Virus record (IMG/VR): IMGVR_UViG_3300031992_000075
Direction: 5' to 3' (one strand)
Length of the DNA stretch: 64,000 bases
Source of the DNA: an uncultured virus (IMG/VR IMGVR_UViG_3300031992_000075)
Lineage: Duplodnaviria; Heunggongvirae; Uroviricota; Caudoviricetes
Shown here: positions 1-64,000 of the stretch, piece by piece
Numbering within the stretch: position 1 is the stretch's first letter
How the letters are laid out: each line of letters opens with the position of its first letter
Program-made: the position numbers and the translations under genes
Notes under the pieces: model-generated
Database searches by the model: none
Told to the model about the DNA's origin: nothing
Seen by the model: only the letters and a program-made list of their open reading frames with translations

Positions 1-1
1 A

Positions 2-130
2 AAAGAGGAAGAAAACGCAAATGAAATCACAACCACTGATGAGGTTGCAACCACCGAACAAGAACAGGTGGAGCAAGAGAACGATAAGAACAATGAAGTT
101 AACGAAACAATAGAAATAGAGGAGGAATAA
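2..130 (+). CDS. 3' end of a gene truncated by the window edge (acidic C-terminus)
   Basis: Open frame KEEENANEIT...IEIEEE* ending TAA at 128-130, 3 nt before the next ATG. Confidence 0.6.
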   Translation, partial: KEEENANEITTTDEVATTEQEQVEQENDKNNEVNETIEIEEE

Positions 131-133
131 AAA

Positions 134-1309
134 ATGAGTAGCGTATCAAACAGATTTTATGTAGAAACCATTGATGATGGCTCTACCCTACACGGACAAC
201 TTCTTTCCACCAAAGCTTTAACACAAGCATGGACTGGTACGGCGGCTGTTCCCGATTGGACGCAAGATTCCAATAGGCCAACCATTTATGTTGACCTGCT
301 AAGTGGTTCAACCAAGGTCACACCAGACACAGGTGGAAAGTGGTATTATAATAATGTCGAAATAGAATGGGCTGATAGTAGCGCAACGGCTGTTTCAACT
401 GATGGCCGATTCCAAAAGGTTGCCAACTACCCGACACAAGCCAACCCGACCGCTGCAATCAAGATTATTACCAACCTTGCATCTGGCACCAATGTTAATA
501 TTGATTCTATCACCTATTCTGGCACTTACACATTGGGTGGTTCGGCTATTGGCTTTAGTGCAACAACGCTTGTCCGTATTACTAGCATTTCATCTGCTGG
601 CATCTTTGGTTTTATTGAATTTGTTGGTAGCAATGTCATTACCGAGGATGGCCAAAAAATAACGATGTATGCTAGGCTTTTCGGTGCTGATGGTGATGAA
701 ATTCCTGCAACGGCAACTGGAAGTCCATTTTCAACAACATGGAAAATGAACAACACAAGCTTGGGGAATGGTGGTGATGTTGTTATTGGTGGCGCAACGT
801 ATCATAATGCCATGCAGGTTGCAGAGGATGCGTCACTTGGAGCATTAAAACAAGTCATTGACAATTCTGTAATAGAATGTGACTTTGCCTACACAACAAG
901 TGTTGATGGAACAAGCACAACATTGACGTACACCACGTTTGAGAACGTTGATGACCAAACGGATTTGGAACAAATGTACATTCAATACAATGGTGGCAAT
1001 GACACGTCTGCGACATTGAAACGTGGTAGTGCTCCTATGACATGGAATATTTGGATGGGTGCGCAGGATGACCCAACGGTTGATACTACTTGGACGCAGT
1101 TCTTTGTTAAGTTGTTAAATGCTGATGGAAACGTTGTTACAGACATAATATCTGGCATTCCACAAGTTATCACAGAACAAGGCGACCCACACCAAGGATG
1201 GAGGCAACTTCCTTGGGATGGTAGCGCGGCACATATTACAGTTACCTATGACATTGTAAATGTTACTTTCAAGAAATATCTCACTGCAATCGTATTGGCT
1301 GAAAAGTAG
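134..1309 (+). CDS. virion/tail structural protein (Ig-like beta-rich)
   Basis: 391 aa, Thr/Gly/Asp-rich, beta-strand pattern, co-oriented with fibre genes. Confidence 0.55.
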   Translation: MSSVSNRFYVETIDDGSTLHGQLLSTKALTQAWTGTAAVPDWTQDSNRPTIYVDLLSGSTKVTPDTGGKWYYNNVEIEWADSSATAVSTDGRFQKVANYPTQANPTAAIKIITNLASGTNVNIDSITYSGTYTLGGSAIGFSATTLVRITSISSAGIFGFIEFVGSNVITEDGQKITMYARLFGADGDEIPATATGSPFSTTWKMNNTSLGNGGDVVIGGATYHNAMQVAEDASLGALKQVIDNSVIECDFAYTTSVDGTSTTLTYTTFENVDDQTDLEQMYIQYNGGNDTSATLKRGSAPMTWNIWMGAQDDPTVDTTWTQFFVKLLNADGNVVTDIISGIPQVITEQGDPHQGWRQLPWDGSAAHITVTYDIVNVTFKKYLTAIVLAEK

Positions 1310-1333
1310 TCACACATTAAAAGTAGCTTTCTT

Positions 1334-4300
1334 ATGCACGAAAGAAAAACAATATCTTATAGCTTTACGGTAAGCACAATTGAGGATGGAATTAGCGTAC
1401 AGGCGCAATATGCGCCTAACGCTAACCCCACCACTGAACAGATACACAATGTTTGGGTGGATGGCGACCTATATATGCGTACCAAAGAAAGTGATTCTAG
1501 CACATGGTCGGCATGGCATAGAATAGTCGGGGAAAGCGGAGATGAAACAGATTTTAGTTTTGGAATAAGTTCATACAAGACAACTGGTAATCCAAACATT
1601 CCACCTTCCGATATTTCTTCATGGGCTGATGCCCCAATCGAGGTTACTACATCAAAACCTTACCTTTGGGCGCGTGTGCAGAAAAAAGTTGCCAATGGTT
1701 CGTCTTATGTTGTTGAAAGCACATCATACATTAGGCTGACTGGTGAGGATGGTTATACGGTAGAGGCACAATATGCACCAAATGACGACCCCGAGGAAAG
1801 CCAAATACACACAACATGGATGGATGGTGATTTGTATATGCGCACCAAGCAATCAAACGAATCAACATGGTCTAATTGGCACTTGATTGTTGGTGAGAAG
1901 GGTGGTGAAACCGACTACACGTTTAACATTTCCAAATCACTTACATCTGCGAGTTCTACCACCCCACCTGCCAATTGTTACTATCCACAATGGCAAGATG
2001 CGCCCAAGGCAACAACCGATGCTTATCCTTATCTATGGACTAAGATAGTCAAGAGAACATGGAATAGTGCCACGCAATCTTATGACGATGGAACACCAAG
2101 CTATGTTCGCATGACGGGAGAAATGGGTGCTAGCCCATATATTGCCGATTTAGACAACCAAATGGATAGCATCATGTGTGATAGCAATGGAAAGGTTTAT
2201 GTAGGCCAATCCATTACTACAACAATAAGCATGTTTAGTGGTTTTAGTGTAGAGCCTTTTGTGGTTGATTCTATCAAGCGCAATGGAACGACAATGATAT
2301 GGGATGGTAACAATGATGGTGTATGGCCACGTTGGGATAGTTCAACAAAAATCCTTACAATTGAATACGACACAAATGCAAGCATAGATGACAAAGACGA
2401 TTTTGAAATAACGCTTCATTCGGCCAATGTCACAACTATTTCTCGGTCTGTACATTTGATAGTAAACGGAATACGCTCCAATGCCGTATATCGACTTATA
2501 CCAAGTGTTTCGCAAGTTGTAAAGAAAAAGGATGGTTCATACACGCCAAGTACCTATATTACATGTATTGTTCAAAAGGTAGAGAATGGAAATCCAAGCA
2601 CGCCACTTCCTAGTGAATACACACTAGAGAAATCTCTTAATGGTGATGCCTATATTCCATATTCCGTCACTCAACCAAGCCAAATAACAACTGACCTTAA
2701 ATTTAGGCTGAAAATTGATGGCTCTATTGTTGACATTGAAACGATTCCTTTGGTGCAAGATGGTAGCAAGGGTGACAATGCGATAGAATACGCAATTGTG
2801 TTCACAAACGCATGGGCAAGAGTTGACAATGATGGAATTATCACGGCACGGATGGCTGGCCATGCTTACATCATCAATGGAACGTCTAGAACACCACTTG
2901 CCAATGCCACAATACGTTACGGATATATCCTTAATGATGCAGACACATACACCACAACAACCACAAACGCAAGTGGATTCTTCGATACCGAAACATGGTT
3001 TGATGGTGATGAAATAAGCACCTATGCCAAAAATTCGGGGAACATCTTTGCCGCAATTGTGATTGGTGGAACAAATGTCGTGTGTGTTGAATATGTGACA
3101 ATAGCAAAGCAGGGAGAAAACGGAACAAGCATTGTCGGGCCGCGTGGAAAGGTTGGTCGATTCTTCTATTATGCTGGCATTTTTGATGCTAGTGACACCG
3201 TTACAACATTTGTCGTAAATGATGCCCAATCGCCTTATTTCTTCTATGACAACAAATACTGGGTTTATAATCCAGAAAACAATCCAGCAGGTGGCATATC
3301 AACAATGTTTGCGATGGGTACACCATCATCCGAAAGTGCAAGCTGGAAGATAATGACTTCGGATTTTAAGTACATTATTACCGAGGCAATATTTGGCAGC
3401 TATGCGCATTTTGGTGGTGCTATCATCAATGGCGATTATTTGATGTCACAATATGGCTATATGTTGGGTTTCTGCAACACAAAAACACCCATCAATGACA
3501 ACACGCAATACCAAAATGTTGATGTGGATGATATTTTGGGTGAGGATGATATGTATGACCCAACGAAGCTAATATGGAATGATTCTAACCAAAGGGAAAT
3601 AACAAGCACAGCATACACCACGATTATAAGTGCTTCATTCGTACAGAACAGGTATTATACGTTGGAAATAGACGAAAACACGGAGGTCAGTGGCAATGAA
3701 TTGTTGTGGACTATTGTTTCGCAAAGTGGAACGGAAATTGCTAGTGGCACAATAATATCTACGGAAACTGGAACAAACAAGAATTGCATAAACTTTAAGA
3801 GTACCGTTTCGACAACTTGTTATCTTCGTGTAAAAATTGCCAACCGAAATGACAATGTTGTTATTAGTGGTTTCTATTTGAGGTTTTCAAAGTTCATTCC
3901 TTACCTTGCTATGGATTTGTTGGCAGGAAAGTTTGTGGCTAACAATATTATTGCCCGTGGTGAATTGCATGCTGATAGCCTTTATCACACAATGGTGTAT
4001 GGATATCACAATGAAGATAGGTTTACGATAAATGATGAATCCATTATCAATCTTGGAACTACGGCAGTTGATACAACGGTTATATTACCATCACCATTAG
4101 CATGTAAGGGCAGGGTGGTTGAATTATTTAACCATTCTACAAGATTCTACACCACATGGGTAGGTGCTGAGACTACATCGGCATTTAGTGCTGCCTATGG
4201 CTCTGGCTTTGGTATTCGTGTTATTGACCCAATATCCTACAAATACATCAAGTTCTATTGCGATGGAACAAACTGGTGGATATTAAAAGCAGAAGTATAA
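1334..4300 (+). CDS. tail fibre/spike-like protein with N-terminal tandem repeat
   Basis: 988 aa; two ~123-aa repeats (AQYAPN..DGDLYMRTK..TWS.WH.IVGE..YLW..Y.R.TGE); short G-X-X-G linkers; C-terminal YCDGTNWWI motif typical of fibre tips. Confidence 0.7.
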   Translation: MHERKTISYSFTVSTIEDGISVQAQYAPNANPTTEQIHNVWVDGDLYMRTKESDSSTWSAWHRIVGESGDETDFSFGISSYKTTGNPNIPPSDISSWADAPIEVTTSKPYLWARVQKKVANGSSYVVESTSYIRLTGEDGYTVEAQYAPNDDPEESQIHTTWMDGDLYMRTKQSNESTWSNWHLIVGEKGGETDYTFNISKSLTSASSTTPPANCYYPQWQDAPKATTDAYPYLWTKIVKRTWNSATQSYDDGTPSYVRMTGEMGASPYIADLDNQMDSIMCDSNGKVYVGQSITTTISMFSGFSVEPFVVDSIKRNGTTMIWDGNNDGVWPRWDSSTKILTIEYDTNASIDDKDDFEITLHSANVTTISRSVHLIVNGIRSNAVYRLIPSVSQVVKKKDGSYTPSTYITCIVQKVENGNPSTPLPSEYTLEKSLNGDAYIPYSVTQPSQITTDLKFRLKIDGSIVDIETIPLVQDGSKGDNAIEYAIVFTNAWARVDNDGIITARMAGHAYIINGTSRTPLANATIRYGYILNDADTYTTTTTNASGFFDTETWFDGDEISTYAKNSGNIFAAIVIGGTNVVCVEYVTIAKQGENGTSIVGPRGKVGRFFYYAGIFDASDTVTTFVVNDAQSPYFFYDNKYWVYNPENNPAGGISTMFAMGTPSSESASWKIMTSDFKYIITEAIFGSYAHFGGAIINGDYLMSQYGYMLGFCNTKTPINDNTQYQNVDVDDILGEDDMYDPTKLIWNDSNQREITSTAYTTIISASFVQNRYYTLEIDENTEVSGNELLWTIVSQSGTEIASGTIISTETGTNKNCINFKSTVSTTCYLRVKIANRNDNVVISGFYLRFSKFIPYLAMDLLAGKFVANNIIARGELHADSLYHTMVYGYHNEDRFTINDESIINLGTTAVDTTVILPSPLACKGRVVELFNHSTRFYTTWVGAETTSAFSAAYGSGFGIRVIDPISYKYIKFYCDGTNWWILKAEV

Positions 4301-4321
4301 ACCACAAAAAAAAGAAAGACT

Positions 4322-4750
4322 ATGAAAATTGTGTACAACAACATCATTCCATTCAAGGGCTATCTTGCTATGTGCATATACCCTTTCTTGTTTGTAAGGA
4401 AAGATGCACCTAAAATCAACAAAGTAGACATCAATCACGAAAAGATTCATGGCTACCAACAAGGGGAAACAACATTTCTGTTCCTTGTATTGGCAATTTT
4501 AGGCATCGTGACAAGCGTTTTTCCGTGGTGGTGTATATTTATACCATTCGTGTGTTTTTATGCTTTCTACGGCCTTGAATATGTGATTAGACTTTTTGCC
4601 TATGGCTTTAACATGAAAGAAGCATATAGGAATATTTCTTACGAACAAGAAGCATACGCAAACGAAAAGAACCTAGCATACCTTTCAAATGAAAGGAAAG
4701 TGTTTGCTAATTTTAAGTTTTTGTTTAAGAAAACATATAAATCTTGTTAA
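4322..4750 (+). CDS. membrane protein with HExxH motif
   Basis: 142 aa; NHEKIH, two hydrophobic segments, YRNISYEQEAY. Confidence 0.6.
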   Translation: MKIVYNNIIPFKGYLAMCIYPFLFVRKDAPKINKVDINHEKIHGYQQGETTFLFLVLAILGIVTSVFPWWCIFIPFVCFYAFYGLEYVIRLFAYGFNMKEAYRNISYEQEAYANEKNLAYLSNERKVFANFKFLFKKTYKSC

Positions 4751-4755
4751 TTTGC

Positions 4756-4786
4756 TTTGTGTATTTCAAATTTTGTTATATCTTTG
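4756..4786 (+). promoter_or_regulatory. Bacteroidota sigma-A type promoter
   Basis: TTTG (4756-4759), 19 bp, TATCTTTG (4779-4786), upstream of the fibre gene at 4831. Confidence 0.7.
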
Positions 4787-4830
4787 CAAAAAAATTAAAA
4801 CAGAATATTAACTAAAAAAATTAAAGGTTT

Positions 4831-6216
4831 ATGGCAACATTTAAAGATTTATTGAAGAAATGGTTTTACCAACAAGGCACGCAGGCTGCGACTTCCACCT
4901 CCCGCATTCCAATCCTTGATGCCAATGGCAATCCGACGGGGTGCGATACTGTGACAAAAATATCTTCAATTTTGGGAAGTTATATTTTTAAAGGTACGCG
5001 TTCCAATGTAAGTCTTGACACTTTATTAGACGAAGGTGCATACTATTGCAACTTACCTACAGGTCTACAACAAGGAATGTATGATTATGGTGTTCTGTTG
5101 ACAAGAAAGGACGGGAACAACAGAGAATTAATATCGCAGTTTTATTATGACACTTATGGAGGCGCGTTTTGGCGAATGAGCGTTGATAGTGGTTCAACTT
5201 GGCGTTTTCCATGGAGACGTCTTGATAATGCAAATGACAACGCGTTTCTTGGTATTGCCTACGGCACCTGCTCAACCACAGGCACGACAACGGCCAAGAC
5301 AGTGACCATTTCCAACTTTATCTTGCTTACGAACAGCATGGTCAGCATTCAGTTTACCAATGCCGTGCCCGCAGGTGCTACGCTGAACGTCTCTTCCACG
5401 GGTGCAAAGCCCATCTGGTATCACGGTGCTGCCATACAGGACGGAGAGATTCTTGCTGGCACGCAGGCCGTGCTACAATATGACGGCACGCGCTGGAATG
5501 TCGTATCCAAGGAAGAAGGCCGCAAGGGTGGCTATGGGCAGGACTGGGTGGACATGGGTCTGCCAAGTGGTGTGCTGTGGGCAAAGAAGAACATTGACAT
5601 CACGCAGCCCAACCATTTCGCCGCATCGGAATATCAGTATGAATGCTCGTTTGCAAGCTGGGGCAACACCTTTATGCACAACCCATCCTCGTCTTCCGCC
5701 TTTGCCTACAACTGGGGTGGTGCGAACGAAAGTGAACCCTACTACCAGAACCAACCATACGGCTCTACTCCAGGCAACAGCATACAGACAAACCTCTCCC
5801 GTGGCAACGACGTGGCGCGCGTTCAGCTGGGTGCTCCGTGGCGCTTACCGTCATCGGCTGAGTTCAAGGAGCTGTTCGACAACAGCACGCTTGTGGATGA
5901 GAACGGCGCTGCCGTCACCACTTCCACACCATCCGTGGACTCCAATGCACGTGGAGAGAATGACAAGCGCGTAAAGGTGAACAATATCGTAGGGCTGCGG
6001 TTGAAGAGCAACATTAACGGTAACGTCGTGTTCTTCCCTGCTTCTGGCATCGGCAATGGCTCGTCTTGGAACAGTCGCGGCGCGAGTGGCTACTTATGGT
6101 CATCGTCGTTCTCTTCGGCCCGCATCGCCCAGGGCTTGAGCTTCCGCGCTGGAGGGGTCTACCAGCAGGACGCCAGCTATCGGTACTACGGCTTTTCTAT
6201 CCGTCCCGTCATGTAA
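4831..6216 (+). CDS. receptor-binding/tail fibre protein with C-terminal C-type-lectin-fold domain (DGR target type)
   Basis: N-terminal knob-like domain, central AYGTCST..AKTV..TLNV..GAKPI..YDGT.W fibre domain, C-terminal WVDMGLPSGVLWA..NI, WRLPS..EF.EL, FFPASG..YLWSS..R.YGFSIRPV. Confidence 0.85.
   Translation: MATFKDLLKKWFYQQGTQAATSTSRIPILDANGNPTGCDTVTKISSILGSYIFKGTRSNVSLDTLLDEGAYYCNLPTGLQQGMYDYGVLLTRKDGNNRELISQFYYDTYGGAFWRMSVDSGSTWRFPWRRLDNANDNAFLGIAYGTCSTTGTTTAKTVTISNFILLTNSMVSIQFTNAVPAGATLNVSSTGAKPIWYHGAAIQDGEILAGTQAVLQYDGTRWNVVSKEEGRKGGYGQDWVDMGLPSGVLWAKKNIDITQPNHFAASEYQYECSFASWGNTFMHNPSSSSAFAYNWGGANESEPYYQNQPYGSTPGNSIQTNLSRGNDVARVQLGAPWRLPSSAEFKELFDNSTLVDENGAAVTTSTPSVDSNARGENDKRVKVNNIVGLRLKSNINGNVVFFPASGIGNGSSWNSRGASGYLWSSSFSSARIAQGLSFRAGGVYQQDASYRYYGFSIRPVM
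6031..6216 (+). other. DGR-type variable region (VR)
   Basis: Positions that are Asn (AAY) in typical templates of this family hold diverse NNY codons (ATC, AGT, TAC, TCT, GGC, AGC, CGC, GAC GCC AGC TAT); ends GFSIRPV. Confidence 0.7.
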
Positions 6217-6313
6217 ACCCTAACCCATCATGCTGAACAAAGGAACAACGAACATCGGGACAGTGGTCATCACCACTACTATGTAAAAGAAAACTGTTAG
6301 AATAATTAATAGC

Positions 6314-6350
6314 TAATCCTTAATCATTTAGGTGGTTAAGGATTATTTTT
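6314..6350 (+). terminator. rho-independent terminator
   Basis: TAATCCTTAATCA-loop-TGGTTAAGGATTA followed by a T-run. Confidence 0.65.
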
Positions 6351-6465
6351 ATGCAAAAAATTTTAGACAAAAGGATTTTTGCTTTATAACTTTGTGATTA
6401 TTAGCAAGTTATAAAGTCACTATGGACTTAAAAAAGTACACCATTGCCATGTAATGTTTTGTACC

Positions 6466-6473
6466 TAAATTTG
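6466..6473 (+). promoter_or_regulatory. promoter -7 element
   Basis: TAAATTTG(CA) matching TAnnTTTG, ~65 nt before ATG 6537. Confidence 0.55.
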
Positions 6474-6536
6474 CACCTGTAATCGGTTACAAGTGAGAAT
6501 AGTTAACAAATTTAGTAAACAAAACAAACAAAACAC

Positions 6537-7511
6537 ATGGCAGAAATTTATCAACTTCCAGAGAATGGGAATAGCAACAATGCCACTATTCCTTTCTCAA
6601 TTCCCATCGGCTTCGGTGGCTTCGGAAACAACGGCATGTTTGGAAATGGTAATGGCTTCAACTCAATAGCCGACCTGTTTGGCCTTGCTATTATTGCATC
6701 CATGTTCGGATGGGGTAATGGTGGCTTTGGAGGGTTCGGTGGCTTTGGTGGCAATGGTGGTGCTGGATTTATCAGCAATCAGCTGAATAATGACAGTGGC
6801 CGTGAATTGCTTATGAATGCTATCACGAACCAAGGCGAGGCTTCGCGCACCGCTATCCAAACACTTAGCACAATGCTCGGTCAAGACTTCAATCTCGTAA
6901 ATGCAGGCATTCAGTCAGCACAAAACACGCTGAACCAGATTTCCAACACACTTGGAATGTCTACCTTGCAGATGATTAACGCAGTACAGGCAGGTGATGC
7001 TAATATAACAAGCACCATCCAAAAGTGCTGCTGCGACCAATCGCTTGCGCTTTGCCAGCAAACCAACGCATTGCAGAGCGCAATCAATGGTGTTGGCAAC
7101 CAAGTACAAGCAAAGGCAGCTGCCGACCAACTGGCTATGTGTCAGCAGACCTACAATCTTACTGACACCATGAACCGCAATTTCCTTGCGCTTGACAACA
7201 AGATTGACGCTTTGGAGTCGAACCGTAAAGACCGCGAGATTACCACGCTGACTGCACAGGTTGCAAAGCTGGAGTCGCAGAACTTTACCGCAGGCATCGT
7301 ACAGCAAGCCGTAGCACCGCTTAACGCATCGCTTAATGCTCTTGCCCGCGAGGTGGATGACATTAAGTGCAATATGCCTCAGACCGTGCCCGTCCAGTGG
7401 CCTCAACTTACCGCAGTAAACACAACTCCGTATGTTAGTGGTGGTTTCTATGGACAGCCTTGGGGCGGTTTCTACGGCAATGGCTTTGGTGGCAACAACA
7501 TCGTATTCTAA
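6537..7511 (+). CDS. Gly-rich hydrophobic N-terminus + long coiled-coil protein with CCC motif (function unknown)
   Basis: 324 aa; GFGG repeats, hydrophobic LFGLAIIASMFGWG, Q/N-rich heptads, KCCCD, aromatic/Gly C-tail. Confidence 0.85.
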   Translation: MAEIYQLPENGNSNNATIPFSIPIGFGGFGNNGMFGNGNGFNSIADLFGLAIIASMFGWGNGGFGGFGGFGGNGGAGFISNQLNNDSGRELLMNAITNQGEASRTAIQTLSTMLGQDFNLVNAGIQSAQNTLNQISNTLGMSTLQMINAVQAGDANITSTIQKCCCDQSLALCQQTNALQSAINGVGNQVQAKAAADQLAMCQQTYNLTDTMNRNFLALDNKIDALESNRKDREITTLTAQVAKLESQNFTAGIVQQAVAPLNASLNALAREVDDIKCNMPQTVPVQWPQLTAVNTTPYVSGGFYGQPWGGFYGNGFGGNNIVF

Positions 7512-7537
7512 CAATTAAGGCATAGGAGGTTAAAAGT

Positions 7538-7879
7538 ATGAATTGTAATTGTAACTGCAATATAACAATTAATGCGGGTGGTCAGCCTTATATTGCGAAC
7601 ACTCATGTTGTTGTAGGAACGGAAAGTGTTAACATTGCTCTTGGGTGGAGAAACATCAAGCCGATAGGCTATTTCACCGTTCGGATGGAAAATGCCATCC
7701 CTTCGGATGCCACCACAACACTGCCAATCAACTTGACATTGAACGGTGTTACAAGGGCACTCACCCTTCCAAACGGCACACCAGTAACTGTCGCCGACTT
7801 ACTTGCGACCAATGTATTCCAAGTGTTCAACGATAGGTACAATGGTATTCTTGCACTTATGTCAAGAACCATAGTATAA
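7538..7879 (+). CDS. hypothetical beta-rich protein
   Basis: 113 aa, starts MNCNCNCN; GGAGG upstream. Confidence 0.75.
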   Translation: MNCNCNCNITINAGGQPYIANTHVVVGTESVNIALGWRNIKPIGYFTVRMENAIPSDATTTLPINLTLNGVTRALTLPNGTPVTVADLLATNVFQVFNDRYNGILALMSRTIV

Positions 7880-7910
7880 ACTTAGTGATTAACAACAAAA
7901 GTAATTAACA

Positions 7911-8453
7911 ATGGATTTTTCAAACTTAGGAACTGGTAATCCTTTCTATGTGTTAAGGAAAGGTGAGAAGCCTCTTTTGGAGGTTGGTGTCGTAAAGTCT
8001 AAGTCACAGCCAAGGGCACAATATCCGACACAAACACCAAACATTGGTGTTGGTATGCAAATACAACAAGTGTTAGATGTTGTTGCCACAATCAATGGCA
8101 AGGATGAAACATTTTCAAACCTGCCCATTGGTGTTGAAATTGCATCACGCGGAAATGATACCTTTAGTGGTAGTCGTGAGGCAATGTTGCAGGCCGTGGA
8201 TGCTATGTTGCAAACGTCAAAGAAAGCAATAGAGCAGATACCTTATCACAAGAGCGTTATTTCGGAAACTGAAAAAATGCTTGAAGTGCTAAACCCTCAA
8301 TATGCAGAAAACAAGCAGAATGCAAGGGTTATCCAAACGCTGAAAGACAAGCAAGCTGCGCAAGAACAACAACTTGCGGAACTGAAAGCACAAAACACCG
8401 AAATGCTTAATATCCTTCGTCAGCTTAATGGTGGAAGTGGTGCTAGTTCCTAA
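7911..8453 (+). CDS. hypothetical protein with C-terminal coiled coil
   Basis: 180 aa; Q/E/L heptads at the C-terminus. Confidence 0.8.
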   Translation: MDFSNLGTGNPFYVLRKGEKPLLEVGVVKSKSQPRAQYPTQTPNIGVGMQIQQVLDVVATINGKDETFSNLPIGVEIASRGNDTFSGSREAMLQAVDAMLQTSKKAIEQIPYHKSVISETEKMLEVLNPQYAENKQNARVIQTLKDKQAAQEQQLAELKAQNTEMLNILRQLNGGSGASS

Positions 8454-8488
8454 GTGTTGAAATGTTCGATTAAAATCAAAGAATAATT

Positions 8489-8716
8489 ATGGCTGGATGG
8501 ATTTTTGTAGACAAAGAAAAGGATGGTGGCGAAATGCGTCAGCAAATGCGCCGTTCGATGCGTGGTGGCTACCGTTATGACGGTTACTCCCCGATGATGC
8601 ACGAGGACAAGTGGGAACAGGGCTACCGCATGGGTTACAAGCATGGCTATGAGGATTCCGAGGATGATAGCATGGAAATGCGTCGTGCAAGGGATAGTCG
8701 TGGACGTTATGTGTAA
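8489..8716 (+). CDS. small low-complexity protein (GY/M/R-rich)
   Basis: 75 aa; EQGYRMGYKHGYED, ends RRARDSRGRYV. Confidence 0.75.
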   Translation: MAGWIFVDKEKDGGEMRQQMRRSMRGGYRYDGYSPMMHEDKWEQGYRMGYKHGYEDSEDDSMEMRRARDSRGRYV

Positions 8717-8803
8717 ATGAAAGGGGATTGGGGATTGCGTTAAGTTTTCCCCAATTCCTTAACTTAAAAAAATAACAAGTTAAGAAAGAAAGGAAAATTT
8801 AAC

Positions 8804-9202
8804 ATGAAACATTATATAAGTGAAGGCCGTGCAATGTATGAGGATGAAAACCACGGCTTATTTTCAAAGAGACTTGCAGAGTGGGCTATCAACAAAATGG
8901 AAACCGAAGACCCTGCAACTGGTGTGACAAAGAAGATTACACCAAGAAAGTTGGATGATGTCAAAGAGGTATTAAAAGAAAACAAGATTGCATACCCAGA
9001 TGAGTTCTGTTATACTGCTTGGTATCTTTTCAACATGGCTATCGCCGACTATCCAAAGCTTTGCAAGACTGACGAACAGCGTGCCATTTTTGTTGATGAA
9101 ACTTTGTGTGACCCAGATGGTATGCCCGAAAATGTGTTGGATTGCTTTGTGACCAAGATGTGCAATGCAGGTGTACCTATATATTGGGAGGAGTTCTTAT
9201 GA
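8804..9202 (+). CDS. hypothetical protein
   Basis: 132 aa; H.FSKRLAEWAI, F....L.DPDG, IYWEE motifs; ATGA overlap with next gene. Confidence 0.8.
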   Translation: MKHYISEGRAMYEDENHGLFSKRLAEWAINKMETEDPATGVTKKITPRKLDDVKEVLKENKIAYPDEFCYTAWYLFNMAIADYPKLCKTDEQRAIFVDETLCDPDGMPENVLDCFVTKMCNAGVPIYWEEFL

Positions 9203-9588
9203 AACAGTCATACCTAAAATTCCCTCAAAATGAATGGGGCGTGGTAGTGGTCACGGATTTTGATGTTGACTATGACCATGATGTTATGGTTGAGCAGATG
9301 CGAAGTTTTGGCCTTTCAATAAGGAATGCCGAAAAAGCACTTCGCATATTGGCAAACTATAATACTGGCATGGCTATCAGCAATGAAACACTAAAGATGT
9401 CGGTTATATATGTTAGTGACACAACAAATGAAAGCCAATTTTGGGATACTTGCGCCCATGAACTTGCCCATGTATGTGCAGCTATTATAGATGCCTATGA
9501 TGTTAACTATCGTTCCGAGGATGCTGCCTACCTTTCGGGTTTCTTGATGCGCCAACTGGTAGAGGAAATTGGAGAACCTTGTCTTTAA
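9199..9588 (+). CDS. putative HExxH zinc metallopeptidase-like protein
   Basis: Start MKQSY at the ATGA overlap; AHELAH..E.AAYL.G motif. Confidence 0.65.
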   Translation: MKQSYLKFPQNEWGVVVVTDFDVDYDHDVMVEQMRSFGLSIRNAEKALRILANYNTGMAISNETLKMSVIYVSDTTNESQFWDTCAHELAHVCAAIIDAYDVNYRSEDAAYLSGFLMRQLVEEIGEPCL

Positions 9589-9601
9589 TAAATAAAAAAT
9601 T

Positions 9602-9970
9602 ATGGAAAGAGAAAAGCTTTTAGAAGAGTACAAGGTGACACTTGAAAGCCTTGTGTCAAAGACGGAGTTTATTTACAGTGAAGAGTTTTACAAACTTGAC
9701 GAGTTTGAAAAACAAAAGTACAACAAGGACAAGATGACCACCGAGGCACATCTTAGCACTCTATGCGAATTGCTTTGGGGTAAAAAGATGCAGTTTGACA
9801 ATGGCCTTGGAAATATGTTTGCACTTGGCATTTTAAGTTCTTTGTTTGGCGGGGGCTGGGCAAGTCCAAGCACAGGTTCGGATTACCTAAAGAAAACACT
9901 TGAAGAAGATGAAAAGAAAAACCAAGAACAGGTGTATGCAATTCCGTTAAACGAAAATAAAGCCGAATAA
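9602..9970 (+). CDS. hypothetical protein
   Basis: 122-aa ORF, last gene before the strand convergence. Confidence 0.7.
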   Translation: MEREKLLEEYKVTLESLVSKTEFIYSEEFYKLDEFEKQKYNKDKMTTEAHLSTLCELLWGKKMQFDNGLGNMFALGILSSLFGGGWASPSTGSDYLKKTLEEDEKKNQEQVYAIPLNENKAE

Positions 9971-10020
9971 GCACATTTCTTTTGCTCGGTGGGTAACTAT
10001 CAAGGAAAGGCAAAGAAAAT

Positions 10021-10060
10021 GCCGTAGTAGTGCTTAAAACATGTTCTACGGCTTTCTTTT
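10021..10060. terminator. bidirectional terminator at convergence of + and - blocks
   Basis: GCCGTAG...CTACGGC stem followed by TTTCTTTT, A-rich on the other side. Confidence 0.55.
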
Positions 10061-10343
10061 ATTGTTTGTTGCTTGTGCTTAATAACTTTTCTTGTTCCTT
10101 GCACTTGTTATAGTAGTATTCAAGCAACTTTGTTAGTGCAAAATCATTAACCCATTTAGGGTCATCTAAGAATGTGGATATTGTTGCCGTATCACGATTT
10201 ATGTCGTATAGCATACCATCCAAAGACTGACTAGTGAAATCTTCAAGTTTTTGCTTGTGTAAACCTTGAATAGATGCAAAGACAACATACCCATTTTCCC
10301 AAGCATCAAGAATCATATTCTTTAAATCCTCTTTTGTTTTCAT
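10059..10343 (-). CDS. hypothetical protein
   Basis: ORF, likely start MKTKEDL. Confidence 0.65.
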   Translation of the reverse strand: MKTKEDLKNMILDAWENGYVVFASIQGLHKQKLEDFTSQSLDGMLYDINRDTATISTFLDDPKWVNDFALTKLLEYYYNKCKEQEKLLSTSNKQ

Positions 10344-10348
10344 AAGCG

Positions 10349-10579
10349 TTATTTTATGTCGTTTATATAAGCCCACCTTTTAACCCTAAAATCGTTTTCT
10401 CTTTTGTGTCGTGTTTTACATGACTTTGGAAAGAAATACGATGTCTTGTAAGCATCCCTCCAAAAACCTTCTTCAAAGTAAAAGCAGACTCTGTATGGGT
10501 AATGCTTGGTGTATGTTTCTACAAGCACATATTCGTATGGTTTTGGTTTTTTCCGTAAATCATGCCAAATTGTTTCCAT
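10349..10579 (-). CDS. hypothetical protein (DUF551-like pattern)
   Basis: WHDLRKKP..VLV....V.RWAYI pattern. Confidence 0.55.
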   Translation of the reverse strand: METIWHDLRKKPKPYEYVLVETYTKHYPYRVCFYFEEGFWRDAYKTSYFFPKSCKTRHKRENDFRVKRWAYINDIK

Positions 10580-10580
10580 T

Positions 10581-10799
10581 TTATGGTTTTTCTGTGGTTT
10601 TCAAGTTATTTTTAATAAACCTCAAAATAAAACGCATTTCACTTTTCAGTTCTGTGCCATCAAACACTGGGTAGTTCACTTCTTTGTTTTTGCAAAAAGC
10701 CATCATATATGTTGCGCAAATAAATCCCTCATAGGAATCTATTTTCTTTTACATAAGCGCGATTTCTTTTACTTTGTTGTCAGTAAGTTTTGTTTCCAT
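10581..10799 (-). pseudogene. small gene with in-frame TAA at codon 17
   Basis: METKLTDNKVKEIALM*KKIDSYEGF...TTEKP*; fills the gap between neighbours. Confidence 0.5.
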
Positions 10800-11133
10800 G
10801 CTTATTTTGTTTAGTAATAATTTTAGTAATATTCAATTCAACACGATTCTTGTAGCTTATCATTACAGGCTTGTCTTGGTCATCACAATCTCCGTTTAAT
10901 GCTTTTAGCATACGTTCGCATTCATTTCTGTCAGTGTAATCAACAAAGCCTCCCCATTTCCAATAGTTGTCAGCACCGCGTATTTCGTATTTCAAATCAA
11001 CGATGGTATATTGCACCGTATGTTTAGGATTGAAAGGCTTGGTGCAAATCAAATATCGTTCATCGCACGCTTGTATTGTGTATGGATAGCGTTCTTCCTC
11101 AAAATAAATCTTGTCACCTACTTCGTATTCCAT
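10780..11133 (-). CDS. hypothetical protein
   Basis: 117-aa ORF (VGDKIYF..RY.ICTKPFN..YTIVD). Confidence 0.7.
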   Translation of the reverse strand: MEYEVGDKIYFEEERYPYTIQACDERYLICTKPFNPKHTVQYTIVDLKYEIRGADNYWKWGGFVDYTDRNECERMLKALNGDCDDQDKPVMISYKNRVELNITKIITKQNKHGNKTY

Positions 11134-11277
11134 AATCTTATGCTTTACTAATATAAATAGCTATACAAAGCCACTCAAACTCAATTTCGTGTGAATGCAA
11201 GTTGATGTTTATGGATGGTATTAAGTGCCAGAAACAAACATCTAAGTCGCAATCAATCTTAAAAGTAACACGTTTCA

Positions 11278-11631
11278 TTATAATTCCTTAACCATTTCTA
11301 TTTCGTTCTCGTCTCTTGAAAGTTCCTTGAACCCAAGGCGTTCGTACCATTCACGAAACCAAATGTTCTTTGCATCAACATGCAAGCGTGCAAATGTCAT
11401 ACCATTGTCCTTGCATGACATAAGCGCGTACTTAATCATCTTTGTGCCTAATCCTTTTCTTCTTTCGGTTGATAGGACTGACAACCCATAAATACTTCCT
11501 GTCTTTGGGAAATATTTCTTGTCAAACTTGACATAAACAATTGCCGTGCCGTTGTCTTTTACTATGTCTATGCTGCGCCCCCAAAACCATGTGTTGATGC
11601 GAAAGAAAACATCATCGTATTTCAATTCCAT
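11278..11631 (-). CDS. GNAT acetyltransferase
   Basis: LSV...RRKGLGTKM acetyl-CoA motif; WYERLGF. Confidence 0.85.
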   Translation of the reverse strand: MELKYDDVFFRINTWFWGRSIDIVKDNGTAIVYVKFDKKYFPKTGSIYGLSVLSTERRKGLGTKMIKYALMSCKDNGMTFARLHVDAKNIWFREWYERLGFKELSRDENEIEMVKEL

Positions 11632-11643
11632 AAGCGTTAAAGT

Positions 11644-12267
11644 TTAAAGGTGTTCGACGTTGGGATAAAAGCGTTTTTCATCCTCGTTCCACACATATTG
11701 TTGCCCGCAATGTGGGCATATCGCGCCTATTCCCTCCGCAACTTGAAATTCACGATTGCAGCTTATGCACAAAGCATTGAACTTAGGATATATTTGGATG
11801 AAGTGTCTGGAAAATCCACCATCACCAGCTTCCAATGCTCCTTGGTCGGAGAGCGCTTTCAATAGCGAAACCACATCTTTGACAGAACTAGATTCCAAAT
11901 CATCAACTCTTGTCTTTAGCAAGTTGTTAAGAATCTTAACAGTTTCCTGTCCGCTAAACTTGAAATCTTTTAGTTTTAGTGCGTAGGACTGCACTTGCGC
12001 CCTGTAGGATTCATCCAACAAGTCTTTTAGTTGAATTATGCTTTGTTGTGCAAGCATTGTTTCAGCATCTTTCTTTTTTGTCGCAAGATACACACCTTCA
12101 TCTTCCGTTCCAATGACTTTTTTAAATTCGCTTAAATCATAAGCCATTGCGTATGCAGCTTGTGGTTCTTCATCCAGCACAACCATCAAAGTAAAGATGT
12201 AGTCTTTTTCGTCAATTGTCACACCCCTAGTGTGCATTGTCGAAACTGCTTCCAAATATCCCGTCAT
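11644..12267 (-). CDS. possible terminase small subunit with C-terminal Zn ribbon
   Basis: QAAYAMAY...AETML pattern of TerS HTH region, helical middle, CxxC-x13-CPHCG. Confidence 0.4.
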   Translation of the reverse strand: MTGYLEAVSTMHTRGVTIDEKDYIFTLMVVLDEEPQAAYAMAYDLSEFKKVIGTEDEGVYLATKKKDAETMLAQQSIIQLKDLLDESYRAQVQSYALKLKDFKFSGQETVKILNNLLKTRVDDLESSSVKDVVSLLKALSDQGALEAGDGGFSRHFIQIYPKFNALCISCNREFQVAEGIGAICPHCGQQYVWNEDEKRFYPNVEHL

Positions 12268-12312
12268 CTGTATAAAATTTTTAATCGTTATTATTTTGAA
12301 TCTACAAAATTT

Positions 12313-12714
12313 TTATTCAAAAAGTTCTGGTGTTTTACTATCTTTGACCTCGATTTCCGTAACCTCTTTGACCGTAAATTCTATGCGAGGATTGTTTTTG
12401 TCTATATACTTGTTGGCAACAATCTTGACGCAGTTTCGGTCATTCTTGATAGCCTTACAAGTCTGTAGACAATCAAGTAGCCCTTTAAGCGAATTGTCAA
12501 GGTCTGGCTGGTTTGATTGGAAATACACGTCGGCATAGAGTTCAAAGAATCCCTGTATATTGCGGTTGCGGTAGCCACATTGCAAGTAGAAACGTTTTTC
12601 AAACTCTTTCATTGTCGATGTCTTTGCCAGACTTGCATGCCCACCAATTGTGATAATCTTGTACGAATTGGACTTACTTGGCACAGACCCGTATATCACC
12701 ACTTCATGTTTCAT
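12313..12714 (-). CDS. rusA: RusA-family Holliday junction resolvase
   Basis: VPSKSN, PDLDN..K..LD.L, I.ND..V, K..D..NPRIE. Confidence 0.85.
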   Translation of the reverse strand: MKHEVVIYGSVPSKSNSYKIITIGGHASLAKTSTMKEFEKRFYLQCGYRNRNIQGFFELYADVYFQSNQPDLDNSLKGLLDCLQTCKAIKNDRNCVKIVANKYIDKNNPRIEFTVKEVTEIEVKDSKTPELFE

Positions 12715-13130
12715 TTCAGTACGTCATTAAACTTTGTTTCCTTGATACCCACCAAATCCATATCCTCCAACCCTTGTTTCATATATTGTTCAATGGCCAT
12801 GTGTGCCTCACTCATATCATGTGCATACAAAGCTACGTTGTACTTTATGTCTTTTGTTTCATCTGTGTCTGTGTCAATAAAGTGGTCAACAATCTGTGCA
12901 ACATAAATCTTGCAGGTTTCATCATTGAAAGGCTTTTCATTGACTATTTCTTTCAGCCTGCTTCGTTTGATGCTTGTCACATCTATTGCCGTTAAGCCAT
13001 CACCGTATTCATATCCCAGCTTTTCAGCATCGGCAAATGAAATAGCATGTTCGGCTATTATGCTCCACTTTTTGTTTCTATCATTTCCTTTGGAATCGAC
13101 TTCCGTAAATTGAATTGTAATCTCGTACAT
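12711..13130 (-). CDS. DUF4494-like protein
   Basis: A.SF.DAE, I..IKR, I.ETK..DV pattern of this Bacteroidota phage family. Confidence 0.65.
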   Translation of the reverse strand: MYEITIQFTEVDSKGNDRNKKWSIIAEHAISFADAEKLGYEYGDGLTAIDVTSIKRSRLKEIVNEKPFNDETCKIYVAQIVDHFIDTDTDETKDIKYNVALYAHDMSEAHMAIEQYMKQGLEDMDLVGIKETKFNDVLK

Positions 13131-13132
13131 TT

Positions 13133-13603
13133 TTATTCTCTTTTAAGTTCAACATTTGCATTTTTAGGAACTATGATTTTTATTGGTTCTTGCGCTTCAT
13201 CTTCGATAAGGTTATAGCTTTGCTTGATTATGCGCTTAACAATAACCCATCGTTTTTTCCATATTGGTTCATTGTCTATCATCATTGACATTTTGCCAAC
13301 ACAAATACCGACACATGATTCCGTGAACTTTCTCCAGCTTGATGTTCTTTTTGCAATTGAACTATAGCTTTCATTTGTCATGTAGCGATAGGCATACCAA
13401 AAGAACCATCGTGCATGTGAGTTATGTAAATGCTTTGTGTCCGCCATTAGGTCTTCCAGTGTCACATCACATACTGCGGCCACAACATCAGCCAAGTAAT
13501 CCCTTGTTTCTTTGTTATACTGCCTTAGAATGTTACACACGGTCTGTATCACATGCGTGTCAATACGTTTCAGTTCATCTTTTATTTGTTCATCAGTTTT
13601 CAT
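13133..13603 (-). CDS. DnaA domain-IV-like HTH protein
   Basis: VAAVCDVT.EDL......ARWFFWY....T..SYSSIAK. Confidence 0.55.
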   Translation of the reverse strand: MKTDEQIKDELKRIDTHVIQTVCNILRQYNKETRDYLADVVAAVCDVTLEDLMADTKHLHNSHARWFFWYAYRYMTNESYSSIAKRTSSWRKFTESCVGICVGKMSMMIDNEPIWKKRWVIVKRIIKQSYNLIEDEAQEPIKIIVPKNANVELKRE

Positions 13604-14021
13604 TTTCCCGCCTTTCATTAATACCGTTTATAATCGTCTGTTCGCTCATTGGTAGTCTATCAACATATAGATTTAACCTTTTCCTGTCTTTGTAAAAGTT
13701 ATTATCCCAGATGCCGACAATCTTGAATTTGAAACGCAAAAAGAAAAATTCGCCAACATAGGCAAAAGTGTTTTCATTGCTTTGCTTTTTTAGGTAAGCC
13801 TCAAATCGCGGCTCTCTTTCCCTTCTGTTATACTTCATCGTCTGTGAATCATATTCAAGCAAAGGTTTGCGTCTTATCCAAAGATAATAATCGGTGTCTT
13901 GTTTGAAATATTGAGCAATAATGGGCGAAAGGTTAACACCCTCGATGCTTAGTACACCAGTGTATTCACCTCCCGCCTTTCTTTCGATATAGCCATTAAT
14001 ATAATCGCTATTTCCCGTCAT
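13593..14021 (-). CDS. hypothetical protein
   Basis: 142-aa ORF overlapping neighbours. Confidence 0.75.
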   Translation of the reverse strand: MTGNSDYINGYIERKAGGEYTGVLSIEGVNLSPIIAQYFKQDTDYYLWIRRKPLLEYDSQTMKYNRREREPRFEAYLKKQSNENTFAYVGEFFFLRFKFKIVGIWDNNFYKDRKRLNLYVDRLPMSEQTIINGINERRENEN

Positions 14022-14407
14022 AACTCCTCGATTTCAATTTCATCAGTCACCCATCCTTGTGTAGCCGAAAGAATGTCATTCAGTTCTGCCTCTTTCCTTT
14101 TGTTGCCCTTGTATGCGGCCAAATCTTTGATAATGTATTGTTGTAATTCAATCAACAAATCCTCAATGGTGTATTTCTTTTCCTTGTATTCAGCCACCCA
14201 ATCTGTGTTTTCGGTGTCGGCATAAGTGCTGCCATCTTCGTCATCCATCACTGGAATGTAGTTGTTTGTAGTTATTGTTTCGTCTTTTGACAATTTAACC
14301 ACAACGTTTACATGGAAATCACGCTCTTCTGGCTCTTTTTTGTTCCAAGGTGCATCTGGTGTGTCTGCCCCTGCTGGATAATCATAGTTGTTGTACATAG
14401 CGCACAC
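14018..14407 (-). CDS. hypothetical protein
   Basis: acidic, YPAGADTPDAPWN N-terminus. Confidence 0.7.
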   Translation of the reverse strand: MCAMYNNYDYPAGADTPDAPWNKKEPEERDFHVNVVVKLSKDETITTNNYIPVMDDEDGSTYADTENTDWVAEYKEKKYTIEDLLIELQQYIIKDLAAYKGNKRKEAELNDILSATQGWVTDEIEIEEL

Positions 14408-14410
14408 AGA

Positions 14411-15574
14411 TTAATTGTTAATCAACATTGGCATAATGAGCGAGATATATTCGTATTCATTATTGGTGATGTTCTCAGTTATCAGTCCAGCACGGCTAGG
14501 GTCGGAAAGTTCCATACGAACCACGTTGGTAGAAATGTTCTGTAGCAACTGCAACAACAGACTACCTTTGAATCCAATGGCCAATGATGATGGTTCATTG
14601 TAGTCACAGGTTACGTTTTCACTTGCTGACTTGCTGAAATCGAAATCCTCTGCTGCTACCGTCATCACACCTTGATTGAACGTCAGCGAAACCAGTTCGG
14701 ATGATGCGTTACCCATCGGCAGGACACGCTTCATGGCTGACACAAAAGCACCCTTGTCAATATTGATAATCTTGTCATTGTTCTTTGGTATCACGCTATT
14801 GTAGTTCGGGTATCTCCCTTCAATAAGCCTTGCCGTCAGTTTGAATTGCTTGTTGTTCACCGTGAAACACCTATCATTGAACACCAATTTTACATCACCT
14901 GCAATAGTGTTGGCAAGCACATTCATAAGAGTGTTACATGGCTTTTTAGGCATCGTAAAGCCACATACAGGCATTGATTCATCGACATCACTTGTAATGG
15001 TTAAATCCTTGTATTTTGATAGCTTGTGGCCATCGCTGGCAACGGCAACCATGCCATCCTTGAAAAACTCAAACCTTACACCATTCATCACTGGCCTTAG
15101 TTCATCATTGGCCGTGGCATAGGCCGCACGTTCGATAGCTGTAAGAATTTTCCTTGCGTCAATAAGCTTTTCATTTCCATTATCAGCACTGATTGCTGGC
15201 ATGGGAAATTCGGCTGCATCATCATAGGGCAAGGAAAACTTTCCATAATCATACTTGCATACCACAATGTGCTTGTCATTGTCGATTTCCATCGTCACCT
15301 GCTTTCCATCCAAGTTACGCAATGCCTGTAGCAATGACTTTACATCAACACAGATGATGATGTCTTTGTCGGCCTCCGTGATGCTTGTGCGCCATTGTAG
15401 CCACGTTTCGCTATCACTTGTCATCAGTTCAACCATTGTGCCACCCATGCCATCATCTTTTGTCTCAATGCGCACATTAGCAAGAATTGGTAGCGAATTT
15501 TTTGTTAACACCACTGAACTAACCATCGCAAGTGCTGGTGTCAGTTCATTTGAATTGAATTTAATAATCTGCAT
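14411..15574 (-). CDS. dnaN: DNA polymerase III beta sliding clamp
   Basis: 387 aa; LPILANV, RPVMNGV, VASDGHKL, RLIEGRYPNY.SVIP, IGF, LIMPM C-terminus. Confidence 0.95.
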   Translation of the reverse strand: MQIIKFNSNELTPALAMVSSVVLTKNSLPILANVRIETKDDGMGGTMVELMTSDSETWLQWRTSITEADKDIIICVDVKSLLQALRNLDGKQVTMEIDNDKHIVVCKYDYGKFSLPYDDAAEFPMPAISADNGNEKLIDARKILTAIERAAYATANDELRPVMNGVRFEFFKDGMVAVASDGHKLSKYKDLTITSDVDESMPVCGFTMPKKPCNTLMNVLANTIAGDVKLVFNDRCFTVNNKQFKLTARLIEGRYPNYNSVIPKNNDKIINIDKGAFVSAMKRVLPMGNASSELVSLTFNQGVMTVAAEDFDFSKSASENVTCDYNEPSSLAIGFKGSLLLQLLQNISTNVVRMELSDPSRAGLITENITNNEYEYISLIMPMLINN

Positions 15575-15905
15575 AAGTTTCTCTTATTGTTGATTAATGA
15601 ATAAATATATATATCTTGTGTGTTGGGACTGCATGAGTCGAACATGCCTAACAAGAGCCAAAATCTTGTGTACAACCGATATACCAAGCCCCAAAAGTAA
15701 AACCTACTCCGTTTCACAACGTTTTGGTTTAACAATTCAGAAAATGAGAGTCAATACTCAAAAATGCAGTGCAAATTAATTGTACCTAAAAACTAAAAAC
15801 TACTAACTAACAACTTAATACATAACTTACTTGAAAGGGTAAAGCCTACTGCCTTTCACAAGTTTTCAGCTTTATACATTATTCATGTTTAACCAAAAAG
15901 CAATG

Positions 15906-15937
15906 CAAAGATAGTTATTTGTTTTGAATATACCAAA
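15906..15937 (-). promoter_or_regulatory. Bacteroidota promoter driving the dnaN block
   Basis: minus strand TTTG-20 bp-TATCTTTG. Confidence 0.7.
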
Positions 15938-15976
15938 TCATTATGGTTTATTTTTAAAACATTAACACAACTATAA

Positions 15977-16378
15977 CTATAACACAACATCGGGCAATCG
16001 TTTTCGATAACGCCTACGTCTTCTGTTTGGGTGTTCTGGGAACTGAACGTTCGGGAACTTTTCTTTTAACTTTGATAGACATTCCTTTTCAATGGCAATT
16101 ATTTCGTGTTCCTCACGTCTTTCCGACACATACGAACAACCCTCAATGTCGTAATCACGCGAAAGTTCAATTTTCGGCCATTTTTCTTTGTATCTAAAAT
16201 CACCATCTATATCACATGGCACTAAATATGCCGAAGTGTTATCATGCCTCTGCCGAATATACAAACACCAGACTTTTTCACCATCACGGAAATAAAATTC
16301 AATCTGTGACGGACAATAAATAATATCCTCTAAAAATTCCATCACTGGATGGTTACTTTCCAATTCTTTCTTTGTCAT
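15977..16378 (-). CDS. hypothetical protein
   Basis: 133-aa ORF. Confidence 0.7.
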   Translation of the reverse strand: MTKKELESNHPVMEFLEDIIYCPSQIEFYFRDGEKVWCLYIRQRHDNTSAYLVPCDIDGDFRYKEKWPKIELSRDYDIEGCSYVSERREEHEIIAIEKECLSKLKEKFPNVQFPEHPNRRRRRYRKRLPDVVL

Positions 16379-16390
16379 ATTGTGTATTAT

Positions 16391-16744
16391 TTAATTATTT
16401 CCCTGTTTCTTTTGCCACTTCTTTTGCAACATCATCATGCGATTTACAATACAATTCTGCATCTTTTCAAGCACGAATTTTTTTGTGTCACTCTTACGGA
16501 TAAAGAATGGATTGTATGTGTTTCGTAAAGGTGAACCATTATAACCACTTGGGGCAAAAACTAAACTCCTTTCATAGTCATCATCACCATCCGAAAGAAA
16601 AATGGCAATCCTTAATTTTTTTACTTTTATTGCCATGTTGACATTAAATGTTTTGGAATGGTAATTGTTGATAAAAGGTATCTTGTTTTCATTCAAGAAT
16701 TGCCTTAATGCTTTAAGTTTTTCTTCATTTGAAATCTTTGCCAT
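16391..16744 (-). CDS. hypothetical protein
   Basis: 117-aa basic ORF. Confidence 0.7.
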   Translation of the reverse strand: MAKISNEEKLKALRQFLNENKIPFINNYHSKTFNVNMAIKVKKLRIAIFLSDGDDDYERSLVFAPSGYNGSPLRNTYNPFFIRKSDTKKFVLEKMQNCIVNRMMMLQKKWQKKQGNN

Positions 16745-16782
16745 AGTACATAATATTAAATTGTCAATCTTTCATCAATATA

Positions 16783-17574
16783 TTACTTGTTATTTTTAGG
16801 TACAAACAAAATATTTTTGCCAGTGTAATCATAGATGTTTGGGTTGTGTTTATAAACCTTGCCATCTTTCCTAAACAAAAAGCAGGCATCGTTGCAATAC
16901 TTTCTATATTCGTCAATATTGAATGTTTCTTCGTTGTCGAAAACAATTGTATTGCTAAACTTACGTTCCAATTCACCATAGAATAGCATTTTGTTCTTGA
17001 TACCACGAACTTTAGACACACTACACTTTGCTATTTCAGCCAACCGCTTATTCGAGATAAAGAAGTTTAAACCCCATACGGATAACCTACTAACAATCCG
17101 TTTACCTTTTCGGTATTCGCTTGTTGTAGTTGGGTTCTGTGTCAATAATGCCTGTTCCCGTATGTTCTCTACCTTTTTTATGTGGTTGGCTAAGATGGCT
17201 CGACGTAGCATATCCTTAACCTTTGCAAGCGTAAGGCTGAAATACAGCCCATGCTTTCTGTTTCTTTTTCTATATGAATGTTTGAATTTGTATAGGTACT
17301 TACCATCTTGGCACAACTTATTGAATTTCATAGTGCCGTTTTCAATAACTACCATACTATGTTCTACACAATATCCAACGATACGCTTTAATCGGTCACT
17401 ACCCATGTGTGTAAGTTCCTTTAAGCGTCTTACTGTTGCGTTTTGGATTTCCGATGATGTTATACTAAGTTTCACAAACAGGCAAAAAGCAAGAGCATCA
17501 AATTCTTCTTTCGATGCCATTGCTTCTTGTATGTAGGGTATTGAAACCCTTATCGTCCTGTTCGTGTATCGCAT
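16783..17574 (-). CDS. basic protein with two HTH-like motifs (Rep/regulator-like)
   Basis: TVRRLKELTHMGSDRLKRIV and SNKRLAEIAKCSVSKVRGIK. Confidence 0.6.
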   Translation of the reverse strand: MRYTNRTIRVSIPYIQEAMASKEEFDALAFCLFVKLSITSSEIQNATVRRLKELTHMGSDRLKRIVGYCVEHSMVVIENGTMKFNKLCQDGKYLYKFKHSYRKRNRKHGLYFSLTLAKVKDMLRRAILANHIKKVENIREQALLTQNPTTTSEYRKGKRIVSRLSVWGLNFFISNKRLAEIAKCSVSKVRGIKNKMLFYGELERKFSNTIVFDNEETFNIDEYRKYCNDACFLFRKDGKVYKHNPNIYDYTGKNILFVPKNNK

Positions 17575-17739
17575 AAAGCCAATATAAAAAACTATCCCCG
17601 TCCAGTAGTGCAGTACCGAACGAGGAATCGTATAGGGATTGGCTTTATGCCGTTTTTCCTAAATAATGTCCGCTAATCCAATAACTGCACTTATTGTTTC
17701 AACGATGCAAAGATAAGCATACTTTTTTTAAGCACCAAA
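17571..17739 (-). promoter_or_regulatory. promoter plus structured 5' leader sequestering the start codon
   Basis: TATCTTTG at 17715-17708; 13-bp inverted repeat 17571-17583/17638-17650 covering the ATG; 8-bp complement 17607-17614/17684-17691. Confidence 0.65.
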
Positions 17740-17932
17740 TTATTTTGCTTTTTTTAATAAACAAATTCATGTTTTTTGCTTTTTACTCGTATTCCTCTGC
17801 CACATCATGCAATATTTGTGCTATATCTTGGTCGCCTTTGTGTGCGCCTTTTGATTCAAGCCATTTGCATAGTTCATCAGTAAATTTTATTTTAAGGGGG
17901 TGTTATGAATTAAGCGAAGAGTGAAGATTTTG

Positions 17933-18187
17933 CTACCGCTCATTGACATCACCGCAATATACAACTTTCATTTTTGGCTTTCTATGCGGCTTGTCAACAA
18001 ACTTGTAATGCACCCAGTAATCTTTGTCATCATACCAGTCTTGGTCGAATGGTACAAGACGGAACATTTCGCCTTCGAAGTCCACACCGATAAGCATACA
18101 TTCAACATCATGGTCTGGGTGCTTCGTATGCCATATCATCGTTTCGGAGTGACGATAGTGGTAGTTTGCGAATTGGTTATGTGTCAT
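17933..18187 (-). CDS. hypothetical protein
   Basis: 84-aa ORF, ATGA-coupled. Confidence 0.7.
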   Translation of the reverse strand: MTHNQFANYHYRHSETMIWHTKHPDHDVECMLIGVDFEGEMFRLVPFDQDWYDDKDYWVHYKFVDKPHRKPKMKVVYCGDVNER

Positions 18188-18591
18188 TTTGATACAATTA
18201 TTTTTATGCCTTTGTAAGTTAATAATCCTGCAATCACAATATTGGCAATACAGATGATGTAAATTGTTGTTGGTTCAAGTTCAAAGTCAAAGTAAGATTT
18301 TTCCAGCAAATTAACTCCCATATAAAGGCAAGCAAGCTTGTTAAACACGCATGTCTGGATTGCTATGCTGATTACAACCAACACAACAAGCATTTGCAGG
18401 TTATATTCAAAATAACGGCCTACAAAGAACGATATTGGTGTGCTTGGTATAACTACACCATTCCATTCAATAAAATGCCGTGTTGCCATTGAAAATAGTG
18501 TTTCCAAGTAATTAAAGCAAACTAATCCACAAATAATAAATGGCAAAACTTTTCCTATCAATATTAGGAATCGCCTAAACCTATTAATCAT
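18184..18591 (-). CDS. membrane protein
   Basis: 135 aa, 3-4 hydrophobic segments. Confidence 0.7.
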   Translation of the reverse strand: MINRFRRFLILIGKVLPFIICGLVCFNYLETLFSMATRHFIEWNGVVIPSTPISFFVGRYFEYNLQMLVVLVVISIAIQTCVFNKLACLYMGVNLLEKSYFDFELEPTTIYIICIANIVIAGLLTYKGIKIIVSK

Positions 18592-18788
18592 TATTTTCTT
18601 TTTAGCTTAACCCTAAAGACTGGTGCTACTGTTGCTGGTGGCCTACCTTGTATTTTGGGTATTGTATCTATACCACTTTTTACAACCCTTGTTGCATCAT
18701 TCTTTTCAATGATACGCGCACTTTGTTTGAACTTTATACGTCCTTTCAGCTTTTTTGTTCGCCTCTTATGCCTTTTGGGTGTTGCCAT
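18591..18788 (-). CDS. small very basic protein
   Basis: 65 aa, K/R-rich. Confidence 0.6.
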   Translation of the reverse strand: MATPKRHKRRTKKLKGRIKFKQSARIIEKNDATRVVKSGIDTIPKIQGRPPATVAPVFRVKLKRK

Positions 18789-18899
18789 TTAGAATCTGCT
18801 TTATTTGTTCAAACTTGTCTTTTGAAATAAGCGCACTACCATGTTGCTTATTATATATGTAACAAAATAGTAGCGCGCTTGGGTTATCACCTTTAATCA

Positions 18900-19289
18900 T
18901 TAATAGCGATTTTTGTAGTCATCAACAGCATCCTCTAATTCTTTTTTTAAGTCGATTAGTCTTTGTTGCTCTTCTTTGCTTAGTCGTGGGCAACCCTTGT
19001 GCCAAGAACTAAAATTGGGCATATCTAGACCATATTCATGCGCAAATAATGTGTAGTCATACCATTCAACAAGTTCTTTCCAATCCGTCAATTCGTTGTC
19101 TACCGAATATTTGATAACATCGTTGAAATCGAAAAAGAAATCAGCAACACAAGCAATAGTGCCCACATCGCCAGCTACCCAAGCATCATTGTCATACTGA
19201 AAATCATAGTTGGCACAGAATGCTTTTAGATAATCATTGCAGGCTTTTTTGTAGCTTTCTTTAAGAAGTTCTATGTGCGCCTTGTTCAT
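18900..19289 (-). CDS. hypothetical protein
   Basis: 129 aa; WV...G, WYDY, N..SW.KGCPR. Confidence 0.75.
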   Translation of the reverse strand: MNKAHIELLKESYKKACNDYLKAFCANYDFQYDNDAWVAGDVGTIACVADFFFDFNDVIKYSVDNELTDWKELVEWYDYTLFAHEYGLDMPNFSSWHKGCPRLSKEEQQRLIDLKKELEDAVDDYKNRY

Positions 19290-19480
19290 AATTTGCTATG
19301 TTGAATGGATGATGATGGGCACGAAACCAGTAGTCCTCGCATAGTGCCACGCGAAAATTCTTTTGTAGCAAATCTGTGTTCTTTTATATAATTATAGACG
19401 GTTTGCTTGGAAACTCCAAGACGTTGTGCCATATCACTCACGCTAACCCATTCCTCATTGTTACTTTCCATCTCCATCAC
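19286..19480 (-). CDS. small HTH (excisionase-like) DNA-binding protein
   Basis: VSVSDMAQRLGVSKQTVYNYIK. Confidence 0.75.
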   Translation of the reverse strand: MMEMESNNEEWVSVSDMAQRLGVSKQTVYNYIKEHRFATKEFSRGTMRGLLVSCPSSSIQHSKL

Positions 19481-20141
19481 TTTCGTTCATTATGTCTTTT
19501 TCTATTGCCACTTGTTGTAGGGCATCTATTTCCTGTTGCATGCGTTCTTCATCTGTTTTCTTTGGGAAAATAACCGTTTCCGAAATTCCCTCAATGTACT
19601 TTTTCATCAGCGTTATCACCTTGTCTACAAATTGCAGGTTTGTGACATCTTCCGTCTTTTCCTCTAGTGTTGCCACCTGCCTTGCTATGTTGTGCAAGTA
19701 TTCCTCGTAGACCATGAATGATGCTACCTCTGTTTCTGCAATTGAATATAGTGGTGAAAAGATATTCATCAGCCACAAGTCAACATACCATGCAAGGTTA
19801 TATTCCAGTTTTTCCTCTTTTGCTTTTAACAATTCAAACAACTTGGAATATGAATACACCGTTTCACCCTTTGCGTCTTTAACCTTGCAATCATTGTTGA
19901 GCGCAATATCAACAAAATGCTCTGCATACATGTAAGGTCTAGATATTCCAGACAGTGTTAGTTTGTCAAACACATGTGAATGCGCGCCAGTCGAAATAAC
20001 GGCATAATCATCGGTAATGGTAATCCGCAGCCCCTTGTCATCAAAATAGATGGACTTGGTGTCTCGTGTCTTTGGAACAAACAGGACAGCGGATTTAATA
20101 CGACGTTCCATTTCACCTTTTGTTTCTTTCTTTTGGTTCAT
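19461..20141 (-). CDS. hypothetical protein
   Basis: ORF, likely start MNQKKE. Confidence 0.75.
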   Translation of the reverse strand: MNQKKETKGEMERRIKSAVLFVPKTRDTKSIYFDDKGLRITITDDYAVISTGAHSHVFDKLTLSGISRPYMYAEHFVDIALNNDCKVKDAKGETVYSYSKLFELLKAKEEKLEYNLAWYVDLWLMNIFSPLYSIAETEVASFMVYEEYLHNIARQVATLEEKTEDVTNLQFVDKVITLMKKYIEGISETVIFPKKTDEERMQQEIDALQQVAIEKDIMNESDGDGK

Positions 20142-20290
20142 ATACTTATGATTATTTTTGTTGTTCGATATGTTTAATTCGTGCCTCGATTTGTTGTACC
20201 ACGTTAGATAGCGATGCCGTGGGGTATTCATTCAGCACATCTTTCAGCACGGCCAGTTGTCCTTTTAGCTTGTGGTATTCGTAATTCATT

Positions 20291-20830
20291 TCAATGTTTT
20301 TTGCTTTCGGAATAAATGTTTAAGAGGCGTAGCTTAATCGTTTCAGCATTTGTAGGTATCTTTCCACGAATAGCATTACGAGAATTATATGCACGCAACC
20401 ATGCCTCGGCCTGCTCTTGATTCGTTATCTCTGGGAATATCCATTCTGGCAATGATTCGTATTCGTTGGTTTCCTCTGTTGTTTCTGTCAGTTCTTTCGC
20501 TTCGTTTGCCAGTATTTCGGCGGCTTTCTTGGATTGCTCATCCAAGTCTGCCTGCTGAATATCCTCGGTGTTCATATAGGCTGGAACAACCAACACTTTT
20601 TCTATTGACACAAAAGGTGACTGGGCGAATGATTTCTTTATCCTTGGCTCTTTATCCTTATCCTTGTCAAAGGTGCAAACGGAATAAGCCAAGCCACCAA
20701 TGGAAAGCTTTACAATAGCAACACCATTCTTAAATGATTCATTTCCATCCCATTCTTTCTTTGGGATAGATGGCAACTGCAAGTAATCGCAGATTTCTTT
20801 TTCAAAAAATATTTTCTCCATATACATCAC
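20291..20830 (-). CDS. hypothetical protein
   Basis: 179 aa; promoter TATCTTTG at 20858-20851 directly upstream. Confidence 0.75.
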   Translation of the reverse strand: MMYMEKIFFEKEICDYLQLPSIPKKEWDGNESFKNGVAIVKLSIGGLAYSVCTFDKDKDKEPRIKKSFAQSPFVSIEKVLVVPAYMNTEDIQQADLDEQSKKAAEILANEAKELTETTEETNEYESLPEWIFPEITNQEQAEAWLRAYNSRNAIRGKIPTNAETIKLRLLNIYSESKKH

Positions 20831-20903
20831 TTGTTTTGATTTTTCAAATGCAAAGATATTAATGATTTTTGAATATGCAAAATATTTTATGTATTTTTAA
20901 ATT

Positions 20904-21137
20904 TTAAATTGTTTCCATCCGTCTTTTTGTTTCCGCAATTACACGTTGTCCTTTTTCAGTTGGATGACCTTTCTTGTCACATTCGACAAATATTTTTAGC
21001 TTATCGTTTATCTTCACCCACCGATAACCGTGCTTTAAAAGTTTCTTTTCTTGCTTCTGCGCTTTTTCCAAGCCCTTACGGTCACTTTCCGTAACCGTAG
21101 GACTTGCACTTTGTGATACCCAGTTCGTTTCGTTCAT
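20904..21137 (-). CDS. hypothetical protein
   Basis: 77-aa ORF, ATGA-coupled. Confidence 0.65.
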   Translation of the reverse strand: MNETNWVSQSASPTVTESDRKGLEKAQKQEKKLLKHGYRWVKINDKLKIFVECDKKGHPTEKGQRVIAETKRRMETI

Positions 21138-22555
21138 AGTTTTGCCATTTCGCGGTTGAACTCGGCACTATCAATCGTGGTCTTGTCACCAATGATAAGT
21201 TGGTGTGCGAAAGGCAACGATTCAATCATTTCGCAAAACGCGCCCCAATCCTCACGAAGAAAATGGTGGCGACGCTGGAAATAGATGGTTTGCAATTGCT
21301 TGTAGTTGGTCGAAATACGCATGAACAACTCAATGCCAAGCGGACAATTGGAAAGCAAACGCATGTAATTGTCGTAGGACTGATGCTCGTTGTATTCGGC
21401 CAAAAGTTTCTTCATTTGTGCCTTGCTTTCGTCCGAAACGTACTCGTTGAAACAAGCATCCATATCCATTTTGGCCAAACGGTGCATCTTACTTGATGAT
21501 GTCACGATGTCGGCAAAGTGATAACGTTGAAATTCGGGCGTAAAGTAGTTCGGGTATTTCATATCGAAAGACACGCGAATACCTGTCAATGCGTTATCGT
21601 GACATTTTACATCGTTGCTATTTCTTGACGCATTAACAAGCCTTACAATACGATTAAAGTCCTTGATTGCCAAACTTAAATCATAATCTGGAATATCAAG
21701 AGTTGTTATCTGTGGCATTTCTATACCATATTCCTCAAACTTATCAATGTTAGGCGAAAATGCTCCAAATAAATCTTTTTCAGCTTTAAGACGTGCTATA
21801 ATTGCATCTTTCTTATCCTTATAATAACCCAAATGTCTTGATACCCCATCAACAACTATGTAAGCCCTCCATGAATTGATGTTTTTTCTAAAACTAACAC
21901 CAACAACATCATTAACCAATGATATTGAACGTTGCTTTCCTCTATTCATTATGTTTTGTGCAAAACTGGATGGTCTAAGGTTCTCTCTTGTGTTGTTTGA
22001 TTTGTCACGGTTTATATGGTCTAACGTATCACAATCAAGTCCAAGGTACTCTTTTAATAAAATGTGAAACAAAACGCCATCAACATTCAAATAGCCTACA
22101 CTTGTGACTTGTAAGTTCTTACCAAACACTAAAGGCAAATCAACTTGGCTTAAAAGTATTGTTCTCGTAATATTTTTTTCACCAGTAATATCAATGCGTA
22201 CATTTTTGTTGTCAATAAGTGTATATACAACATGGTCTTTTATTTCCCCATAACGATATATAGTGTGACAATGCTTACCACAATAATAGTGCATTTTACC
22301 ATCGCTGCATTTTAGACGTTGTACGTGTTCAGAACTGCCACATTTATAGCATGATTGTGGATTGTCTTGACCGCTATTCTTTCCTTGTGGATTGATGTGC
22401 GAAATAAAGTCAGGCAAAAAATCGCCAAAAGATACCCAATACCTCATGTTTTTAACTCTCTCGTCAATTTCATCTTGACTTGTCAACATTGCGTATGACG
22501 AAGCAATTATGCTTTCTGGCAAATCATACACAGAACAATTTGTTATTTCTACCAT
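21134..22555 (-). CDS. divergent ThyX-like protein with in-frame Zn-finger/HNH/AP2 endonuclease insertion
   Basis: Host parts: VYDLPESIIASSYAM (aa 9-23) and HDNALTGIRVSFD..FQRYHF....SSSKMH..TNYKQL.TIY.QRRHH.L.E.W..FC; insert aa ~26-296 has CxxC..C..H, DHINRDKSNN..ENLR and GV......WRAYI.......LG.Y.....A..AR..AE. Confidence 0.7.
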   Translation of the reverse strand: MVEITNCSVYDLPESIIASSYAMLTSQDEIDERVKNMRYWVSFGDFLPDFISHINPQGKNSGQDNPQSCYKCGSSEHVQRLKCSDGKMHYYCGKHCHTIYRYGEIKDHVVYTLIDNKNVRIDITGEKNITRTILLSQVDLPLVFGKNLQVTSVGYLNVDGVLFHILLKEYLGLDCDTLDHINRDKSNNTRENLRPSSFAQNIMNRGKQRSISLVNDVVGVSFRKNINSWRAYIVVDGVSRHLGYYKDKKDAIIARLKAEKDLFGAFSPNIDKFEEYGIEMPQITTLDIPDYDLSLAIKDFNRIVRLVNASRNSNDVKCHDNALTGIRVSFDMKYPNYFTPEFQRYHFADIVTSSSKMHRLAKMDMDACFNEYVSDESKAQMKKLLAEYNEHQSYDNYMRLLSNCPLGIELFMRISTNYKQLQTIYFQRRHHFLREDWGAFCEMIESLPFAHQLIIGDKTTIDSAEFNREMAKL

Positions 22556-22686
22556 TGTATTTCCGAAATTTAATGAGCCGAAAGATTAAAAGTGGGCAGG
22601 GCTTTCGGCATACCTTTTCAAACGAGGGTACTAAGTTCGTTCTATCCCACTTTGCAAAGGTACAAAATTATTTTCTTTTTTGCAAA
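22556..22686 (-). promoter_or_regulatory. promoter plus pseudoknot-like 5' leader
   Basis: TACCTTTG at 22662-22655; stem 22589-22596/22646-22653; 8-bp complement 22577-22584/22602-22609. Confidence 0.6.
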
Positions 22687-22743
22687 TATTTACCAATTTT
22701 TATTTGTTTGTTATTTTACCGTTTGATAATGTTACCATAGTTT

Positions 22744-23214
22744 TTATTTGCTAAAACGTTTACTGATATTTTCGTTCACAGCCTCCTTAATCTTGTCATC
22801 GAGGCGGTCGGTCATTTCCTCAATCTTGGCGATATAGTTCTGATAGGCTCGTTCAAGTTTCGTCTGATAGGCTGCTTTTACCTTCTCCTTGACTTCCTGA
22901 ACGCTGCGGTCTATTTCGTCCGCCCATGCCTTTCTCACGGCAGCTTCGACGCATTGGCGATATTTCTCTTTCAACTTGTAGTAGGATGACCATCCTTGTC
23001 GTGTCTCATCCATGTACTTCTTGTGGAGTTCCATCTGAGCTGTCTCGATAGCCGCTTTGACGGATGCGTCCATGTTCGTTACTACGTTCTTGGTGATTCT
23101 CTTTGAAACACCATCAATAATAGCATTGTGGATTTTGGCTCTTACCTCGTCCGACGAATTGATGATTTCTTCAATCAATTCTTTGTTTTGTAAAGAAATT
23201 GTAACTCTGTCCAT
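22744..23214 (-). CDS. helical/coiled-coil hypothetical protein
   Basis: 156-aa ORF. Confidence 0.75.
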   Translation of the reverse strand: MDRVTISLQNKELIEEIINSSDEVRAKIHNAIIDGVSKRITKNVVTNMDASVKAAIETAQMELHKKYMDETRQGWSSYYKLKEKYRQCVEAAVRKAWADEIDRSVQEVKEKVKAAYQTKLERAYQNYIAKIEEMTDRLDDKIKEAVNENISKRFSK

Positions 23215-23226
23215 AATGTTTTGAAT

Positions 23227-23973
23227 TTATTGTGTTATTTTACCTACCGTTTCATTGGCCTTAAAAGCCTTGAACGGCATTACCTCTGTTCTTTTTTCCA
23301 CCAAGTCACGGATGATAGACGCGGAATAGATGTTGTCTGGGTTTTCGTCGCTAAGACGTTTCGCAACCATCAATGCCGATGCCTTATCCATATCGGTGTT
23401 TACGCTTGTCTGTTTGCCCGTTTTAGGGTCATAGCAAAAGACACCCCAAGTTTCCTTTGGTTCGCCTACAAGTTCGTGATTTAGTTCCGCTTTATAGAAA
23501 GTGAAAACCTTGTCATCGGGTAGGTCGATTCTTATGCAACCCTCGCGTAATGACTTTGTTCTTTGTTCCTCGCCTAATTGCCAAGTTTCGGGCATTTGCA
23601 TCCATTCCATGATATGATGATAAAGGTTTTCGGTTTCAAAGCTAACCTCCTTCCCTGTTTTTCCGTTTGAATAGTAATCAGTCCAGAATTTCATAAACTT
23701 GTCAAATGCCCTTTCAAAGTTGTTCATTTCATGCGCTATGTCGTTTTTTCTTGCGTTTATTTCACTTACAAGATAATCAACACCACCATAGACACGATAA
23801 GCTGATGCAATTGTTGCATGTGACACGCACAATAAGTTTGCGATTCTTTGAAATAGTCCAAGTTCCCTTGCTTTTTCAATGTCAAGTCCGCGAACACCCG
23901 TTGTCTTGATTCTTTTTTGCACATCATCGGCAACGTTAACACTACCGACGATTTCTACGTTTTCACCTATCAT
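23227..23973 (-). CDS. hypothetical protein
   Basis: 248-aa ORF. Confidence 0.8.
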   Translation of the reverse strand: MIGENVEIVGSVNVADDVQKRIKTTGVRGLDIEKARELGLFQRIANLLCVSHATIASAYRVYGGVDYLVSEINARKNDIAHEMNNFERAFDKFMKFWTDYYSNGKTGKEVSFETENLYHHIMEWMQMPETWQLGEEQRTKSLREGCIRIDLPDDKVFTFYKAELNHELVGEPKETWGVFCYDPKTGKQTSVNTDMDKASALMVAKRLSDENPDNIYSASIIRDLVEKRTEVMPFKAFKANETVGKITQ

Positions 23974-24155
23974 TTTTTTGTATTATTATGTTTTGGTTTC
24001 CGATACTTTTGGTTGATTGTTGCAACCCATTTTTTGTACTTCTTTTTTTGTTCCTGCCTTATTCTGTAGTCAACGATGACCGTTTCCACATGGGCAAGGT
24101 CAGTGACCCACCTGCTATATGCAATATTCAGCATAGCTATTTGTTTTGTTTTTGT

Positions 24156-24725
24156 TTAAAATACTTTTTTTATTTCATTAGGTAAATCGCAATCCAACCA
24201 CCATTTAACATTAGGTATATTCCAACCACCTTTGTCATAGGTCTTAGGTGTATAGTGTTCTATTTTTCCCGTAGTAACACTTTTTCCATACCATCCATTA
24301 GGATTAGGTCTATGTGCTATAACTATTTTTAAAAGACTTGGAACATCTACATCTGTAGGAAATGTTTCTTGAAAGGCAACAACCTCTCTGTCTATCTCTG
24401 GTAGTTCATCACCATCGGCGGGTTTCCAAAGGTGATGAACTTTCCACTTAGCACCAGCCTTGAAAGCATTTTTCTTAATATAAGGAGAGCCAACTAATGC
24501 TGATTTACAATAATCTTCTGCTGCTTCTTCCAAATCTTTACTTATGGAAACCTCTTTCACTTCGAGGGTATCGAGGAAGTCGAGTGTTTCTTTGTATGCT
24601 TCTGCCTTGCCTTGATAGTAATCCTTGTTTTCTTTGGTTCTTAAATCCAAAACAACTTTCTTGCAAATATTCCCTCTTTTCTCTATCTTCGCTGCTAAAG
24701 CGGATTTTGGTATGTATTGTTCCAT
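24156..24725 (-). CDS. modular hypothetical protein
   Basis: 189 aa; FLDTLEVKEV, LEEAA, FKAGA.W modules. Confidence 0.75.
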   Translation of the reverse strand: MEQYIPKSALAAKIEKRGNICKKVVLDLRTKENKDYYQGKAEAYKETLDFLDTLEVKEVSISKDLEEAAEDYCKSALVGSPYIKKNAFKAGAKWKVHHLWKPADGDELPEIDREVVAFQETFPTDVDVPSLLKIVIAHRPNPNGWYGKSVTTGKIEHYTPKTYDKGGWNIPNVKWWLDCDLPNEIKKVF

Positions 24726-24728
24726 ATA

Positions 24729-25052
24729 TCATTCATTTTTATAGTGAACTGCCCATTCTTTAAGCCTTACTACTACTCCCGGGTGCTCTTCAAATTCCTC
24801 GTTCGGTTCAAACTTGAGGAAATCACCATGCAGGACAGCCTCACGTATTTTTTCGTCGCAACCGCTTTTAATAAACACGTCCCTATCCCAATACAAGCCG
24901 TAATGCGAATATTCAAAACGGCTGTTGCACATATCTGCTATCAGCGCATTCAGTTTATCCCTATCCTCTTCGTTCTTTATGGGAATAAGTGAATTTAACT
25001 GTTTGCACAACGCTTCCATTCTACTTAGATAAGCTTTTTCTTCTTGTGTCAT
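24729..25052 (-). CDS. hypothetical protein (MTQEE start family)
   Basis: start ATGACACAAGAAGA. Confidence 0.7.
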   Translation of the reverse strand: MTQEEKAYLSRMEALCKQLNSLIPIKNEEDRDKLNALIADMCNSRFEYSHYGLYWDRDVFIKSGCDEKIREAVLHGDFLKFEPNEEFEEHPGVVVRLKEWAVHYKNE

Positions 25053-25056
25053 AACT

Positions 25057-25407
25057 TTATTTTTTATAAGGGTTATGTTCTTCTGTAACTTCAATAGCAA
25101 GACCTATTTCAATAAGTCCACGATAATCAAAATGGTGAGCATTAAGCCAATCAAAAAGAGCTGTTTGTTGGTGAATAGTATAGCCTCTTGTCATAGTATC
25201 AAAAGTATGCCTCTCTTCCTCAGTCATATCTACCATTGACCTAAGATATGGTTTTACATCATCAATATTATAAGAAGCATTTACCCAACCAGTATCAACT
25301 CCCAATTCAAGTAAAATATCCTCTTCTCCATTTACATTAATTTTAACCTTATAGGGCAATCTTGCGCTCAAATCACGCAAAAGTAAATCTTTGTCTTCTT
25401 GTGTCAT
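25057..25407 (-). CDS. hypothetical protein (MTQE start family)
   Basis: MTQEDKDLLLRDLSARLPY..KPYLR.M..MTEEE..DWLNAHHFDYRGLI. Confidence 0.8.
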   Translation of the reverse strand: MTQEDKDLLLRDLSARLPYKVKINVNGEEDILLELGVDTGWVNASYNIDDVKPYLRSMVDMTEEERHTFDTMTRGYTIHQQTALFDWLNAHHFDYRGLIEIGLAIEVTEEHNPYKK

Positions 25408-25409
25408 AG

Positions 25410-25670
25410 TTATTCTCTTTTTGCCATTTTAAGAAAACTTTTTAAAACTAAATCAGCATTTATTTCTTCTGCTTCACTTCTATTTTCAATATAATGTTTA
25501 TCCAAAAAATCAGATAGCCAAATATATACTTTATCAATTTCAACTAAGTCTTTCCTTGGGTGTTTATCGGCCCATTCAGCACCTAAACGAAATTCAGTAT
25601 TACCTCTTTCTCCAACCCATTCATAAGATGCTTCACCAATTTCGTAGTATCTTTCTTCTTCTTGTGTCAT
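25410..25670 (-). CDS. hypothetical protein (MTQEE start family)
   Basis: GAEWADKHP module. Confidence 0.7.
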   Translation of the reverse strand: MTQEEERYYEIGEASYEWVGERGNTEFRLGAEWADKHPRKDLVEIDKVYIWLSDFLDKHYIENRSEAEEINADLVLKSFLKMAKRE

Positions 25671-25777
25671 AATACTCCTGCTTCTTCTAAAATATCTACT
25701 TCACTTGCATGTAATCTATACACCCTCATTTTTCTAAGAGTTTCTTGTCTTCTTTTTTCTCTCTCTTCTTGTGTCAT
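25667..25777 (-). CDS. 36-aa protein (MTQEE start family), not in ORF track
   Basis: MTQEEREKRRQETLRKMRVYRLHASEVDILEEAGVL*, ATGA overlap with next gene. Confidence 0.55.
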   Translation of the reverse strand: MTQEEREKRRQETLRKMRVYRLHASEVDILEEAGVL

Positions 25778-26362
25778 AACTTATTCTCCTTTTAAATTTC
25801 TTTCAAGTTCGATAAGATAAACATAAGAATCTGGCTTTGTTTTCTTGACATAGCACTCTGGATTTGGGTAAGAATAAAATCCTGCGCATTTCCTATAAAG
25901 CCTAGCACAACCTTTACAATAGCCTTCATCTCTTTTTTGCTTTCTTATTCATGTAATTTATTGTATATGTCAAAACTAAAAACAATTGGAAAATAAAGCA
26001 TTCCAAAGGTTAAAGCATATAAAACTATAAGAACTCTAATCCAAATGGAGTCTTCTTCATAAACTCCAAGAGCATTTACCATATATCCAAAAGCAGACAA
26101 CATATAGAATGCTAATACCAATATTTCAAACAGTGTCATAATTATAAAGGTTTTTATATTTGCCATCATATAGTCTTAATATATCTCCACATTCAGCAAC
26201 ATCACTTCCTCCATCTTCGTAATGATATTGGAAAAATGTATGCTCATTATGGTTAAGAGGATAATGGACGTTAATATCAACTATTTTATGTGGTCTTTTA
26301 TCACCGTCCATACGCATTACTATGTCACCTATCTTAAAACCCATAACTACAAAGTTGTGCTT

Positions 26363-27505
26363 TTAAGTGTATCTGTCTTTGAGGGACTTTAACCATTCAA
26401 CATATTCATCACGATTGTTGCCAATCCTGTCATTTGCTAACGCGTAAATTAGATTATTAAGTATTGTTTCATCCTCTTCACTTAGCTTTTGTTGTGGCTG
26501 TGGTTGTACTCTGTCTTTAAGGGATTTGAGCCAATTTATTCTATCCTTTTTTGCATCTTCGCTGATGTATTTGATATTCTCAATGTCCCTAATAATTGCT
26601 TTGAAAAAGGTATCATCCTCTTCACTCCAAACAGTCTTTTGTTTGCCTTTCTTAATCAAGACACTATCACCTTTTATTTCAGCATGGAAACCTTTAGGAA
26701 TGTTGTAGATAACCTCTTGAAGTTCACTATCTTTTGCACCAAATGGAATTTCTATTTCATTCTCAATCTTCTTCAATTCTTTCTTTCCAGCATCCCATTC
26801 ATAACCTGCTTCGTGCATCTTTGTAAAAAGTAGGTTACGCTGTTCTTTGGTGGATGGATATACCTGTTCATGATAAAGATTTGACCAATGTAATTCTTCA
26901 CCTTCACTATCAACGAACCTATCAAAGAATATATCTTTATGATTTGTATATCCACAATAGCAATAGATATGATTGTCCTTACATTCTTTAAATATAAATG
27001 GCATTTCTCCATTTTGATTTACAAGCACATCGCCATCTTTTGCATCTTGGATTGTCCAAAGATGATATTTCTCCTCATTGTCAAATGATATAGACTTTGA
27101 ATAATTATCCTTATTAACTACACTATAGCCGCAAGAACCAATACTTGTAACCTTAAATACAAAATTTGCCGTATTATGAGAAATCCAATCGCCAATCTTA
27201 AACTTTGGTTCAACCTTATCAGTAGGCTTCTGTTCACCTTGTTTTTCAAGCCAAGCAATCCAAACATTATAAGTTTCTGGTAGCTTTATTGGAGACATAT
27301 TACCAACTTTCCACTCTTGTAATTCACGCAAATGATGCAAGAGGCCTTTTCTTATCCTCTCATCCTCGCCCTCTTTGAGTTCTGGGAATATTTCATCTAT
27401 AGTATCACTTAATGGTGAAAATCTACAAGAAAACTTTAAGTCTTTTAATCTTTCAATTAACCCATCATAGGCTTTTGCTTTTTCTTCTATTGATAGTTCT
27501 TTCAT
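26363..27505 (-). CDS. modular hypothetical protein with repeated SEEDE/WLKSLKDR units
   Basis: 380 aa; EEKAKAYD, AWLEKQGEQKP, HLWTIQDAKDGDVL, two (W/L)SEED..WLKSLKDR repeats. Confidence 0.8.
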   Translation of the reverse strand: MKELSIEEKAKAYDGLIERLKDLKFSCRFSPLSDTIDEIFPELKEGEDERIRKGLLHHLRELQEWKVGNMSPIKLPETYNVWIAWLEKQGEQKPTDKVEPKFKIGDWISHNTANFVFKVTSIGSCGYSVVNKDNYSKSISFDNEEKYHLWTIQDAKDGDVLVNQNGEMPFIFKECKDNHIYCYCGYTNHKDIFFDRFVDSEGEELHWSNLYHEQVYPSTKEQRNLLFTKMHEAGYEWDAGKKELKKIENEIEIPFGAKDSELQEVIYNIPKGFHAEIKGDSVLIKKGKQKTVWSEEDDTFFKAIIRDIENIKYISEDAKKDRINWLKSLKDRVQPQPQQKLSEEDETILNNLIYALANDRIGNNRDEYVEWLKSLKDRYT

Positions 27506-28023
27506 GACTCTTCTTTATTTAGTAAATCTATTATTTCACTTGGGTTTTTACCACTTGCTTTTGCCACATACAAAGCGAATAAAACACCATATCCGTTTAA
27601 TACCTTCTTGTCTTTGTCCATAATCACAACATTTTAAGTTTATTGAGTTTAATCATGTTCGCTTTCCATCATCATTCACTTTGTCTGCATCCTGCACATA
27701 TCGTTTTTGCGAGGTACATTTTCGTATAACACCATCACTGGAATTTTTATCCCTTTTGGTGTACCTTTCACATGTATTTTTTACAGAACATTGTTCGCCT
27801 TTACAATAAATCATCATTCTGCTAAGTTTTTAAACACACCACCATTCTGCACAAAGTTAATCGTAGGCACTTCAAAGTAGTTTATTCGATTATGCACAAA
27901 AGGCTTTTTAATCGTGAACATATAACCAAACTTCTCGTCAACAAGCACAGTGTGCTTGGGGAATCTCAGTTCCCTTTCAAGCGCACTGTGTGAATGTAAA
28001 GTCAATAATCCGTGGCTCATACC

Positions 28024-28836
28024 TTACTTCTCCTCTTTGTTAAAATCAGCAAACGTTTCAGCGACTTTTTTTGCCTTTTCTTCATCCACCATAGTCGTAG
28101 AATGTGGATTGTCAACATAGTCAATATCATCAACCTCAATGGCATCAATATCCTCAACGCTTTCCATCTGTGCAAAATCACCTTTGACAACGCCTTGGTC
28201 GAACTTAATAGCACGCTGCATTTCTATTGATAGGATTCCATACTTTGACAACAAAAGCTTTAGCACGGTCTTTAAACACATTGCCTCTGGATTGTCTTTC
28301 CATACACCATTGTTGAATGACTTGCTATAACGCTTTCCATGTGCCATCGCCTCGTCATACGACATGTAGAAATATTTTTCATAGCCACCAATGGTGCGAA
28401 AGAAAGCCATAAAGCCAATAACCTTGTCACTTGTTCGCTTGCTTGCATCAAAGACATATTCATCTGTGAATGGGTCATATTTCACCAATTCTCCTTCATG
28501 TACCACGGCATTTGTAATCTTTGCATACTGGCCACTGCGGATAGCCAATTGGAGCAATCCTTTTGTCATAATCTGGAACTGAGCCATGCGGCCATAAGGA
28601 ACAATTGCCGCAAATCCTAGATTGGGATTAATAGGTAGGTCAAGTGATGCTGCAACCATTGCACTAGAATAAATTGTCGTAGGCTCTGCATTCTGCAATA
28701 GTCTGTTGTTATTGACTACTGAAAGAACACTGGTTACAAAGCCCTGTGCTTTTTGGCCAAGCATAGCCTGTAGATTCTTTTTTACTGCATCGTTGTCAAA
28801 ATACCCCTTTAGGGCTACCAAATTTGTATTTGCCAT
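28024..28836 (-). CDS. recT: RecT-family ssDNA annealing recombinase
   Basis: AASLDLPINPNLGFAAIVPY, QFQI..KGLLQLAIRSGQY, W......M..KTVLK.LL.KYGILS. Confidence 0.9.
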   Translation of the reverse strand: MANTNLVALKGYFDNDAVKKNLQAMLGQKAQGFVTSVLSVVNNNRLLQNAEPTTIYSSAMVAASLDLPINPNLGFAAIVPYGRMAQFQIMTKGLLQLAIRSGQYAKITNAVVHEGELVKYDPFTDEYVFDASKRTSDKVIGFMAFFRTIGGYEKYFYMSYDEAMAHGKRYSKSFNNGVWKDNPEAMCLKTVLKLLLSKYGILSIEMQRAIKFDQGVVKGDFAQMESVEDIDAIEVDDIDYVDNPHSTTMVDEEKAKKVAETFADFNKEEK

Positions 28837-28867
28837 AATCTTAAAAATTTGAATTTAAATATTAGTT

Positions 28868-29848
28868 TTATTTTTTCAGTCTAATCTGTACTGACCCTTT
28901 GCGTTTAACCACCTTATCAAAGTCACTAGTAAGCTTTTTACATGCCCGTGGGTGTTTCTTAGCATAGTCGGCTAAAAATTCCTTGTAATCAAAAGTATGG
29001 CTTTCTGTGGCATCCACACGGGTTATTGACCAGTTGTCGTTTTTTATACTTTTAATATTATGAATGTCCATAAAGGCAAACAGACGCGACTTAAATTCTT
29101 CAACCTTTTGCTCACGCTCTTTGATTTCGGCTAGCGCGTTTGTTATCACATCAAATTCCTGTTTTACAATGTCGGGCAGGTATTCGCTATCAATTTCATC
29201 ACCATCATAATACTCAGTGAAATCATCAAGAAAAGCGTCAACAATCGTCATTGCCTTGTTAACATCAAAGAAAGCTGATGCAAACTGAACACGCTTTATT
29301 GTCAGCCGCGACGGGTCAAAGTCAACACCTTGGGATAAATCCAAACCATCCGTAGAATAGTGTACCAAAAACAAACGGGCAGTCCATTCACTTCCGCGCT
29401 CAATGGCCTTTTCCTTGGCTATCACGTTGTGGATAAACAATTGCGCCTTGTACGTCTGTCTTGTCTGTTCGTAGTTGAACTTCGTTGTCTTTACCTCGTA
29501 CACATTGATTGCCTTGTGTTCCTCATCAACCAGTACAAGGTCTGGATGGGAAATCAGCTTGACGTTTTTCTTGGAGTATTTCTCGCTTACCCACAATGGA
29601 TTACTTTCATATCTATCATCCATTGCCTTTAGGTGATTAAACACCATCATCTCTACATCATCACCTGCCTTGATGGCATCAGTTCGTGGAATCTCCTCTT
29701 GTGGTATCAAACCCTTAACCACGGCCATGCGCTTGTAGGCCGACTTTGGAACACAATTGGCAACTGCCACTTGTAACAATACCCTACCATCACTTGAACC
29801 GAGGCAACCCAATCTTGTTGCCGCAATGTTTTCTTTGTAATTTTCCAT
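28868..29848 (-). CDS. YqaJ/lambda-exonuclease-like nuclease
   Basis: R...LGSSD, G...E, SHPD, YEVKTT, Y.AQL; adjacent to RecT. Confidence 0.8.
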   Translation of the reverse strand: MENYKENIAATRLGCLGSSDGRVLLQVAVANCVPKSAYKRMAVVKGLIPQEEIPRTDAIKAGDDVEMMVFNHLKAMDDRYESNPLWVSEKYSKKNVKLISHPDLVLVDEEHKAINVYEVKTTKFNYEQTRQTYKAQLFIHNVIAKEKAIERGSEWTARLFLVHYSTDGLDLSQGVDFDPSRLTIKRVQFASAFFDVNKAMTIVDAFLDDFTEYYDGDEIDSEYLPDIVKQEFDVITNALAEIKEREQKVEEFKSRLFAFMDIHNIKSIKNDNWSITRVDATESHTFDYKEFLADYAKKHPRACKKLTSDFDKVVKRKGSVQIRLKK

Positions 29849-29852
29849 TTGA

Positions 29853-30176
29853 TTATAATTTTACTTTGTCTTGTAAATCCTCAAACCATATATCCTTGCC
29901 ACATGCCATAGCCACACATAACTCCGTATGACAACCAGCACTACGATTAAAATCGTGCAAGAACAGAACCGTGTCACAATCCAACAACGCCCGTAGGTCA
30001 TGTTCCATGTATTCGTATGTGGTTAGACCTTCAACCCACTGGCTACCCAATGGGTTAAACACATCATAACCACGGCCACGCAACTTAACTTCCATCTGCA
30101 TTGCCGTGTCATGCCTTTCGTTTATGTCGTAACCACTAATCGGTAGCGACATGTAGATTTTCCTCTTTTTCTCCAT
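29853..30176 (-). CDS. DUF4406-like (deoxyribosyltransferase-like fold) protein
   Basis: KIYMSLPISG, VFNP, YM..DL..LLDCD, S.GC..E. Confidence 0.75.
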   Translation of the reverse strand: MEKKRKIYMSLPISGYDINERHDTAMQMEVKLRGRGYDVFNPLGSQWVEGLTTYEYMEHDLRALLDCDTVLFLHDFNRSAGCHTELCVAMACGKDIWFEDLQDKVKL

Positions 30177-30525
30177 TTATGCTTTTCTTTGTTTTAATAA
30201 TGGTTATATCCCTGCAAACAACATTGTTCGTCATAAATGTGTTGCCCTTATATTCATTCTTGAATGATGATAATCGACCAAAAACAGATGCACGATTGCC
30301 ACGACAAGCATTGACGCGTTGCAGGTATTCCAGTTGTTTCTTGTCATAACAGAATATGCGTATGTATGTCTGTGAATGTGTCCTTTCTGTGGCATCCGAG
30401 AACTCCTTTGTGTAGGCATTGATGCAAAGGGAAAAGGTTGCAAAATCCTTTCCCTCTTTCGTTCTCCCATATTTGAAGTCATCACCGACGACTCCCTCTA
30501 ATAACACTATGTTTTTGTCCTGCAT
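30136..30525 (-). CDS. ssb: single-stranded DNA-binding protein
   Basis: N.V.L.G.VG.D, ATFSL, RG....V.GRL; promoter TACCTTTG at 30553-30546. Confidence 0.75.
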   Translation of the reverse strand: MQDKNIVLLEGVVGDDFKYGRTKEGKDFATFSLCINAYTKEFSDATERTHSQTYIRIFCYDKKQLEYLQRVNACRGNRASVFGRLSSFKNEYKGNTFMTNNVVCRDITIIKTKKSINGEKEENLHVATD

Positions 30526-30986
30526 ATATCAATTGTAATTTGGTACAAAGGTACTTGTAATATTCCAAATCTGCAAATATTTTAATTTTGTTTAAGTTAA
30601 AGAATATTAACGTCAATTTTTGGGTAAATGAGTTAGTTTGTACCATGCAATTGCCATAGCATGAAAGTGTGCCACAACAAGCCATTTGTTAGTTACGTAC
30701 TTTTCGGGGTGTGCGCTTGTTCGTTCCACGTGTTCCATGACCTTTGCACGTGACATCTTGTATTCAAACTTAGTGCCGTCCTCGGCCACGAAACGCGCCT
30801 CATAACATTCATCATTCGCGCAATAAAATTCCATTTCTTTTATGCCATACTTGGTCATAAAGATAGTTTTTTTCGTCATACTTCTTCTCTTTTCTGTATA
30901 AAATATCCAATTACATAACCTACGGCAATACCCACTATTGCACTCAATCCGCATAATATCATAACAGCAGTATGTGTAACCATAAC

Positions 30987-31265
30987 TTATTCTCCTTTCT
31001 GTACTTTAAGCCCAAGTTCAAAGAAGTGTTTGGCAACACGTCTTAAACTTAGTTTGTGACCTATTGTTGCTTTTTCAAAATTATCGTCTATAAACTGAGA
31101 TATTTCCTTATTTATATCCACCTCTTTAACTTCAAGGGTGTCGAGGAATTTCTGAACAGCATACAATCCGTCACAGACTCCTTGGTCGTGTCTTAAATTA
31201 AGATTTAGCAATTCTCTTAATCTCTCTATCTCCGCTACTAAAGCGTCTTTGTCTATCAGTTTCAT
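30987..31265 (-). CDS. modular hypothetical protein
   Basis: IDKDALVAEIERL, FLDTLEVKEV, AKHFFELGLK..KGE*. Confidence 0.7.
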   Translation of the reverse strand: MKLIDKDALVAEIERLRELLNLNLRHDQGVCDGLYAVQKFLDTLEVKEVDINKEISQFIDDNFEKATIGHKLSLRRVAKHFFELGLKVQKGE

Positions 31266-31267
31266 AA

Positions 31268-32177
31268 CTATTGATGTTTACATAATTCTAAATAAAATTC
31301 TTTAGCGGCTTGATAAATAGTGTCGCCAAAACCACAGATACCTTCTTGAATATTATCACCGTAAAGAAAGCACCATTGATTGCCATCTTTATACGGCTTG
31401 ATACCTAAAGCCGTGATTGCTGACCACATTTCAATATCATTTAACCGTGGTTCTATTTCGTTATTCCAAAGTCTGTAAAAAGTGTCAAAATCCATAATCA
31501 TTATCCTTTCATTGCGTTTTTAAAGTCCTCAATAACTTTCTTATGTGCTATATGTGCTTCATTTGTAGGCTTCCCAGTCGTGGTATCATATTCAACATGG
31601 ATATAATCATCCATATTTGATATAATCCACTCACAAGCCTCTTTAATAAATGCATCTGTACGGATGTACTCAATAGTGTTATTTCTTTTGGGTTGATAAC
31701 TTGCAGCCATACACTCAAGTGGTGTCAGATAAATCTTCTCTGGTGCTTCGTTTGCTTTCATAATACAATAGTTTTATCAATTTCACATAGCCTTAAAGCG
31801 TGCTGAATTTGGTGTATATAATGAACATCCATTCTAACCATATCTTTTCCACCTACTCTCAATAAAAGATAAAATGAACCATCTTGATATGACCATAAAG
31901 CATACAGTTCGTTTGCTACAGCCTTTGATACGTCTTGACAGGCATATACGGTTTCAAGATGGTTTTCTGGAATATATGGCTTAAACTCATTCTTTTCAAG
32001 AATTTCGGGAGTAAGAGGGATAGGTTCTACATTCTTGATATTACACCAATGCGAGCCATTCTTAGAGTCGACATACACAATTCCGTCATTAAAGCCAGTT
32101 ACGCGTACAACAATTTTACTGCCATCAAAGCAGTTAAAATAGACGTAAGTACCAAGTATTATTTCGTTTGCTTTCAT
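31268..32177 (-). CDS. three small coupled hypothetical genes (31268-31501, 31501-31761, 31758-32177)
   Basis: Overlapping stop/start; two begin MKANE. Confidence 0.65.
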
Positions 32178-32212
32178 AACTTATTTATTCTTTAATTTAA
32201 TTACCAACTCTT

Positions 32213-32562
32213 TTATAACACTTTAAACATTGTGTATTCGTCTTTTCCGATAACAGTTATATCAAAACCAAGTGTTTGATACCAAGCAACAAGCCAATCT
32301 TTCATCTTATCTACTTGTATCTCAGCATAAGACCTTGCATGTTTTCTTGCAACCGCAAAGGCGTTTTGCATAAGTTCGCGGCCAATGCCTTGCTTGCGGT
32401 TCAATTCAAACACGGAAAGGTTGCAAAGGAAAGCGGTAGAGGGGTAGTCATCGTCAAGTTTCACGCAGATAATTCCGATACCCTTTTTGTGAACTATGTC
32501 AATGGACGTACCACAAACCACGTATTTGTGTGGCAAAGATAGTTGTTGTGTGTGGTAGTCAT
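32213..32562 (-). pseudogene. GNAT acetyltransferase with a 1-nt frameshift near 32515
   Basis: ATG 32562 (ATGA-coupled to upstream 57-aa ORF) gives MTTTHNNYLCHTNTWF; -1 frame continues GTSIDIV..RKQGIGRELM..WYQTLGF; paralog at 11278 reads INTWFWGRSIDIV. Confidence 0.65.
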
Positions 32563-32728
32563 AACTTATAGCAAAGATAGTTGAGCATTGCCGCAATCAT
32601 CCAAAACGATGCACGGTCAACATCGCCAGTAAAATACCGCCACATTGAAACAATAACACACACAAACACACAAAATGCCTGTAAATCCCTACCTTTAACG
32701 ATGGGTACGTAAAATCTAATTTTCTTTT

Positions 32729-33362
32729 TCATAATTCTTGTTGTTTTACTGATTTATCATACATTTCCTTTAATTGCTCGATAACCTTATACCTGTCTTT
32801 ATTTGGTATTTCGTAAAGATTAAGCCTAATCATAAGAGTGTTCAAAACTGGGTCGTTCAATTCAGTTGCACGTTCAGCAACTTGCGCAAGTAAGTTGCTA
32901 AACACATTCCAACACACAGCATACATACCTTTTTCGCTGTTTTCGCATGCTTCTTTTAAGAACTGAGGTGTATTCACATCAAAAGACAATTTGTCACCCA
33001 TGTTAAACACATCAAGTTTTGTTGGTATAACTTTTGTTTCCATAGCCTTATTGTCTGTTTAATTTATTTTCGTATTCTTTGCGCTTAAAATTCCAATCTG
33101 GTAGCCACTCTGAAAGATTTGCAACGTCTTGTGTGTTATATATGATTGCAAGCACCCACCATTCTGCACCCCTTTCGTTGTTCGCTTGCTTGATTGCCAT
33201 TATATATCCACGATTAGCTTCTTTTGAAAAGCAAATTTCGTAGCCATTATCAATGATTCGCTTGCATAGCCCACTTGCCAATAATTCTTCTTTACTATTT
33301 ACTTCGTAGTAAACATCATCAAAACCACTAAAGAAGTTTGGTCTGTATTTCTTTATTTTCAT
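32729..33362 (-). CDS. two hypothetical genes (32729-33043, 33048-33362)
   Basis: ORF track; coupled on minus strand. Confidence 0.65.
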
Positions 33363-33443
33363 AATCCTAATATATTTTAATTGGTTTAAGTTTTTCGATT
33401 CCAAATTTTGTTTGCTTTTAGTCTTCTAAACTCTTCCATAAAC

Positions 33444-34019
33444 TTATTTTTTTATTATTAATCGTTTATATTCGTCGCGTTCCACAAGACCAAGTTTCTT
33501 CAACCTTTGCAAGTAGTCGCGTATGTTTTTCTCTCCTATATATCCGTACATTTCGGAAAGTCTTTTTCTTGTAGAAAAGATAAATTTATCATTTCCGCGA
33601 AGGTTTTTTAACCAAGAATAAAATATTAGCAATTCGTTTTTCAATCCACTTTTATTATCTAATGTAAAAAAACCGTTCACATATATATCACAATGTTTAA
33701 TCGTGTTGTTATCATAAACGATTCCCATGTCATGTAATTTATTTATTGCTCTTGATACAGATGGTTGACTAACGCCTGTTTGTTTGGATATTTTATTGCC
33801 ATAACAAAAAATTCCTTCAAAATCAAACATATAGTTTGGTAACGGAAATGTGTCACCATATTCTTCTAACGCATATTTATCGTAAGTTCCAGTTTCTTTA
33901 TCCCACACGTCATCCAAATCGCAAATAGAACAATAAACCAAGAAAGAAAAAACAATCCTTTCCGTCGCATTTAAACATTGTCGGTCGGCAATAAGCCTCT
34001 TGTAATAAACGTTTTTCAT
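33444..34019 (-). CDS. tandem winged-helix protein, candidate replication initiator
   Basis: ISKQTGVSQPSVSRAINKLHDMGIV and RKRLSEMYG.....IRDYLQRLKKLGLVE; iteron array 200 bp upstream. Confidence 0.65.
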   Translation of the reverse strand: MKNVYYKRLIADRQCLNATERIVFSFLVYCSICDLDDVWDKETGTYDKYALEEYGDTFPLPNYMFDFEGIFCYGNKISKQTGVSQPSVSRAINKLHDMGIVYDNNTIKHCDIYVNGFFTLDNKSGLKNELLIFYSWLKNLRGNDKFIFSTRKRLSEMYGYIGEKNIRDYLQRLKKLGLVERDEYKRLIIKK

Positions 34020-34176
34020 TTTCGTACCTGTTTAAAAATCCTTGCACCCATTTAAAAGTGGAAAAAGGGAAAACCATAACAGGTGCGATAAAAAGGTCTT
34101 GTCGGTAGGGTAGCTACTCCCAGCCTATCCCTTTCTTTCCACTTGCAAAGATACATATTATTTTGAAACAAACAAA
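34020..34176 (-). promoter_or_regulatory. promoter plus pseudoknot-like 5' leader
   Basis: TATCTTTG at 34153-34146; long stem 34056-34070/34128-34144; 10/11 complement 34022-34032/34078-34088 next to the ATG. Confidence 0.6.
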
Positions 34177-34217
34177 AGTAAACAAGCAAATTAACAAAAA
34201 TTAAACCAAATAACCCT

Positions 34218-34318
34218 TATTCATTTGCTTACTATACATATTCATTTGCTTACGGTCTTATTCATTTACTTACCCCAATGTTATTCATTTACTTACGCTA
34301 TCTTATTCGTTTGCTTAC
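34218..34318. repeat. five 15-bp direct repeats (iteron-like)
   Basis: TATTCRTTTRCTTAC at 34218, 34239, 34259, 34282, 34304; periods 21, 20, 23, 22 bp; AT-rich tract follows. Confidence 0.9.
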
Positions 34319-34577
34319 CCCATATATAGATAATATAATAGACAATAAGTATAAGAAAATTATAAAAGAAAATTTATGTTAAGCCACTTTGTTAAAACAA
34401 CGTGGCAAAAATAAACTTTTTTCTTTTTAACATTGAATGTTTTTAATGAACACAATTACCACTCATCATCGGTATCAACATCGTCGTCCTCGTGGTCGCG
34501 CTCGTAGTAACTACCTCGGTAGCACTTTTCACAACAGTCTGTGTTCTTACAATCGTTACAATATCCAAACCGCTGCT

Positions 34578-36078
34578 TCATACCCCGACAAGTTCTAATT
34601 TGTACGCATCATTTTCAAAAACATCACCTACCTTGTGGGTGTTACACCAACGTATTGCGTCATTCGTTTCCTTTACGTTGTTTACACATGCAAACACGTA
34701 TTGGCCGACATTGCCAACCAAATACACCTTTGATTCATTCTTCGCTTTGTTAAAAAACCTTACCTTTTTCATTTTGATGTCCTCCGATTTTTTATTTGTT
34801 GTTATAAACTTCGTATGCACGATTTACAAGTTTGGTCTTGCAATCGGTATCAAGTTCAGAATACCACCGCAAAACGTCCATTCTATTGTCAAGCACGTAT
34901 TCGACATACTTTTTATAGATGTGTATGCCTAATTCATACCCAAACACGGATTTGCTTTCTGCTATGTTCCACACATTAAAGACGTACCACATGAAATATG
35001 TTACGATACGCTCTTTTTTGTCGTAGGTCTTTTCATTCATAATCCTATTTCTTTAAACCCCAACGAATCAAGTCTAGCATAATAAAAAACACAAATGCAA
35101 TAACACAACCGAACCAAAAAGGCTTATCGTATTTTGCAAACAACGTACATTGCGACCATATCACAAACAATGGAAGTTTCCATGCAATTTCTTTTAAATA
35201 CCTCATAATACTGTTCTTTTATTAAATTATAACACCATCGAACTCTATTTCGTGATTTGCGAAATACGGTTGTTCGTATTCAACACCGCTACAGTCGTTT
35301 ATACATTCAAATCTGTAATACGTACTATAGAGTATCGGAAAGTCTTTACTGTAGTCACTTAGTATTCGTCCTGCGTGGCTTATGTGCCTCGTGCCATCTG
35401 CGACCTCTTTAAACCATTGACTAAAAGAAGGAATCGCTTCGGCACAAATTAAGAAAAAGTCTTGTTTAACTTCTCTTACCACGTCAGTGTCTTGCCTTAT
35501 GGCAATGCAACTTGAAACATCTTCGTTTGGTCTAAGCTTTACCAAAATGTTGCTTACGTTCTTACAAATACTTTCATAATATTCGCAGTCAGCCTTGCTG
35601 TCAAACCTTGTGTCGTCAAATGCTTTGTAAATTGTAATTTCTTCCATAATCTTGTTATTTTATTGATTGTTATACAACTCGTTTGCCCTATCTACAAGCT
35701 TTTGCCGACAATACCTATCAAGGTCTGCATACCACGAAAGATTCTGGTCGATTGAACACTCTCTTTTCTCAGTCCACTTTGCATAGATGTGGTTGCCAAG
35801 ACTTTCACCAAACAGAAATTGTGCCTCTTTGATGCACCATCTGTTGTACATATAATACATGAAATTTGTTACCTCGTTCTTCATATCTTGTTTATTATTT
35901 CGATTTTGTAAATATCCCATTCCAATTCATCACCTACATCATGCGTGTTGCACCAACGTATGGCATCGTTTGTTTCTTTCACGTTGTTTGTCATGGCAAA
36001 GACCTTTTCACCAACTTTGCCTGCAAGCATCGTTTCATCTTTCCCATTTATCTTGTTTGTGAATTTTACTTGCTTCAT
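34578..36078 (-). CDS. cluster of small hypothetical genes including two paralog pairs
   Basis: 34578-34770 ~ 35881-36078 (NNVKETNDAIRWCNTH.VGD); 34792-35040 ~ 35660-35884 (F...LG.HIY.K, WY..LD..C..KLV.RA.E.YNN); 35222-35647 between. Confidence 0.7.
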
Positions 36079-36401
36079 AGTTTTATTCTTCTTTTGCTAA
36101 TTTTTCCAGTTTATACCATTCCACATCTGGCTCATTTAAGCCCCAGAAATCAACCAAGTATTTTCGCGTCATTTCCTCACGTTTTTCCTTTGGTTTGATA
36201 TATCCAAACATGTCGTTCGGAATCATATATGTTGGGGTAAGAATGTGGTCGTTCCCCTTTTCTTTGATTTTAGCCTGCCACGTTTCCATAGATTTATAAG
36301 TATGTTTTGATTTAACATTGTTTTTAAGCCCATAGAAAGCGTTTCTTTGCTTTGGTGGGTAATTATCCCACAATAAGAAAGAAATGCTGCCAGAAATCGC
36401 T

Positions 36402-36692
36402 TTAAAGCGTTTTTGATGAAATCTTGTGAACTTCAACGTATGTCATTTCAAATTCGTAACCACGACGCTTTAATTCTTCCATCAGTTCACGAGGTTGGAA
36501 ATCCGAAAGCCGTATGTTTCTGGCATTTACTGCATTCTCTTCTTGCTTTTTCTTTTCAGCCAAAAGCTTCTTGGCTGCTTTCCTGTTTTTACTGTTGCAT
36601 TCCTTGCAAACATAGGTGTAGCCAAAACCATTTTTCGCAAAGTTTTCCAGTGGCAGTTCGTTGCCACAGTACTTACAAATTCTTGTTTCCAT
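36402..36692 (-). CDS. Zn-finger hypothetical protein
   Basis: CKYCG.ELPL.NF..CKEC; L.DF.PRELMEELKRRGY. Confidence 0.7.
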   Translation of the reverse strand: METRICKYCGNELPLENFAKNGFGYTYVCKECNSKNRKAAKKLLAEKKKQEENAVNARNIRLSDFQPRELMEELKRRGYEFEMTYVEVHKISSKTL

Positions 36693-36700
36693 AATTGTTG

Positions 36701-36943
36701 TTACTTTTTTAGTGAATACTCAGTTACAATTTTCTCTGTGTCAGTTTTTATTTTGCATGTTGTGATGTTCATGCCACGTTTGCGCAAGTCGCAAATCCTA
36801 CTCGCAAGCCTCATGCAGCAAAACATGTCCAATGCCTCAAGGCTTGTAATCGAATAGCCTGCCTCTAGCCATGCCGCAATCTTATTGCACTGCGACTGGC
36901 TTTTTTTCTTGTTTAAGTTTACGTTAATTGCTTTTGTTTTCAT
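36701..36943 (-). CDS. small winged-HTH protein
   Basis: SQ...I...L..G.SIT.LEA...F..MRLASRI.DLR..G..I. Confidence 0.75.
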   Translation of the reverse strand: MKTKAINVNLNKKKSQSQCNKIAAWLEAGYSITSLEALDMFCCMRLASRICDLRKRGMNITTCKIKTDTEKIVTEYSLKK

Positions 36944-36948
36944 TTTAA

Positions 36949-37770
36949 TTATTTTTTTAGGTTCATCAAACTTGTTCTAACATTCTGTATGTTTGCGCAC
37001 AATCTTGCACGCAAATTTGTCGCGTCAAGGTCGGACAAATCCCACTTTGCGAACAGCGTTCCAGTGTCATCCATCTCTTTGTAGTCACGCATAAGTGACA
37101 AAAGACGTATCTTGTAATCCCCTTTTGTTGTAACTGTGTTCCAATCCCACAATGATGCGTCATCACTTGTGCAAGCCTGTGGGAATACATTCTTAACAAT
37201 CTTCAGGAATACCTGCACGTCCTTGCTCGCAAGGTGTCGTGCATTCTTCATTCGCCCTCTTTCCATTGATTCTTTTTCTTTCTGTTCCTTTGTTTTGTTG
37301 TTATACGTTTCAATCCATTTTTCCGATGCACCTCCAGTTTTTTCACCGCGAGCCTTTTTGGCTGCAAGTGCCTGTTTTGTACGAATACTCGTAATCAATG
37401 CCTCACGTTCTGCCAATGCCCAAAACAATGTCAAGGTAAAGCGGTCACTATGAGGCAAATCACAAAATTCAATATTACCTTCTCCCATTTCGTCAAGTAT
37501 GCTCAATGCTTCTTGACAATTACGAAAGCGGTCTGACTTCGCAATAACAAGTATTGCCCCAGTTTCTTTTGCGTATTTCATCGCCTTTCGTAATTCCTTA
37601 CATCCACTTAATTCTTTACCTGTGTAGCATTCGGAATAGTCTGCGATTAATTCACCTCCGTCACGTTCAACAAAGTAACGGATAATCTCTTTCTGAGCCT
37701 CCAATCCCAAACCAGATTGTGATTGGCGAAATGTACTAACACGACGCCAACTAACATATTTCTTTGCCAT
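36949..37770 (-). CDS. serine recombinase (resolvase/invertase family)
   Basis: RVST..Q..SGLGLEAQ, E..TG, L..A, LVIAKSDRF-R, LAEREA..TS.RTKQALAAKKARG. Confidence 0.9.
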   Translation of the reverse strand: MAKKYVSWRRVSTFRQSQSGLGLEAQKEIIRYFVERDGGELIADYSECYTGKELSGCKELRKAMKYAKETGAILVIAKSDRFRNCQEALSILDEMGEGNIEFCDLPHSDRFTLTLFWALAEREALITSIRTKQALAAKKARGEKTGGASEKWIETYNNKTKEQKEKESMERGRMKNARHLASKDVQVFLKIVKNVFPQACTSDDASLWDWNTVTTKGDYKIRLLSLMRDYKEMDDTGTLFAKWDLSDLDATNLRARLCANIQNVRTSLMNLKK

Positions 37771-37850
37771 AATTTAAGACGTTTTATATTTCCAAAAATA
37801 CCCGTTTGATGATTTACGTTTCCCGTTACAACAATCGCAAATATATTAAC

Positions 37851-38165
37851 TCATATTAACACGGGTTCGTAGTCGTACTTACTTCCCCATTCTCCCGTAA
37901 GAACATCACTTCCACTGGTAGCGATTGCACTATATGTTATGTCGTTGCCAGCCCAATAATAACAACCTCTGTTGTACTTGCCAAGTTGTATTCTTTTACG
38001 GACGTTCTCTATATTTCTCTTGTTCATATAGTCTGTATGCAACACGTACTGACATACATAAAGACACAAACAATATATGGGTGAAAACTTAGCATCGTAT
38101 TCTGCAATGCCACCCTCATATCCGTTTGGTGAAATCTTGTTAATCTTAATTGTATTCATAATCAA
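37851..38165 (-). CDS. hypothetical protein
   Basis: 104-aa ORF. Confidence 0.6.
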   Translation of the reverse strand: MIMNTIKINKISPNGYEGGIAEYDAKFSPIYCLCLYVCQYVLHTDYMNKRNIENVRKRIQLGKYNRGCYYWAGNDITYSAIATSGSDVLTGEWGSKYDYEPVLI

Positions 38166-38353
38166 TCGTTATTATTTATTACTTAACCAATCTTGTGGCG
38201 GTTGCCGTTTCCTCCACGGCTACAAAGGTTTTATTTATACCGCCTGCGAGCATTAACGCCCTCCCATCTTAAATATATCCCCACCTAATATTAGGCCAAG
38301 GATACCCAAAATGATAATTATTTCCATTTGTTTCCTTTATTTAATTTATATTA

Positions 38354-38485
38354 TTAATTATTATAATACTGGTTGATTTGGTTAATTGCGTCCTCTTTGC
38401 TTGTTGCCAGCTATTCTTCATAAATGTTCTTTCGGACTTTCCAACCAAATGCGTCATGGATAATTAATAAGCCTTTATAAATCAT
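38354..38485 (-). pseudogene. small gene with in-frame TAG at codon 25
   Basis: MIYKGLLIIHDAFGWKVRKNIYEE*LATSKEDAINQINQYYNN*, TAATG-coupled to upstream gene. Confidence 0.45.
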
Positions 38486-38922
38486 TACTCAAATATTTTT
38501 GTTATTTTCAAATTTAAAATCCAGAAGTTTTTCCATATTTTCGGAAAAGCTAATCCGCTAATGTATAGCAGGGCACACCATGCCAACCCAACAAGCGACC
38601 ACCAGCCGCCTGAAAGCGTAAGCACGACCGCTACAAACAAAGCAGCCGTGCAAACCAGATAAATAACAACATTCTTCATACTTTACTTAAACCATTTTGG
38701 ATTAGGCGTCAATGCTTTTGCCAAACGCTCTGCATACAATCTTCCGCCGCTCTCATAATTCTTTTTCTCCCATGTTATCATCCGTTGCAATTCTTCAGAA
38801 GTGCAATGCCCGTTTTGATAACGCTTTGTGTAACGAGCGATAGCGTTATCCATGTTTCTTTTTAAAATATCCATATTGCATTAACTTTTGTCAGCCGTTT
38901 GAAAGCGACTTCTGTTTTTATA

Positions 38923-39402
38923 TTAGTCAACATAATCGTAATAATATTGCACCGCCTTTTCATGTTGCTTGTTGTCTTTATCGAACCAGTCAAAGTACAA
39001 CTCGCGCACCATGTAATACAAATCCGAGTACATTTTGACGTACTCATTATTACCACGGGCAGCATGCTCCCATGATTTGAGGTTTGCAACAATAAGAATT
39101 TCTACAAACCATTCGACGTTATCGCGCCAATTCTTCAAAGCATTACGCAATGTACTGGCAATTGCGGACATACCCTCGACAGGAACGCACCACTCTGCGA
39201 TTGAGAAATCTCTTGTGTAGGTGGTTTTTCTCTCATATCACTCGCGCAAATTCATCTCAAAGTTTCGCTCACACCACGCGGCATAAGAGAACGGGTCGCG
39301 GATATTGCGCCGAATTAACTCGTCCCGCATGTTGTCGTACTTGTGCGCTTTCACGAAGTCGCACATTTTACTCACCCTCTGATTAAATTCCTTCTTTGTC
39401 AT
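38923..39402 (-). pseudogene. gene with in-frame TGA at codon 55
   Basis: MTKKEFNQ...NLRE*YERKTTYTRDFSIAEW...MSAIAST...YYYDYVD*; frame continuous across the TGA at 39240-39238. Confidence 0.6.
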
Positions 39403-39807
39403 AGCTGTAATGTCTTACTGGTTAATACTAACAAAATACAGCCACACGTTATCAAGTGAAATCATATCCTCGTTAACTTTATAGGATAATTCGTCAAGCG
39501 TCAACACACTCGCCTCGTCGTAACCCACATTCTCTGCCACGATTGCAAGGTCATGCAATTCCTGTGCTGTTAGTTTTGCCAACTCTTCACGCTCGTAAGT
39601 GTCGATAGAAAATAATAATGCAAAAGTCTTTATAATTTATAATGTTTAATTATTAATACTTGTCGGACTAAAAACACATGCCGACGTTTGCTTTATACAT
39701 AAAGCGCTCCGCCTTTTCTAGTAAAGTAGAAGAACCAAAGCCATTCAAATAAAGGGCGTATATGCGCTCCAACTGGTCAGCGCATTTTTTGAAATTCTTT
39801 TTCATGT

Positions 39808-40086
39808 TCACACCTTTTTCTTTTTCATTTGGCGCACCCATTTGCGCGCCTCTGCAATTAAATTACTCCAATCAACCGCCGTGTGACCGTACTCTTGATT
39901 CTGGTCATTCCTGCCTTTTTGGTAGACAACTCTAACGTCCCAATCTGGTTCGTCAAAGTTATATAACTCAATCGGAGTTACGTCATCTCTCTTTTCTTCG
40001 TAGCAGTGCAAAAACCAGTCACAGTCTACTGCTGCATCAAAATTGTAGCCGCAGCACTTAAATCTAATGTTTATAATACGTACCAT
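39808..40086 (-). CDS. hypothetical protein
   Basis: 92-aa ORF. Confidence 0.6.
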   Translation of the reverse strand: MVRIINIRFKCCGYNFDAAVDCDWFLHCYEEKRDDVTPIELYNFDEPDWDVRVVYQKGRNDQNQEYGHTAVDWSNLIAEARKWVRQMKKKKV

Positions 40087-40389
40087 GATACTAAAAGTTT
40101 AAAAACCCAACCACAAGTAATGCCACATCTGCAACCAGTATTGCGGCTATTACGGTTAATACTCTTACTATAATTTTTTCACCCCGTTCCGTGTTGGCGA
40201 ACCTTCTAAAAGCTACCAACTTTCTCAATACTTTGTACCTCATAATAGCTAAACTTAATAACTTAACTTGTAGATTCCTGCCAATAATATTAAAAGCGTC
40301 ATCAAAATAACTCCGTTAACTAACATATCTTCCTGGTTTTAAGTAAGACCGCCACAAAGAGAAAACCTGTGACGGTCTTGTAAATTACA

Positions 40390-40656
40390 TTATGCAATTA
40401 AATAGGAGTTGCGTGCGGTCTCAACACGCAAACCTCGACCAGTCAACCATGCCACGCTAAAGCAAAATGTCCCAGCGCCTGTAATTTTGAGGCCGTGTCC
40501 GTTCTCCTTGTTGCACAGGTCAACACAATTGCGGAATGCCAAACACTTGGCAAACGATGGCGTTTTGTATGCGTCATAAATTGACTCACAATTACTCATT
40601 TTGTAGGCATAAATAAAACTCTGCCCTTTGTTTGTTTCTTTCTTAATAGTAATCAT
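40390..40656 (-). CDS. hypothetical protein
   Basis: 88 aa; L.D.Y..PS..K..A...C pattern. Confidence 0.65.
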   Translation of the reverse strand: MITIKKETNKGQSFIYAYKMSNCESIYDAYKTPSFAKCLAFRNCVDLCNKENGHGLKITGAGTFCFSVAWLTGRGLRVETARNSYLIA

Positions 40657-40853
40657 AATTAAAATGCTTTTTGGTTAATGTAATTTGCTATTTTAAAGTC
40701 CGTGGTTGCGCTTTGTCTGTTTCAGCCAACAACTATGAAGGTGAGCCAAAATAATTGCTACAGTGGACTTTGTTTCAATTGTAGGTACGGCGGTCTCGCT
40801 CCGCCGTGTCGCAGTCGGCGCAATTGCTTGCGTTATGCGTCCGCAACTATTTT

Positions 40854-41663
40854 TTAAATGCCTGCAATATATTCGTTAATTTTCTTCTCCAAATCCTGTT
40901 GAGACACGTCGTTGTCGGTTAGCTTTGCAACCGACAAGAAAAGACCGTCCTTTATGTCAAACAAATCTTTTATCCTATCAACTCCAACCATGTACCCGTA
41001 ATTTGAAGAAGAGCTGTGAATTGTGTGGGTAACATTAACGTCTACCCACCTGAGAAACACAGCCCTGCAAAACGCTTTATTGGTTAATGGAAAAGCAATA
41101 TTTAACAGGTTAAGCGGAGCGTCGGCCTGTTTTATGTTTACACAGACGCCGCAACTGTTATAGCTGTTTTTACAGGCACAAACAGCATACAAGTTGATGC
41201 GGTAGCCTGCCAACTCAACTGCTGCAATTGCATTTGCCAAAGCTGCGCATTTTTTTGCCAGTTTAGACTCATTTATGCCGTCGTATATTGTAGCCTCCAC
41301 ATAAATATCTATAACGGGCTTCTTGCGACTGTTGCTTTTTATTTGATACATTTGCGCGGGCACTCCTCGCAAATAATTCGGCACGTTTGGCAAACAGCCA
41401 CAAACGGCGGAGCGAAGTATAGGCTTATGCTCCTCCGCTGGCTTAATAAAATCGCCCTCGGCCCTAATTTTGGCGGCTGCATCTGCATCACCGTACTCGA
41501 ATAACTTCCTGGCGTCGTCTACACTGTTAACGCCCGCAAAACGCTGCAACGAATGCTGTGAGCGCACAGAAACGCCGTACAACTGAGAATGTTTGTTTAC
41601 GACCTTTCCATTAAGCGCCGAGGCAAATTCCTCAGCGCTTGCATAAAACTTCACTGTGTTCAT
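40854..41663 (-). CDS. degenerate vWA-like partner of the AAA+ ATPase
   Basis: 269 aa; G.LPNVPNYL.G.P..M, beta/alpha core, E..GYR.NL, IK.A..PLNL..IAF; directly downstream of the ATPase. Confidence 0.55.
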   Translation of the reverse strand: MNTVKFYASAEEFASALNGKVVNKHSQLYGVSVRSQHSLQRFAGVNSVDDARKLFEYGDADAAAKIRAEGDFIKPAEEHKPILRSAVCGCLPNVPNYLRGVPAQMYQIKSNSRKKPVIDIYVEATIYDGINESKLAKKCAALANAIAAVELAGYRINLYAVCACKNSYNSCGVCVNIKQADAPLNLLNIAFPLTNKAFCRAVFLRWVDVNVTHTIHSSSSNYGYMVGVDRIKDLFDIKDGLFLSVAKLTDNDVSQQDLEKKINEYIAGI

Positions 41664-41676
41664 ATCTTATTGATTA

Positions 41677-42981
41677 TTATTTGTTGGCAATTTCTGCAAA
41701 CATTTTATAATACTTGTTATTTCCGAACAGGCGAGCGTTTAACGTGCGCATGTCCTGCTTATTCCATCCAGAGCAAAGGCCGAGCTCAAAGGCTTCAATT
41801 TCCGTAAATACGTCCATCTTCTGGTGAGCCTTTATAGCGCGCAGCGCACGAGGGCTGGCAGTATAGGTAAGACGAGCGTCGGAAATAGCATGGCGAAGGT
41901 CGCGAATAAACGCAACCAATTCCGTGTCATTTTCTGCCATGTTATTATCCTGCTCATCCGTGTAGCCCACCTCGATGCAAGTATAGCGGTCAAGGGTAGA
42001 AGCGTCCATTTGGAAACGTGCAGAATATGTACTATTGCCTCCCCTGCCAGTCGTATTGTCGGCTGCAATAATGTGAAAATCTTTGTGCGCTGTCACCATG
42101 CCTTCTTTTGGGAAGTTGTACCACAAATTTGCAAGCATCGAATTAAATGCTACCTGCACCTCGCCCGATGTAGTAGAAGCCTCGTCAAAAAGGAATATAC
42201 CTCCCTCCTTTGCTGCCTTATAGAAAACAGTCTTAACAAGTTCGCCCGTCGCGTCGGTATAGCCTTCCAACTCGTATTTCTGCTGGAGTGATGATACCGA
42301 ATAGAAAGGCAGGCCCAAAGCGTCGGCTATCTGTTTTGCAAGCGTGGACTTACCACTGCCTGCAGGCCCGAAGAGCCACGGATAGCGTCCCGTGGCACGG
42401 TCGTTAACAACTAGCGCGAGCACCTTTTTGAGAAGTGGGTGAGGGCTATTAACTTTGTTTGTCGTTTCACTGCCCACGACCTTAACCTCAACCGTGTTGC
42501 TTGCCTGCTGTGGCTGTTCGGCAATTATACGGCGTACAATAGCCTCGACCGTGGCCTCGTCAATAACTGCCTGCTGCTGTGCCAGTTTTGCACCACGAAG
42601 TGCGGCGGCAATTGCGGCGGCTGTTGCGTCAATGTTATCGCCGTTTCCCGTGCTACTGGCGGGAGTTGTAACAGGCTCGGCCGTGACCTTTTCCGTGGCC
42701 TTTTCCGTCACTGTAGGCTCGGCAGCTTTTTGCGGCTGTTTTGTTTCTTTGCCTGCTGTTTCTGCTTTGGGCGTCGGCTGTTTGGCGGCAATCTGCCAAT
42801 TTTCGGCAAGCTTTAAAAAAGTACCGCTGTCGGCATGCTCGTCGAGCAATAAGCAAGGGTTATTATTAAAAAACCTCGTGCCGCACCCTTTACCGCGGAC
42901 GCTAAAAAATATACGTCCGTTTTTCATTGTTAGGTTACTAACATTTTTTGTCTCACCGTTGTTTGAATTGATAAACAGCAT
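41677..42981 (-). CDS. MoxR/CbbQ/CobS-type AAA+ ATPase
   Basis: Walker A GPAGSGKS, Walker B FLFDE, AADNT.GRG, DASTLDRY, SPRA; Ala/Thr/Pro linker. Confidence 0.9.
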   Translation of the reverse strand: MLFINSNNGETKNVSNLTMKNGRIFFSVRGKGCGTRFFNNNPCLLLDEHADSGTFLKLAENWQIAAKQPTPKAETAGKETKQPQKAAEPTVTEKATEKVTAEPVTTPASSTGNGDNIDATAAAIAAALRGAKLAQQQAVIDEATVEAIVRRIIAEQPQQASNTVEVKVVGSETTNKVNSPHPLLKKVLALVVNDRATGRYPWLFGPAGSGKSTLAKQIADALGLPFYSVSSLQQKYELEGYTDATGELVKTVFYKAAKEGGIFLFDEASTTSGEVQVAFNSMLANLWYNFPKEGMVTAHKDFHIIAADNTTGRGGNSTYSARFQMDASTLDRYTCIEVGYTDEQDNNMAENDTELVAFIRDLRHAISDARLTYTASPRALRAIKAHQKMDVFTEIEAFELGLCSGWNKQDMRTLNARLFGNNKYYKMFAEIANK

Positions 42982-43019
42982 AATAAAATCTCCTATAATT
43001 TAAGTTAATAAAAATTGTA

Positions 43020-43470
43020 CCTCGCCGAAAAATCGCAAAACACGACGAGGTTTGTTAATGCCTGCTCTGCTGGCTGTTTTTTGTACATCAAAAAACGTTT
43101 TTGCTCGTGCGACTGTCACCAGTGCTCACACACACAAAAACAAATGTACAAACAACCATGAGGCAGGCAAGTATATTTTTGTTTTTGAACTAATTAAATA
43201 CGTATCAATGTTTCTTTAAATTTGCCCTCGCTATTCTTTTTAATTCCCTACGAGGTGACAGTGGTCAAGACAGTGCGCGCAAAACAAGTAAAACGCATGC
43301 CTTCGGGATAGTGTGCTCGTCTATTTTGCTCGTGTAGTTCGCTCACCGTCATCATACTGCGAATATATTGCTAGCGCTTGCACGAAATAGTCGAGGCCTT
43401 TTCCTCGCCCGCATCAGGTCTCCTGTCCGCTATGGTGGCCGCGTGGCCTTGCCGTTCTAACCTGAATGCA
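43020..43470 (-). ncRNA. candidate large structured leader/ncRNA
   Basis: At least five stems, G-U pairs consistent with the minus strand, 9-bp long-range complement 43112-43120/43254-43262; no ORF. Confidence 0.55.
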
Positions 43471-43499
43471 ATGCAAGATACAAACAAAATCCAAAGCAG

Positions 43500-45300
43500 G
43501 CAATAAAAAATATGATTTTAACACTTTGAAAAATATTTACACAATATTATTGTTAATTGCTTAATTATCAACCATTTACACTAATAGCTAAATGTTAAAA
43601 TGAAAGTTAATGTAAATATAATTCATATATTTTTGTAAATAAACAAGAAAACTTTTATTTTATTTATGAAAAATCTTTACAACAAAAAAGTATTTAAATA
43701 GCTGAAAATCAGTTAGTTAAACGAATAAGTGTACAAAATACAATTCCAAAAATTTAGGGTTTTCTTTAAATAATTAAATGTAAAATATTTTTTGTAAACA
43801 TTTTTTCTAGCTTATTTTGGAGCTTATTCAGGCCAGTATATATAACTATACTATATATGAATATACACACATGCACACGTGTACACGTATATATGTGTCA
43901 AAATGTATAATAATGCCTTTTAAGGCTATTTTTAAGCCTGTGGAGGCATTAAAATGCTAGTTATTGATAAATTATACCACTATACAGGAATAATTGATTT
44001 GTGTGCGTGCACAATAGCCTTCTTTAATTTGACTGGCTGAAACGTTTGTTTTTTGTTAGTTGTTAGTTGCTAGTTGATGTACATTTGACGAAGATAAAAA
44101 AGATATATTTGTTTATGATTTGATATTGACAAAAAATAAGGCTTCATTTAATAGTGTAATATTAACACTAAAAAACAGGCCAAAAAGCAAAAGGTGCATT
44201 TTTTTATAACTAGCTGTAAATCAATAAGTTAGGTTTATTAACAAATAGTAAGTGGTTGATTTATAGCCAGTTACAAACAAAAATACCCCAAAAATGACGT
44301 GGCGGCTTTTTCTCCCTAGTTGTGGGTAGTTATTCCATGCTGGATGAGAAAAGCGTTTTGTGCACGTGCACAGGCATGTTTTACTATTTAGAAATGTAAA
44401 AATAAATACCTTAAATCCCGTGAAACACTAGTAAATAAAGGGAGTTCGGGCGTTTTTACATTATTATACATATTTCTTTATTTTAGTTAACGCCCTTTGT
44501 AGATAGGCTTTTTCAAAGGTTTTAGTGTGTAATATACAATATGAAAAAACCCCAATTTTAACACATAAAAATCTAAATAAGCGTGAAACACTAGAAATAG
44601 GCCGTTATTTGGTGTAAAACGAACACTAAAACAGAAACAAAACTAAAATGTTTAGTTTAAAGCTTTCTTTCTTTTTTCTTTCTTTCTATTATGATATATT
44701 TTTTATATTACTCTTATAACTTAACATAAAACCTTTATAATGTGTATATTTTATGTTTATATATATATTATATATATGTGGCCTCTTTTCTCTTTTTCTT
44801 CGCCTTTTATTGCCTGCAAACGGTTGAGGCTGTTTTTTATGCCAGAAACACACAACTTTCGTCAAAAGATAATGTTTGTATGAATGTTAAACGAACATTG
44901 TAAAAACATAATTGGCTAAAAACCAGCAAGTTAGGTGCGTTATTTGGGGGCGGGGGGGTACAGGGCGCACAGGCTGGTGTGGTGCAAACACTTTATTTTT
45001 TTTGAAAAAATTTTTTTGATTTTGATTTTTGAAATTTTTCTGGAAAATTTTTTTTGAAAAAAGAAAAACTTATTTTATATGGTTTACCTTATATATAGTA
45101 TATACTTTATATATATATGGTATAGAATAATAATATTAATCTTATACTAGTACAAGCATATACATATTATTATATCCTTAATTTATAGTGTTTACTATTT
45201 TTAATAGTGTAACCTTATTAAGTTAATAAATTATAAAACATTCGGTTATATTAGCAATATTCCAAATATGTTTATTACATTTGCATCGTGATTTTTATTT
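43500..45300. other. AT-rich non-coding divergence region (candidate origin/packaging/terminus region)
   Basis: No ORFs; IHF-consensus-like sites, 13-bp direct repeat CGTGAAACACTAG (44419, 44582), G-run 44946-44958, A/T tracts, TA-rich tracts. Confidence 0.6.
45276..45283 (+). promoter_or_regulatory. promoter -7 element of rightward block
   Basis: TACATTTG(CA). Confidence 0.6.
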
Positions 45301-45333
45301 TTAGTTATTAATTTAGATTTATTTTTGTTGTTT

Positions 45334-45618
45334 ATGGAAAAAATTGAAAAGGAAAATCTTTGGGGTTCGATTCTTAGTGTGATGCAGGAATCGAGTGACA
45401 TGAATCTTTCGGGTTTGCGACATGTTGTTTCGCAGATTCGTGATGACATGGATGGTTATGTTAAATCCTGTGTTGCAAGTGGTGTTTCTTATGAGGAATC
45501 TCCCATTTACAAGCGTTATGTTTATCTTTTTGAGCATCTTGGTGGTATTTATCACTGCCTGTTGGGTATTGATGGTATTCTTACGTCTTTGATTGTTGAT
45601 ATGCTTAGTGATGATTGA
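45334..45618 (+). CDS. hypothetical protein
   Basis: first rightward ORF, start MEKIEK. Confidence 0.65.
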   Translation: MEKIEKENLWGSILSVMQESSDMNLSGLRHVVSQIRDDMDGYVKSCVASGVSYEESPIYKRYVYLFEHLGGIYHCLLGIDGILTSLIVDMLSDD

Positions 45619-45646
45619 TTTGTTTTACTTAAATATTAATTAGTTT

Positions 45647-46243
45647 ATGCTTAGTAGTATTAATGAGTTTATCGGCATTGCCTATGACATGGCTTATAGG
45701 CATGGTTTCCATGATGAGAAGACGTCGTTTGAACACCAGATGATGTTAGTTATCAGTGAGGTTGGTGAAATGGTTGAGGCAGACCGCAAGTGTAGGCATG
45801 CCCAGATGGTGATGTTTGACCGTGAGAGTGTCACGCCGCAGCCAGATGGTAATGAGGACAAGCACTGGAAGTTCTGTTTTGAGCAATTCATCAAGGACAC
45901 GGTAGAGGATGAGATGGCTGATGTGTGCATTCGTCTTTTCGACATGTGTGGTTATTTCGACATTGAGCCTTACAGGGCGAACAAGCAGATTGCCAGTTTG
46001 TGGTATGACTGGGTAGACCTTTTTGGTGACATGACGTTCTGTGAGCAGTCCTATGCCCTTGTTCGTCTTTTGACTGGTTACAAGGGTGTGATGGGTGAAA
46101 AGGAGCGTGATGAATTATTTGGTTCAAGTCTTGCGTTCATTCATTATTTTGCTTGTCGGCATGACATTGACCTTTCGCGTCACATTCGTATGAAGATGCG
46201 TTATAATGATATGCGTAGTTACAAACATGGTAAAAAATACTAG
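45647..46243 (+). CDS. MazG-like NTP pyrophosphohydrolase
   Basis: LVISEVGEMVEADRK, EDEMADV.IRL.D, KMRYN..R.YKHGKKY. Confidence 0.8.
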   Translation: MLSSINEFIGIAYDMAYRHGFHDEKTSFEHQMMLVISEVGEMVEADRKCRHAQMVMFDRESVTPQPDGNEDKHWKFCFEQFIKDTVEDEMADVCIRLFDMCGYFDIEPYRANKQIASLWYDWVDLFGDMTFCEQSYALVRLLTGYKGVMGEKERDELFGSSLAFIHYFACRHDIDLSRHIRMKMRYNDMRSYKHGKKY

Positions 46244-46247
46244 AATT

Positions 46248-47083
46248 ATGGCAAGGTTTATTCGTATTAATGTTGGAGTTGAGGAGAAGATTCCTTATTT
46301 TTTCAATTTGGACTCGATTGAGGGTGTTGACCTAAAGAACAAGCGTGTCTACACCATTGGTAGTAGTGAATCGTACCACATAGTGGAGCAGGAATCGTGG
46401 GATAGGATATTGCGTTTTGTTGAAAAGAACCTGCAAAATGGATTTTAAAGCGTTCTAAGCACATTTTATAATGCTGGTGGATAAGTTATCCATCTACATT
46501 ATAAAAATGCCGTGTAAAGCTTAAAAAGTGGCAAATTTAGTGTTTTATTTATATTTTAATGAATTATGGCTTACAAGAATTATGATTCAGTGCCAAATTG
46601 GAAAAAGGAATTGGTACGAAAGATTGGGTTGTTTGGTTTGGGTGATTTGCGCAAGCTAGCCCCAATAGGTGATTTATGGTACGCGAATGGTTGGTATTGG
46701 AATCCAAGAGGTGACAAGGGCTTCATGTATGGTGGTATGGAGATAGCCATTATGGAGGCTTTTCGTGCGCAGGGTTTTCGTTGTGACAAGTGTTATAGTA
46801 GTGGTTATCGTGGCACAGACCACCATTTTCGTTGTACAAAATTAGGTTTATCTTATTCAGTTGATAGTAGTGATTAATTATTATGGAAAAGGCAAAGAAT
46901 GAAAAAAAGATTCGCATAGCATTCAACAAGCGTTTGGTGACGGTTGATTTGCGAAGTATTATTGCGATTAGTCATCCGAAGGAAGGTGATGATTTCTTTA
47001 GGGTTTATTTCAGTGGTTCGCCGACATGGAACGTATGTGTTGACCAGTTTGAACGTTTGTATTCGGCATGGAATGTTATTTAA
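46248..47083 (+). CDS. three small hypothetical genes (46248-46448, 46566-46877, 46883-47083)
   Basis: ORF track; AT-rich ttATG starts. Confidence 0.6.
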
Positions 47084-47094
47084 TATTATAAATT

Positions 47095-47496
47095 ATGGAG
47101 ATTTCGGTAAAGATTATCAGCATTTTGCCAGCGCAGTCGTTTACTAGCGCAAAGAATGGCAATGTTTATGTGCGCAACACGTTTGTTGGTGAGACAACGA
47201 ACACGCAGTACCCAAGAAAGATTGCCTTTGTGGTGATGGGTGATGAAAAATTCAAGCAGATGGGCATTGTTGTTGGTGGTGTGTACAACGTTTCTTTTGA
47301 TGTGGAATCAAGGGAATGGAAAGAACGGTGGTTCACCGAGGCACAGGCATGGCGTGCGCAGCGTATTGATGGGCAGGTTCAACAATCATCACCACAACCA
47401 GCACCAGCACAGCAGATGGCAGGTGTGCAGGGTGTTCCGCAGGCATCACCCCAGCCGCAGGGCAATTCACAGGATGCTGATGCGTTGCCTTTTTGA
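47095..47496 (+). CDS. DUF3127-like OB-fold (SSB-like) protein
   Basis: QYP.KIAF...G, V.FDVESREW..RWFT...AW; Q/P linker; acidic ..LPF tail. Confidence 0.85.
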   Translation: MEISVKIISILPAQSFTSAKNGNVYVRNTFVGETTNTQYPRKIAFVVMGDEKFKQMGIVVGGVYNVSFDVESREWKERWFTEAQAWRAQRIDGQVQQSSPQPAPAQQMAGVQGVPQASPQPQGNSQDADALPF

Positions 47497-47532
47497 TTAC
47501 TGGCTGAAAAAGTTGAAGGAAAAAGGACTGGT

Positions 47533-47871
47533 ATGAAAAGATGCCAAAATGAAACATTGCAACGCTTATGCAGGGATTATCTCGGTCGCCTAAGATATGT
47601 TGCATCAAAGCACGGGCTGTTGCCACAACTTAACAACCTAATTGCAATGAATAAACGTCGGGAATGTGTCGGCACAGAGCGAGAAGTCCAGATGCTAAGT
47701 AGGATGGTTGATGATGAACGTCTGTCAAGAACTGATGTGCCAAGAATCCTAGGCAAGTCCTATAGAAAGGCAAATGCTGATGGTGATTTTGAACGTATCA
47801 AAAAGCTAAAGCGTGTTGGCATTTATTCAAAGGTTTACTCATTGCTTTACGCAAGCAAGTTAAAAAAATAA
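47533..47871 (+). CDS. hypothetical DNA-binding-like protein
   Basis: 112 aa basic ORF. Confidence 0.6.
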   Translation: MKRCQNETLQRLCRDYLGRLRYVASKHGLLPQLNNLIAMNKRRECVGTEREVQMLSRMVDDERLSRTDVPRILGKSYRKANADGDFERIKKLKRVGIYSKVYSLLYASKLKK

Positions 47872-47883
47872 GAAGGAAAGACG

Positions 47884-48579
47884 ATGGAGCAAAGAAGTGA
47901 AGTTTTTAACGTGGATTGCGTGGAATATATGCGCACATTGCCAGATGATTACTTTGACATTGCCATAGCCGACCCTCCGTATTCGCACGGAAATAGTGAG
48001 GCGTTTATTAAGGGCGGTCGTTTCCACAAAGGGCGATTCAATCGTTATAGACAAGTTGACGGAAATCCGATTGACATTGACGAATGGGATAAGTTGCCAA
48101 GCAATAAGTTCTTTGAAGAGTTGTTCCGTGTTTCCAAGAACCAAGTTATATGGGGTGCAAACTATTTCGATGGTATGCCAGCGACAAGGTGTTTCTTGGT
48201 TTGGAGGAAGCAGATACCAGAGCAATTCTCGATGGCTATGTGCGAATATGCGTGGACGTCTTTTCAAGGAAATGCAAAGTTATTTGAGTATAGCCAATTA
48301 AGCAAGGTTGATGACAAACGTTTTCACCCTACTCAAAAGCCGATTGAATTATATGCGTGGATTTTGCGCAATTTTGCAAAGGATGGCGACTTGGTGTTCG
48401 ACCCGATGATGGGTAGCCAATCAAGCCGAATTGCCGCTTACAAGATGGGATTTGATTTCGTTGGCTGCGAGGTAGAGCCATTATACTTTAACAAGGGCAA
48501 CGAACGCTTTGAAGGGCTTTGCAAGGGCGTTATGGTTGAAAGCAATGGCGCAAATTTGGTGCAACAAGAATTATTTTGA
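47884..48579 (+). CDS. orphan N6-A/N4-C DNA methyltransferase (beta class)
   Basis: IADPPY, IWGANYF, HPTQKP..LY, FDPMMGS.S. Confidence 0.92.
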   Translation: MEQRSEVFNVDCVEYMRTLPDDYFDIAIADPPYSHGNSEAFIKGGRFHKGRFNRYRQVDGNPIDIDEWDKLPSNKFFEELFRVSKNQVIWGANYFDGMPATRCFLVWRKQIPEQFSMAMCEYAWTSFQGNAKLFEYSQLSKVDDKRFHPTQKPIELYAWILRNFAKDGDLVFDPMMGSQSSRIAAYKMGFDFVGCEVEPLYFNKGNERFEGLCKGVMVESNGANLVQQELF

Positions 48580-48596
48580 TTAAAAAAAATAAAATA

Positions 48597-48782
48597 TTTG
48601 CATATTCCAAATAAATTGCTTATCTTTGCACAAAGAATTTAATCGTTGATGCGTTGTCGGTCATTTAGGCGCATTAAGCGAAAAGATATAAGTAATTACT
48701 ATTTTTGCCTACGGGCGACATGAAAGTGTAGTGACCGACACAAGTAATGTCGCTCGTCGGTTTTTAAAAAAGGTCACAAATT
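48597..48782 (+). promoter_or_regulatory. promoter plus kissing-loop leader
   Basis: TTTG-20-TATCTTTG; two hairpins whose loops carry TGTCGGTCA (48655-48663) and TGACCGACA (48732-48740). Confidence 0.65.
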
Positions 48783-49331
48783 ATGGAAAAAGAGTATTTA
48801 GCGGCACTTGCCAGCCCACAATGGCAAAAGAAACGTCTTGAAATCATGCAAAGAGACGACTTTACTTGCCAATTTTGCGGATGTAAGGATAGGACGTTGC
48901 ATATTCATCACAAAGTGTACGAAAAAGGAAAGAAACCTTGGGAATACGAAGACAAGGATTTGATTACTTTGTGCAATAGGTGTCACGAATACATAACCGA
49001 TGAAAAAAACAATCTTTACGAAAATTTTACAAATGCAAGAGATTGTTTTAGAAAGTTTGGTTTTAGTGATTCGATTTTTAATGCAATTTTGTGCGGCTTT
49101 TGTTCTTTTTTTGAAAGCATAAAAGAACAAGAAAAACATTGGAGTTTTGATATAACAAAGCAAGAAATCCATAACGCTGTTATGAGCACCCAAAATTACG
49201 ACGATGTTAAAACCCTTGTTAAATTGGGGATTAAAGAAAAGGAATTGGTGAATTTCAATTATCCTATTTTTCTTGAAGACTATGATAATGCTAAAATAGA
49301 TGAAAACGTATCTTTACTTCTTAATGATTGA
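48783..49331 (+). CDS. HNH endonuclease
   Basis: WQKKRLEI..RD.FTCQ.CG, L.IHH..Y, L.TLC..CH. Confidence 0.85.
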   Translation: MEKEYLAALASPQWQKKRLEIMQRDDFTCQFCGCKDRTLHIHHKVYEKGKKPWEYEDKDLITLCNRCHEYITDEKNNLYENFTNARDCFRKFGFSDSIFNAILCGFCSFFESIKEQEKHWSFDITKQEIHNAVMSTQNYDDVKTLVKLGIKEKELVNFNYPIFLEDYDNAKIDENVSLLLND

Positions 49332-49339
49332 TTACTAAT

Positions 49340-50200
49340 ATGGAAAGAAACGATTATATAACCATCCAAGCCTACATGGTAACGGAACTTGGATTGAGCG
49401 GAAACAATTTAATTATCTATGCCCTTATACATGGTTTTTGTAAAGATGGAATACATGAATTTAAGGGTAGTATAAATTATATTTGTGAATGGACTAACCT
49501 AACACGAAACACCGTGATAGCCATTCTAAAGCAATTGGTTGAAAGTGAATTACTCGTTAAGAGAACATACAAGGAAAATAATGTTACTTTTTGCGCCTAT
49601 TCATTGGGTAGTGAAAAAATTACACCACCAGTACAAAATGTGGATGAGGGTAGTGAAAAAAATGCACCCAATAATAATATAGATAATACTAAATGGAAAA
49701 AAGATAAAGAAGAATCTTTATCTAAAAGTGTCAGCGATGTTGAACTTTTTGAGAAATGTTGGATTACATATAGAAGAAAAGGAAAAAAAGGAAAATCATT
49801 GCCGTATTGGAAAAAACTAACCGAAAGTGAAAAGCAAATGGTACTTCCACATATCAAGGCTTATGTAACAAGTCGTGAATTACAATTTCAACAGGATTTT
49901 GAACGATACCTACGCGATAAAACATTTACCACAATCGTATTTTCGAAAAACAAGGTTATATATGACCCTACAAGGTTAGACAAGAAAGACAAAGCCAATG
50001 AGGTATATATGCCGCTAACGGACGGTGCATTATCATGGAGCGACAATCTAAATTGTTATGTTTACGTTGGAATGTATTATGGTCATGTTTTTGATGGATA
50101 TACGGATGATAATCGTCCCAATGATGCGAAAGTCATGCTTGGCAACGGTGGTGGTTTTATCGTATGGAATGCGGCAACAAAGAAATGGGAAAGAAAATAA
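49340..50200 (+). CDS. phage replication initiator (N-terminal HTH, replisome organizer-like)
   Basis: L.G..L.IYALI.GF, GS..Y..EW.NLTR.TV...LK.L....L..K; FE..W..Y..K; internal DNA repeats 49606-49668. Confidence 0.75.
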   Translation: MERNDYITIQAYMVTELGLSGNNLIIYALIHGFCKDGIHEFKGSINYICEWTNLTRNTVIAILKQLVESELLVKRTYKENNVTFCAYSLGSEKITPPVQNVDEGSEKNAPNNNIDNTKWKKDKEESLSKSVSDVELFEKCWITYRRKGKKGKSLPYWKKLTESEKQMVLPHIKAYVTSRELQFQQDFERYLRDKTFTTIVFSKNKVIYDPTRLDKKDKANEVYMPLTDGALSWSDNLNCYVYVGMYYGHVFDGYTDDNRPNDAKVMLGNGGGFIVWNAATKKWERK

Positions 50201-50466
50201 TGTAGTTCAGTGGCATAGCTAAAGCGACTTTATACAAATTAACATAGTTATGGAAACAAAGCTTACCGTAGATGAATTTATCAAGCATGTGAAGATTAGC
50301 GGATGCTTGACAGAGGAAAATAGGGAATACATTGATGTGCGTGATGTGCAACTGATTATTGATATGATAACAAAACACATTGAGCATAGTGACGCAGGCC
50401 GAATGGAGAAAGTGTAACGCTTAACAATGGGCGTTGTACGTTGGTATGGTCATCATTAACTAAAAC

Positions 50467-50679
50467 ATGGATAAAGCAATGATATACATAATAAGAATTT
50501 TAGTGGTTATATTATCTCCACTTTTTATTTTGACTATTCCTGTAGATGCTTTTATGTTTGCTTACTATTATATAGCAACAGGTAGAAGTTATTCCACAGA
50601 CTATCGGCCATTTGGATTTGCCTTATTTGAATGGTTGAACGATTGCTGTAAACATGGTTCGTTTAACTGGAAATGGTAA
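50467..50679 (+). CDS. small membrane protein
   Basis: hydrophobic N-terminal half. Confidence 0.5.
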   Translation: MDKAMIYIIRILVVILSPLFILTIPVDAFMFAYYYIATGRSYSTDYRPFGFALFEWLNDCCKHGSFNWKW

Positions 50680-50715
50680 GATGTGTTTGAACATGAAAAT
50701 GTATAAAGCAATAGT

Positions 50716-52863
50716 ATGATAAACGAACAAACAATACGCAAATGGTGGGATATTTTCGTAAAAGATAATACCTTTACGGAAGTTCGCATACTTGGCCGTT
50801 TTCAATATAGTGGCTATTTCGACAATGTAGATAGCCTTATAAGCTCAATCAAGCCGTATGCCGAAATGGATGACGAGCAGATGTATTTTGTACTTAACAA
50901 GATAGATAATGCTTGTTTTGGTCGCCAACAAAGCGGTAAGATAGTGAAAAGCCCAAAGATAACGACAAACGATAACGATATTGTTAAACGCTGCTTTGTC
51001 TTTGTTGATTTTGACCCCGTTAGGAAATCAGGAACAAATGCAAGTAACGAGGAATTTGAATATGCCCACAAGCGAGCACAAGATGTTTTCCGTTTCTTGC
51101 GTGACAAAGGTTTTAGTGAACCGATTATAAGCAAAAGCGGAAACGGGCTACATTTGACGTATAAGGTTGACTTACCGAATGATGACCAAACAACGGAAAC
51201 AATAAAGCGTTTCTATGAATATCTTGCAAGCATATATTCCGACGATAAGGTTGATATTGATACAAAAGTTTTTAACCTTGCACGGCTTTGCAAGTTGTAC
51301 GGCACAATGGCTAAAAAAGGTGCGAATTTGCAAGATAGACCGTGGCGTATGTCGGAAATCATCTATGTGCCAAAAGAACTTGATATAACACCCATTGAAA
51401 AGTTCAAAGGACTTGCAGACTTACTACCAAAGAAAGAACCGAACCAAACACCCAATCGTTCAAACAATAGACAATACAACAATTCACCGTTTGATATTAG
51501 AACTTGGCTTAATGAGCACGGAATTGTCTATAAAGAGGAAAAACAGGGCAATAGCACACGTTTTACACTTGAAACATGCCCGTGGGTTGACCAACATAGC
51601 GACCACAAAAAGTGGGATAGCGCATTGTTTCAAGATTCCGAAGGGAAATTAACATTTAATTGTCAGCACAGTCATTGCAAGGGTAAAACTTGGATGGATT
51701 TTAGATTGTTCTACGAGCCTAACGCATACGATAGACCTATCTACGTACCTCAACCAATGTATCAACAAAGACAATATCAACCACAACCAAAATACAATAT
51801 AAAAGAGGAATTGCCAGAATTGGGTAAGAAATGGTTGTGTATGTCCGATATACAAAAAATTGACCTTTCGCAAATAGAATGTGTTAAGACTGGTTTTGTA
51901 GAATTGGATAGAAATATAGTTGGGCTTAATATGTCGGAGGTTACTTTGCTTAGTGGTTCTAATAGTAGCGGTAAATCGTCATGGCTAAATACGTTATTAC
52001 TCAATATCATTCAGCAAGGTTGGAAATGTGCTTTATGGTCAGGAGAATTACGTGCGGATATTTTGAAGGCATGGGTGCAAATGGTTGCGGCTGGGAAAAA
52101 TAATCTAAAGCCATCAAATTATGGTGACGGAAAATATTACGTTCCGAACAATGTAGCAGAAAGAATAGATACTTGGCTCGATGGAAAGTTTTTTCTATTC
52201 AATAATGAATACGGCAATACATGGCAAGAAATATTCCACGATATGAGCGAACTATTAAAGGTTGGTTGCCGTATATTCATGCTTGACAACTTGTTTTCCA
52301 TGAATATTGATTTACTTGAGGGCGACAAGAACAACAAGCAAAAGGAATTGATATTACAGATAAAAGACTTTGCAAAGAAAAATCAAGCACACATTATATT
52401 GGTTGCACACCCAAGGAAAACAATGAGTTTTCTTAGAAAGAACGATATTAGCGGAAGCGGTGATTTAATGAATGCTGTGGATAATATATTTATTTGCCAC
52501 CGTGTGAACAACGATTTCTTTAGGGCAGGTGCTGAATTTTTCGGTCAATGCGAAATACAACGTTTCCAAGGTTTCGGCAATGTCATCGAGGTGGCAAAGA
52601 ACCGTATGTATGGTATCGTCGATTTGATGGTAGGTATGCAATATGAAATAGAAAGCCGACGTTTCAAGAACACCATGGATGAAAATGTTCAATATGGATG
52701 GGAACAAGAGCCAGTACAAGGCACTATGTCCTTCGAAAGTGGGCAACAGTACCACCAAGCACCACAAATGCCAACAGAAAGCCCGAAAATGGCTAATATG
52801 GATGCTTTTCAGCCAACGGATGATATGCCTTTTGGTGCAACAATGGATTCCGCACCATTTTAA
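50716..52863 (+). CDS. primase (AEP-like)-SF4 helicase fusion
   Basis: FVDFD, SGNGLH, Zn motif CPW..H..C.HSHC; helicase GSNSSGKS, MLDNL, LVAHPRK, DISGS.DL.N.VDN, V.KNR; acidic ..PF tail. Confidence 0.9.
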   Translation: MINEQTIRKWWDIFVKDNTFTEVRILGRFQYSGYFDNVDSLISSIKPYAEMDDEQMYFVLNKIDNACFGRQQSGKIVKSPKITTNDNDIVKRCFVFVDFDPVRKSGTNASNEEFEYAHKRAQDVFRFLRDKGFSEPIISKSGNGLHLTYKVDLPNDDQTTETIKRFYEYLASIYSDDKVDIDTKVFNLARLCKLYGTMAKKGANLQDRPWRMSEIIYVPKELDITPIEKFKGLADLLPKKEPNQTPNRSNNRQYNNSPFDIRTWLNEHGIVYKEEKQGNSTRFTLETCPWVDQHSDHKKWDSALFQDSEGKLTFNCQHSHCKGKTWMDFRLFYEPNAYDRPIYVPQPMYQQRQYQPQPKYNIKEELPELGKKWLCMSDIQKIDLSQIECVKTGFVELDRNIVGLNMSEVTLLSGSNSSGKSSWLNTLLLNIIQQGWKCALWSGELRADILKAWVQMVAAGKNNLKPSNYGDGKYYVPNNVAERIDTWLDGKFFLFNNEYGNTWQEIFHDMSELLKVGCRIFMLDNLFSMNIDLLEGDKNNKQKELILQIKDFAKKNQAHIILVAHPRKTMSFLRKNDISGSGDLMNAVDNIFICHRVNNDFFRAGAEFFGQCEIQRFQGFGNVIEVAKNRMYGIVDLMVGMQYEIESRRFKNTMDENVQYGWEQEPVQGTMSFESGQQYHQAPQMPTESPKMANMDAFQPTDDMPFGATMDSAPF

Positions 52864-52945
52864 CCTTAAAAACAATTAAATTTCAGCAAAAAATTTTGAA
52901 TATATAAAACAAAGTAGTATTTTTGCAACAAAAACTTAAAGAGAT

Positions 52946-53356
52946 ATGGAGAAACCAAAACTTTATGTTAAAAATGAAAAGGGTCGTTACGAGCCTTATC
53001 GTGAACCAGAATCCCCACACGACAATGTGTTGTATAGGAAGGTTAAGCGTGGTAACAAGGTGTATTACGAACGTCAGTCAATGTGCATTGACAAAGGATT
53101 AGAGGAAGGAGTTTGGGTAGTCGTAAAGCACATGTACGGCAAATCCTATTCAACGGGTAAATATCTTAATGATTGTTTCATGCTTTTAAAGGCAAGTGAC
53201 ATTCAAGATACACCACTTTCAAAACTTGGCGGTATGGAAAAGCTTGCTGACTGGCTTTGCCACAATTGGGATAAACTACCAAAGAATAAATCGCAATATG
53301 ACTTGTGCCGTGCAATAGTTGGATTACTGTTTCAATACGAAAAAGAAAAGGAATGA
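52946..53356 (+). CDS. hypothetical protein
   Basis: 136 aa; promoter TATTTTTG at 52918-52925. Confidence 0.7.
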   Translation: MEKPKLYVKNEKGRYEPYREPESPHDNVLYRKVKRGNKVYYERQSMCIDKGLEEGVWVVVKHMYGKSYSTGKYLNDCFMLLKASDIQDTPLSKLGGMEKLADWLCHNWDKLPKNKSQYDLCRAIVGLLFQYEKEKE

Positions 53357-53480
53357 CAATTGAGTATAACGAGGTTTGTGACGAACAAGGTAATGTGTAC
53401 AAACAAAAAACGCGTGTGTCATACACCATATAGCAAAGATGGTAATAACAAAACAAAATAAAGAATAACAAAAGTGTATT

Positions 53481-53918
53481 ATGAAGAATAGCGAAAGTGC
53501 ATTAAAGAAACAAGTTGGAGGTAATCATTATAAGAAATTAGCCATACAACCAATGGAGTACGCGATGAAGAATCATCTAGACCCATTACAATTTTCGATT
53601 GTTAAGTATGTTACACGTTTCCGTGACAAAGATGGTAAAACAGACTTAAAGAAGGCTCGGCATTGTCTTGATATGCTTATAGAAGTGGAATATGGTAAGC
53701 AGACAGCGAATGAATTACAACTTATGTCCGAATTGCCAAAAGAATGGCAAAAACTATTCCTCTACACAAAAGAAGGAGAATGCAAATTAGGTTTACGTCT
53801 TGGCAGAGTATATTATGTTTCGGAAATCAACAAACAAGACGACGAATTTATATCATCTTTTGTTCAGGTTTGGGATGGTAAAGATTTTGTTGGATGGAGA
53901 TATGCAGATGTAAAATAA
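53481..53918 (+). CDS. DUF3310 (SaV-like) domain protein
   Basis: QVGG.HY....IQP.EY, KYV.R...K.G..DL.KA. Confidence 0.85.
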   Translation: MKNSESALKKQVGGNHYKKLAIQPMEYAMKNHLDPLQFSIVKYVTRFRDKDGKTDLKKARHCLDMLIEVEYGKQTANELQLMSELPKEWQKLFLYTKEGECKLGLRLGRVYYVSEINKQDDEFISSFVQVWDGKDFVGWRYADVK

Positions 53919-54202
53919 AGCCCTACAAGCGCGTTTTATTGCACTGGTGGCCAACTATACCACCTATGCGATAAAATGCGCTTAAAATGGCTAAAAAGTT
54001 GTTTAAAACAAAAATAATAGCATGAAACAAGAAAAGCTAAAACGTTGTAGAACGTGCATACATCGAAAGCGGTATGCACTAAATGAACATTCGGAAAAGA
54101 TTGTACAGTGTTGTGAAATGCAACCATCCAAACGTTCTAATAGTGGACTGAAAACAATTAGAGTTACCGACCTTGCGTGTAACTTGTATCATGAATAGCA
54201 TT

Positions 54203-54604
54203 ATGGCAAATATAACGATAATAGGATTTGTTGACCATATACGCTACTTGCAGGATAGCGTGCTACTCTTTGTGTCGGAGTTTAAGAAAGGCTATAAAAA
54301 AAGTGATGGCACGATAGTCGAGGATAGGTATCTTTCGTGGAAAACGGTATGGAAACCATATTTCAAGAAATATTTCAATGAACATTTCACGGATGGAATG
54401 CTGGTTGAAATAAAAGGTGATGTGCTTCCTTTTGCCCTTAACCATGAAAAGATAATAGATGGGTATAGCGTTATAGGCCAGTGCTGTAATGTATTTAGTT
54501 ATCCACGTTCTAGTGTGCGTCAGGAACAAAAGATGATAAAAGAGAGCCAAGCAAGTGATTATGCTACACCGAACTTGGATGAATTTAATAAACCAGATTT
54601 CTAG
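54203..54604 (+). CDS. OB-fold SSB-like protein
   Basis: N.TI.G.V, G.LVEI.G, ends ..PDF; start MANIT. Confidence 0.55.
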   Translation: MANITIIGFVDHIRYLQDSVLLFVSEFKKGYKKSDGTIVEDRYLSWKTVWKPYFKKYFNEHFTDGMLVEIKGDVLPFALNHEKIIDGYSVIGQCCNVFSYPRSSVRQEQKMIKESQASDYATPNLDEFNKPDF

Positions 54605-54687
54605 CACATAGGTATAAAAATTCTTATGCTCTTACCACACAATAAAAAGGGTTAAAACTTTATTTATAAACTATAAATCAATAAAAC

Positions 54688-55062
54688 ATGGAACAAAACG
54701 AAATTGTTACGCTAAAGCAGCAAATTGGTGGACTAAAATCGGTGAACGAACGTCACAAGAGAAAAATTGAGGAACTGGAAAATAGGCTTGAACAAGAAAA
54801 AGCCTATGCCCGTGAAGCAGATGAACTGAACGAGCAGAAAGTTGCAAGAATCGAGGAATTGCAAAAGGCATACAATGAACTTTCTATTGACAACACTACA
54901 AAGGAAAGAGTTATTGAGGGGTTGGAGAATCAAGTCGTGGAATTGCAAAAGAGAATTGCAAGAGAAAAGGAAATGCACGACGATGCGTACCAGAGGTTAT
55001 ATGACAAGTATGTGTGCATTTTTGAAAAGCCTTGGTACAAAAGATTGTTTCTTAAAATGTGA
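54688..55062 (+). CDS. coiled-coil protein
   Basis: heptad pattern, ends KPWYKRLF. Confidence 0.75.
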   Translation: MEQNEIVTLKQQIGGLKSVNERHKRKIEELENRLEQEKAYAREADELNEQKVARIEELQKAYNELSIDNTTKERVIEGLENQVVELQKRIAREKEMHDDAYQRLYDKYVCIFEKPWYKRLFLKM

Positions 55063-55086
55063 TTTATCTATTCTTTAGCTATGAAA

Positions 55087-55120
55087 GTGGCCGCTTTCCT
55101 TTTCGTGGGATTGCGGCCAC
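55087..55120. terminator. hairpin between convergent blocks
   Basis: GTGGCCGC...GCGGCCAC. Confidence 0.55.
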
Positions 55121-55185
55121 AATTGTGTTTTCATTCGTAAAAGATAATAGGCAATAAAAAGACAGATAAGATAAATTACAAAGTG

Positions 55186-55668
55186 TTATATTTGGGGAGC
55201 ATCTAATGTGTGCAAGGTGATAGTTCCCATAATCCATGATGAATCGCCACGACCTAACTTTACTGTTGTCGGCTTGTAGTCATTCAAGCATACGCAATGA
55301 ACGTATTTATTGCCCACATAGGCAGACTTTATCCACACATCAGTACTTGTCATATAGCTTACAAAAGCATCATGTACTTGTTGCACATTAATGGTGTTTG
55401 TGGCATATTTTTGGCGCACTATGAAAGTAATCTCAATGTTTACGTTTTCACGAATAACAACAGGAACACCATTTTTGATGGTTGTAATAAGAAAATCCTC
55501 TTCTTGTTCATCAGTCCATTGTGCCGTGTAGATATTCACTGGCTTGCCCTGCGACATCATGCCATCTATCTTCAACACACGAACACCATCAAACAACGTG
55601 GTTAAATCTTGAAAACTTCCGTTTTCCGTATTTTTCGCAAAATATACTTGCCTTAAATCCTGTGCCAT
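55186..55668 (-). CDS. distal tail protein-like
   Basis: 160 aa beta-rich, downstream of tape measure. Confidence 0.5.
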   Translation of the reverse strand: MAQDLRQVYFAKNTENGSFQDLTTLFDGVRVLKIDGMMSQGKPVNIYTAQWTDEQEEDFLITTIKNGVPVVIRENVNIEITFIVRQKYATNTINVQQVHDAFVSYMTSTDVWIKSAYVGNKYVHCVCLNDYKPTTVKLGRGDSSWIMGTITLHTLDAPQI

Positions 55669-55673
55669 AACTA

Positions 55674-56264
55674 TTACAATTTTAATTCTTTGTCAAAAAT
55701 TTTTATTTCCGAAAGACAATACTTACCAATTTTTACATTAGCTTTTTTAGAATACTTGTATATTATCACATTGCTTGCCTCGTCACCATCATCAAGTTCA
55801 ATTGTGCTATCATCAAACAAGTAAATTCTCGGATGATTATGACCATTTAGTAACAAATGTATGCTAGAACATGCACCAACATACAAAATAGGCGATTTGG
55901 TGGCTTTAATTTCAATGGTGCTATTAGTTGTCCACATCAATGCCAAAACGTCCGTGTCGGCCTTAAAAATGCCCTTAAATGCCACATAAAGCGAATATGT
56001 GTAGCCTTGCACACCATCAGCATCTTGGATTATCTTTTTTCCATTGATATAATCACCAAAATTTTCCAGAATGTATTCCTTGCTAAGACCAATGCCATTG
56101 TAACAATAGTAAATGAAATGCGGTAGGCATTGTTGTGCAAGTACAAGCTTGACAAGCTTGTACTTGTCTTGTCCGCATGCCTGCCAACGACCTTTGTATT
56201 CTCCACAAAGGCCATTGGTAAGCGCGTTTTTGTAATAATTAAACAAATCCTGTTTTGTTTCCAT
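55674..56264 (-). CDS. hypothetical protein following TMP (beta-helix-like C-terminus)
   Basis: 196 aa; GLC.EY...W, repeating I.L/I.I strands. Confidence 0.6.
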   Translation of the reverse strand: METKQDLFNYYKNALTNGLCGEYKGRWQACGQDKYKLVKLVLAQQCLPHFIYYCYNGIGLSKEYILENFGDYINGKKIIQDADGVQGYTYSLYVAFKGIFKADTDVLALMWTTNSTIEIKATKSPILYVGACSSIHLLLNGHNHPRIYLFDDSTIELDDGDEASNVIIYKYSKKANVKIGKYCLSEIKIFDKELKL

Positions 56265-56272
56265 AACTTTGT

Positions 56273-59200
56273 TTATGAATTTAGTTCAACGACAAAGGCA
56301 CGTCCACTGGGATTAAGCACACCATCAAGTATTCCTTGTATTGCAAGTTGTACGGTGTAGCTTTGTTGTAATTGTAGCAACATCTGGGAAAGTGTACCCA
56401 ACTGAACATCAAACTCTAAGGATGCCACATGGTCACGAATTTCAAGCAGGTATTGGTTCTGTTCAAAAATCCTCTGCGAAACAATGTTCATGTAAGATTC
56501 CAATGCACCAGCCGTGTCTTCGGTGATTCCTTGTATTCCTTGTTGTAATGCCGAAAGTTCCTTTGTTCCTTCGCCACCTTTTATTGAAACACCAAGTGAT
56601 TCTAGGTTGCCGTAAAATTCACCAAGTGCCGTGTTTATTTCTTGTGCCGTTATTCCTGCGTCTTGTGCAAGCTGACGTAATTCATAAACCGTCAGTTCTT
56701 CTCCACCAGCACTATTAACATCAGTCATCCTGTCAAGTTCCTTGTACAATGGCGTGAGTAGCTTTTCGACAATTTTGCTTGTCATAGCCTTTTTGATAAG
56801 GTTAACAATCATGTCGTTCATCTTTTCCTCAACTGCATCAAGAGTTGTTTCTCCTGCCTGCCAAGCCTGCACCCAAGTGTCAACAAATGCTTCTGCTGCA
56901 CTTTTTACATCTTCTCCAAACAAGTTGTTGACAATATCTTCTTTTGCATCTTGAATTTCTTGCCGCAAGCTTTCTATGCTATCAAGATAGCCTTGTATGC
57001 GCTCTTCTTGTTCCCGTCTGTCCGAACTTTTCTTGTAGTCCTTTTGTTGTTCAAGTGCAAGTTGACGTTCAAGTTCAAGTAGTTCTTGTTCTTTTACGGC
57101 CACTGATTCGCGCCTTGCCTGTGTTTCCTCTGTACCAAGTGCTTTACTAGCTGCATATTCAAGTTTTTTGTATGCAAGTTCCAGTTCTTGCACTTTAAAC
57201 TTGCTTTGTTCAATTTGTCGGTCAATGTGTTTGTTTTTGTTGTCAAACCATGTACTGATTGCTTGCCATGTACCTTTAATGGCGTTTATTGTTCCACCAA
57301 TATAATCACCACTAGCAAATTGCCCTATGCCTTGTGCTGCGGTAGATAACCCTTCTAACGAATTGGCAATATCATTTATTGTTTCGGTATCTTCCTCGCT
57401 TGCCCCAAGTTCATCTGCTATATTCGCAATCTCTCTCAGCCCTTGCGCGGCTTTTTGTGCTTCTTCTGCAACAAGGTTTAGTCCTTGTACCCAGTCAACA
57501 ATGCCATCTTCTCCTTTTGTAAAAGCTTCCTTAATTTTTGCAAAGTTGTTCTGTGTTTCACGCAATTTCCCATTTACCCTATCAAGTTCTTTACCATATT
57601 GCCTTTCGCTAATAGTGGCTTTTTCGCCGCTATGTGGGTCTGTTATGGTAAATGTGCCATCTGGGTTCTTTACTGCGCTTTCAAGTGCTTTTTCCCATTG
57701 TTCAGCTATTTTCCTTGTAACCACAGCACTATGGTCAACTATGCTATTGAAAAGGTTTTTGTATGTGGGTAGCAATTGCAAAACTTCTTCTTTTAGCTTG
57801 TCAATTGCGTTTTTCTGGTCTTGTATATGCAATTCAAGCAGCTTTTTCTTTCCGTCATTTGTTTCCTTTTGATATTTAATCTGTAGTTCGGAAAGCTTCT
57901 TTTCCTCAATAGCAATCTTGCCATTGGTGTCAGCAAGCTTGTATTCAAGTTCCTGTGTCTTTTTCAACGTGTCTTGCGCTTGTTTTTCACGCATACCACG
58001 TATTGCCTTTGTGGACTTTTCAATGGCCTCGTAATCTGCTTGCGCTATAGCACCGATTTCTTTTTCCGATTCTTCTTTATATGCCTTTAGGTCGTCATCA
58101 GTTAAAAACATTGTTTCAAGCCTAAAGCCTTTCTTTTGCTTTTCAAAAGAACGATTAAAAGCCTCGACTGTTAACTTTGCAAGTTCGTCAATGTTCTGCG
58201 GCAGGCTATTGGTGTCAATGTCAAACATTTCGGCAAAGAGATTACCCATTTCTGGGTTGGCATCCAGTTCTACCGCAAGTTCATATTCCTCTTTTAGCTT
58301 GCCAAGTTCATTGTTAAGGCCATCGGTTATCTTTTTATAATCAATCTTTGTAATTTCCACATTAAGGTTGGCAATGGCTTTTTCAAGCGCTTCTACACCC
58401 TTTGTGCTTGCACCTGCACCATTTATCTGCTCCTTGTAGAAATCACGAATGTTTTGCAGCGGCATGTTGGCCAGTTGTTCGGATGAAAGCGTTTTAAATC
58501 CGTACTTTTGTAGAATCACGTTGTTTCGGATAATGCTCTTTCCATATTCATCCGTGGCCAGTGTCAATGCCGTTTGTGCATCAACACCCATTTTTTGATA
58601 ATCCTTGAACCTTTTCTGTATGTCAGTGATGTATTGTATTTCCTTGGCTAGTGCATCACCAAGCAGGTCTTTTTGTTGCTTGTTGCCAGATTTCTTTTCT
58701 TTTTCATAGGGTTGGTTAAATAAATCCAATATAGTTTCGGCTTGTTGGATTTTTATATTGTTATCCCTTATTTGCCTTTTAGAATATTCCGAATCGTCTC
58801 TTTCATAATTTTTGTTTTCTTCCCTTGCAGACTTAATGGCCTTTTGTAGCTTATCAACGTAAGATGGAAGCAAATCATTATCACTTGGCAATAAATCGTT
58901 CGCGGTAAAGTTTACAATTCCTTTTTCCTTAATACGATTTTGTACCTCTTCTTGAAAATCAGTAAGCTGTTTTACATTAAATTCTACACCAATGCGTACT
59001 TTAAGCTGACTAGCATCATTTACCATTGCCGCTATTGTGTCATAATAGTAAGGCATGGTGGATTTGAAATAGGCTAAGTTGTCTAATACGGCTTTATTTT
59101 GAAGACTAGTAAGATTTTCATTGCTTTTAACCCATTCACTTGTTATGTCCGAAAAAGCAGATGAATAATTATTTCTTAGTCGTTCAATAAACATGTTCCA

Positions 59201-61747
59201 TAAAGATTCATTATCATTAACAGCACCTTTAGTTAAGAAGCTGATACGCTGGTCTAATGTGACGTCAAACAAAGCTGCAAGTTCACCTTTAATTTCTGGG
59301 TTTTTTGCTTTTATTTGTGCCTTTACCCGTTCTAGAATTTCCTTTATTTGTAATGGGTCTTTAATGTTGTAAGCATCAAGAAAGTTTTTAATGCTTTGCG
59401 CTGTTACCTCTATTTCATCCCTGTATTCTTTAAATCCAATTCCAAGGTCGGCATTAACCATGCCTTCTTTTGTGAACATTGACATTTTTCCACCAATGCC
59501 ACCTAATTCTTCTTTAAAATCTTTAAGGTCACTGACAAGTCCTTCGCCAAAAGCACCCCAAAGCCAAGAATCCGAAGTTATCTTGATTGTGTCATCGCGC
59601 AAATCTTGTAATGCTGCTTGCGATTTTTGTATCTGTTCAACATAATTAAAACCAACACGAACACGTTCGTTGATGTCATCTATTTGCAATAGTTTGGCAA
59701 TAAGACTACTGCTTGACATTGCTGATTGTTCTATTTGTTCACGAATTGTTTCCCAAGCTTTCTCTCCTTGTTCTGCAGACAACTGGTTTTCTCTTGCAAG
59801 TTTAAGCGTCGCTTTGTTTCCTCTATTGCTAAGAAATTCCAAGTTTGACCTTGATGCTTCGTCTGCTCCTTTTTTTATTTCTTCGTTTAATTCTGCTACA
59901 GCTTTTTTGGCTTGATTTGCTTGTCCTACTAAATCAAATACAACAGCACCTATTGCAAAAAGCCAATTAAATGGATTAAAGGCGAGTGATTTTAATGTTG
60001 AAAACAAACCTCTCATTAATGTCCTTAATCTTACCACTTGTTTGCTAGTGCTAACAAGGTTTTTGTTTAAAGCGTTCCCTGCTGAAATAGATGCAATTTG
60101 AACAACTTTTAACACACCAAAAGATAAGACAAGTGACTTAATAATTCTGTCAAGCGTCGACCAATTTTGTAGCAAAAGTTTAAGACCCTTGATTGGTGCA
60201 ACAAGTAGCCCTTGATTGCTTTTACCTACTTCATTAAGCATATTGTTCCATGCTAAAGTAAGGTTGGCCATTTGCACACGCAGTGTTTCAGCCTGCCTAG
60301 CTTGGAATTGGAAGAATTTTCCACCCTCATCGGTCATGCTGTTTAACACGGCCATTACATCGGAATAGGACACCATCTTCTTGCTCATCCTATCATACAC
60401 CTCTCCAGTTGTAACAATTCTTCCCTCTAGGTCGCTGTATCTATCTGCCAAGGCCGATACGATAGGCAAGCCAGCATTGGCAAAGTCACGGGCATCACGG
60501 GCGGTAAGTACGGTTTGTGCGCGTATCTGTCCTAAGTTGTATGTCAAACGCTCCATTGGAACACCCAAGGCAGCTGAAATATCAGCCAATCTTCGTGTTG
60601 TATCAACAACTTCTTTGGCCGCAAAATTATAAGCAGTAAGTTGCTTTGCTGCACCTGCAAGTTCCATCAGCGTGAATGGTGATTCAATTGCCATTTGGTT
60701 TAATTGTTGGAACATCAAAGAACCACGTTCAAAAGAATTAACAAGAATGCCTAATGAACGTTCAAGCAATTCGTATTGGCCACGAATCTCGTATATCTGC
60801 TTTGTGAAAGATGTAATAGCACCTAAAGTAAGGGCATAAACAACACGATTACGGATATAGCCAAAGGATTGAGCCAAATAATTGTTAGCATGCGTCTGTT
60901 GAATGCTTTGACCCATTAACTTTGCCTGTTGTTCTTTCAGTTCTCTATATGCTTTGCTTAGAGCATTTACTTGTTCTGTGTTTTTAGGGTCTATTTGTAC
61001 ACGTTTTAATTCACGTAGTTTTCTTGCCACGGCTTCAATACTAGACTCGTCCATACCCAAAACGTCTTTCAACGTTTTTGGGGATTTTTCTTTTAAGCGA
61101 GCAATGGCTCTTTCGGTTCGTGCAATAGCAGAATTGACTTTTTCAACTTTCTCGCCAGCAGTTATACCTTGCACGTTCAAGAAATGAGCAAGGTCTTTAA
61201 GTCGGTTAAGTTTTCTTTCGGCTTCGGCAAGATTGCCAGTATCAATTTTCATTGCTTCGCCATACTTTCGATTAAACATTAAATCGAATTTCTTGGCACT
61301 ATCACGGGTAACGCTATCAAGCAAGTCTTTTTGTCGTGCTATTTTGTCATTTTGAGATTGCAATGCAGCATCGGTAAGCTCCATTTCTTTACGCTTACGT
61401 TGTTCTGCTTTGATACTTTCTTCCAAAGCCCCTACGGTATTCGGCGCATAGGCACTACCACCAGCTCCGCCACCAGTAGTACCACCCCTACCAGTTGCCG
61501 CAGATTCAGCAGCCACCATAGCATCAAAAGACTTAGACATCTTTCGCCATGCCTCTTGCATCAAGTCTACGCCAACCTTTTGAGATATGGCGAAGTCTTT
61601 CATTGCAAGCTTCATCTTATCCAACCCTTGCGTGAATGATTCAGCCATAGTGTCAGTTTTTTTACCAACAAACTTAACCAAATCCTCTATAGTTTTTCTT
61701 AACTCTGTGTCTTTAAGACTACCAACAATGATAACATCATCTGCCAT
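56273..61747 (-). CDS. tail tape measure protein
   Basis: 1824 aa helical; SPF...EL..AAKQL.AY.F....V.DT..RL.D.SA.LGV...RL..NLGQI tape-measure motif; C-terminal GIQGITEDTA. Confidence 0.95.
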   Translation of the reverse strand: MADDVIIVGSLKDTELRKTIEDLVKFVGKKTDTMAESFTQGLDKMKLAMKDFAISQKVGVDLMQEAWRKMSKSFDAMVAAESAATGRGGTTGGGAGGSAYAPNTVGALEESIKAEQRKRKEMELTDAALQSQNDKIARQKDLLDSVTRDSAKKFDLMFNRKYGEAMKIDTGNLAEAERKLNRLKDLAHFLNVQGITAGEKVEKVNSAIARTERAIARLKEKSPKTLKDVLGMDESSIEAVARKLRELKRVQIDPKNTEQVNALSKAYRELKEQQAKLMGQSIQQTHANNYLAQSFGYIRNRVVYALTLGAITSFTKQIYEIRGQYELLERSLGILVNSFERGSLMFQQLNQMAIESPFTLMELAGAAKQLTAYNFAAKEVVDTTRRLADISAALGVPMERLTYNLGQIRAQTVLTARDARDFANAGLPIVSALADRYSDLEGRIVTTGEVYDRMSKKMVSYSDVMAVLNSMTDEGGKFFQFQARQAETLRVQMANLTLAWNNMLNEVGKSNQGLLVAPIKGLKLLLQNWSTLDRIIKSLVLSFGVLKVVQIASISAGNALNKNLVSTSKQVVRLRTLMRGLFSTLKSLAFNPFNWLFAIGAVVFDLVGQANQAKKAVAELNEEIKKGADEASRSNLEFLSNRGNKATLKLARENQLSAEQGEKAWETIREQIEQSAMSSSSLIAKLLQIDDINERVRVGFNYVEQIQKSQAALQDLRDDTIKITSDSWLWGAFGEGLVSDLKDFKEELGGIGGKMSMFTKEGMVNADLGIGFKEYRDEIEVTAQSIKNFLDAYNIKDPLQIKEILERVKAQIKAKNPEIKGELAALFDVTLDQRISFLTKGAVNDNESLWNMFIERLRNNYSSAFSDITSEWVKSNENLTSLQNKAVLDNLAYFKSTMPYYYDTIAAMVNDASQLKVRIGVEFNVKQLTDFQEEVQNRIKEKGIVNFTANDLLPSDNDLLPSYVDKLQKAIKSAREENKNYERDDSEYSKRQIRDNNIKIQQAETILDLFNQPYEKEKKSGNKQQKDLLGDALAKEIQYITDIQKRFKDYQKMGVDAQTALTLATDEYGKSIIRNNVILQKYGFKTLSSEQLANMPLQNIRDFYKEQINGAGASTKGVEALEKAIANLNVEITKIDYKKITDGLNNELGKLKEEYELAVELDANPEMGNLFAEMFDIDTNSLPQNIDELAKLTVEAFNRSFEKQKKGFRLETMFLTDDDLKAYKEESEKEIGAIAQADYEAIEKSTKAIRGMREKQAQDTLKKTQELEYKLADTNGKIAIEEKKLSELQIKYQKETNDGKKKLLELHIQDQKNAIDKLKEEVLQLLPTYKNLFNSIVDHSAVVTRKIAEQWEKALESAVKNPDGTFTITDPHSGEKATISERQYGKELDRVNGKLRETQNNFAKIKEAFTKGEDGIVDWVQGLNLVAEEAQKAAQGLREIANIADELGASEEDTETINDIANSLEGLSTAAQGIGQFASGDYIGGTINAIKGTWQAISTWFDNKNKHIDRQIEQSKFKVQELELAYKKLEYAASKALGTEETQARRESVAVKEQELLELERQLALEQQKDYKKSSDRREQEERIQGYLDSIESLRQEIQDAKEDIVNNLFGEDVKSAAEAFVDTWVQAWQAGETTLDAVEEKMNDMIVNLIKKAMTSKIVEKLLTPLYKELDRMTDVNSAGGEELTVYELRQLAQDAGITAQEINTALGEFYGNLESLGVSIKGGEGTKELSALQQGIQGITEDTAGALESYMNIVSQRIFEQNQYLLEIRDHVASLEFDVQLGTLSQMLLQLQQSYTVQLAIQGILDGVLNPSGRAFVVELNS

Positions 61748-61780
61748 ATCTTTTTGTAGTGTATTTATATGTTGAACAAC

Positions 61781-62170
61781 TTATTTCTTTTGCTTCTTTT
61801 TCTTTTCCTGACGAACAGGTATTTCTATTTCCTCACCCATTTTTAGATTTTTGTTTGCGCCTAATCCAGACATAAACGATTCCAACTTTTGATTAGCCTC
61901 ATAAGCCTCTTTGTAACCATTCCAAACTTTCTTGTCTACGCCTTTTAGGTATTTCGTATGCGTGTTATCTACAGCTAAAAACTGAATTTGGGCAATGGAT
62001 AATCTATATAGATAATCATCTAGGTTGTACTGGGTGAAAACCTTTAGGAAGTCGCTTGCGTCTGCAATGATTGTGCTTCCGTAAATAGTGATGCTGTCTC
62101 CTCCGATTTCTTCTTCCGCATCAGCAGAGAATCGGAAAGCGTACTCACCGATTTTTTGAGTAAAAAAAAA
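61781..62170 (-). CDS. tail assembly chaperone GT-type extension (-1 frame)
   Basis: Open -1 frame from the T9 slippery run to 34 nt before the TMP start. Confidence 0.75.
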   Translation of the reverse strand, partial: FFFTQKIGEYAFRFSADAEEEIGGDSITIYGSTIIADASDFLKVFTQYNLDDYLYRLSIAQIQFLAVDNTHTKYLKGVDKKVWNGYKEAYEANQKLESFMSGLGANKNLKMGEEIEIPVRQEKKKKQKK

Positions 62171-62631
62171 CCAGACAGGTCTATGGACTTGATAGCACCA
62201 AGGATAATAGCTGCCCATTGGTTTGTGTCAAAGGTGCTATTCATAACCTTTGCTTTCATAATGGAAATCATCTTGTCATTCCGTGACATAACACTATCCA
62301 CATCATCGTATGTGTGTATGTCATCTGGTGTGAACCTATGGTTGCATAAGACAATGGCCATTATTTCACACATCGCATCCAAATCGGTACACAAGGCCAT
62401 TAAAATCTTATTGTCCGTGTCCAAGGATTCATCCATCTTGCGCATTTCCATGACAAGCCTACAGATTCGGTATAAAGCATAATAACGCATGTTCTTAACA
62501 GCGTATTCTTTGTTGCCTATCTTTACCAGTGATGGGGAATCGCTAATGATGTCAAGAATATCTCGCTTTACATCTACCGAAAAATCCTCTAGTTCGTTAC
62601 TTATCTTATCTTTGGTGTCTTTTTTTGCCAT
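62044..62631 (-). CDS. tail assembly chaperone (G-type)
   Basis: Between tail tube and TMP; start MAKKD; contains GGT TTT TTT TTA. Confidence 0.8.
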   Translation of the reverse strand: MAKKDTKDKISNELEDFSVDVKRDILDIISDSPSLVKIGNKEYAVKNMRYYALYRICRLVMEMRKMDESLDTDNKILMALCTDLDAMCEIMAIVLCNHRFTPDDIHTYDDVDSVMSRNDKMISIMKAKVMNSTFDTNQWAAIILGAIKSIDLSGFFLLKKSVSTLSDSLLMRKKKSEETASLFTEAQSLQTQATS

Positions 62632-62659
62632 AGCCATCCATAACATTTGATTTGTGAAC

Positions 62660-62700
62660 AAAAAGGGCGTTTACAGGGCTTACCCCTATAAAACGCCCCT
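62660..62700 (-). terminator. terminator after tail tube gene
   Basis: GGGCGTTTTATAGGG-loop-CCCTGTAAACGCCC followed by TTTTT on the minus strand. Confidence 0.7.
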
Positions 62701-62743
62701 ACGTTCAACTATTATGACAGAATCCTTGTAAGTGTTCTATCTT

Positions 62744-63256
62744 TTACTCGCCCATGTCGCCCACAATCTTGTACATGTGGTCGTGCTGCTGGGAATCGGT
62801 GTAAACCAGTGCGGTAATAGTCACGCTGTAGTTAAGAGCGCCATCAGCATCCTTTTTCAAAGTACCAATGGTAAGACCCTTGTAGATAACCAGTGAGCCA
62901 AAGCCACGTCCAAAATCCAGCTTCCATTCCTTTTCGGAAGTGTGAGCCGCAGCAGCGCCCTCGTACACCTCCGCCGTAGTGCTTGTTCCTGCGGTGTAAG
63001 TACCACCGAAGATGGGAGAAAGTTCGGACAGGTCATAGTTGGCCAGTTCAAACGTCATCGTAACTGGGTTGCCTTGGTAGAAGATGTCAAACGGGGCATC
63101 ATAGAATTCGGCTTCAATCTCTGTTGAATCGGGTTCGTCCTGTGCAATGGTAAGACCACGCAGAACGCCCATAAACCTAGTGTATTCAACATTGTCAGCT
63201 GAACCAACGGCACGATAGCCCAAACCAATAGGCTTCAAAGTTGTTTTCTTTGCCAT
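62744..63256 (-). CDS. major tail (tube) protein
   Basis: 170 aa, beta-rich acidic, C-ending codon bias, position before chaperone/TMP. Confidence 0.8.
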   Translation of the reverse strand: MAKKTTLKPIGLGYRAVGSADNVEYTRFMGVLRGLTIAQDEPDSTEIEAEFYDAPFDIFYQGNPVTMTFELANYDLSELSPIFGGTYTAGTSTTAEVYEGAAAAHTSEKEWKLDFGRGFGSLVIYKGLTIGTLKKDADGALNYSVTITALVYTDSQQHDHMYKIVGDMGE

Positions 63257-63302
63257 AACTTATTCCTTTCTTTTAATTGTTTATTTTTTTTACTATATAC
63301 TT

Positions 63303-63749
63303 TTATTGTTCCAGTTCGCCATCCATAATCACCAAAAATGATTTAATGTAGACGTGATATTGGTTTCCTTGTTGTGTGGTTTCTACCGTGTCTATAGAAA
63401 GAACATCGTCACCACTGATATAATACGCTTGGCTAGTTTCATTGTGTATTGCATTGTTCACAACTTCATTTATGGACGTCTCAAAAGCCTTGTACAAGGT
63501 TTTGTTCAGTCGCCCTTTTGTTCTTTGTGGCACAAATGCGGTAATGGTGCATCGAACAGAGCCAAAAGCATCAAAGTCAAACTCCGAATTATTGTTCATG
63601 TTGCCAACATTTAACACCACGAATCCATCCTTTGTGTCGGAATCGGTTGTTTCCGTAGGCTCACCCATTCGGTAAACATTCTTGGTTACAACATCATACA
63701 CAAGGTTGTAAAGATAGTCGTATATGTCAATTCTTGACTCGTTGAACAT
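63303..63749 (-). CDS. tail terminator/completion-like protein
   Basis: 148 aa immediately upstream of tail tube gene. Confidence 0.55.
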   Translation of the reverse strand: MFNESRIDIYDYLYNLVYDVVTKNVYRMGEPTETTDSDTKDGFVVLNVGNMNNNSEFDFDAFGSVRCTITAFVPQRTKGRLNKTLYKAFETSINEVVNNAIHNETSQAYYISGDDVLSIDTVETTQQGNQYHVYIKSFLVIMDGELEQ

Positions 63750-63774
63750 CGTCGTTGTTTCTTTTGTTTTCTTT

Positions 63775-63999
63775 TTAATACTTCGGCTGGTTTACATGGA
63801 ATGTAACATGACACAATGGTGTAAGCGTGCGTTTGATTTCATCATAACGTTGTGACATCACATTGAACTGATACCTCTTTCCATGAAACGTAAATCCACC
63901 CTCTAGGTATGCGCCATAAGGTGCAACTGCTGCAAACACTATTTCCCATCCTTTTGTTTCGGCGGGTTGGTATTCGTTGACAAACTTTTGTGCTAACGC
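63775..63999 (-). CDS. HK97 gp10-like neck/tail completion protein (5'-truncated)
   Basis: ...IVFAAVAPYGAYLEGG...NQPKY*. Confidence 0.55.
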   Translation of the reverse strand, partial: ALAQKFVNEYQPAETKGWEIVFAAVAPYGAYLEGGFTFHGKRYQFNVMSQRYDEIKRTLTPLCHVTFHVNQPKY

Positions 64000-64000
64000 A

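Follow-up and report, generated by a model that had tools for sequence, protein, structure and literature searches.

In textbook accounts, homing endonuclease genes occupy introns, inteins or intergenic space, since a coding gene interrupted without splicing would be expected to lose its function. A 64,000-nucleotide stretch of DNA from an uncultured virus (IMG/VR record IMGVR_UViG_3300031992_000075; hereafter, the window) raises the question of whether such an element can instead live inside a coding gene as part of its protein. On the minus strand at 21134..22555, the window carries an ORF of 473 amino acids plus stop (protein P0001; 100% identical in L012, the window's own contig) that runs without interruption. 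The original prediction was of a continuous ORF in which about 270 amino acids of zinc finger, HNH and AP2 sequence interrupt a ThyX-like protein, and that architecture was borne out, with the insert now sized at ~262 amino acids.

The borders of the insert were set from HMM matches and by eye, and its extent was also read from alignments A2 and A6. Insert-free homologues, which are ~190-215 amino acids long, align to residues 1-27 and 290-473 of P0001, and these two segments are one ThyX-like domain split by the insert. The N-terminal segment (aa 1-27, with a strand at 3-10 and a helix at 12-18; 22475..22555, minus strand) is matched over aa 1-25 by an HMM derived from insert-free homologues, and the gap between N-terminal segment and core in HMM matches is 295 residues in P0001 versus 32 in insert-free proteins. 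The C-terminal part (aa 290-473; 21134..21688, minus strand) is covered by phrog_6721 over aa 311-455 and is 93% identical to the insert-free protein P0048. Between them lies the in-frame insert (aa ~28-289; 21689..22474, minus strand), which consists of leader helices, zinc finger, HNH, AP2 and a linker. The location first given for the insert was ~22480-21670; the HMM matches and inspection by eye place the junctions at aa ~28 and ~289. As had also been claimed, the insert is more AT-rich than the 3' host part, with a GC content of 0.31-0.36 versus 0.43-0.465.

Three other placements were considered and set aside. A four-sequence MAFFT alignment (A1) paired the N-termini of insert-free proteins with the last residues of the insert ('EYGIE' vs 'VYGLE'); it was rejected because free-standing HNH-AP2 proteins have this motif as their conserved C-terminus, and because both HMM and structure put the N-terminal segment at aa 1-27. 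A 112-sequence alignment (A4) was misaligned in the same way and was excluded from folding. An internal start for the C-terminal part at Met280 was dropped, since methionine occupies that position in only 2 of the 25 HNH-bearing proteins described below.

The host domain was recognised by its fold. In an AF2 model of P0001 (pLDDT 88.3, pTM 0.82), the insert follows helix 12-18 and precedes helix 293-312, at what is a loop in the model of an insert-free protein, and the secondary structure of the N-terminal segment is the same in the two models. ThyX structures align to the model in the range 1..458 with Z scores of 12-12.8 over 172-182 residues (VIA), beginning at model residue 1-2 and taking in the N-terminal segment and the C-terminal part together. 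Foldseek comparisons with ThyX/Thy1 (3ah5, 1o26, 5chp) and with the UMP/dUMP methylase PolB (4p5a) gave a probability of 1.0 and TM scores of 0.55-0.66, with identities to ThyX-fold structures of only 13-17%. Pfam Thy1 (PF02511) had no match at E <= 1 in P0001, in 40 insert-free members or in 30 fused members, and we therefore apply the term "ThyX-like" to the fold only. The Thy1 model scores 12.2 bits in the FNU3 homologue against a cut-off of 24.8, and it is found on 18% of the members of the nearest Atlas cluster. A PDB profile search with the 40 insert-free members returned no ThyX match, its one row being a chance match to LptG (E 1.1), and an NCBIfam search gave nothing meaningful. The claim that the flanks are halves of one domain of ThyX-like fold stood.

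Host residues conserved in the family, among them H319, G325, R344, Y345, S353, S355, M357, H358, R428 and H431, are kept in the fused forms, and the conserved host motifs read R-Y-H ... S-x-S-x-M-H ... Q-R-x-x-H. The signature motif of ThyX is RHR...S...R, from which the conserved motifs of the host family differ. The function that we infer for the host protein, that of a putative enzyme, comes from the modelled ThyX fold.

The insert itself opens with a leader (aa 28-66; 22358..22474, minus strand) identified from the AF2 model, the alignment and a 'lead' HMM; it has helices at 27-41 and 46-54 and a conserved N-L-x-Y-W-L ... F-L-P pattern. A zinc-finger-like module follows (aa 67-105; 22241..22357, minus strand), with putative ligands C69 and C72 (both in 22 of the 25 HNH-bearing proteins), C92 (23 of 25) and H95 (22 of 25), and with weak structural matches of the AF2 model to GATA-type and other zinc fingers (VIA, Z ~4). 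The HNH catalytic motif (D179-H180 ... N192 ... N201, N204) lies at 21944..22021 on the minus strand, and C-terminal to it is the AP2 DNA-binding domain (aa 214-275; 21731..21916, minus strand). Pfam matches in P0001 alone are weak for both domains (HNH_3 at aa 179-200, AP2 at aa 217-241); across alignment A6, HNH_3 is found in 25 of 30 members (best E 5e-8) and AP2 in 22 of 30. HNH PHROGs span aa 177-270. Among known structures, the AP2/GCC-box domain 2gcc aligns to aa 214-275 of the model with Z 7.3 and an rmsd of 2.0 over 58 residues, and I-HmuI (1u3e) aligns weakly to aa 137-204 (VIA, AF2 model, Z 4.2); the top BFVD structural matches of the insert are free-standing phage HNH endonucleases (E 8e-13). 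Twelve positions, D139, H180, N192, R194, N201, N204, G219, A251, R255, L256, E259 and P268, are invariant in 25 of 25 HNH-bearing proteins. Judged by its sequence, the insert is a complete HNH nuclease with an AP2 domain and a zinc finger, for which we infer nuclease activity.

The fusion is not a chance event, because 25 HNH-bearing proteins out of 312 collected share this architecture, at identities down to ~33%; the sample is biased, in that matches were ranked by similarity to P0001 or P0048. The habitat is ruminant gut metagenomes. Of 282 usable rows, 222 are insert-free, and 36 carry in-frame insertions of at least 18 amino acids at the same loop without a full HNH, a threshold that may take in natural variation in loop length. 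Several of these 36 keep the insert leader or its N-terminal strands and are recognisable as decayed remnants; the 'lead' HMM matches remnants of this kind in P0023-26, P0028, P0205, P0212 and P0309. The insert always occupies one loop position, across subfamilies with only ~40-50% core identity. An apparent 244-residue insertion in P0174 proved by eye to be the domain duplicated in tandem. A set of 50,697 phage records gave no megablast match to window positions 20000-24000, and tblastn with P0001 found no place in it covering at least 80% of the query; there is therefore no fused form in those records.

The DNA around the insert is mosaic. From -151 to +965 relative to the gene, the window is ~98.5% identical to L013 and L014, and this 1.1-kb stretch (21590..22706, minus strand), comprising 151 nt of 5' leader, the N-terminal segment, the insert and ~33 codons downstream, appears to be a mobile cassette. 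The backbone of L013/L014 differs, its 3' part being ~75% identical to that of the window and its upstream gene 72%. From nucleotide ~976 of the gene, the 3' part of the window is ~94% identical in DNA to the insert-free L004, L005 and L017, which are unalignable to the window upstream of that point. The identity to L013/L014 falls where the identity to L004/L005/L017 starts, and this shift marks a putative 3' recombination breakpoint at 21580..21607 (minus strand), on conserved codons for L-T-G-I-R-V-S-F-D. Compared with L013, the cassette has 8 synonymous and 6 non-synonymous codon differences (pN/pS 0.19, from 14 differing codons only).

The host cores tell of the same patchiness. Among the rows compared, 16 of 24 HNH-bearing proteins have an insert-free protein as their nearest relative in the host core; the core of P0001 is 98% identical to that of insert-free P0048, and the core of P0014 is 95% identical to that of P0128 versus 74% to the nearest HNH-bearer. 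On a 282-row core tree, the HNH state changes 17 times versus a shuffled mean of 23.2, and an AU test in which insert-free rows were picked as nearest neighbours rejects a single clade for 22 HNH rows (p = 2e-26). What is seen among close relatives is a presence/absence polymorphism at one site, with the flank pattern of co-conversion. The insert appears to be mobile between related phages, and homing into insert-free alleles, which the original prediction had offered as something the insert could do, is supported indirectly by the mosaic DNA with its sharp breakpoints and by the patchy distribution on the host tree.

We consider it probable that the locus holds a splicing-free, in-frame homing endonuclease that is tolerated in a surface loop and spreads by gene conversion, its flanks being co-converted. 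A complete HNH-AP2 homing endonuclease, with its zinc finger and helical leader, would have inserted in frame into the surface loop between the first strand-helix unit and the second helix. The insert would be retained in RNA and protein, giving one 473-residue fusion product, a ThyX-like domain folded about the insertion with the nuclease module standing out from it. Expressed from the host gene's promoter and start codon, the nuclease would nick or cut insert-free alleles near codons 26-30 in mixed infections, and recombinational repair would copy the insert together with its flanks, ~230 nt upstream (the start codon and 5' leader included) and ~100 nt downstream. Over time the nuclease would decay by in-frame deletions into loop remnants, in frame because a frame-breaking change would destroy the host protein too.

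We also lean slightly toward a broader proposal, that loci of this kind would represent a distinct, splicing-free route into coding genes. An element on this route would enter a permissive loop in frame and be made as one more domain of the host enzyme, and selection acting on that protein would maintain its frame; a fold that tolerates the insert would do away with the need for excision, and a cycle of invasion, co-conversion and in-frame decay would leave behind new loop or domain material.

It is unlikely, in our estimation, that the cassette spreads by the ordinary homologous recombination of mosaic phages alone, with no homing at this site and with the HNH-AP2 module as a passive or inactive passenger or as a nuclease acting elsewhere, for example on the DNA of competing phages. 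The 5' border of the cassette falls in a variable slot in which L016, L018, L019 and the window have different small genes: the window has a 156-residue ORF there, L016 a 380-residue ORF that we take, from its motif by eye, to resemble RtcB, and L019 and L018 ORFs of 70 and 79 residues, and L004 has none. Since this slot varies for reasons of its own, ordinary phage mosaicism could yield part of the pattern. The 3' breakpoint, for its part, falls on a highly conserved stretch of DNA where any recombination would resolve, and the window phage codes for RecT-like and RecE-like proteins. A donor-type flank motif, an aromatic residue at position 21 of the N-terminal segment, is also present in 72 of 222 insert-free rows, and flank type is therefore not a clean marker. 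Against recombination of this kind alone speak catalytic and DNA-binding residues that are invariant in all 25 diverged copies, the low pN/pS of the cassette, and an insert that keeps to one loop across such distant subfamilies, and the near-random distribution on the host tree is the usual one for site-specific homing elements.

Still less probable is that the HNH-AP2 module is not selfish at all and has been domesticated as a functional domain, for instance as a DNA tether for a ThyX-fold enzyme that modifies nucleotides or DNA. It would fit such a role that the fusion is kept down to ~33% identity with both of its parts constrained, that the pTM of 0.82 points to domains in a defined arrangement, and that ThyX-fold enzymes have nucleotides as substrates. 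Against it, 222 of the 282 usable rows lack the module, and near-identical host cores are found both with and without it; the 36 rows whose in-frame insertion at this loop is shorter, among them several decayed remnants, and the occurrence of one cassette on two backbones argue against it as well.

In a Pfam search of 30 members at E <= 1, no Hint or intein family was among the 25 of 27 matching families listed. No Hint or intein fold was among the 50 VIA matches listed, an absence that does not exclude the fold. The intein junction residues (a first Cys/Ser, a last His-Asn, and a +1 Cys/Ser/Thr) are not conserved in the 25 HNH-bearing proteins at P0001 columns 24-47 and 266-299, in agreement with the earlier claim that the insert has neither an intein-type Cys/Ser start nor a His-Asn end. 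The intron models of Rfam 15 had no match at E <= 10 in window positions 20800-22900, where four chance-level snoRNA/sRNA rows were all that was returned. Contigs from RNA libraries, which may be DNA-derived and may drop rare forms, run across the 5' junction in all three of X15, X16 and X17, and X17 also spans the 3' junction; no joints were seen. Two X15 contigs end near the 3' junction, at 21614 and 21680, leaving 21615-21679 uncovered; we take the assembly to have broken there, at the polymorphic breakpoint, and the gap proves nothing either way. The reading frame is open in the 25 diverged HNH-bearing proteins and likewise in the 36 rows whose insertion at that loop is shorter. Removal of the insert after all, whether by an atypical intein or other protein cleavage or by an unusual intron that stays in frame by chance, is therefore very improbable: the niche is intein-like (in frame, inside a conserved enzyme, with a homing endonuclease), PMC5050341 records two ThyX-like proteins of mycobacteriophages as intein hosts, and the X15 contigs do stop near the 3' junction, but against this stand the negative searches just described, the RNA-library contigs that bridge the junctions, and a frame kept both in the HNH-bearers and in remnants of only tens of residues, which have no room for a splicing domain. 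The insertion of a splicing-free element into a tolerant loop, as first proposed, is supported by these open frames and searches together with the loop placement in the AF2 model.

The closest precedents are an insertion in a phage methylase and a set of mitochondrial fusions. The ShiLan domain, which interrupts the gene of a mycobacteriophage DNA methylase, is a homing insertion and hides an HNH endonuclease (Arsenault, Gosselin & Gogarten 2025, PMC11855218). It resembles the present case in interrupting a phage coding gene whose host frame stays open without detected intein or intron features, in a disjoint distribution that suggests homing, in the involvement of HNH, and in the prediction that the insert loops out from the host fold; here too the host frame is open across the insertion, with no detectable splicing element and a disjoint distribution. 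The ShiLan HNH is in a frame that differs from that of the host gene, its route of translation being described there as an open problem, whereas the zinc finger, HNH and AP2 described here are in the host frame. The HNH-AP2 can therefore be made only as a piece of the host protein, and its translation is no puzzle. A hidden ORF in the ShiLan style was considered for the insert and dropped, as its other frames contain only ORFs of <=63 amino acids. The present case further differs from ShiLan in a host of ThyX fold rather than a methylase, in a nuclease type with AP2, and in its habitat.

In-frame fusions of rps3 with LAGLIDADG nucleases are known from the mitochondria of Ophiostomatales (Gibb & Hausner 2005, as cited in PMC7902536). 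They are similar in that a homing endonuclease lacking its own intron or intein is fused in frame to a host protein; they are organellar and use a LAGLIDADG nuclease, whereas the phage case is an internal insertion in mid-fold. The rps3 fusions are reportedly terminal in position, with duplication of the displaced host sequence.

Intein hosts include mycobacteriophage ThyX-like proteins (PMC5050341). Inteins with homing endonucleases share with the HNH-AP2 insert the character of an in-frame mobile element in a conserved enzyme, with invasion, decay and remnants. They self-excise by means of a Hint domain and conserved junction residues, neither of which was found in the insert, and their remnants are mini-inteins, whereas those of the insert are loop extensions. 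The free-standing HNH(-AP2) endonucleases (that of Enterocloster phage PMBT24, P0045-P0047, and I-HmuI, 1u3e) have a nuclease core and AP2 like those of the insert: the PMBT24 'HNH homing endonuclease' is 38-40% identical over aa 136-279 of P0001, and P0045 and P0046 end like the last conserved motif of the insert, ...F-x-E-Y-G-I. Each of these proteins has a start and a stop codon to itself, and they sit between genes or in introns; the insert has no start or stop of its own and lies inside a fold.

The natural series of 25 intact HNH-bearing proteins, 36 shorter insertions, hundreds of empty alleles and one near-identical cassette on two backbones indicates that splicing is not required. It makes the system well suited to asking how a fold tolerates a 262-residue insertion, whether a nuclease tethered to an enzyme still homes, and whether selfish insertions seed new domains; if the proposed cycle is true, it would offer phage enzymes a natural way of acquiring domains. 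The locus also draws attention to a large family of ThyX-fold phage proteins, putative enzymes, that numbers 1395 representative clusters at E <= 1e-3.

The fused protein under study, P0001, is encoded by a single uninterrupted frame of 473 codons at 21134-22555 on the minus strand, as the original prediction had described. The phage origin of the window is evident from other ORFs, which match a sliding clamp, RecT-like and RecE-like proteins, a primase/helicase and a tape-measure protein, and most of the sequencing runs containing the stretch are labelled ruminant gut metagenome. HMMs and inspection by eye put the in-frame insert at 21689-22474 (minus strand; aa about 28-289). GC is 0.31-0.36 mid-gene versus 0.43-0.465 in the 3' part, in agreement with the earlier remark that the insert is more AT-rich than the 3' host part.

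The zinc-finger, HNH and AP2 modules claimed for the insert all lie within it. The insert opens with a leader made of helices (aa 28-66). Next come a zinc-finger-like module of the Cys-Cys-Cys-His pattern (aa 67-105) and a strand-rich stretch with the HNH motif (D179-H180 ... N204), and the insert closes with AP2 (aa 214-275; 2gcc, Z 7.3) and a short linker. Pfam applied to P0001 alone found HNH_3 (aa 179-200) and AP2 (aa 217-241), both weak, and nothing else of note; PHROGs divided the protein cleanly into HNH endonuclease families (aa 177-270) and phrog_6721, of unknown function (aa 311-455, profile positions 55-216 of 218). When the whole P0001 model was compared with a viral structure library, the best matches were free-standing HNH endonucleases of phages and giant viruses (about 150-310 aa, E down to 8e-13). 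By sequence, the nuclease core shares 38-40% identity with proteins of Enterocloster phages, among them one annotated as an HNH homing endonuclease, and the free-standing P0045 and P0046 end in a motif, ...F-x-E-Y-G-I, resembling the last conserved one of the insert. Twelve residues are invariant in 25 HNH-bearing proteins: D139, H180, N192, R194, N201, N204, G219, A251, R255, L256, E259 and P268. From these residues and the HNH/AP2 match we predict that the insert is an active nuclease.

The host domain belongs to a family whose insert-free members (186-223 aa) were found in Clostridium, Fusobacterium and uncultured phages; they abound in metagenomes, which supplied 2068 proteins of 30-259 aa at E <= 1e-3 and, counted as representatives of 50% clusters, 1395. 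HMMs built from insert-free homologues matched the opening 27 residues of those proteins to P0001 aa 1-25 and their core, which in P0001 lies C-terminal to the insert, to aa 323-456, with a spacing of 295 residues between the two versus 32 in insert-free proteins. AlphaFold2 modelled the insert-free close homologue P0048 with pLDDT 96 and P0001 with pLDDT 88.3 and pTM 0.82. Both models open with a strand (3-10) and a helix (12-18), and the second helix falls at residues 32-51 in P0048 and 293-312 in P0001. Foldseek returned only ThyX structures as top matches for both (3ah5, 3n3y, 1o26 and others; probability 1.0), at TM 0.55-0.66 and 13-17% identity for the insert-free model. The VIA-align alignment to ThyX (Z 12-12.8; 172-182 residues) extends across model range 1..458, so that the N-terminal segment aligns jointly with the part C-terminal to the insert as one ThyX-like domain, and the flanks are two halves of one fold, as had been proposed. 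The label "ThyX-like" holds for the fold and is not meant as membership of the ThyX enzyme family: Pfam Thy1 had no match at E <= 1 in P0001 or in the homologues scanned, a Fusobacterium phage homologue scored 12.2 bits against a cut-off of 24.8, and in the nearest Atlas cluster 18% of members carry Thy1. We therefore call the modelled domain ThyX-like by fold, with a faint sequence link. The host-family residues (in P0048, H57, G63, R82, Y83, S91, S93, M95, H96, R166 and H169) are all kept in fused forms as H319, G325, R344, Y345, S353, S355, M357, H358, R428 and H431.

Comparison of loci carrying homologous genes exposed two breakpoints. Three empty (insert-free) loci, L004, L005 and L017, match the window gene at about 94% identity by eye over its 3' part, which begins at gene nt about 976 (82-88% over 645 nt by blastn, continuing past the gene's stop), and their copies of the conserved upstream gene (23227-23973) are 96% (L004 and L017) or 97% (L005) identical to the window's; from that gene to gene nt about 976 they are unalignable to the window except for the first 20 nt of the ORF. 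L013 and L014 carry identical genes; their contigs measure 5.7 and 10.5 kb. Identity to the window is 98-100% between a point 151 nt ahead of the ATG and gene nt about 965, about 75% or less beyond that, and only 72% in the upstream gene. The breakpoints meet at the codons for L-T-G-I-R-V-S-F-D, a stretch conserved in DNA across alleles. These comparisons define one 1.1-kb cassette, shared by the window (about 21590-22706, minus strand) and L013/L014, on at least two backbones, and the window's own backbone also occurs empty. Judged from these alignments, the insert appears to move between backbones.

What occupies the slot between the upstream gene and the ThyX-like gene differs from relative to relative: a 156-aa ORF weakly matching phrog_3806 in the window (22744-23214, minus strand), a 380-aa ORF at L016:1737-2879, which by eye is a putative RtcB-like RNA ligase, ORFs of 70 aa (L019:2582-2794) and 79 aa (L018:2678-2917), and no gene in L004. 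The slot thus appears to be a second exchange hot spot, adjoining the cassette. Because it varies for unrelated reasons, the 5' border of the cassette is in itself no sign of homing.

Searches for splicing elements agreed with the original observation that intein Cys/Ser-start and His-Asn-end motifs are missing. No conserved Cys, Ser or Thr and no His-Asn occurs at the junction columns (P0001 24-47 and 266-299) of the 25 HNH-bearing proteins; no Hint or intein Pfam family appeared in 30 fused or remnant proteins among the matches listed (25 of 27 families); and Rfam covariance models found no intron family in 20800-22900 at E <= 10. All 25 HNH-bearers, at identities down to about 33%, keep an open frame, and so do remnants (shorter in-frame insertions in the same loop) with inserts only tens of residues long, too short for a splicing domain. 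Metatranscriptome contigs run unbroken over the 5' junction in libraries X15, X16 and X17 and over the 3' junction in X17, and no joint skipping the insert was reported in contigs of the three, although such contigs are weak evidence, as they may derive from library DNA and the two from X15 leave 21615-21679 uncovered. The X15 contigs end at 21614 and 21680, on either side of the cassette breakpoint and of the 3' junction of the insert. The gap is spanned in X17 and in the DNA run X3, and an assembly break at a polymorphic site is its likeliest explanation.

The fusion itself recurs: of 44 matches of 260-828 aa, 20 span at least 88% of P0001, with identities from 99% to 35%, and five more fused forms (P0206, P0209, P0257, P0260 and P0301) belong to other subfamilies. 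The 321 codons of the cassette show 8 synonymous and 6 non-synonymous differences when the window is compared with L013 (pN/pS 0.19, a small sample). Sequence comparison thus indicates that the fusion is conserved, with host and nuclease parts both constrained. In a fused homologue at L020:959-2324, whose DNA is 94% identical to that of L009, a run of A inside AP2 is longer by one (A8 versus A7). The frame ends at aa 242 as a result, and the remainder is intact in the +1 frame; the extra base is an error of sequencing or assembly, or else a recent frameshift, which would knock out nuclease and host protein together.

Across the family, 312 proteins ranked by similarity to the query gave 282 usable rows (dropped were those with no N-segment match or no near-full single core match, and P0174, P0002 and P0003): 24 with HNH, 36 with an insertion of at least 18 aa and no full HNH, a cut-off that may catch natural loop-length variation, and 222 empty. 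In a FastTree phylogeny built from the part of the host core that follows the breakpoint, HNH state requires 17 changes (shuffled mean 23.2, minimum 21), and the closest core relative of 16 of the 24 HNH-bearers is an empty allele. In a 58-row IQ-TREE of 22 HNH rows (near-duplicates P0004 and P0032 dropped) and the two nearest empty alleles of each, well-supported branches force at least 8 changes, and the AU test, with empty rows so picked as nearest neighbours, rejects a single HNH clade (delta lnL 652, p = 2e-26). Insert and core are incongruent in places: the nucleases of P0013 and P0014 are 87% identical, their cores 66%. Of the 222 empty alleles, 72 also have the donor-type flank motif, which is therefore no clean marker. 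Decay takes several forms: HNH and AP2 are missing from P0023-P0026 and P0212, where the leader and the strand-rich N-terminal nuclease part survive, P0205 and P0225 retain fragments of the HNH region, and P0027-P0030, P0098, P0130 and P0309 have only a short loop extension. All are in frame, as expected where the host protein is required and no splicing removes the insert.

The original observation holds. Open frames, the cassette on two backbones and the AU test support the overall reading first proposed, and we consider it probable that P0001 carries an in-frame, non-splicing homing endonuclease insertion in a phage gene. Insertions of this kind are known and have been recognised recently. 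The nearest described case is the ShiLan domain of a mycobacteriophage methylase, which leaves the host frame open, lacks intein and intron features and hides its HNH in another frame (PMC11855218). The nuclease of P0001, by contrast, is read in the frame of the host gene, so nothing special has to be invoked for its translation. In-frame LAGLIDADG fusions in mitochondrial rps3 (Gibb & Hausner 2005, as cited in PMC7902536) are a second precedent, and ordinary inteins in mycobacteriophage ThyX-like proteins, listed in PMC5050341, represent the usual solution in a related host gene. That paper was the only one linking ThyX to a mobile insertion in the literature searched, and no HNH-AP2 insertion in a ThyX-fold protein turned up there, judged from the listings of full-text searches and the openings of abstracts. 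Natural variation among sequences makes this insertion, as we read it, unusually well documented. The phage brings its own recombination system, a RecT-like annealing protein and a RecE-like exonuclease encoded side by side (28024-29848, minus strand), and this would serve repair-mediated homing.

Two further features of the host domain were seen. By eye, P0174 (456 aa) has the ThyX-like domain twice in tandem within a single polypeptide, a duplication with altered signature residues in the first copy and no nuclease. A second variable site follows the conserved "...EYN" helix (P0001 aa about 381-392, window about 21380-21415); besides P0001 it was seen in P0013, P0014, P0076, P0097, P0188 and P0189, and some homologues carry insertions of about 10 to over 40 residues there with no recognisable nuclease.

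Upstream of the fused gene, inside the shared cassette (~22655-22686, minus strand), TTTG is followed after ~20 nt by TACCTTTG, overlapping a TAATTTTG. The Bacteroidota promoter consensus is -33 TTTG / -7 TAnnTTTG, which we take this arrangement to fit. A Shine-Dalgarno sequence is absent ahead of the ATG, and the insert-free homologue P0166 is labelled Muribaculaceae; the three together hint at a Bacteroidota host. In the 5' leader, 79 nt (22589-22667) are 80% identical to intergenic stretches at L004:2039-2116 and L005:2205-2282, ~1.2 kb downstream of the insert-free gene, and may be a repeated promoter or regulatory element.

Follow-up and report, generated by a model that had tools for sequence, protein, structure and literature searches.

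A putative family of phage leader RNAs with variable guide loops upstream of nuclease-like and replication-initiator-like genes

Related antisense and leader RNAs

C4 antisense RNA (RF01695), which includes c4 of phages P1 and P7 and the CI RNA of phage P4, is the closest likeness in working to the leader family described here. In both cases the regulator, a putative one in the present family, lies on the same strand in the leader of its own operon and forms a three-way junction with an antisense hairpin loop, two downstream target sites surround the start of the first gene, antirepressor or replication genes are the targets, and guide and target covary and thereby set the specificity. In the P1 record, c4 lies with sites a2 and b2 before icd, and repression of icd ant translation is annotated. 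However, c4 addresses two different sites with a separate segment for each (a′, b′) and is found ~120 nt into its transcript, whereas the present family has one loop for two like sites and starts at the 5′ end. To our knowledge, no palindromic loop is known for c4. By the title of Hartmann (1995), as listed among the references of PMC11143913, c4 is cut out by RNase P. The Rfam C4 model scores P1 with 68.8 bits and P4 with 74.9 bits and has no match in the window, the whole 64,000-nt stretch of DNA from an uncultured virus of the Caudoviricetes (IMG/VR IMGVR_UViG_3300031992_000075) analysed here; in turn, R2, a covariance model of the present family, matches neither P1 nor P4 (best E 2.3).

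The orphan motif int-alpA (RF02996, Rfam type "Gene; sRNA") is found in prophages of Proteobacteria, near integrase and alpA genes. Its Rfam consensus (P1, UAG, short P2, GAAAAG, P3 with a CCU-containing loop, CU, P1′, U-rich tail, AgGG) has the same element order as the present family. A full-text literature search for the motif name found no function, and the main text of the 2017 paper omits the motif.

Homing-endonuclease genes of phage T4 (I-TevI-III, segB, mobE) are restrained by RNA structures over the ribosome binding site, as set out in the relevant part of PMC2988022. Like these hairpins, the present family would restrain free-standing or intron-borne endonuclease genes post-transcriptionally, at translation start. 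The T4 structures are, however, simple hairpins formed locally; they lack a conserved scaffold and are relieved by late promoters that lie within them, and they have neither a separate guide module nor a two-site layout nor a family-wide fold.

Two copies of one structured leader in the window

The window comes from a tailed phage whose promoters are of Bacteroidota type, and two of its leaders, before an HNH-like and a rep-like gene, are copies of one structured 5′ leader RNA (Table 1). The family architecture is a three-way junction, P1-UAG-P2-GAnAAG-P3-P1′, starting right after Bacteroidota-type promoters; in leader 1 the motif begins 2 nt past the promoter-like site, and P1 lies a few nt from the predicted transcription start in all Bacteroidota-type members. 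The strings by which a sequence-only reading had defined both leaders are each found where it had placed them, on the minus strand.

Table 1. Positions of the two predicted leader RNAs, their candidate target sites and the genes that follow
Feature	Position	Strand	Sequence	Basis or remark
Leader 1, promoter-like site, Bacteroidota-type	22655..22686	-	TTTG ... TACCTTTG	Pattern match and sequence; TACCTTTG at 22662-22655
Leader 1, RNA, three-way junction	22589..22653	-		Covariance models R1, R2 and sequence
Leader 1, P1	22653-22646 with 22596-22589	-	AAAGTGGG with CCCACTTT	AAAGTGGG opens the leader
Leader 1, J1/2	22645-22642	-	AUAG	GGATAG at 22647-22642
Leader 1, P2	22641-22637 with 22625-22621	-		
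Leader 1, P2 loop	22636-22626	-	ACUUAGUACCC	
Leader 1, P2 segment	22633-22625	-	TAGTACCCT	Sequence
Leader 1, J2/3	22620-22614	-	UGAAAAG	GAAAAG at 22619-22614
Leader 1, P3	22615-22598	-		Contains guide GCCGAAAG, 22609-22602
Leader 1, target site 1	22577..22584	-	CTTTCGGC (RNA CUUUCGGC)	8/8 complementary to guide; ends 21 nt upstream of ATG
Leader 1, target site 2	22563..22568	-	TTTCGG (RNA UUUCGG)	6/6 complementary to guide; ends 7 nt upstream of ATG
HNH endonuclease-like gene, 473 aa, 3′ of leader 1	21134..22555	-		ATG 22555; phrog_99 HNH endonuclease, E 2.2e-28
Leader 2, promoter-like site, Bacteroidota-type	34146..34176	-	TTTG ... TATCTTTG	Pattern match and sequence; TATCTTTG at 34153-34146
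Leader 2, RNA, three-way junction	34056..34144	-		Covariance models R1, R2 and sequence; opens with AAGTGG, 34144-34139
Leader 2, P1, long	34144-34128 with 34070-34056	-		CCACTT at 34061-34056
Leader 2, J1/2	34127-34125	-	UAG	GGATAG at 34130-34125
Leader 2, P2	34124-34104	-		Loop AGUAGCUA, 34118-34111
Leader 2, P2-loop palindrome	34116-34111	-	UAGCUA	
Leader 2, P2 segment	34116-34107	-	TAGCTACCCT	Sequence
Leader 2, J2/3	34103-34098	-	GACAAG	
Leader 2, P3	34099-34071	-		Contains guide TCGCACCTGTT (RNA UCGCACCUGUU), 34088-34078
Leader 2, target site 1	34044..34049	-	GGGTGC (RNA GGGUGC)	Complementary to GCACCU of guide: 5 Watson-Crick pairs and one G-U
Leader 2, target site 2	34022..34032	-	AACAGGTACGA (RNA AACAGGUACGA)	Complementary to guide with one mismatch: 7 contiguous pairs, C-A mismatch, 3 more pairs; ends 2 nt upstream of ATG
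Winged-helix, replication-initiator-like gene, 191 aa, 3′ of leader 2	33444..34019	-		ATG 34019; Pfam HTH_36, E 2.7e-8; PHROG replication initiation families, E 1e-8 to 2e-7
Five iteron-like repeats	34217..34318		GTAAGYAAAYGAATAA	Read from sequence; directly upstream of leader-2 promoter, context outside the RNA

The pattern GGATAG-N5-25-TACCCT occurs twice in the window against 0.00 expected, a count reached in 0/100 shuffles. Covariance model R1, trained solely on two other, unrelated viral contigs (the Bacteroidota-type L149 and L197), recovered leader 2 with 34.1 bits (E 1.5e-6) and leader 1 with 18.9 bits (E 0.032) in a search of 308 kb, with no further match in the window at E<=1. R2, whose training set contains both copies, gives leader 1 31.2 bits (E 4.3e-7) and leader 2 47.0 bits. 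The promoter pattern TTTG-N17-21-TAnnTTTG, with TAnnTTTG presumably the Bacteroidota -7 box, has 13 matches in the window against 4.06 expected, and only these two precede the motif, so that the likeness of the leaders is more than that of their promoters. As for the gene behind leader 1, Pfam HNH_3 scores it with 18.8 bits, under the cut-off of 24.8.

The predicted three-way junction rests on comparison. Folded singly, neither leader does better than its shuffles (z -0.35 for both), and the minimum-energy fold of leader 1 alone has no P2. Among 44 relatives, in an alignment that was itself fitted to the covariance model, 94.4% of pair cells hold standard pairs against 75.7% in shuffles, and both partners have changed in 14 of the 16 base pairs. 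Covariation scores 0.402, compared with 0.115 when shuffled (0/500 shuffles), and slid controls give 0.021-0.050. G-U pairs occur among the helices, hence the structure belongs to the gene-sense strand. The first 8 nt past P1 are 59% T, compared with 37% in the remaining leader. The claim of the sequence-only reading that a single RNA family with a constant scaffold is present is borne out by the recovery of both copies and by these pairing and covariation counts.

The family is a distant, sub-threshold relative of int-alpA, as judged from model scores. Five Proteobacteria-type members score 35.7, 34.9, 34.8, 26.8, and 25.6 bits with RF02996 (gathering cut-off 35.8). The window copies have no match to RF02996 at the gathering score or at E<=10, nor do 11 Bacteroidota-type loci at E<=0.1. 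R1, which matches both window copies, likewise matches three Proteobacteria-type loci, L126, L129, and L135 (20-36 bits); these loci reach 34.8-35.7 bits with RF02996, and as intermediates they therefore chain the window to int-alpA. The int-alpA architecture and its U-rich stretch are present in both window copies when the Rfam consensus is set against R2 alignments. The present family differs in a P2 that is 10-15 nt longer and carries a palindromic loop, and in its setting of phage nuclease, initiator, and antirepressor genes in place of integrase and alpA neighbourhoods; the latter setting is not that of the window.

The junction with P2 might be an aptamer that binds a small molecule or else a conserved protein, with P3-loop pairing at the start as a ligand-switched expression platform, which we regard as unlikely. 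Proteobacteria-type and Bacteroidota-type members have J1/2 UAG and J2/3 GAnAAG in common, a conservation that an antisense scaffold alone leaves unexplained, and the RNA occupies the usual position of a riboswitch. However, no Rfam riboswitch family matched, the P2 loop and stem vary freely apart from self-complementarity, the downstream nucleases, initiators, and antirepressors have no common metabolite logic, and P1, usually the switching helix, does not overlap the target sites.

Guide loops, target sites and downstream genes

Two repeated sites are complementary to the variable P3 loop; one ends ~20 nt before the start codon and the other, the ATG-adjacent site, ends 1-7 nt before it where present. 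P3 was compared with the leaders by the longest Watson-Crick match in 27 non-redundant members, with 10,000 permutations. The best site averages 6.19 nt in own leaders against 1.41 nt in swapped ones and the second site 3.81 against 0.27 nt, and neither value is reached in any of the 10,000 permutations. For the 15 members whose promoter is of Bacteroidota type, the means are 7.20 against 1.49 nt (best site) and 5.00 against 0.35 nt (second site), and two sites (at least 6 and at least 5 nt) are found in 11/15 own pairs and 9/210 swapped ones. Loop and site have changed together in orthologous leaders: the window has CACCUGUU with AACAGGU, and L122 has CACCCGUU with AAUGGGUG. The variable antisense segment proposed in the sequence-only reading thus matches its own target, and complementarity is kept among homologues.

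By the strict Watson-Crick count, a second site of at least 5 nt is absent in 3/15 Bacteroidota-type members and any site of at least 5 nt in 2/27 members; the second site of L120 was missed solely because the first in-frame ATG cut the region. The match in L120 comprises 10 nt of an 11-nt loop, and its pairing is impossible unless P3 opens.

Each of the 27 motifs is followed, after 14-47 nt, by a same-strand ORF that starts with ATG. In Bacteroidota-type members site 1 ends 14-24 nt before ATG in 11/15, the others being at 9, 11, 19, and 22 nt. Tandem sites start 12-20 nt apart. Proteobacteria-type members have CCUCC-like loops and GGAGG-like sites at the Shine-Dalgarno position, and this points to occlusion of ribosome binding as the probable direction of effect.

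Paired 5′ ends stabilise bacterial mRNAs. A leader with P1 so close to the predicted start in every Bacteroidota-type member could accordingly shield its mRNA from 5′-end-dependent decay and raise expression, while loop-site pairing would keep the start region from worse structures or provide a ribosome standby platform. This is improbable: site 2 abuts the start codon and Proteobacteria-type sites are Shine-Dalgarno-like, so pairing should block initiation, and phages usually keep genes of these classes in check (PMC2988022).

Among the 27 downstream genes, 11 are nuclease-like, 12 replication-initiator-like, and 4 without a family; the kinds include HNH, GIY-YIG, zinc-finger nuclease-like, replication initiator, and antirepressor genes, and additional copies precede GIY-YIG and antirepressor genes. 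Complete related phages have 3-4 copies each, with differing guides. A clear copy is present at just 9/75 loci of NUMOD4-HNH relatives, hence these genes do not need the motif. The sequence-only reading took the controlled genes to be DNA-acting and potentially toxic; the association stands, and for control itself the most likely role of the leader RNA would be to limit the output of a risky protein (nuclease, replication starter). Self-cleavage, for which that reading had suggested an assay, finds no support in any of the present results.

P2 loops and a model of leader action

Kissing loops of the HIV-1 DIS kind have a 6-nt palindrome, preceded by purines, in a hairpin loop of 8-9 nt, and the palindrome changes by compensatory substitutions between lineages. 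The present P2 hairpin, with its self-complementary loop hexamer, shares these features. DIS serves retroviral genome dimerisation, a different biology, and a dimer of the phage leader is a prediction. Among 12 distinct P2 loop types there are eight different perfect 6-nt palindromes (UAGCUA, UCAUGA, UGGCCA, UAAUUA, UCGCGA, UUGCAA, UGUACA, AGUACU), and the other four are one substitution off (UAGCCA, AGUACC, UCAUGU, GAGCUA); in the window, 3-5% of stretches of 8-10 nt would hold a palindrome by chance. Leader 2 has a perfect palindrome and leader 1 an imperfect one, of which just the GUAC core or a 3+1+3 ACUUAGU is left. Copies in one genome are not always distinct, as two copies in one 142-kb phage have UAGCUA in common. 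The hexamer suggests kissing-loop dimers, which might clamp both target sites.

That hexamer and direct repeats act as DNA, as operator or origin sites with the fold as a by-product, is very improbable: iterons lie directly upstream of leader 2, and palindromes and direct repeats are typical of protein sites, but the helices maintain pairing by G-U and compensatory changes on one strand only, R1 matches the gene-sense strand only (the palindromic P2 piece excepted), and palindromes and guides differ among copies of one genome, for which a single DNA-binding protein cannot account.

The leaders probably represent a widespread phage RNA family whose guide loop represses translation initiation through two sites on the same mRNA species. 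The computed support consists of the fold, guide-target covariation, site geometry, gene association, and palindromic P2 loops; from it we infer repression, trans action, dimerisation, and the 3′ end of the leader RNA. The RNA would begin at or next to the transcription start and fold into the three-way junction with its conserved core (UAG, GAnAAG, P2 hairpin), and the P3 loop would display a gene-specific guide. Pairing of the guide with two short direct-repeat sites, one abutting the start codon and the other ~20 nt ahead of it, would mask the ribosome landing region and lower translation initiation of the nuclease, replication-initiator, or antirepressor gene. A single loop would hold a single site at a time, and full occupation would therefore call for an additional RNA molecule, which might be a free leader RNA with its end at the U-rich stretch past P1 or a separate transcript, recruited via the self-complementary P2 loop. 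The leader would follow the same logic as the antisense RNAs c4 of P1 and CI of P4, a same-strand regulator in the leader of its own transcript acting on two sites.

More tentatively, the leader may be a concentration-sensing, addressable repressor, in which a P2-loop dimer clamps the tandem sites beside the ribosome landing region with two identical guides, and which would exist in portable, insulated copies. Translation would then be open at few transcripts and shut upon their accumulation, giving a pulse or a control of copy number that requires no protein. A few substitutions would be enough to re-write the guide, the sites, and the palindrome alike, the promoter-leader cassette would be a portable module with private addresses, and several mutually insulated copies would be workable per genome. 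Such a cassette would accompany genes for homing endonucleases, replication initiators, and antirepressors as they move among phages whose hosts belong to different bacterial phyla.

The orphan motif int-alpA would gain a function, and the c4/CI principle of a leader-encoded own regulator with a re-writable address would reach beyond a few coliphages, to phages that infect Bacteroidota and further phyla. Phages would be seen to restrain their selfish nuclease genes, as well as replication initiators and antirepressors, by a short leash that needs no protein. Guide, paired sites, and palindromic loop, as three covarying modules, are open to compensatory mutation and may be a starting point for small, orthogonal and programmable repressors of translation for Bacteroides and other gut bacteria, which have few such tools.

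Two leaders in the window and the search for relatives

Leaders 1 and 2 are each placed after a Bacteroidota-type promoter pattern, which occurs 13 times in the window (4.06 expected), and have in common the core GGATAG...TACCCT, which occurs twice (0.00 expected). All strings assigned to the leaders in the sequence-only reading were found in place when the minus strand was read. The window belongs to a tailed phage having RecT, RecE-like exonuclease, sliding clamp, RusA, primase-helicase, small serine recombinase and tape measure. A leftward block of genes that look early begins at leader 2, beside an iteron array. The HNH gene lies mid-way in this block behind leader 1, which has a promoter of its own. 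Free-standing homing endonuclease genes are typically placed in this way.

Leaders, genes and neighboring features in the window
Feature	Position	Strand	Remarks
Leader 1	22653-22556	minus	ahead of HNH gene
Promoter-pattern match, leader 1	22655-22686	minus	TTTG-N17-21-TAnnTTTG
R1 match, leader 1	22590-22652		18.9 bits, E 0.032
HNH endonuclease-like gene, 473 aa	21134-22555	minus	starts at end of leader 1; phrog_99, E 2.2e-28
X3 contigs (sheep-gut metatranscriptome run)	22239-22642; 22614-22968		identical to window; leader 1 and 5' part of HNH gene
Leader 2	34144-34020	minus	ahead of rep-like gene
Promoter-pattern match, leader 2	34146-34176	minus	TTTG-N17-21-TAnnTTTG
R1 match, leader 2	34064-34134		34.1 bits, E 1.5e-6
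Winged-helix replication-initiator-like (rep-like) gene, 191 aa	33444-34019	minus	starts at end of leader 2; HTH_36, E 2.7e-8; PHROG replication-initiation families
Iteron-like repeats GTAAGYAAAYGAATAA	34217-34318		5 copies, spacing about 21 nt; directly upstream of leader-2 promoter
Upstream ORF, 11 codons	34016-34051	minus	ATG at 34051, TGA 34018-34016
Serine recombinase/DNA invertase-like gene, 273 aa	36952-37770	minus	phrog_125
Bacteroidota-type promoter match	48597-48628	plus	precedes the next two genes
Second HNH gene	48783-49328	plus
Second replication-initiator-like gene	49340-50197	plus

The iteron array at leader 2 is probably a replication origin or a set of initiator binding sites; repeat arrays of their own are also found at homologous leaders of two related viral loci, L122 (5 copies of TGTTAGAAATTTAATAG) and L123 (ATTTACTACA repeats). 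The second HNH and initiator-like pair (48597-50197) has no copy of the leader motif. The serine recombinase is below the size of a large serine integrase.

Relatives were sought in IMG/VR. A wide pattern gave 119 loci, and on reading one of them had the leader (L112, the same place as L120), ahead of another initiator-like gene; the remaining loci were chance matches in coding sequence. Two narrower patterns gave one locus and none. The locus search with the single 191-aa protein as query returned no relative, and an alignment of its homologues (15 proteins) led to four viral loci, all four having the same leader type directly after a TAnnTTTG/A box. A further pattern, GGGAGTAGCTACCC-N1-6-GAHAAG, derived from leader 2 and L123, was found at 111 viral loci, the majority with sigma-70-type promoters and DUF1376 genes and some with Bacteroidota-type promoters and NUMOD4/HNH genes. 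One-genome-per-species contigs yielded just 7 loci with this pattern; the long-P2 form is mainly a trait of uncultivated phages. Searches of GenBank phages identified no cultured phage carrying the element: the only blastn match for the two leaders was a 47-nt stretch of a Microviridae gene, which looks like chance, and nothing matched the rep-like protein in tblastn or two related leaders in blastn.

The common fold and the P2 loop

The common architecture is a three-way junction consisting of P1, J1/2 (A)UAG, P2 hairpin, J2/3 GAnAAG, P3 hairpin whose loop is variable, 0-2 nt, and P1'. The covariance model R1, made only from the viral contigs L149 and L197, covered 308 kb with 103 matches overall, and within the window it found both leader copies and no others at E<=1. 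R2, a model built from 44 non-identical matches with both window copies in its training set, was run unfiltered over the window and found the same two copies only, at 47.0 and 31.2 bits, the next match having E 1.8. In the 44-row alignment, which is fitted to the model and so favors the structure, standard pairs fill 94.4% of pair cells vs 75.7% in shuffles, and both sides change in 14/16 pairs. The covariation score is 0.402 vs 0.115 in shuffles, none of 500 reaching it, and is 0.021-0.050 in slid controls with partners moved by 1-3 columns. The slid controls, together with the variety of compensatory pairs, leave little doubt that the shared fold is real. Folding energies of the single leaders are no better than those of shuffles (z -0.35 for each), and therefore the single-sequence fold proves nothing. 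MAFFT alignments slipped one column between subclasses and were excluded from pair counts, and simple helix-finding scripts, which made many false P1 assignments, were replaced by covariance models.

The P2 loop has a self-complementary hexamer, also where the search pattern left the loop free. Perfect palindromes (UAGCUA, UCAUGA, UGGCCA, UAAUUA, UCGCGA, UUGCAA, UGUACA, and AGUACU) account for 8/12 distinct loop types, in a sample biased by the preference of R2 for UAGCUA-like loops, vs 3-5% by chance in random 8-10 nt stretches of the window; UAGCCA, AGUACC (leader 1 and L120), UCAUGU, and GAGCUA are one substitution away. Leader 2 has a perfect UAGCUA; leader 1 has the GUAC core only, or a 3+1+3 ACUUAGU. 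The two central letters are adjacent and unable to pair inside one hairpin, but they covary; the natural reading is that they would pair between two molecules. The palindromes are mostly unlike among copies of one genome, for example UCAUGA, UUGCAA, and UGGCCA in the related phage G002, UAGCUA, UAAUUA, and UGUACA in G003, UAGCUA, UAAUUA, and UCAUGU in G004, and UAGCUA, UAAUUA, GAGCUA, and AGUACU in G005; G014 has UAGCUA in both copies.

A more distant member was observed at L312:303-355, with a TATAAT-type -10 box, P2 shrunk to GG/CC, loop AUUCGCGA (palindrome UCGCGA), and J2/3 CGAAAG. Its guide AUGCCUU matches AAGGCA ahead of the ATG, and its R2 score is just 11.6 bits, so the family is broader than R1 and R2 reach.

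Guide loops and their target sites

The guide, the variable segment of the P3 loop, is complementary to two sites near the ATG of its own gene. The 96 full-length matches have 42 distinct P3 segments, giving 27 members with P3 at least 4 edits apart, and in 27/27 an ATG-started ORF follows on the same strand 14-47 nt downstream of the motif. Matches were measured as the longest perfect Watson-Crick stretch between P3 and the leader from motif end to start codon. The best site in the own leader averages 6.19 nt vs 1.41 nt when swapped, and the second-best non-overlapping site 3.81 vs 0.27 nt; 0/10,000 permutations reach either mean. Homologues thus keep the complementarity, whose loss would have refuted the sequence-only reading. 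By the strict Watson-Crick count 2/27 members have no site of at least 5 nt.

Among members with Bacteroidota-type promoters (n=15) the best site averages 7.20 vs 1.49 nt and the second 5.00 vs 0.35 nt, and two sites (at least 6 and at least 5 nt) are present in 11/15 own pairs vs 9/210 swapped pairs. Site 1 ends 14-24 nt upstream of the ATG in 11/15 of them; the ATG-adjacent site ends 1-7 nt ahead of the ATG, and site starts are spaced by 12-20 nt. Loop and site have changed jointly between leader 2 (loop CACCUGUU, site AACAGGU) and its orthologue at L122 (loop CACCCGUU, site AAUGGGUG; 42% protein identity). Proteobacteria-type members have a CCUCC-like loop and GGAGG-like sites, the guide corresponding by sequence to an anti-Shine-Dalgarno. 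RNAduplex across whole leaders gave long interrupted duplexes without specificity and was set aside.

In leader 2 the two target sites lie within the 11-codon upstream ORF, which shares an ATGA overlap with the start of rep, and ATG triplets are observed within target sites of L122 and L120 as well. The guide may act at upstream ORFs or alternative starts.

Related RNAs, genes served and proposed mode of action

No Rfam family matched the whole window at gathering or either leader at E<=10, where snoRNA, U1 and patAB matches were at chance level. A likeness to guanidine-III or preQ1 riboswitches was dropped for want of Rfam support, as was the earlier suggestion of a self-cleaving ribozyme, for which no evidence was found. 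The most fitting name for the leader family is a distant branch of int-alpA (RF02996) with a long P2, because Proteobacteria-type members score 25.6-35.7 bits vs the cut-off of 35.8 and each of their elements aligns to its counterpart in that model, the window copies lying below detection (no RF02996 match at E<=10). Full-text searches for the motif name found no functional work on int-alpA, the 2 papers that contain the name giving it no function, and the main text of the discovery paper (Weinberg 2017) does not name it; the supplement may hold the authors' comments.

Literature searches on int-alpA, on homing endonucleases with kissing loops and on DUF1376 with RNA motifs found no description of this mechanism. 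The nearest mechanism, by analogy, would be that of c4 RNA of phages P1/P7 and CI RNA of P4, both recognized by the Rfam C4 model (P1 68.8 bits, P4 74.9 bits). The P1 record marks c4 within the c4-icd-ant leader and places its sites a2 and b2 directly ahead of icd. Both families have a three-way junction and a hairpin loop that is antisense, but there is no cross-detection (the C4 model misses the window and R2 misses P1/P4). In c4 each of the two unlike sites has a separate segment of its own, and the RNA is excised from a longer leader.

A table of downstream genes for the 27 members bears out the view that the leaders precede DNA-acting genes, with 11 nuclease-like, 12 initiator-like and 4 without family. 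The nuclease-like genes include 5 NUMOD4+HNH_3, the HNH of the window, 1 HNH fused to a winged helix, 3 DUF723/DUF4379/CapR zinc-finger proteins and 1 weak NUMOD1, and the initiator-like genes 8 DUF1376 and 4 HTH_36 or related winged-helix proteins; we take DUF1376 proteins to be replication-related and DUF723 proteins endonuclease-related. Extra copies in whole records precede 2 NUMOD4+HNH_3, 1 DUF4379/DUF723, GIY-YIG, Bro-N/KilAC antirepressor and AntA antirepressor genes, and 4 further copies a gene without family. Among 75 NUMOD4-HNH-relative loci a clear copy was found in 9 and a weak one in 2, so these genes can do without the element. The complete 80-88 kb relatives of this phage (G002-G005; L122, L326-L337, L349) have 3, 3, 3, and 4 copies, preceding rep-like, NUMOD4/HNH, DUF723/DUF4379, Bro-N/KilAC and AntA genes, with a different guide in every copy. 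Nine other records have 1 copy and one 142-kb phage has 2. The window, with 2 copies, is 64 kb of an about 78-kb contig, and therefore a third could lie outside it.

Parts of the phage are present among assembled contigs of two sheep-gut metatranscriptome runs. The X3 contigs cover leader 1 and indicate presence in an RNA library only, not ends, strand or level; the leader-2 region is nearly without cover.

The guide loop is rather likely to cover the ribosome landing region and so lower translation of genes harmful in excess. Operation of the leader by a ligand or protein is improbable, and a leader that stabilizes or activates equally so; action of the element at the DNA level is very improbable. 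In the case of translation lowered by the guide, a second RNA molecule, either free leader RNA or another transcript, probably takes part, because one loop faces two sites, the P2 loop is self-complementary and a U-rich stretch follows P1 (first 8 nt 59% T vs 37% in the remaining leader). P1 plus this stretch may terminate transcription, although a simple terminator scan, whose loop limit of 8 nt leaves P1 out of its reach, did not flag P1. Joining of the second RNA would make the shut-off dose-dependent, and such a clamp model is put forward tentatively, as a possible way in which these phages may limit their own nuclease and initiator genes.
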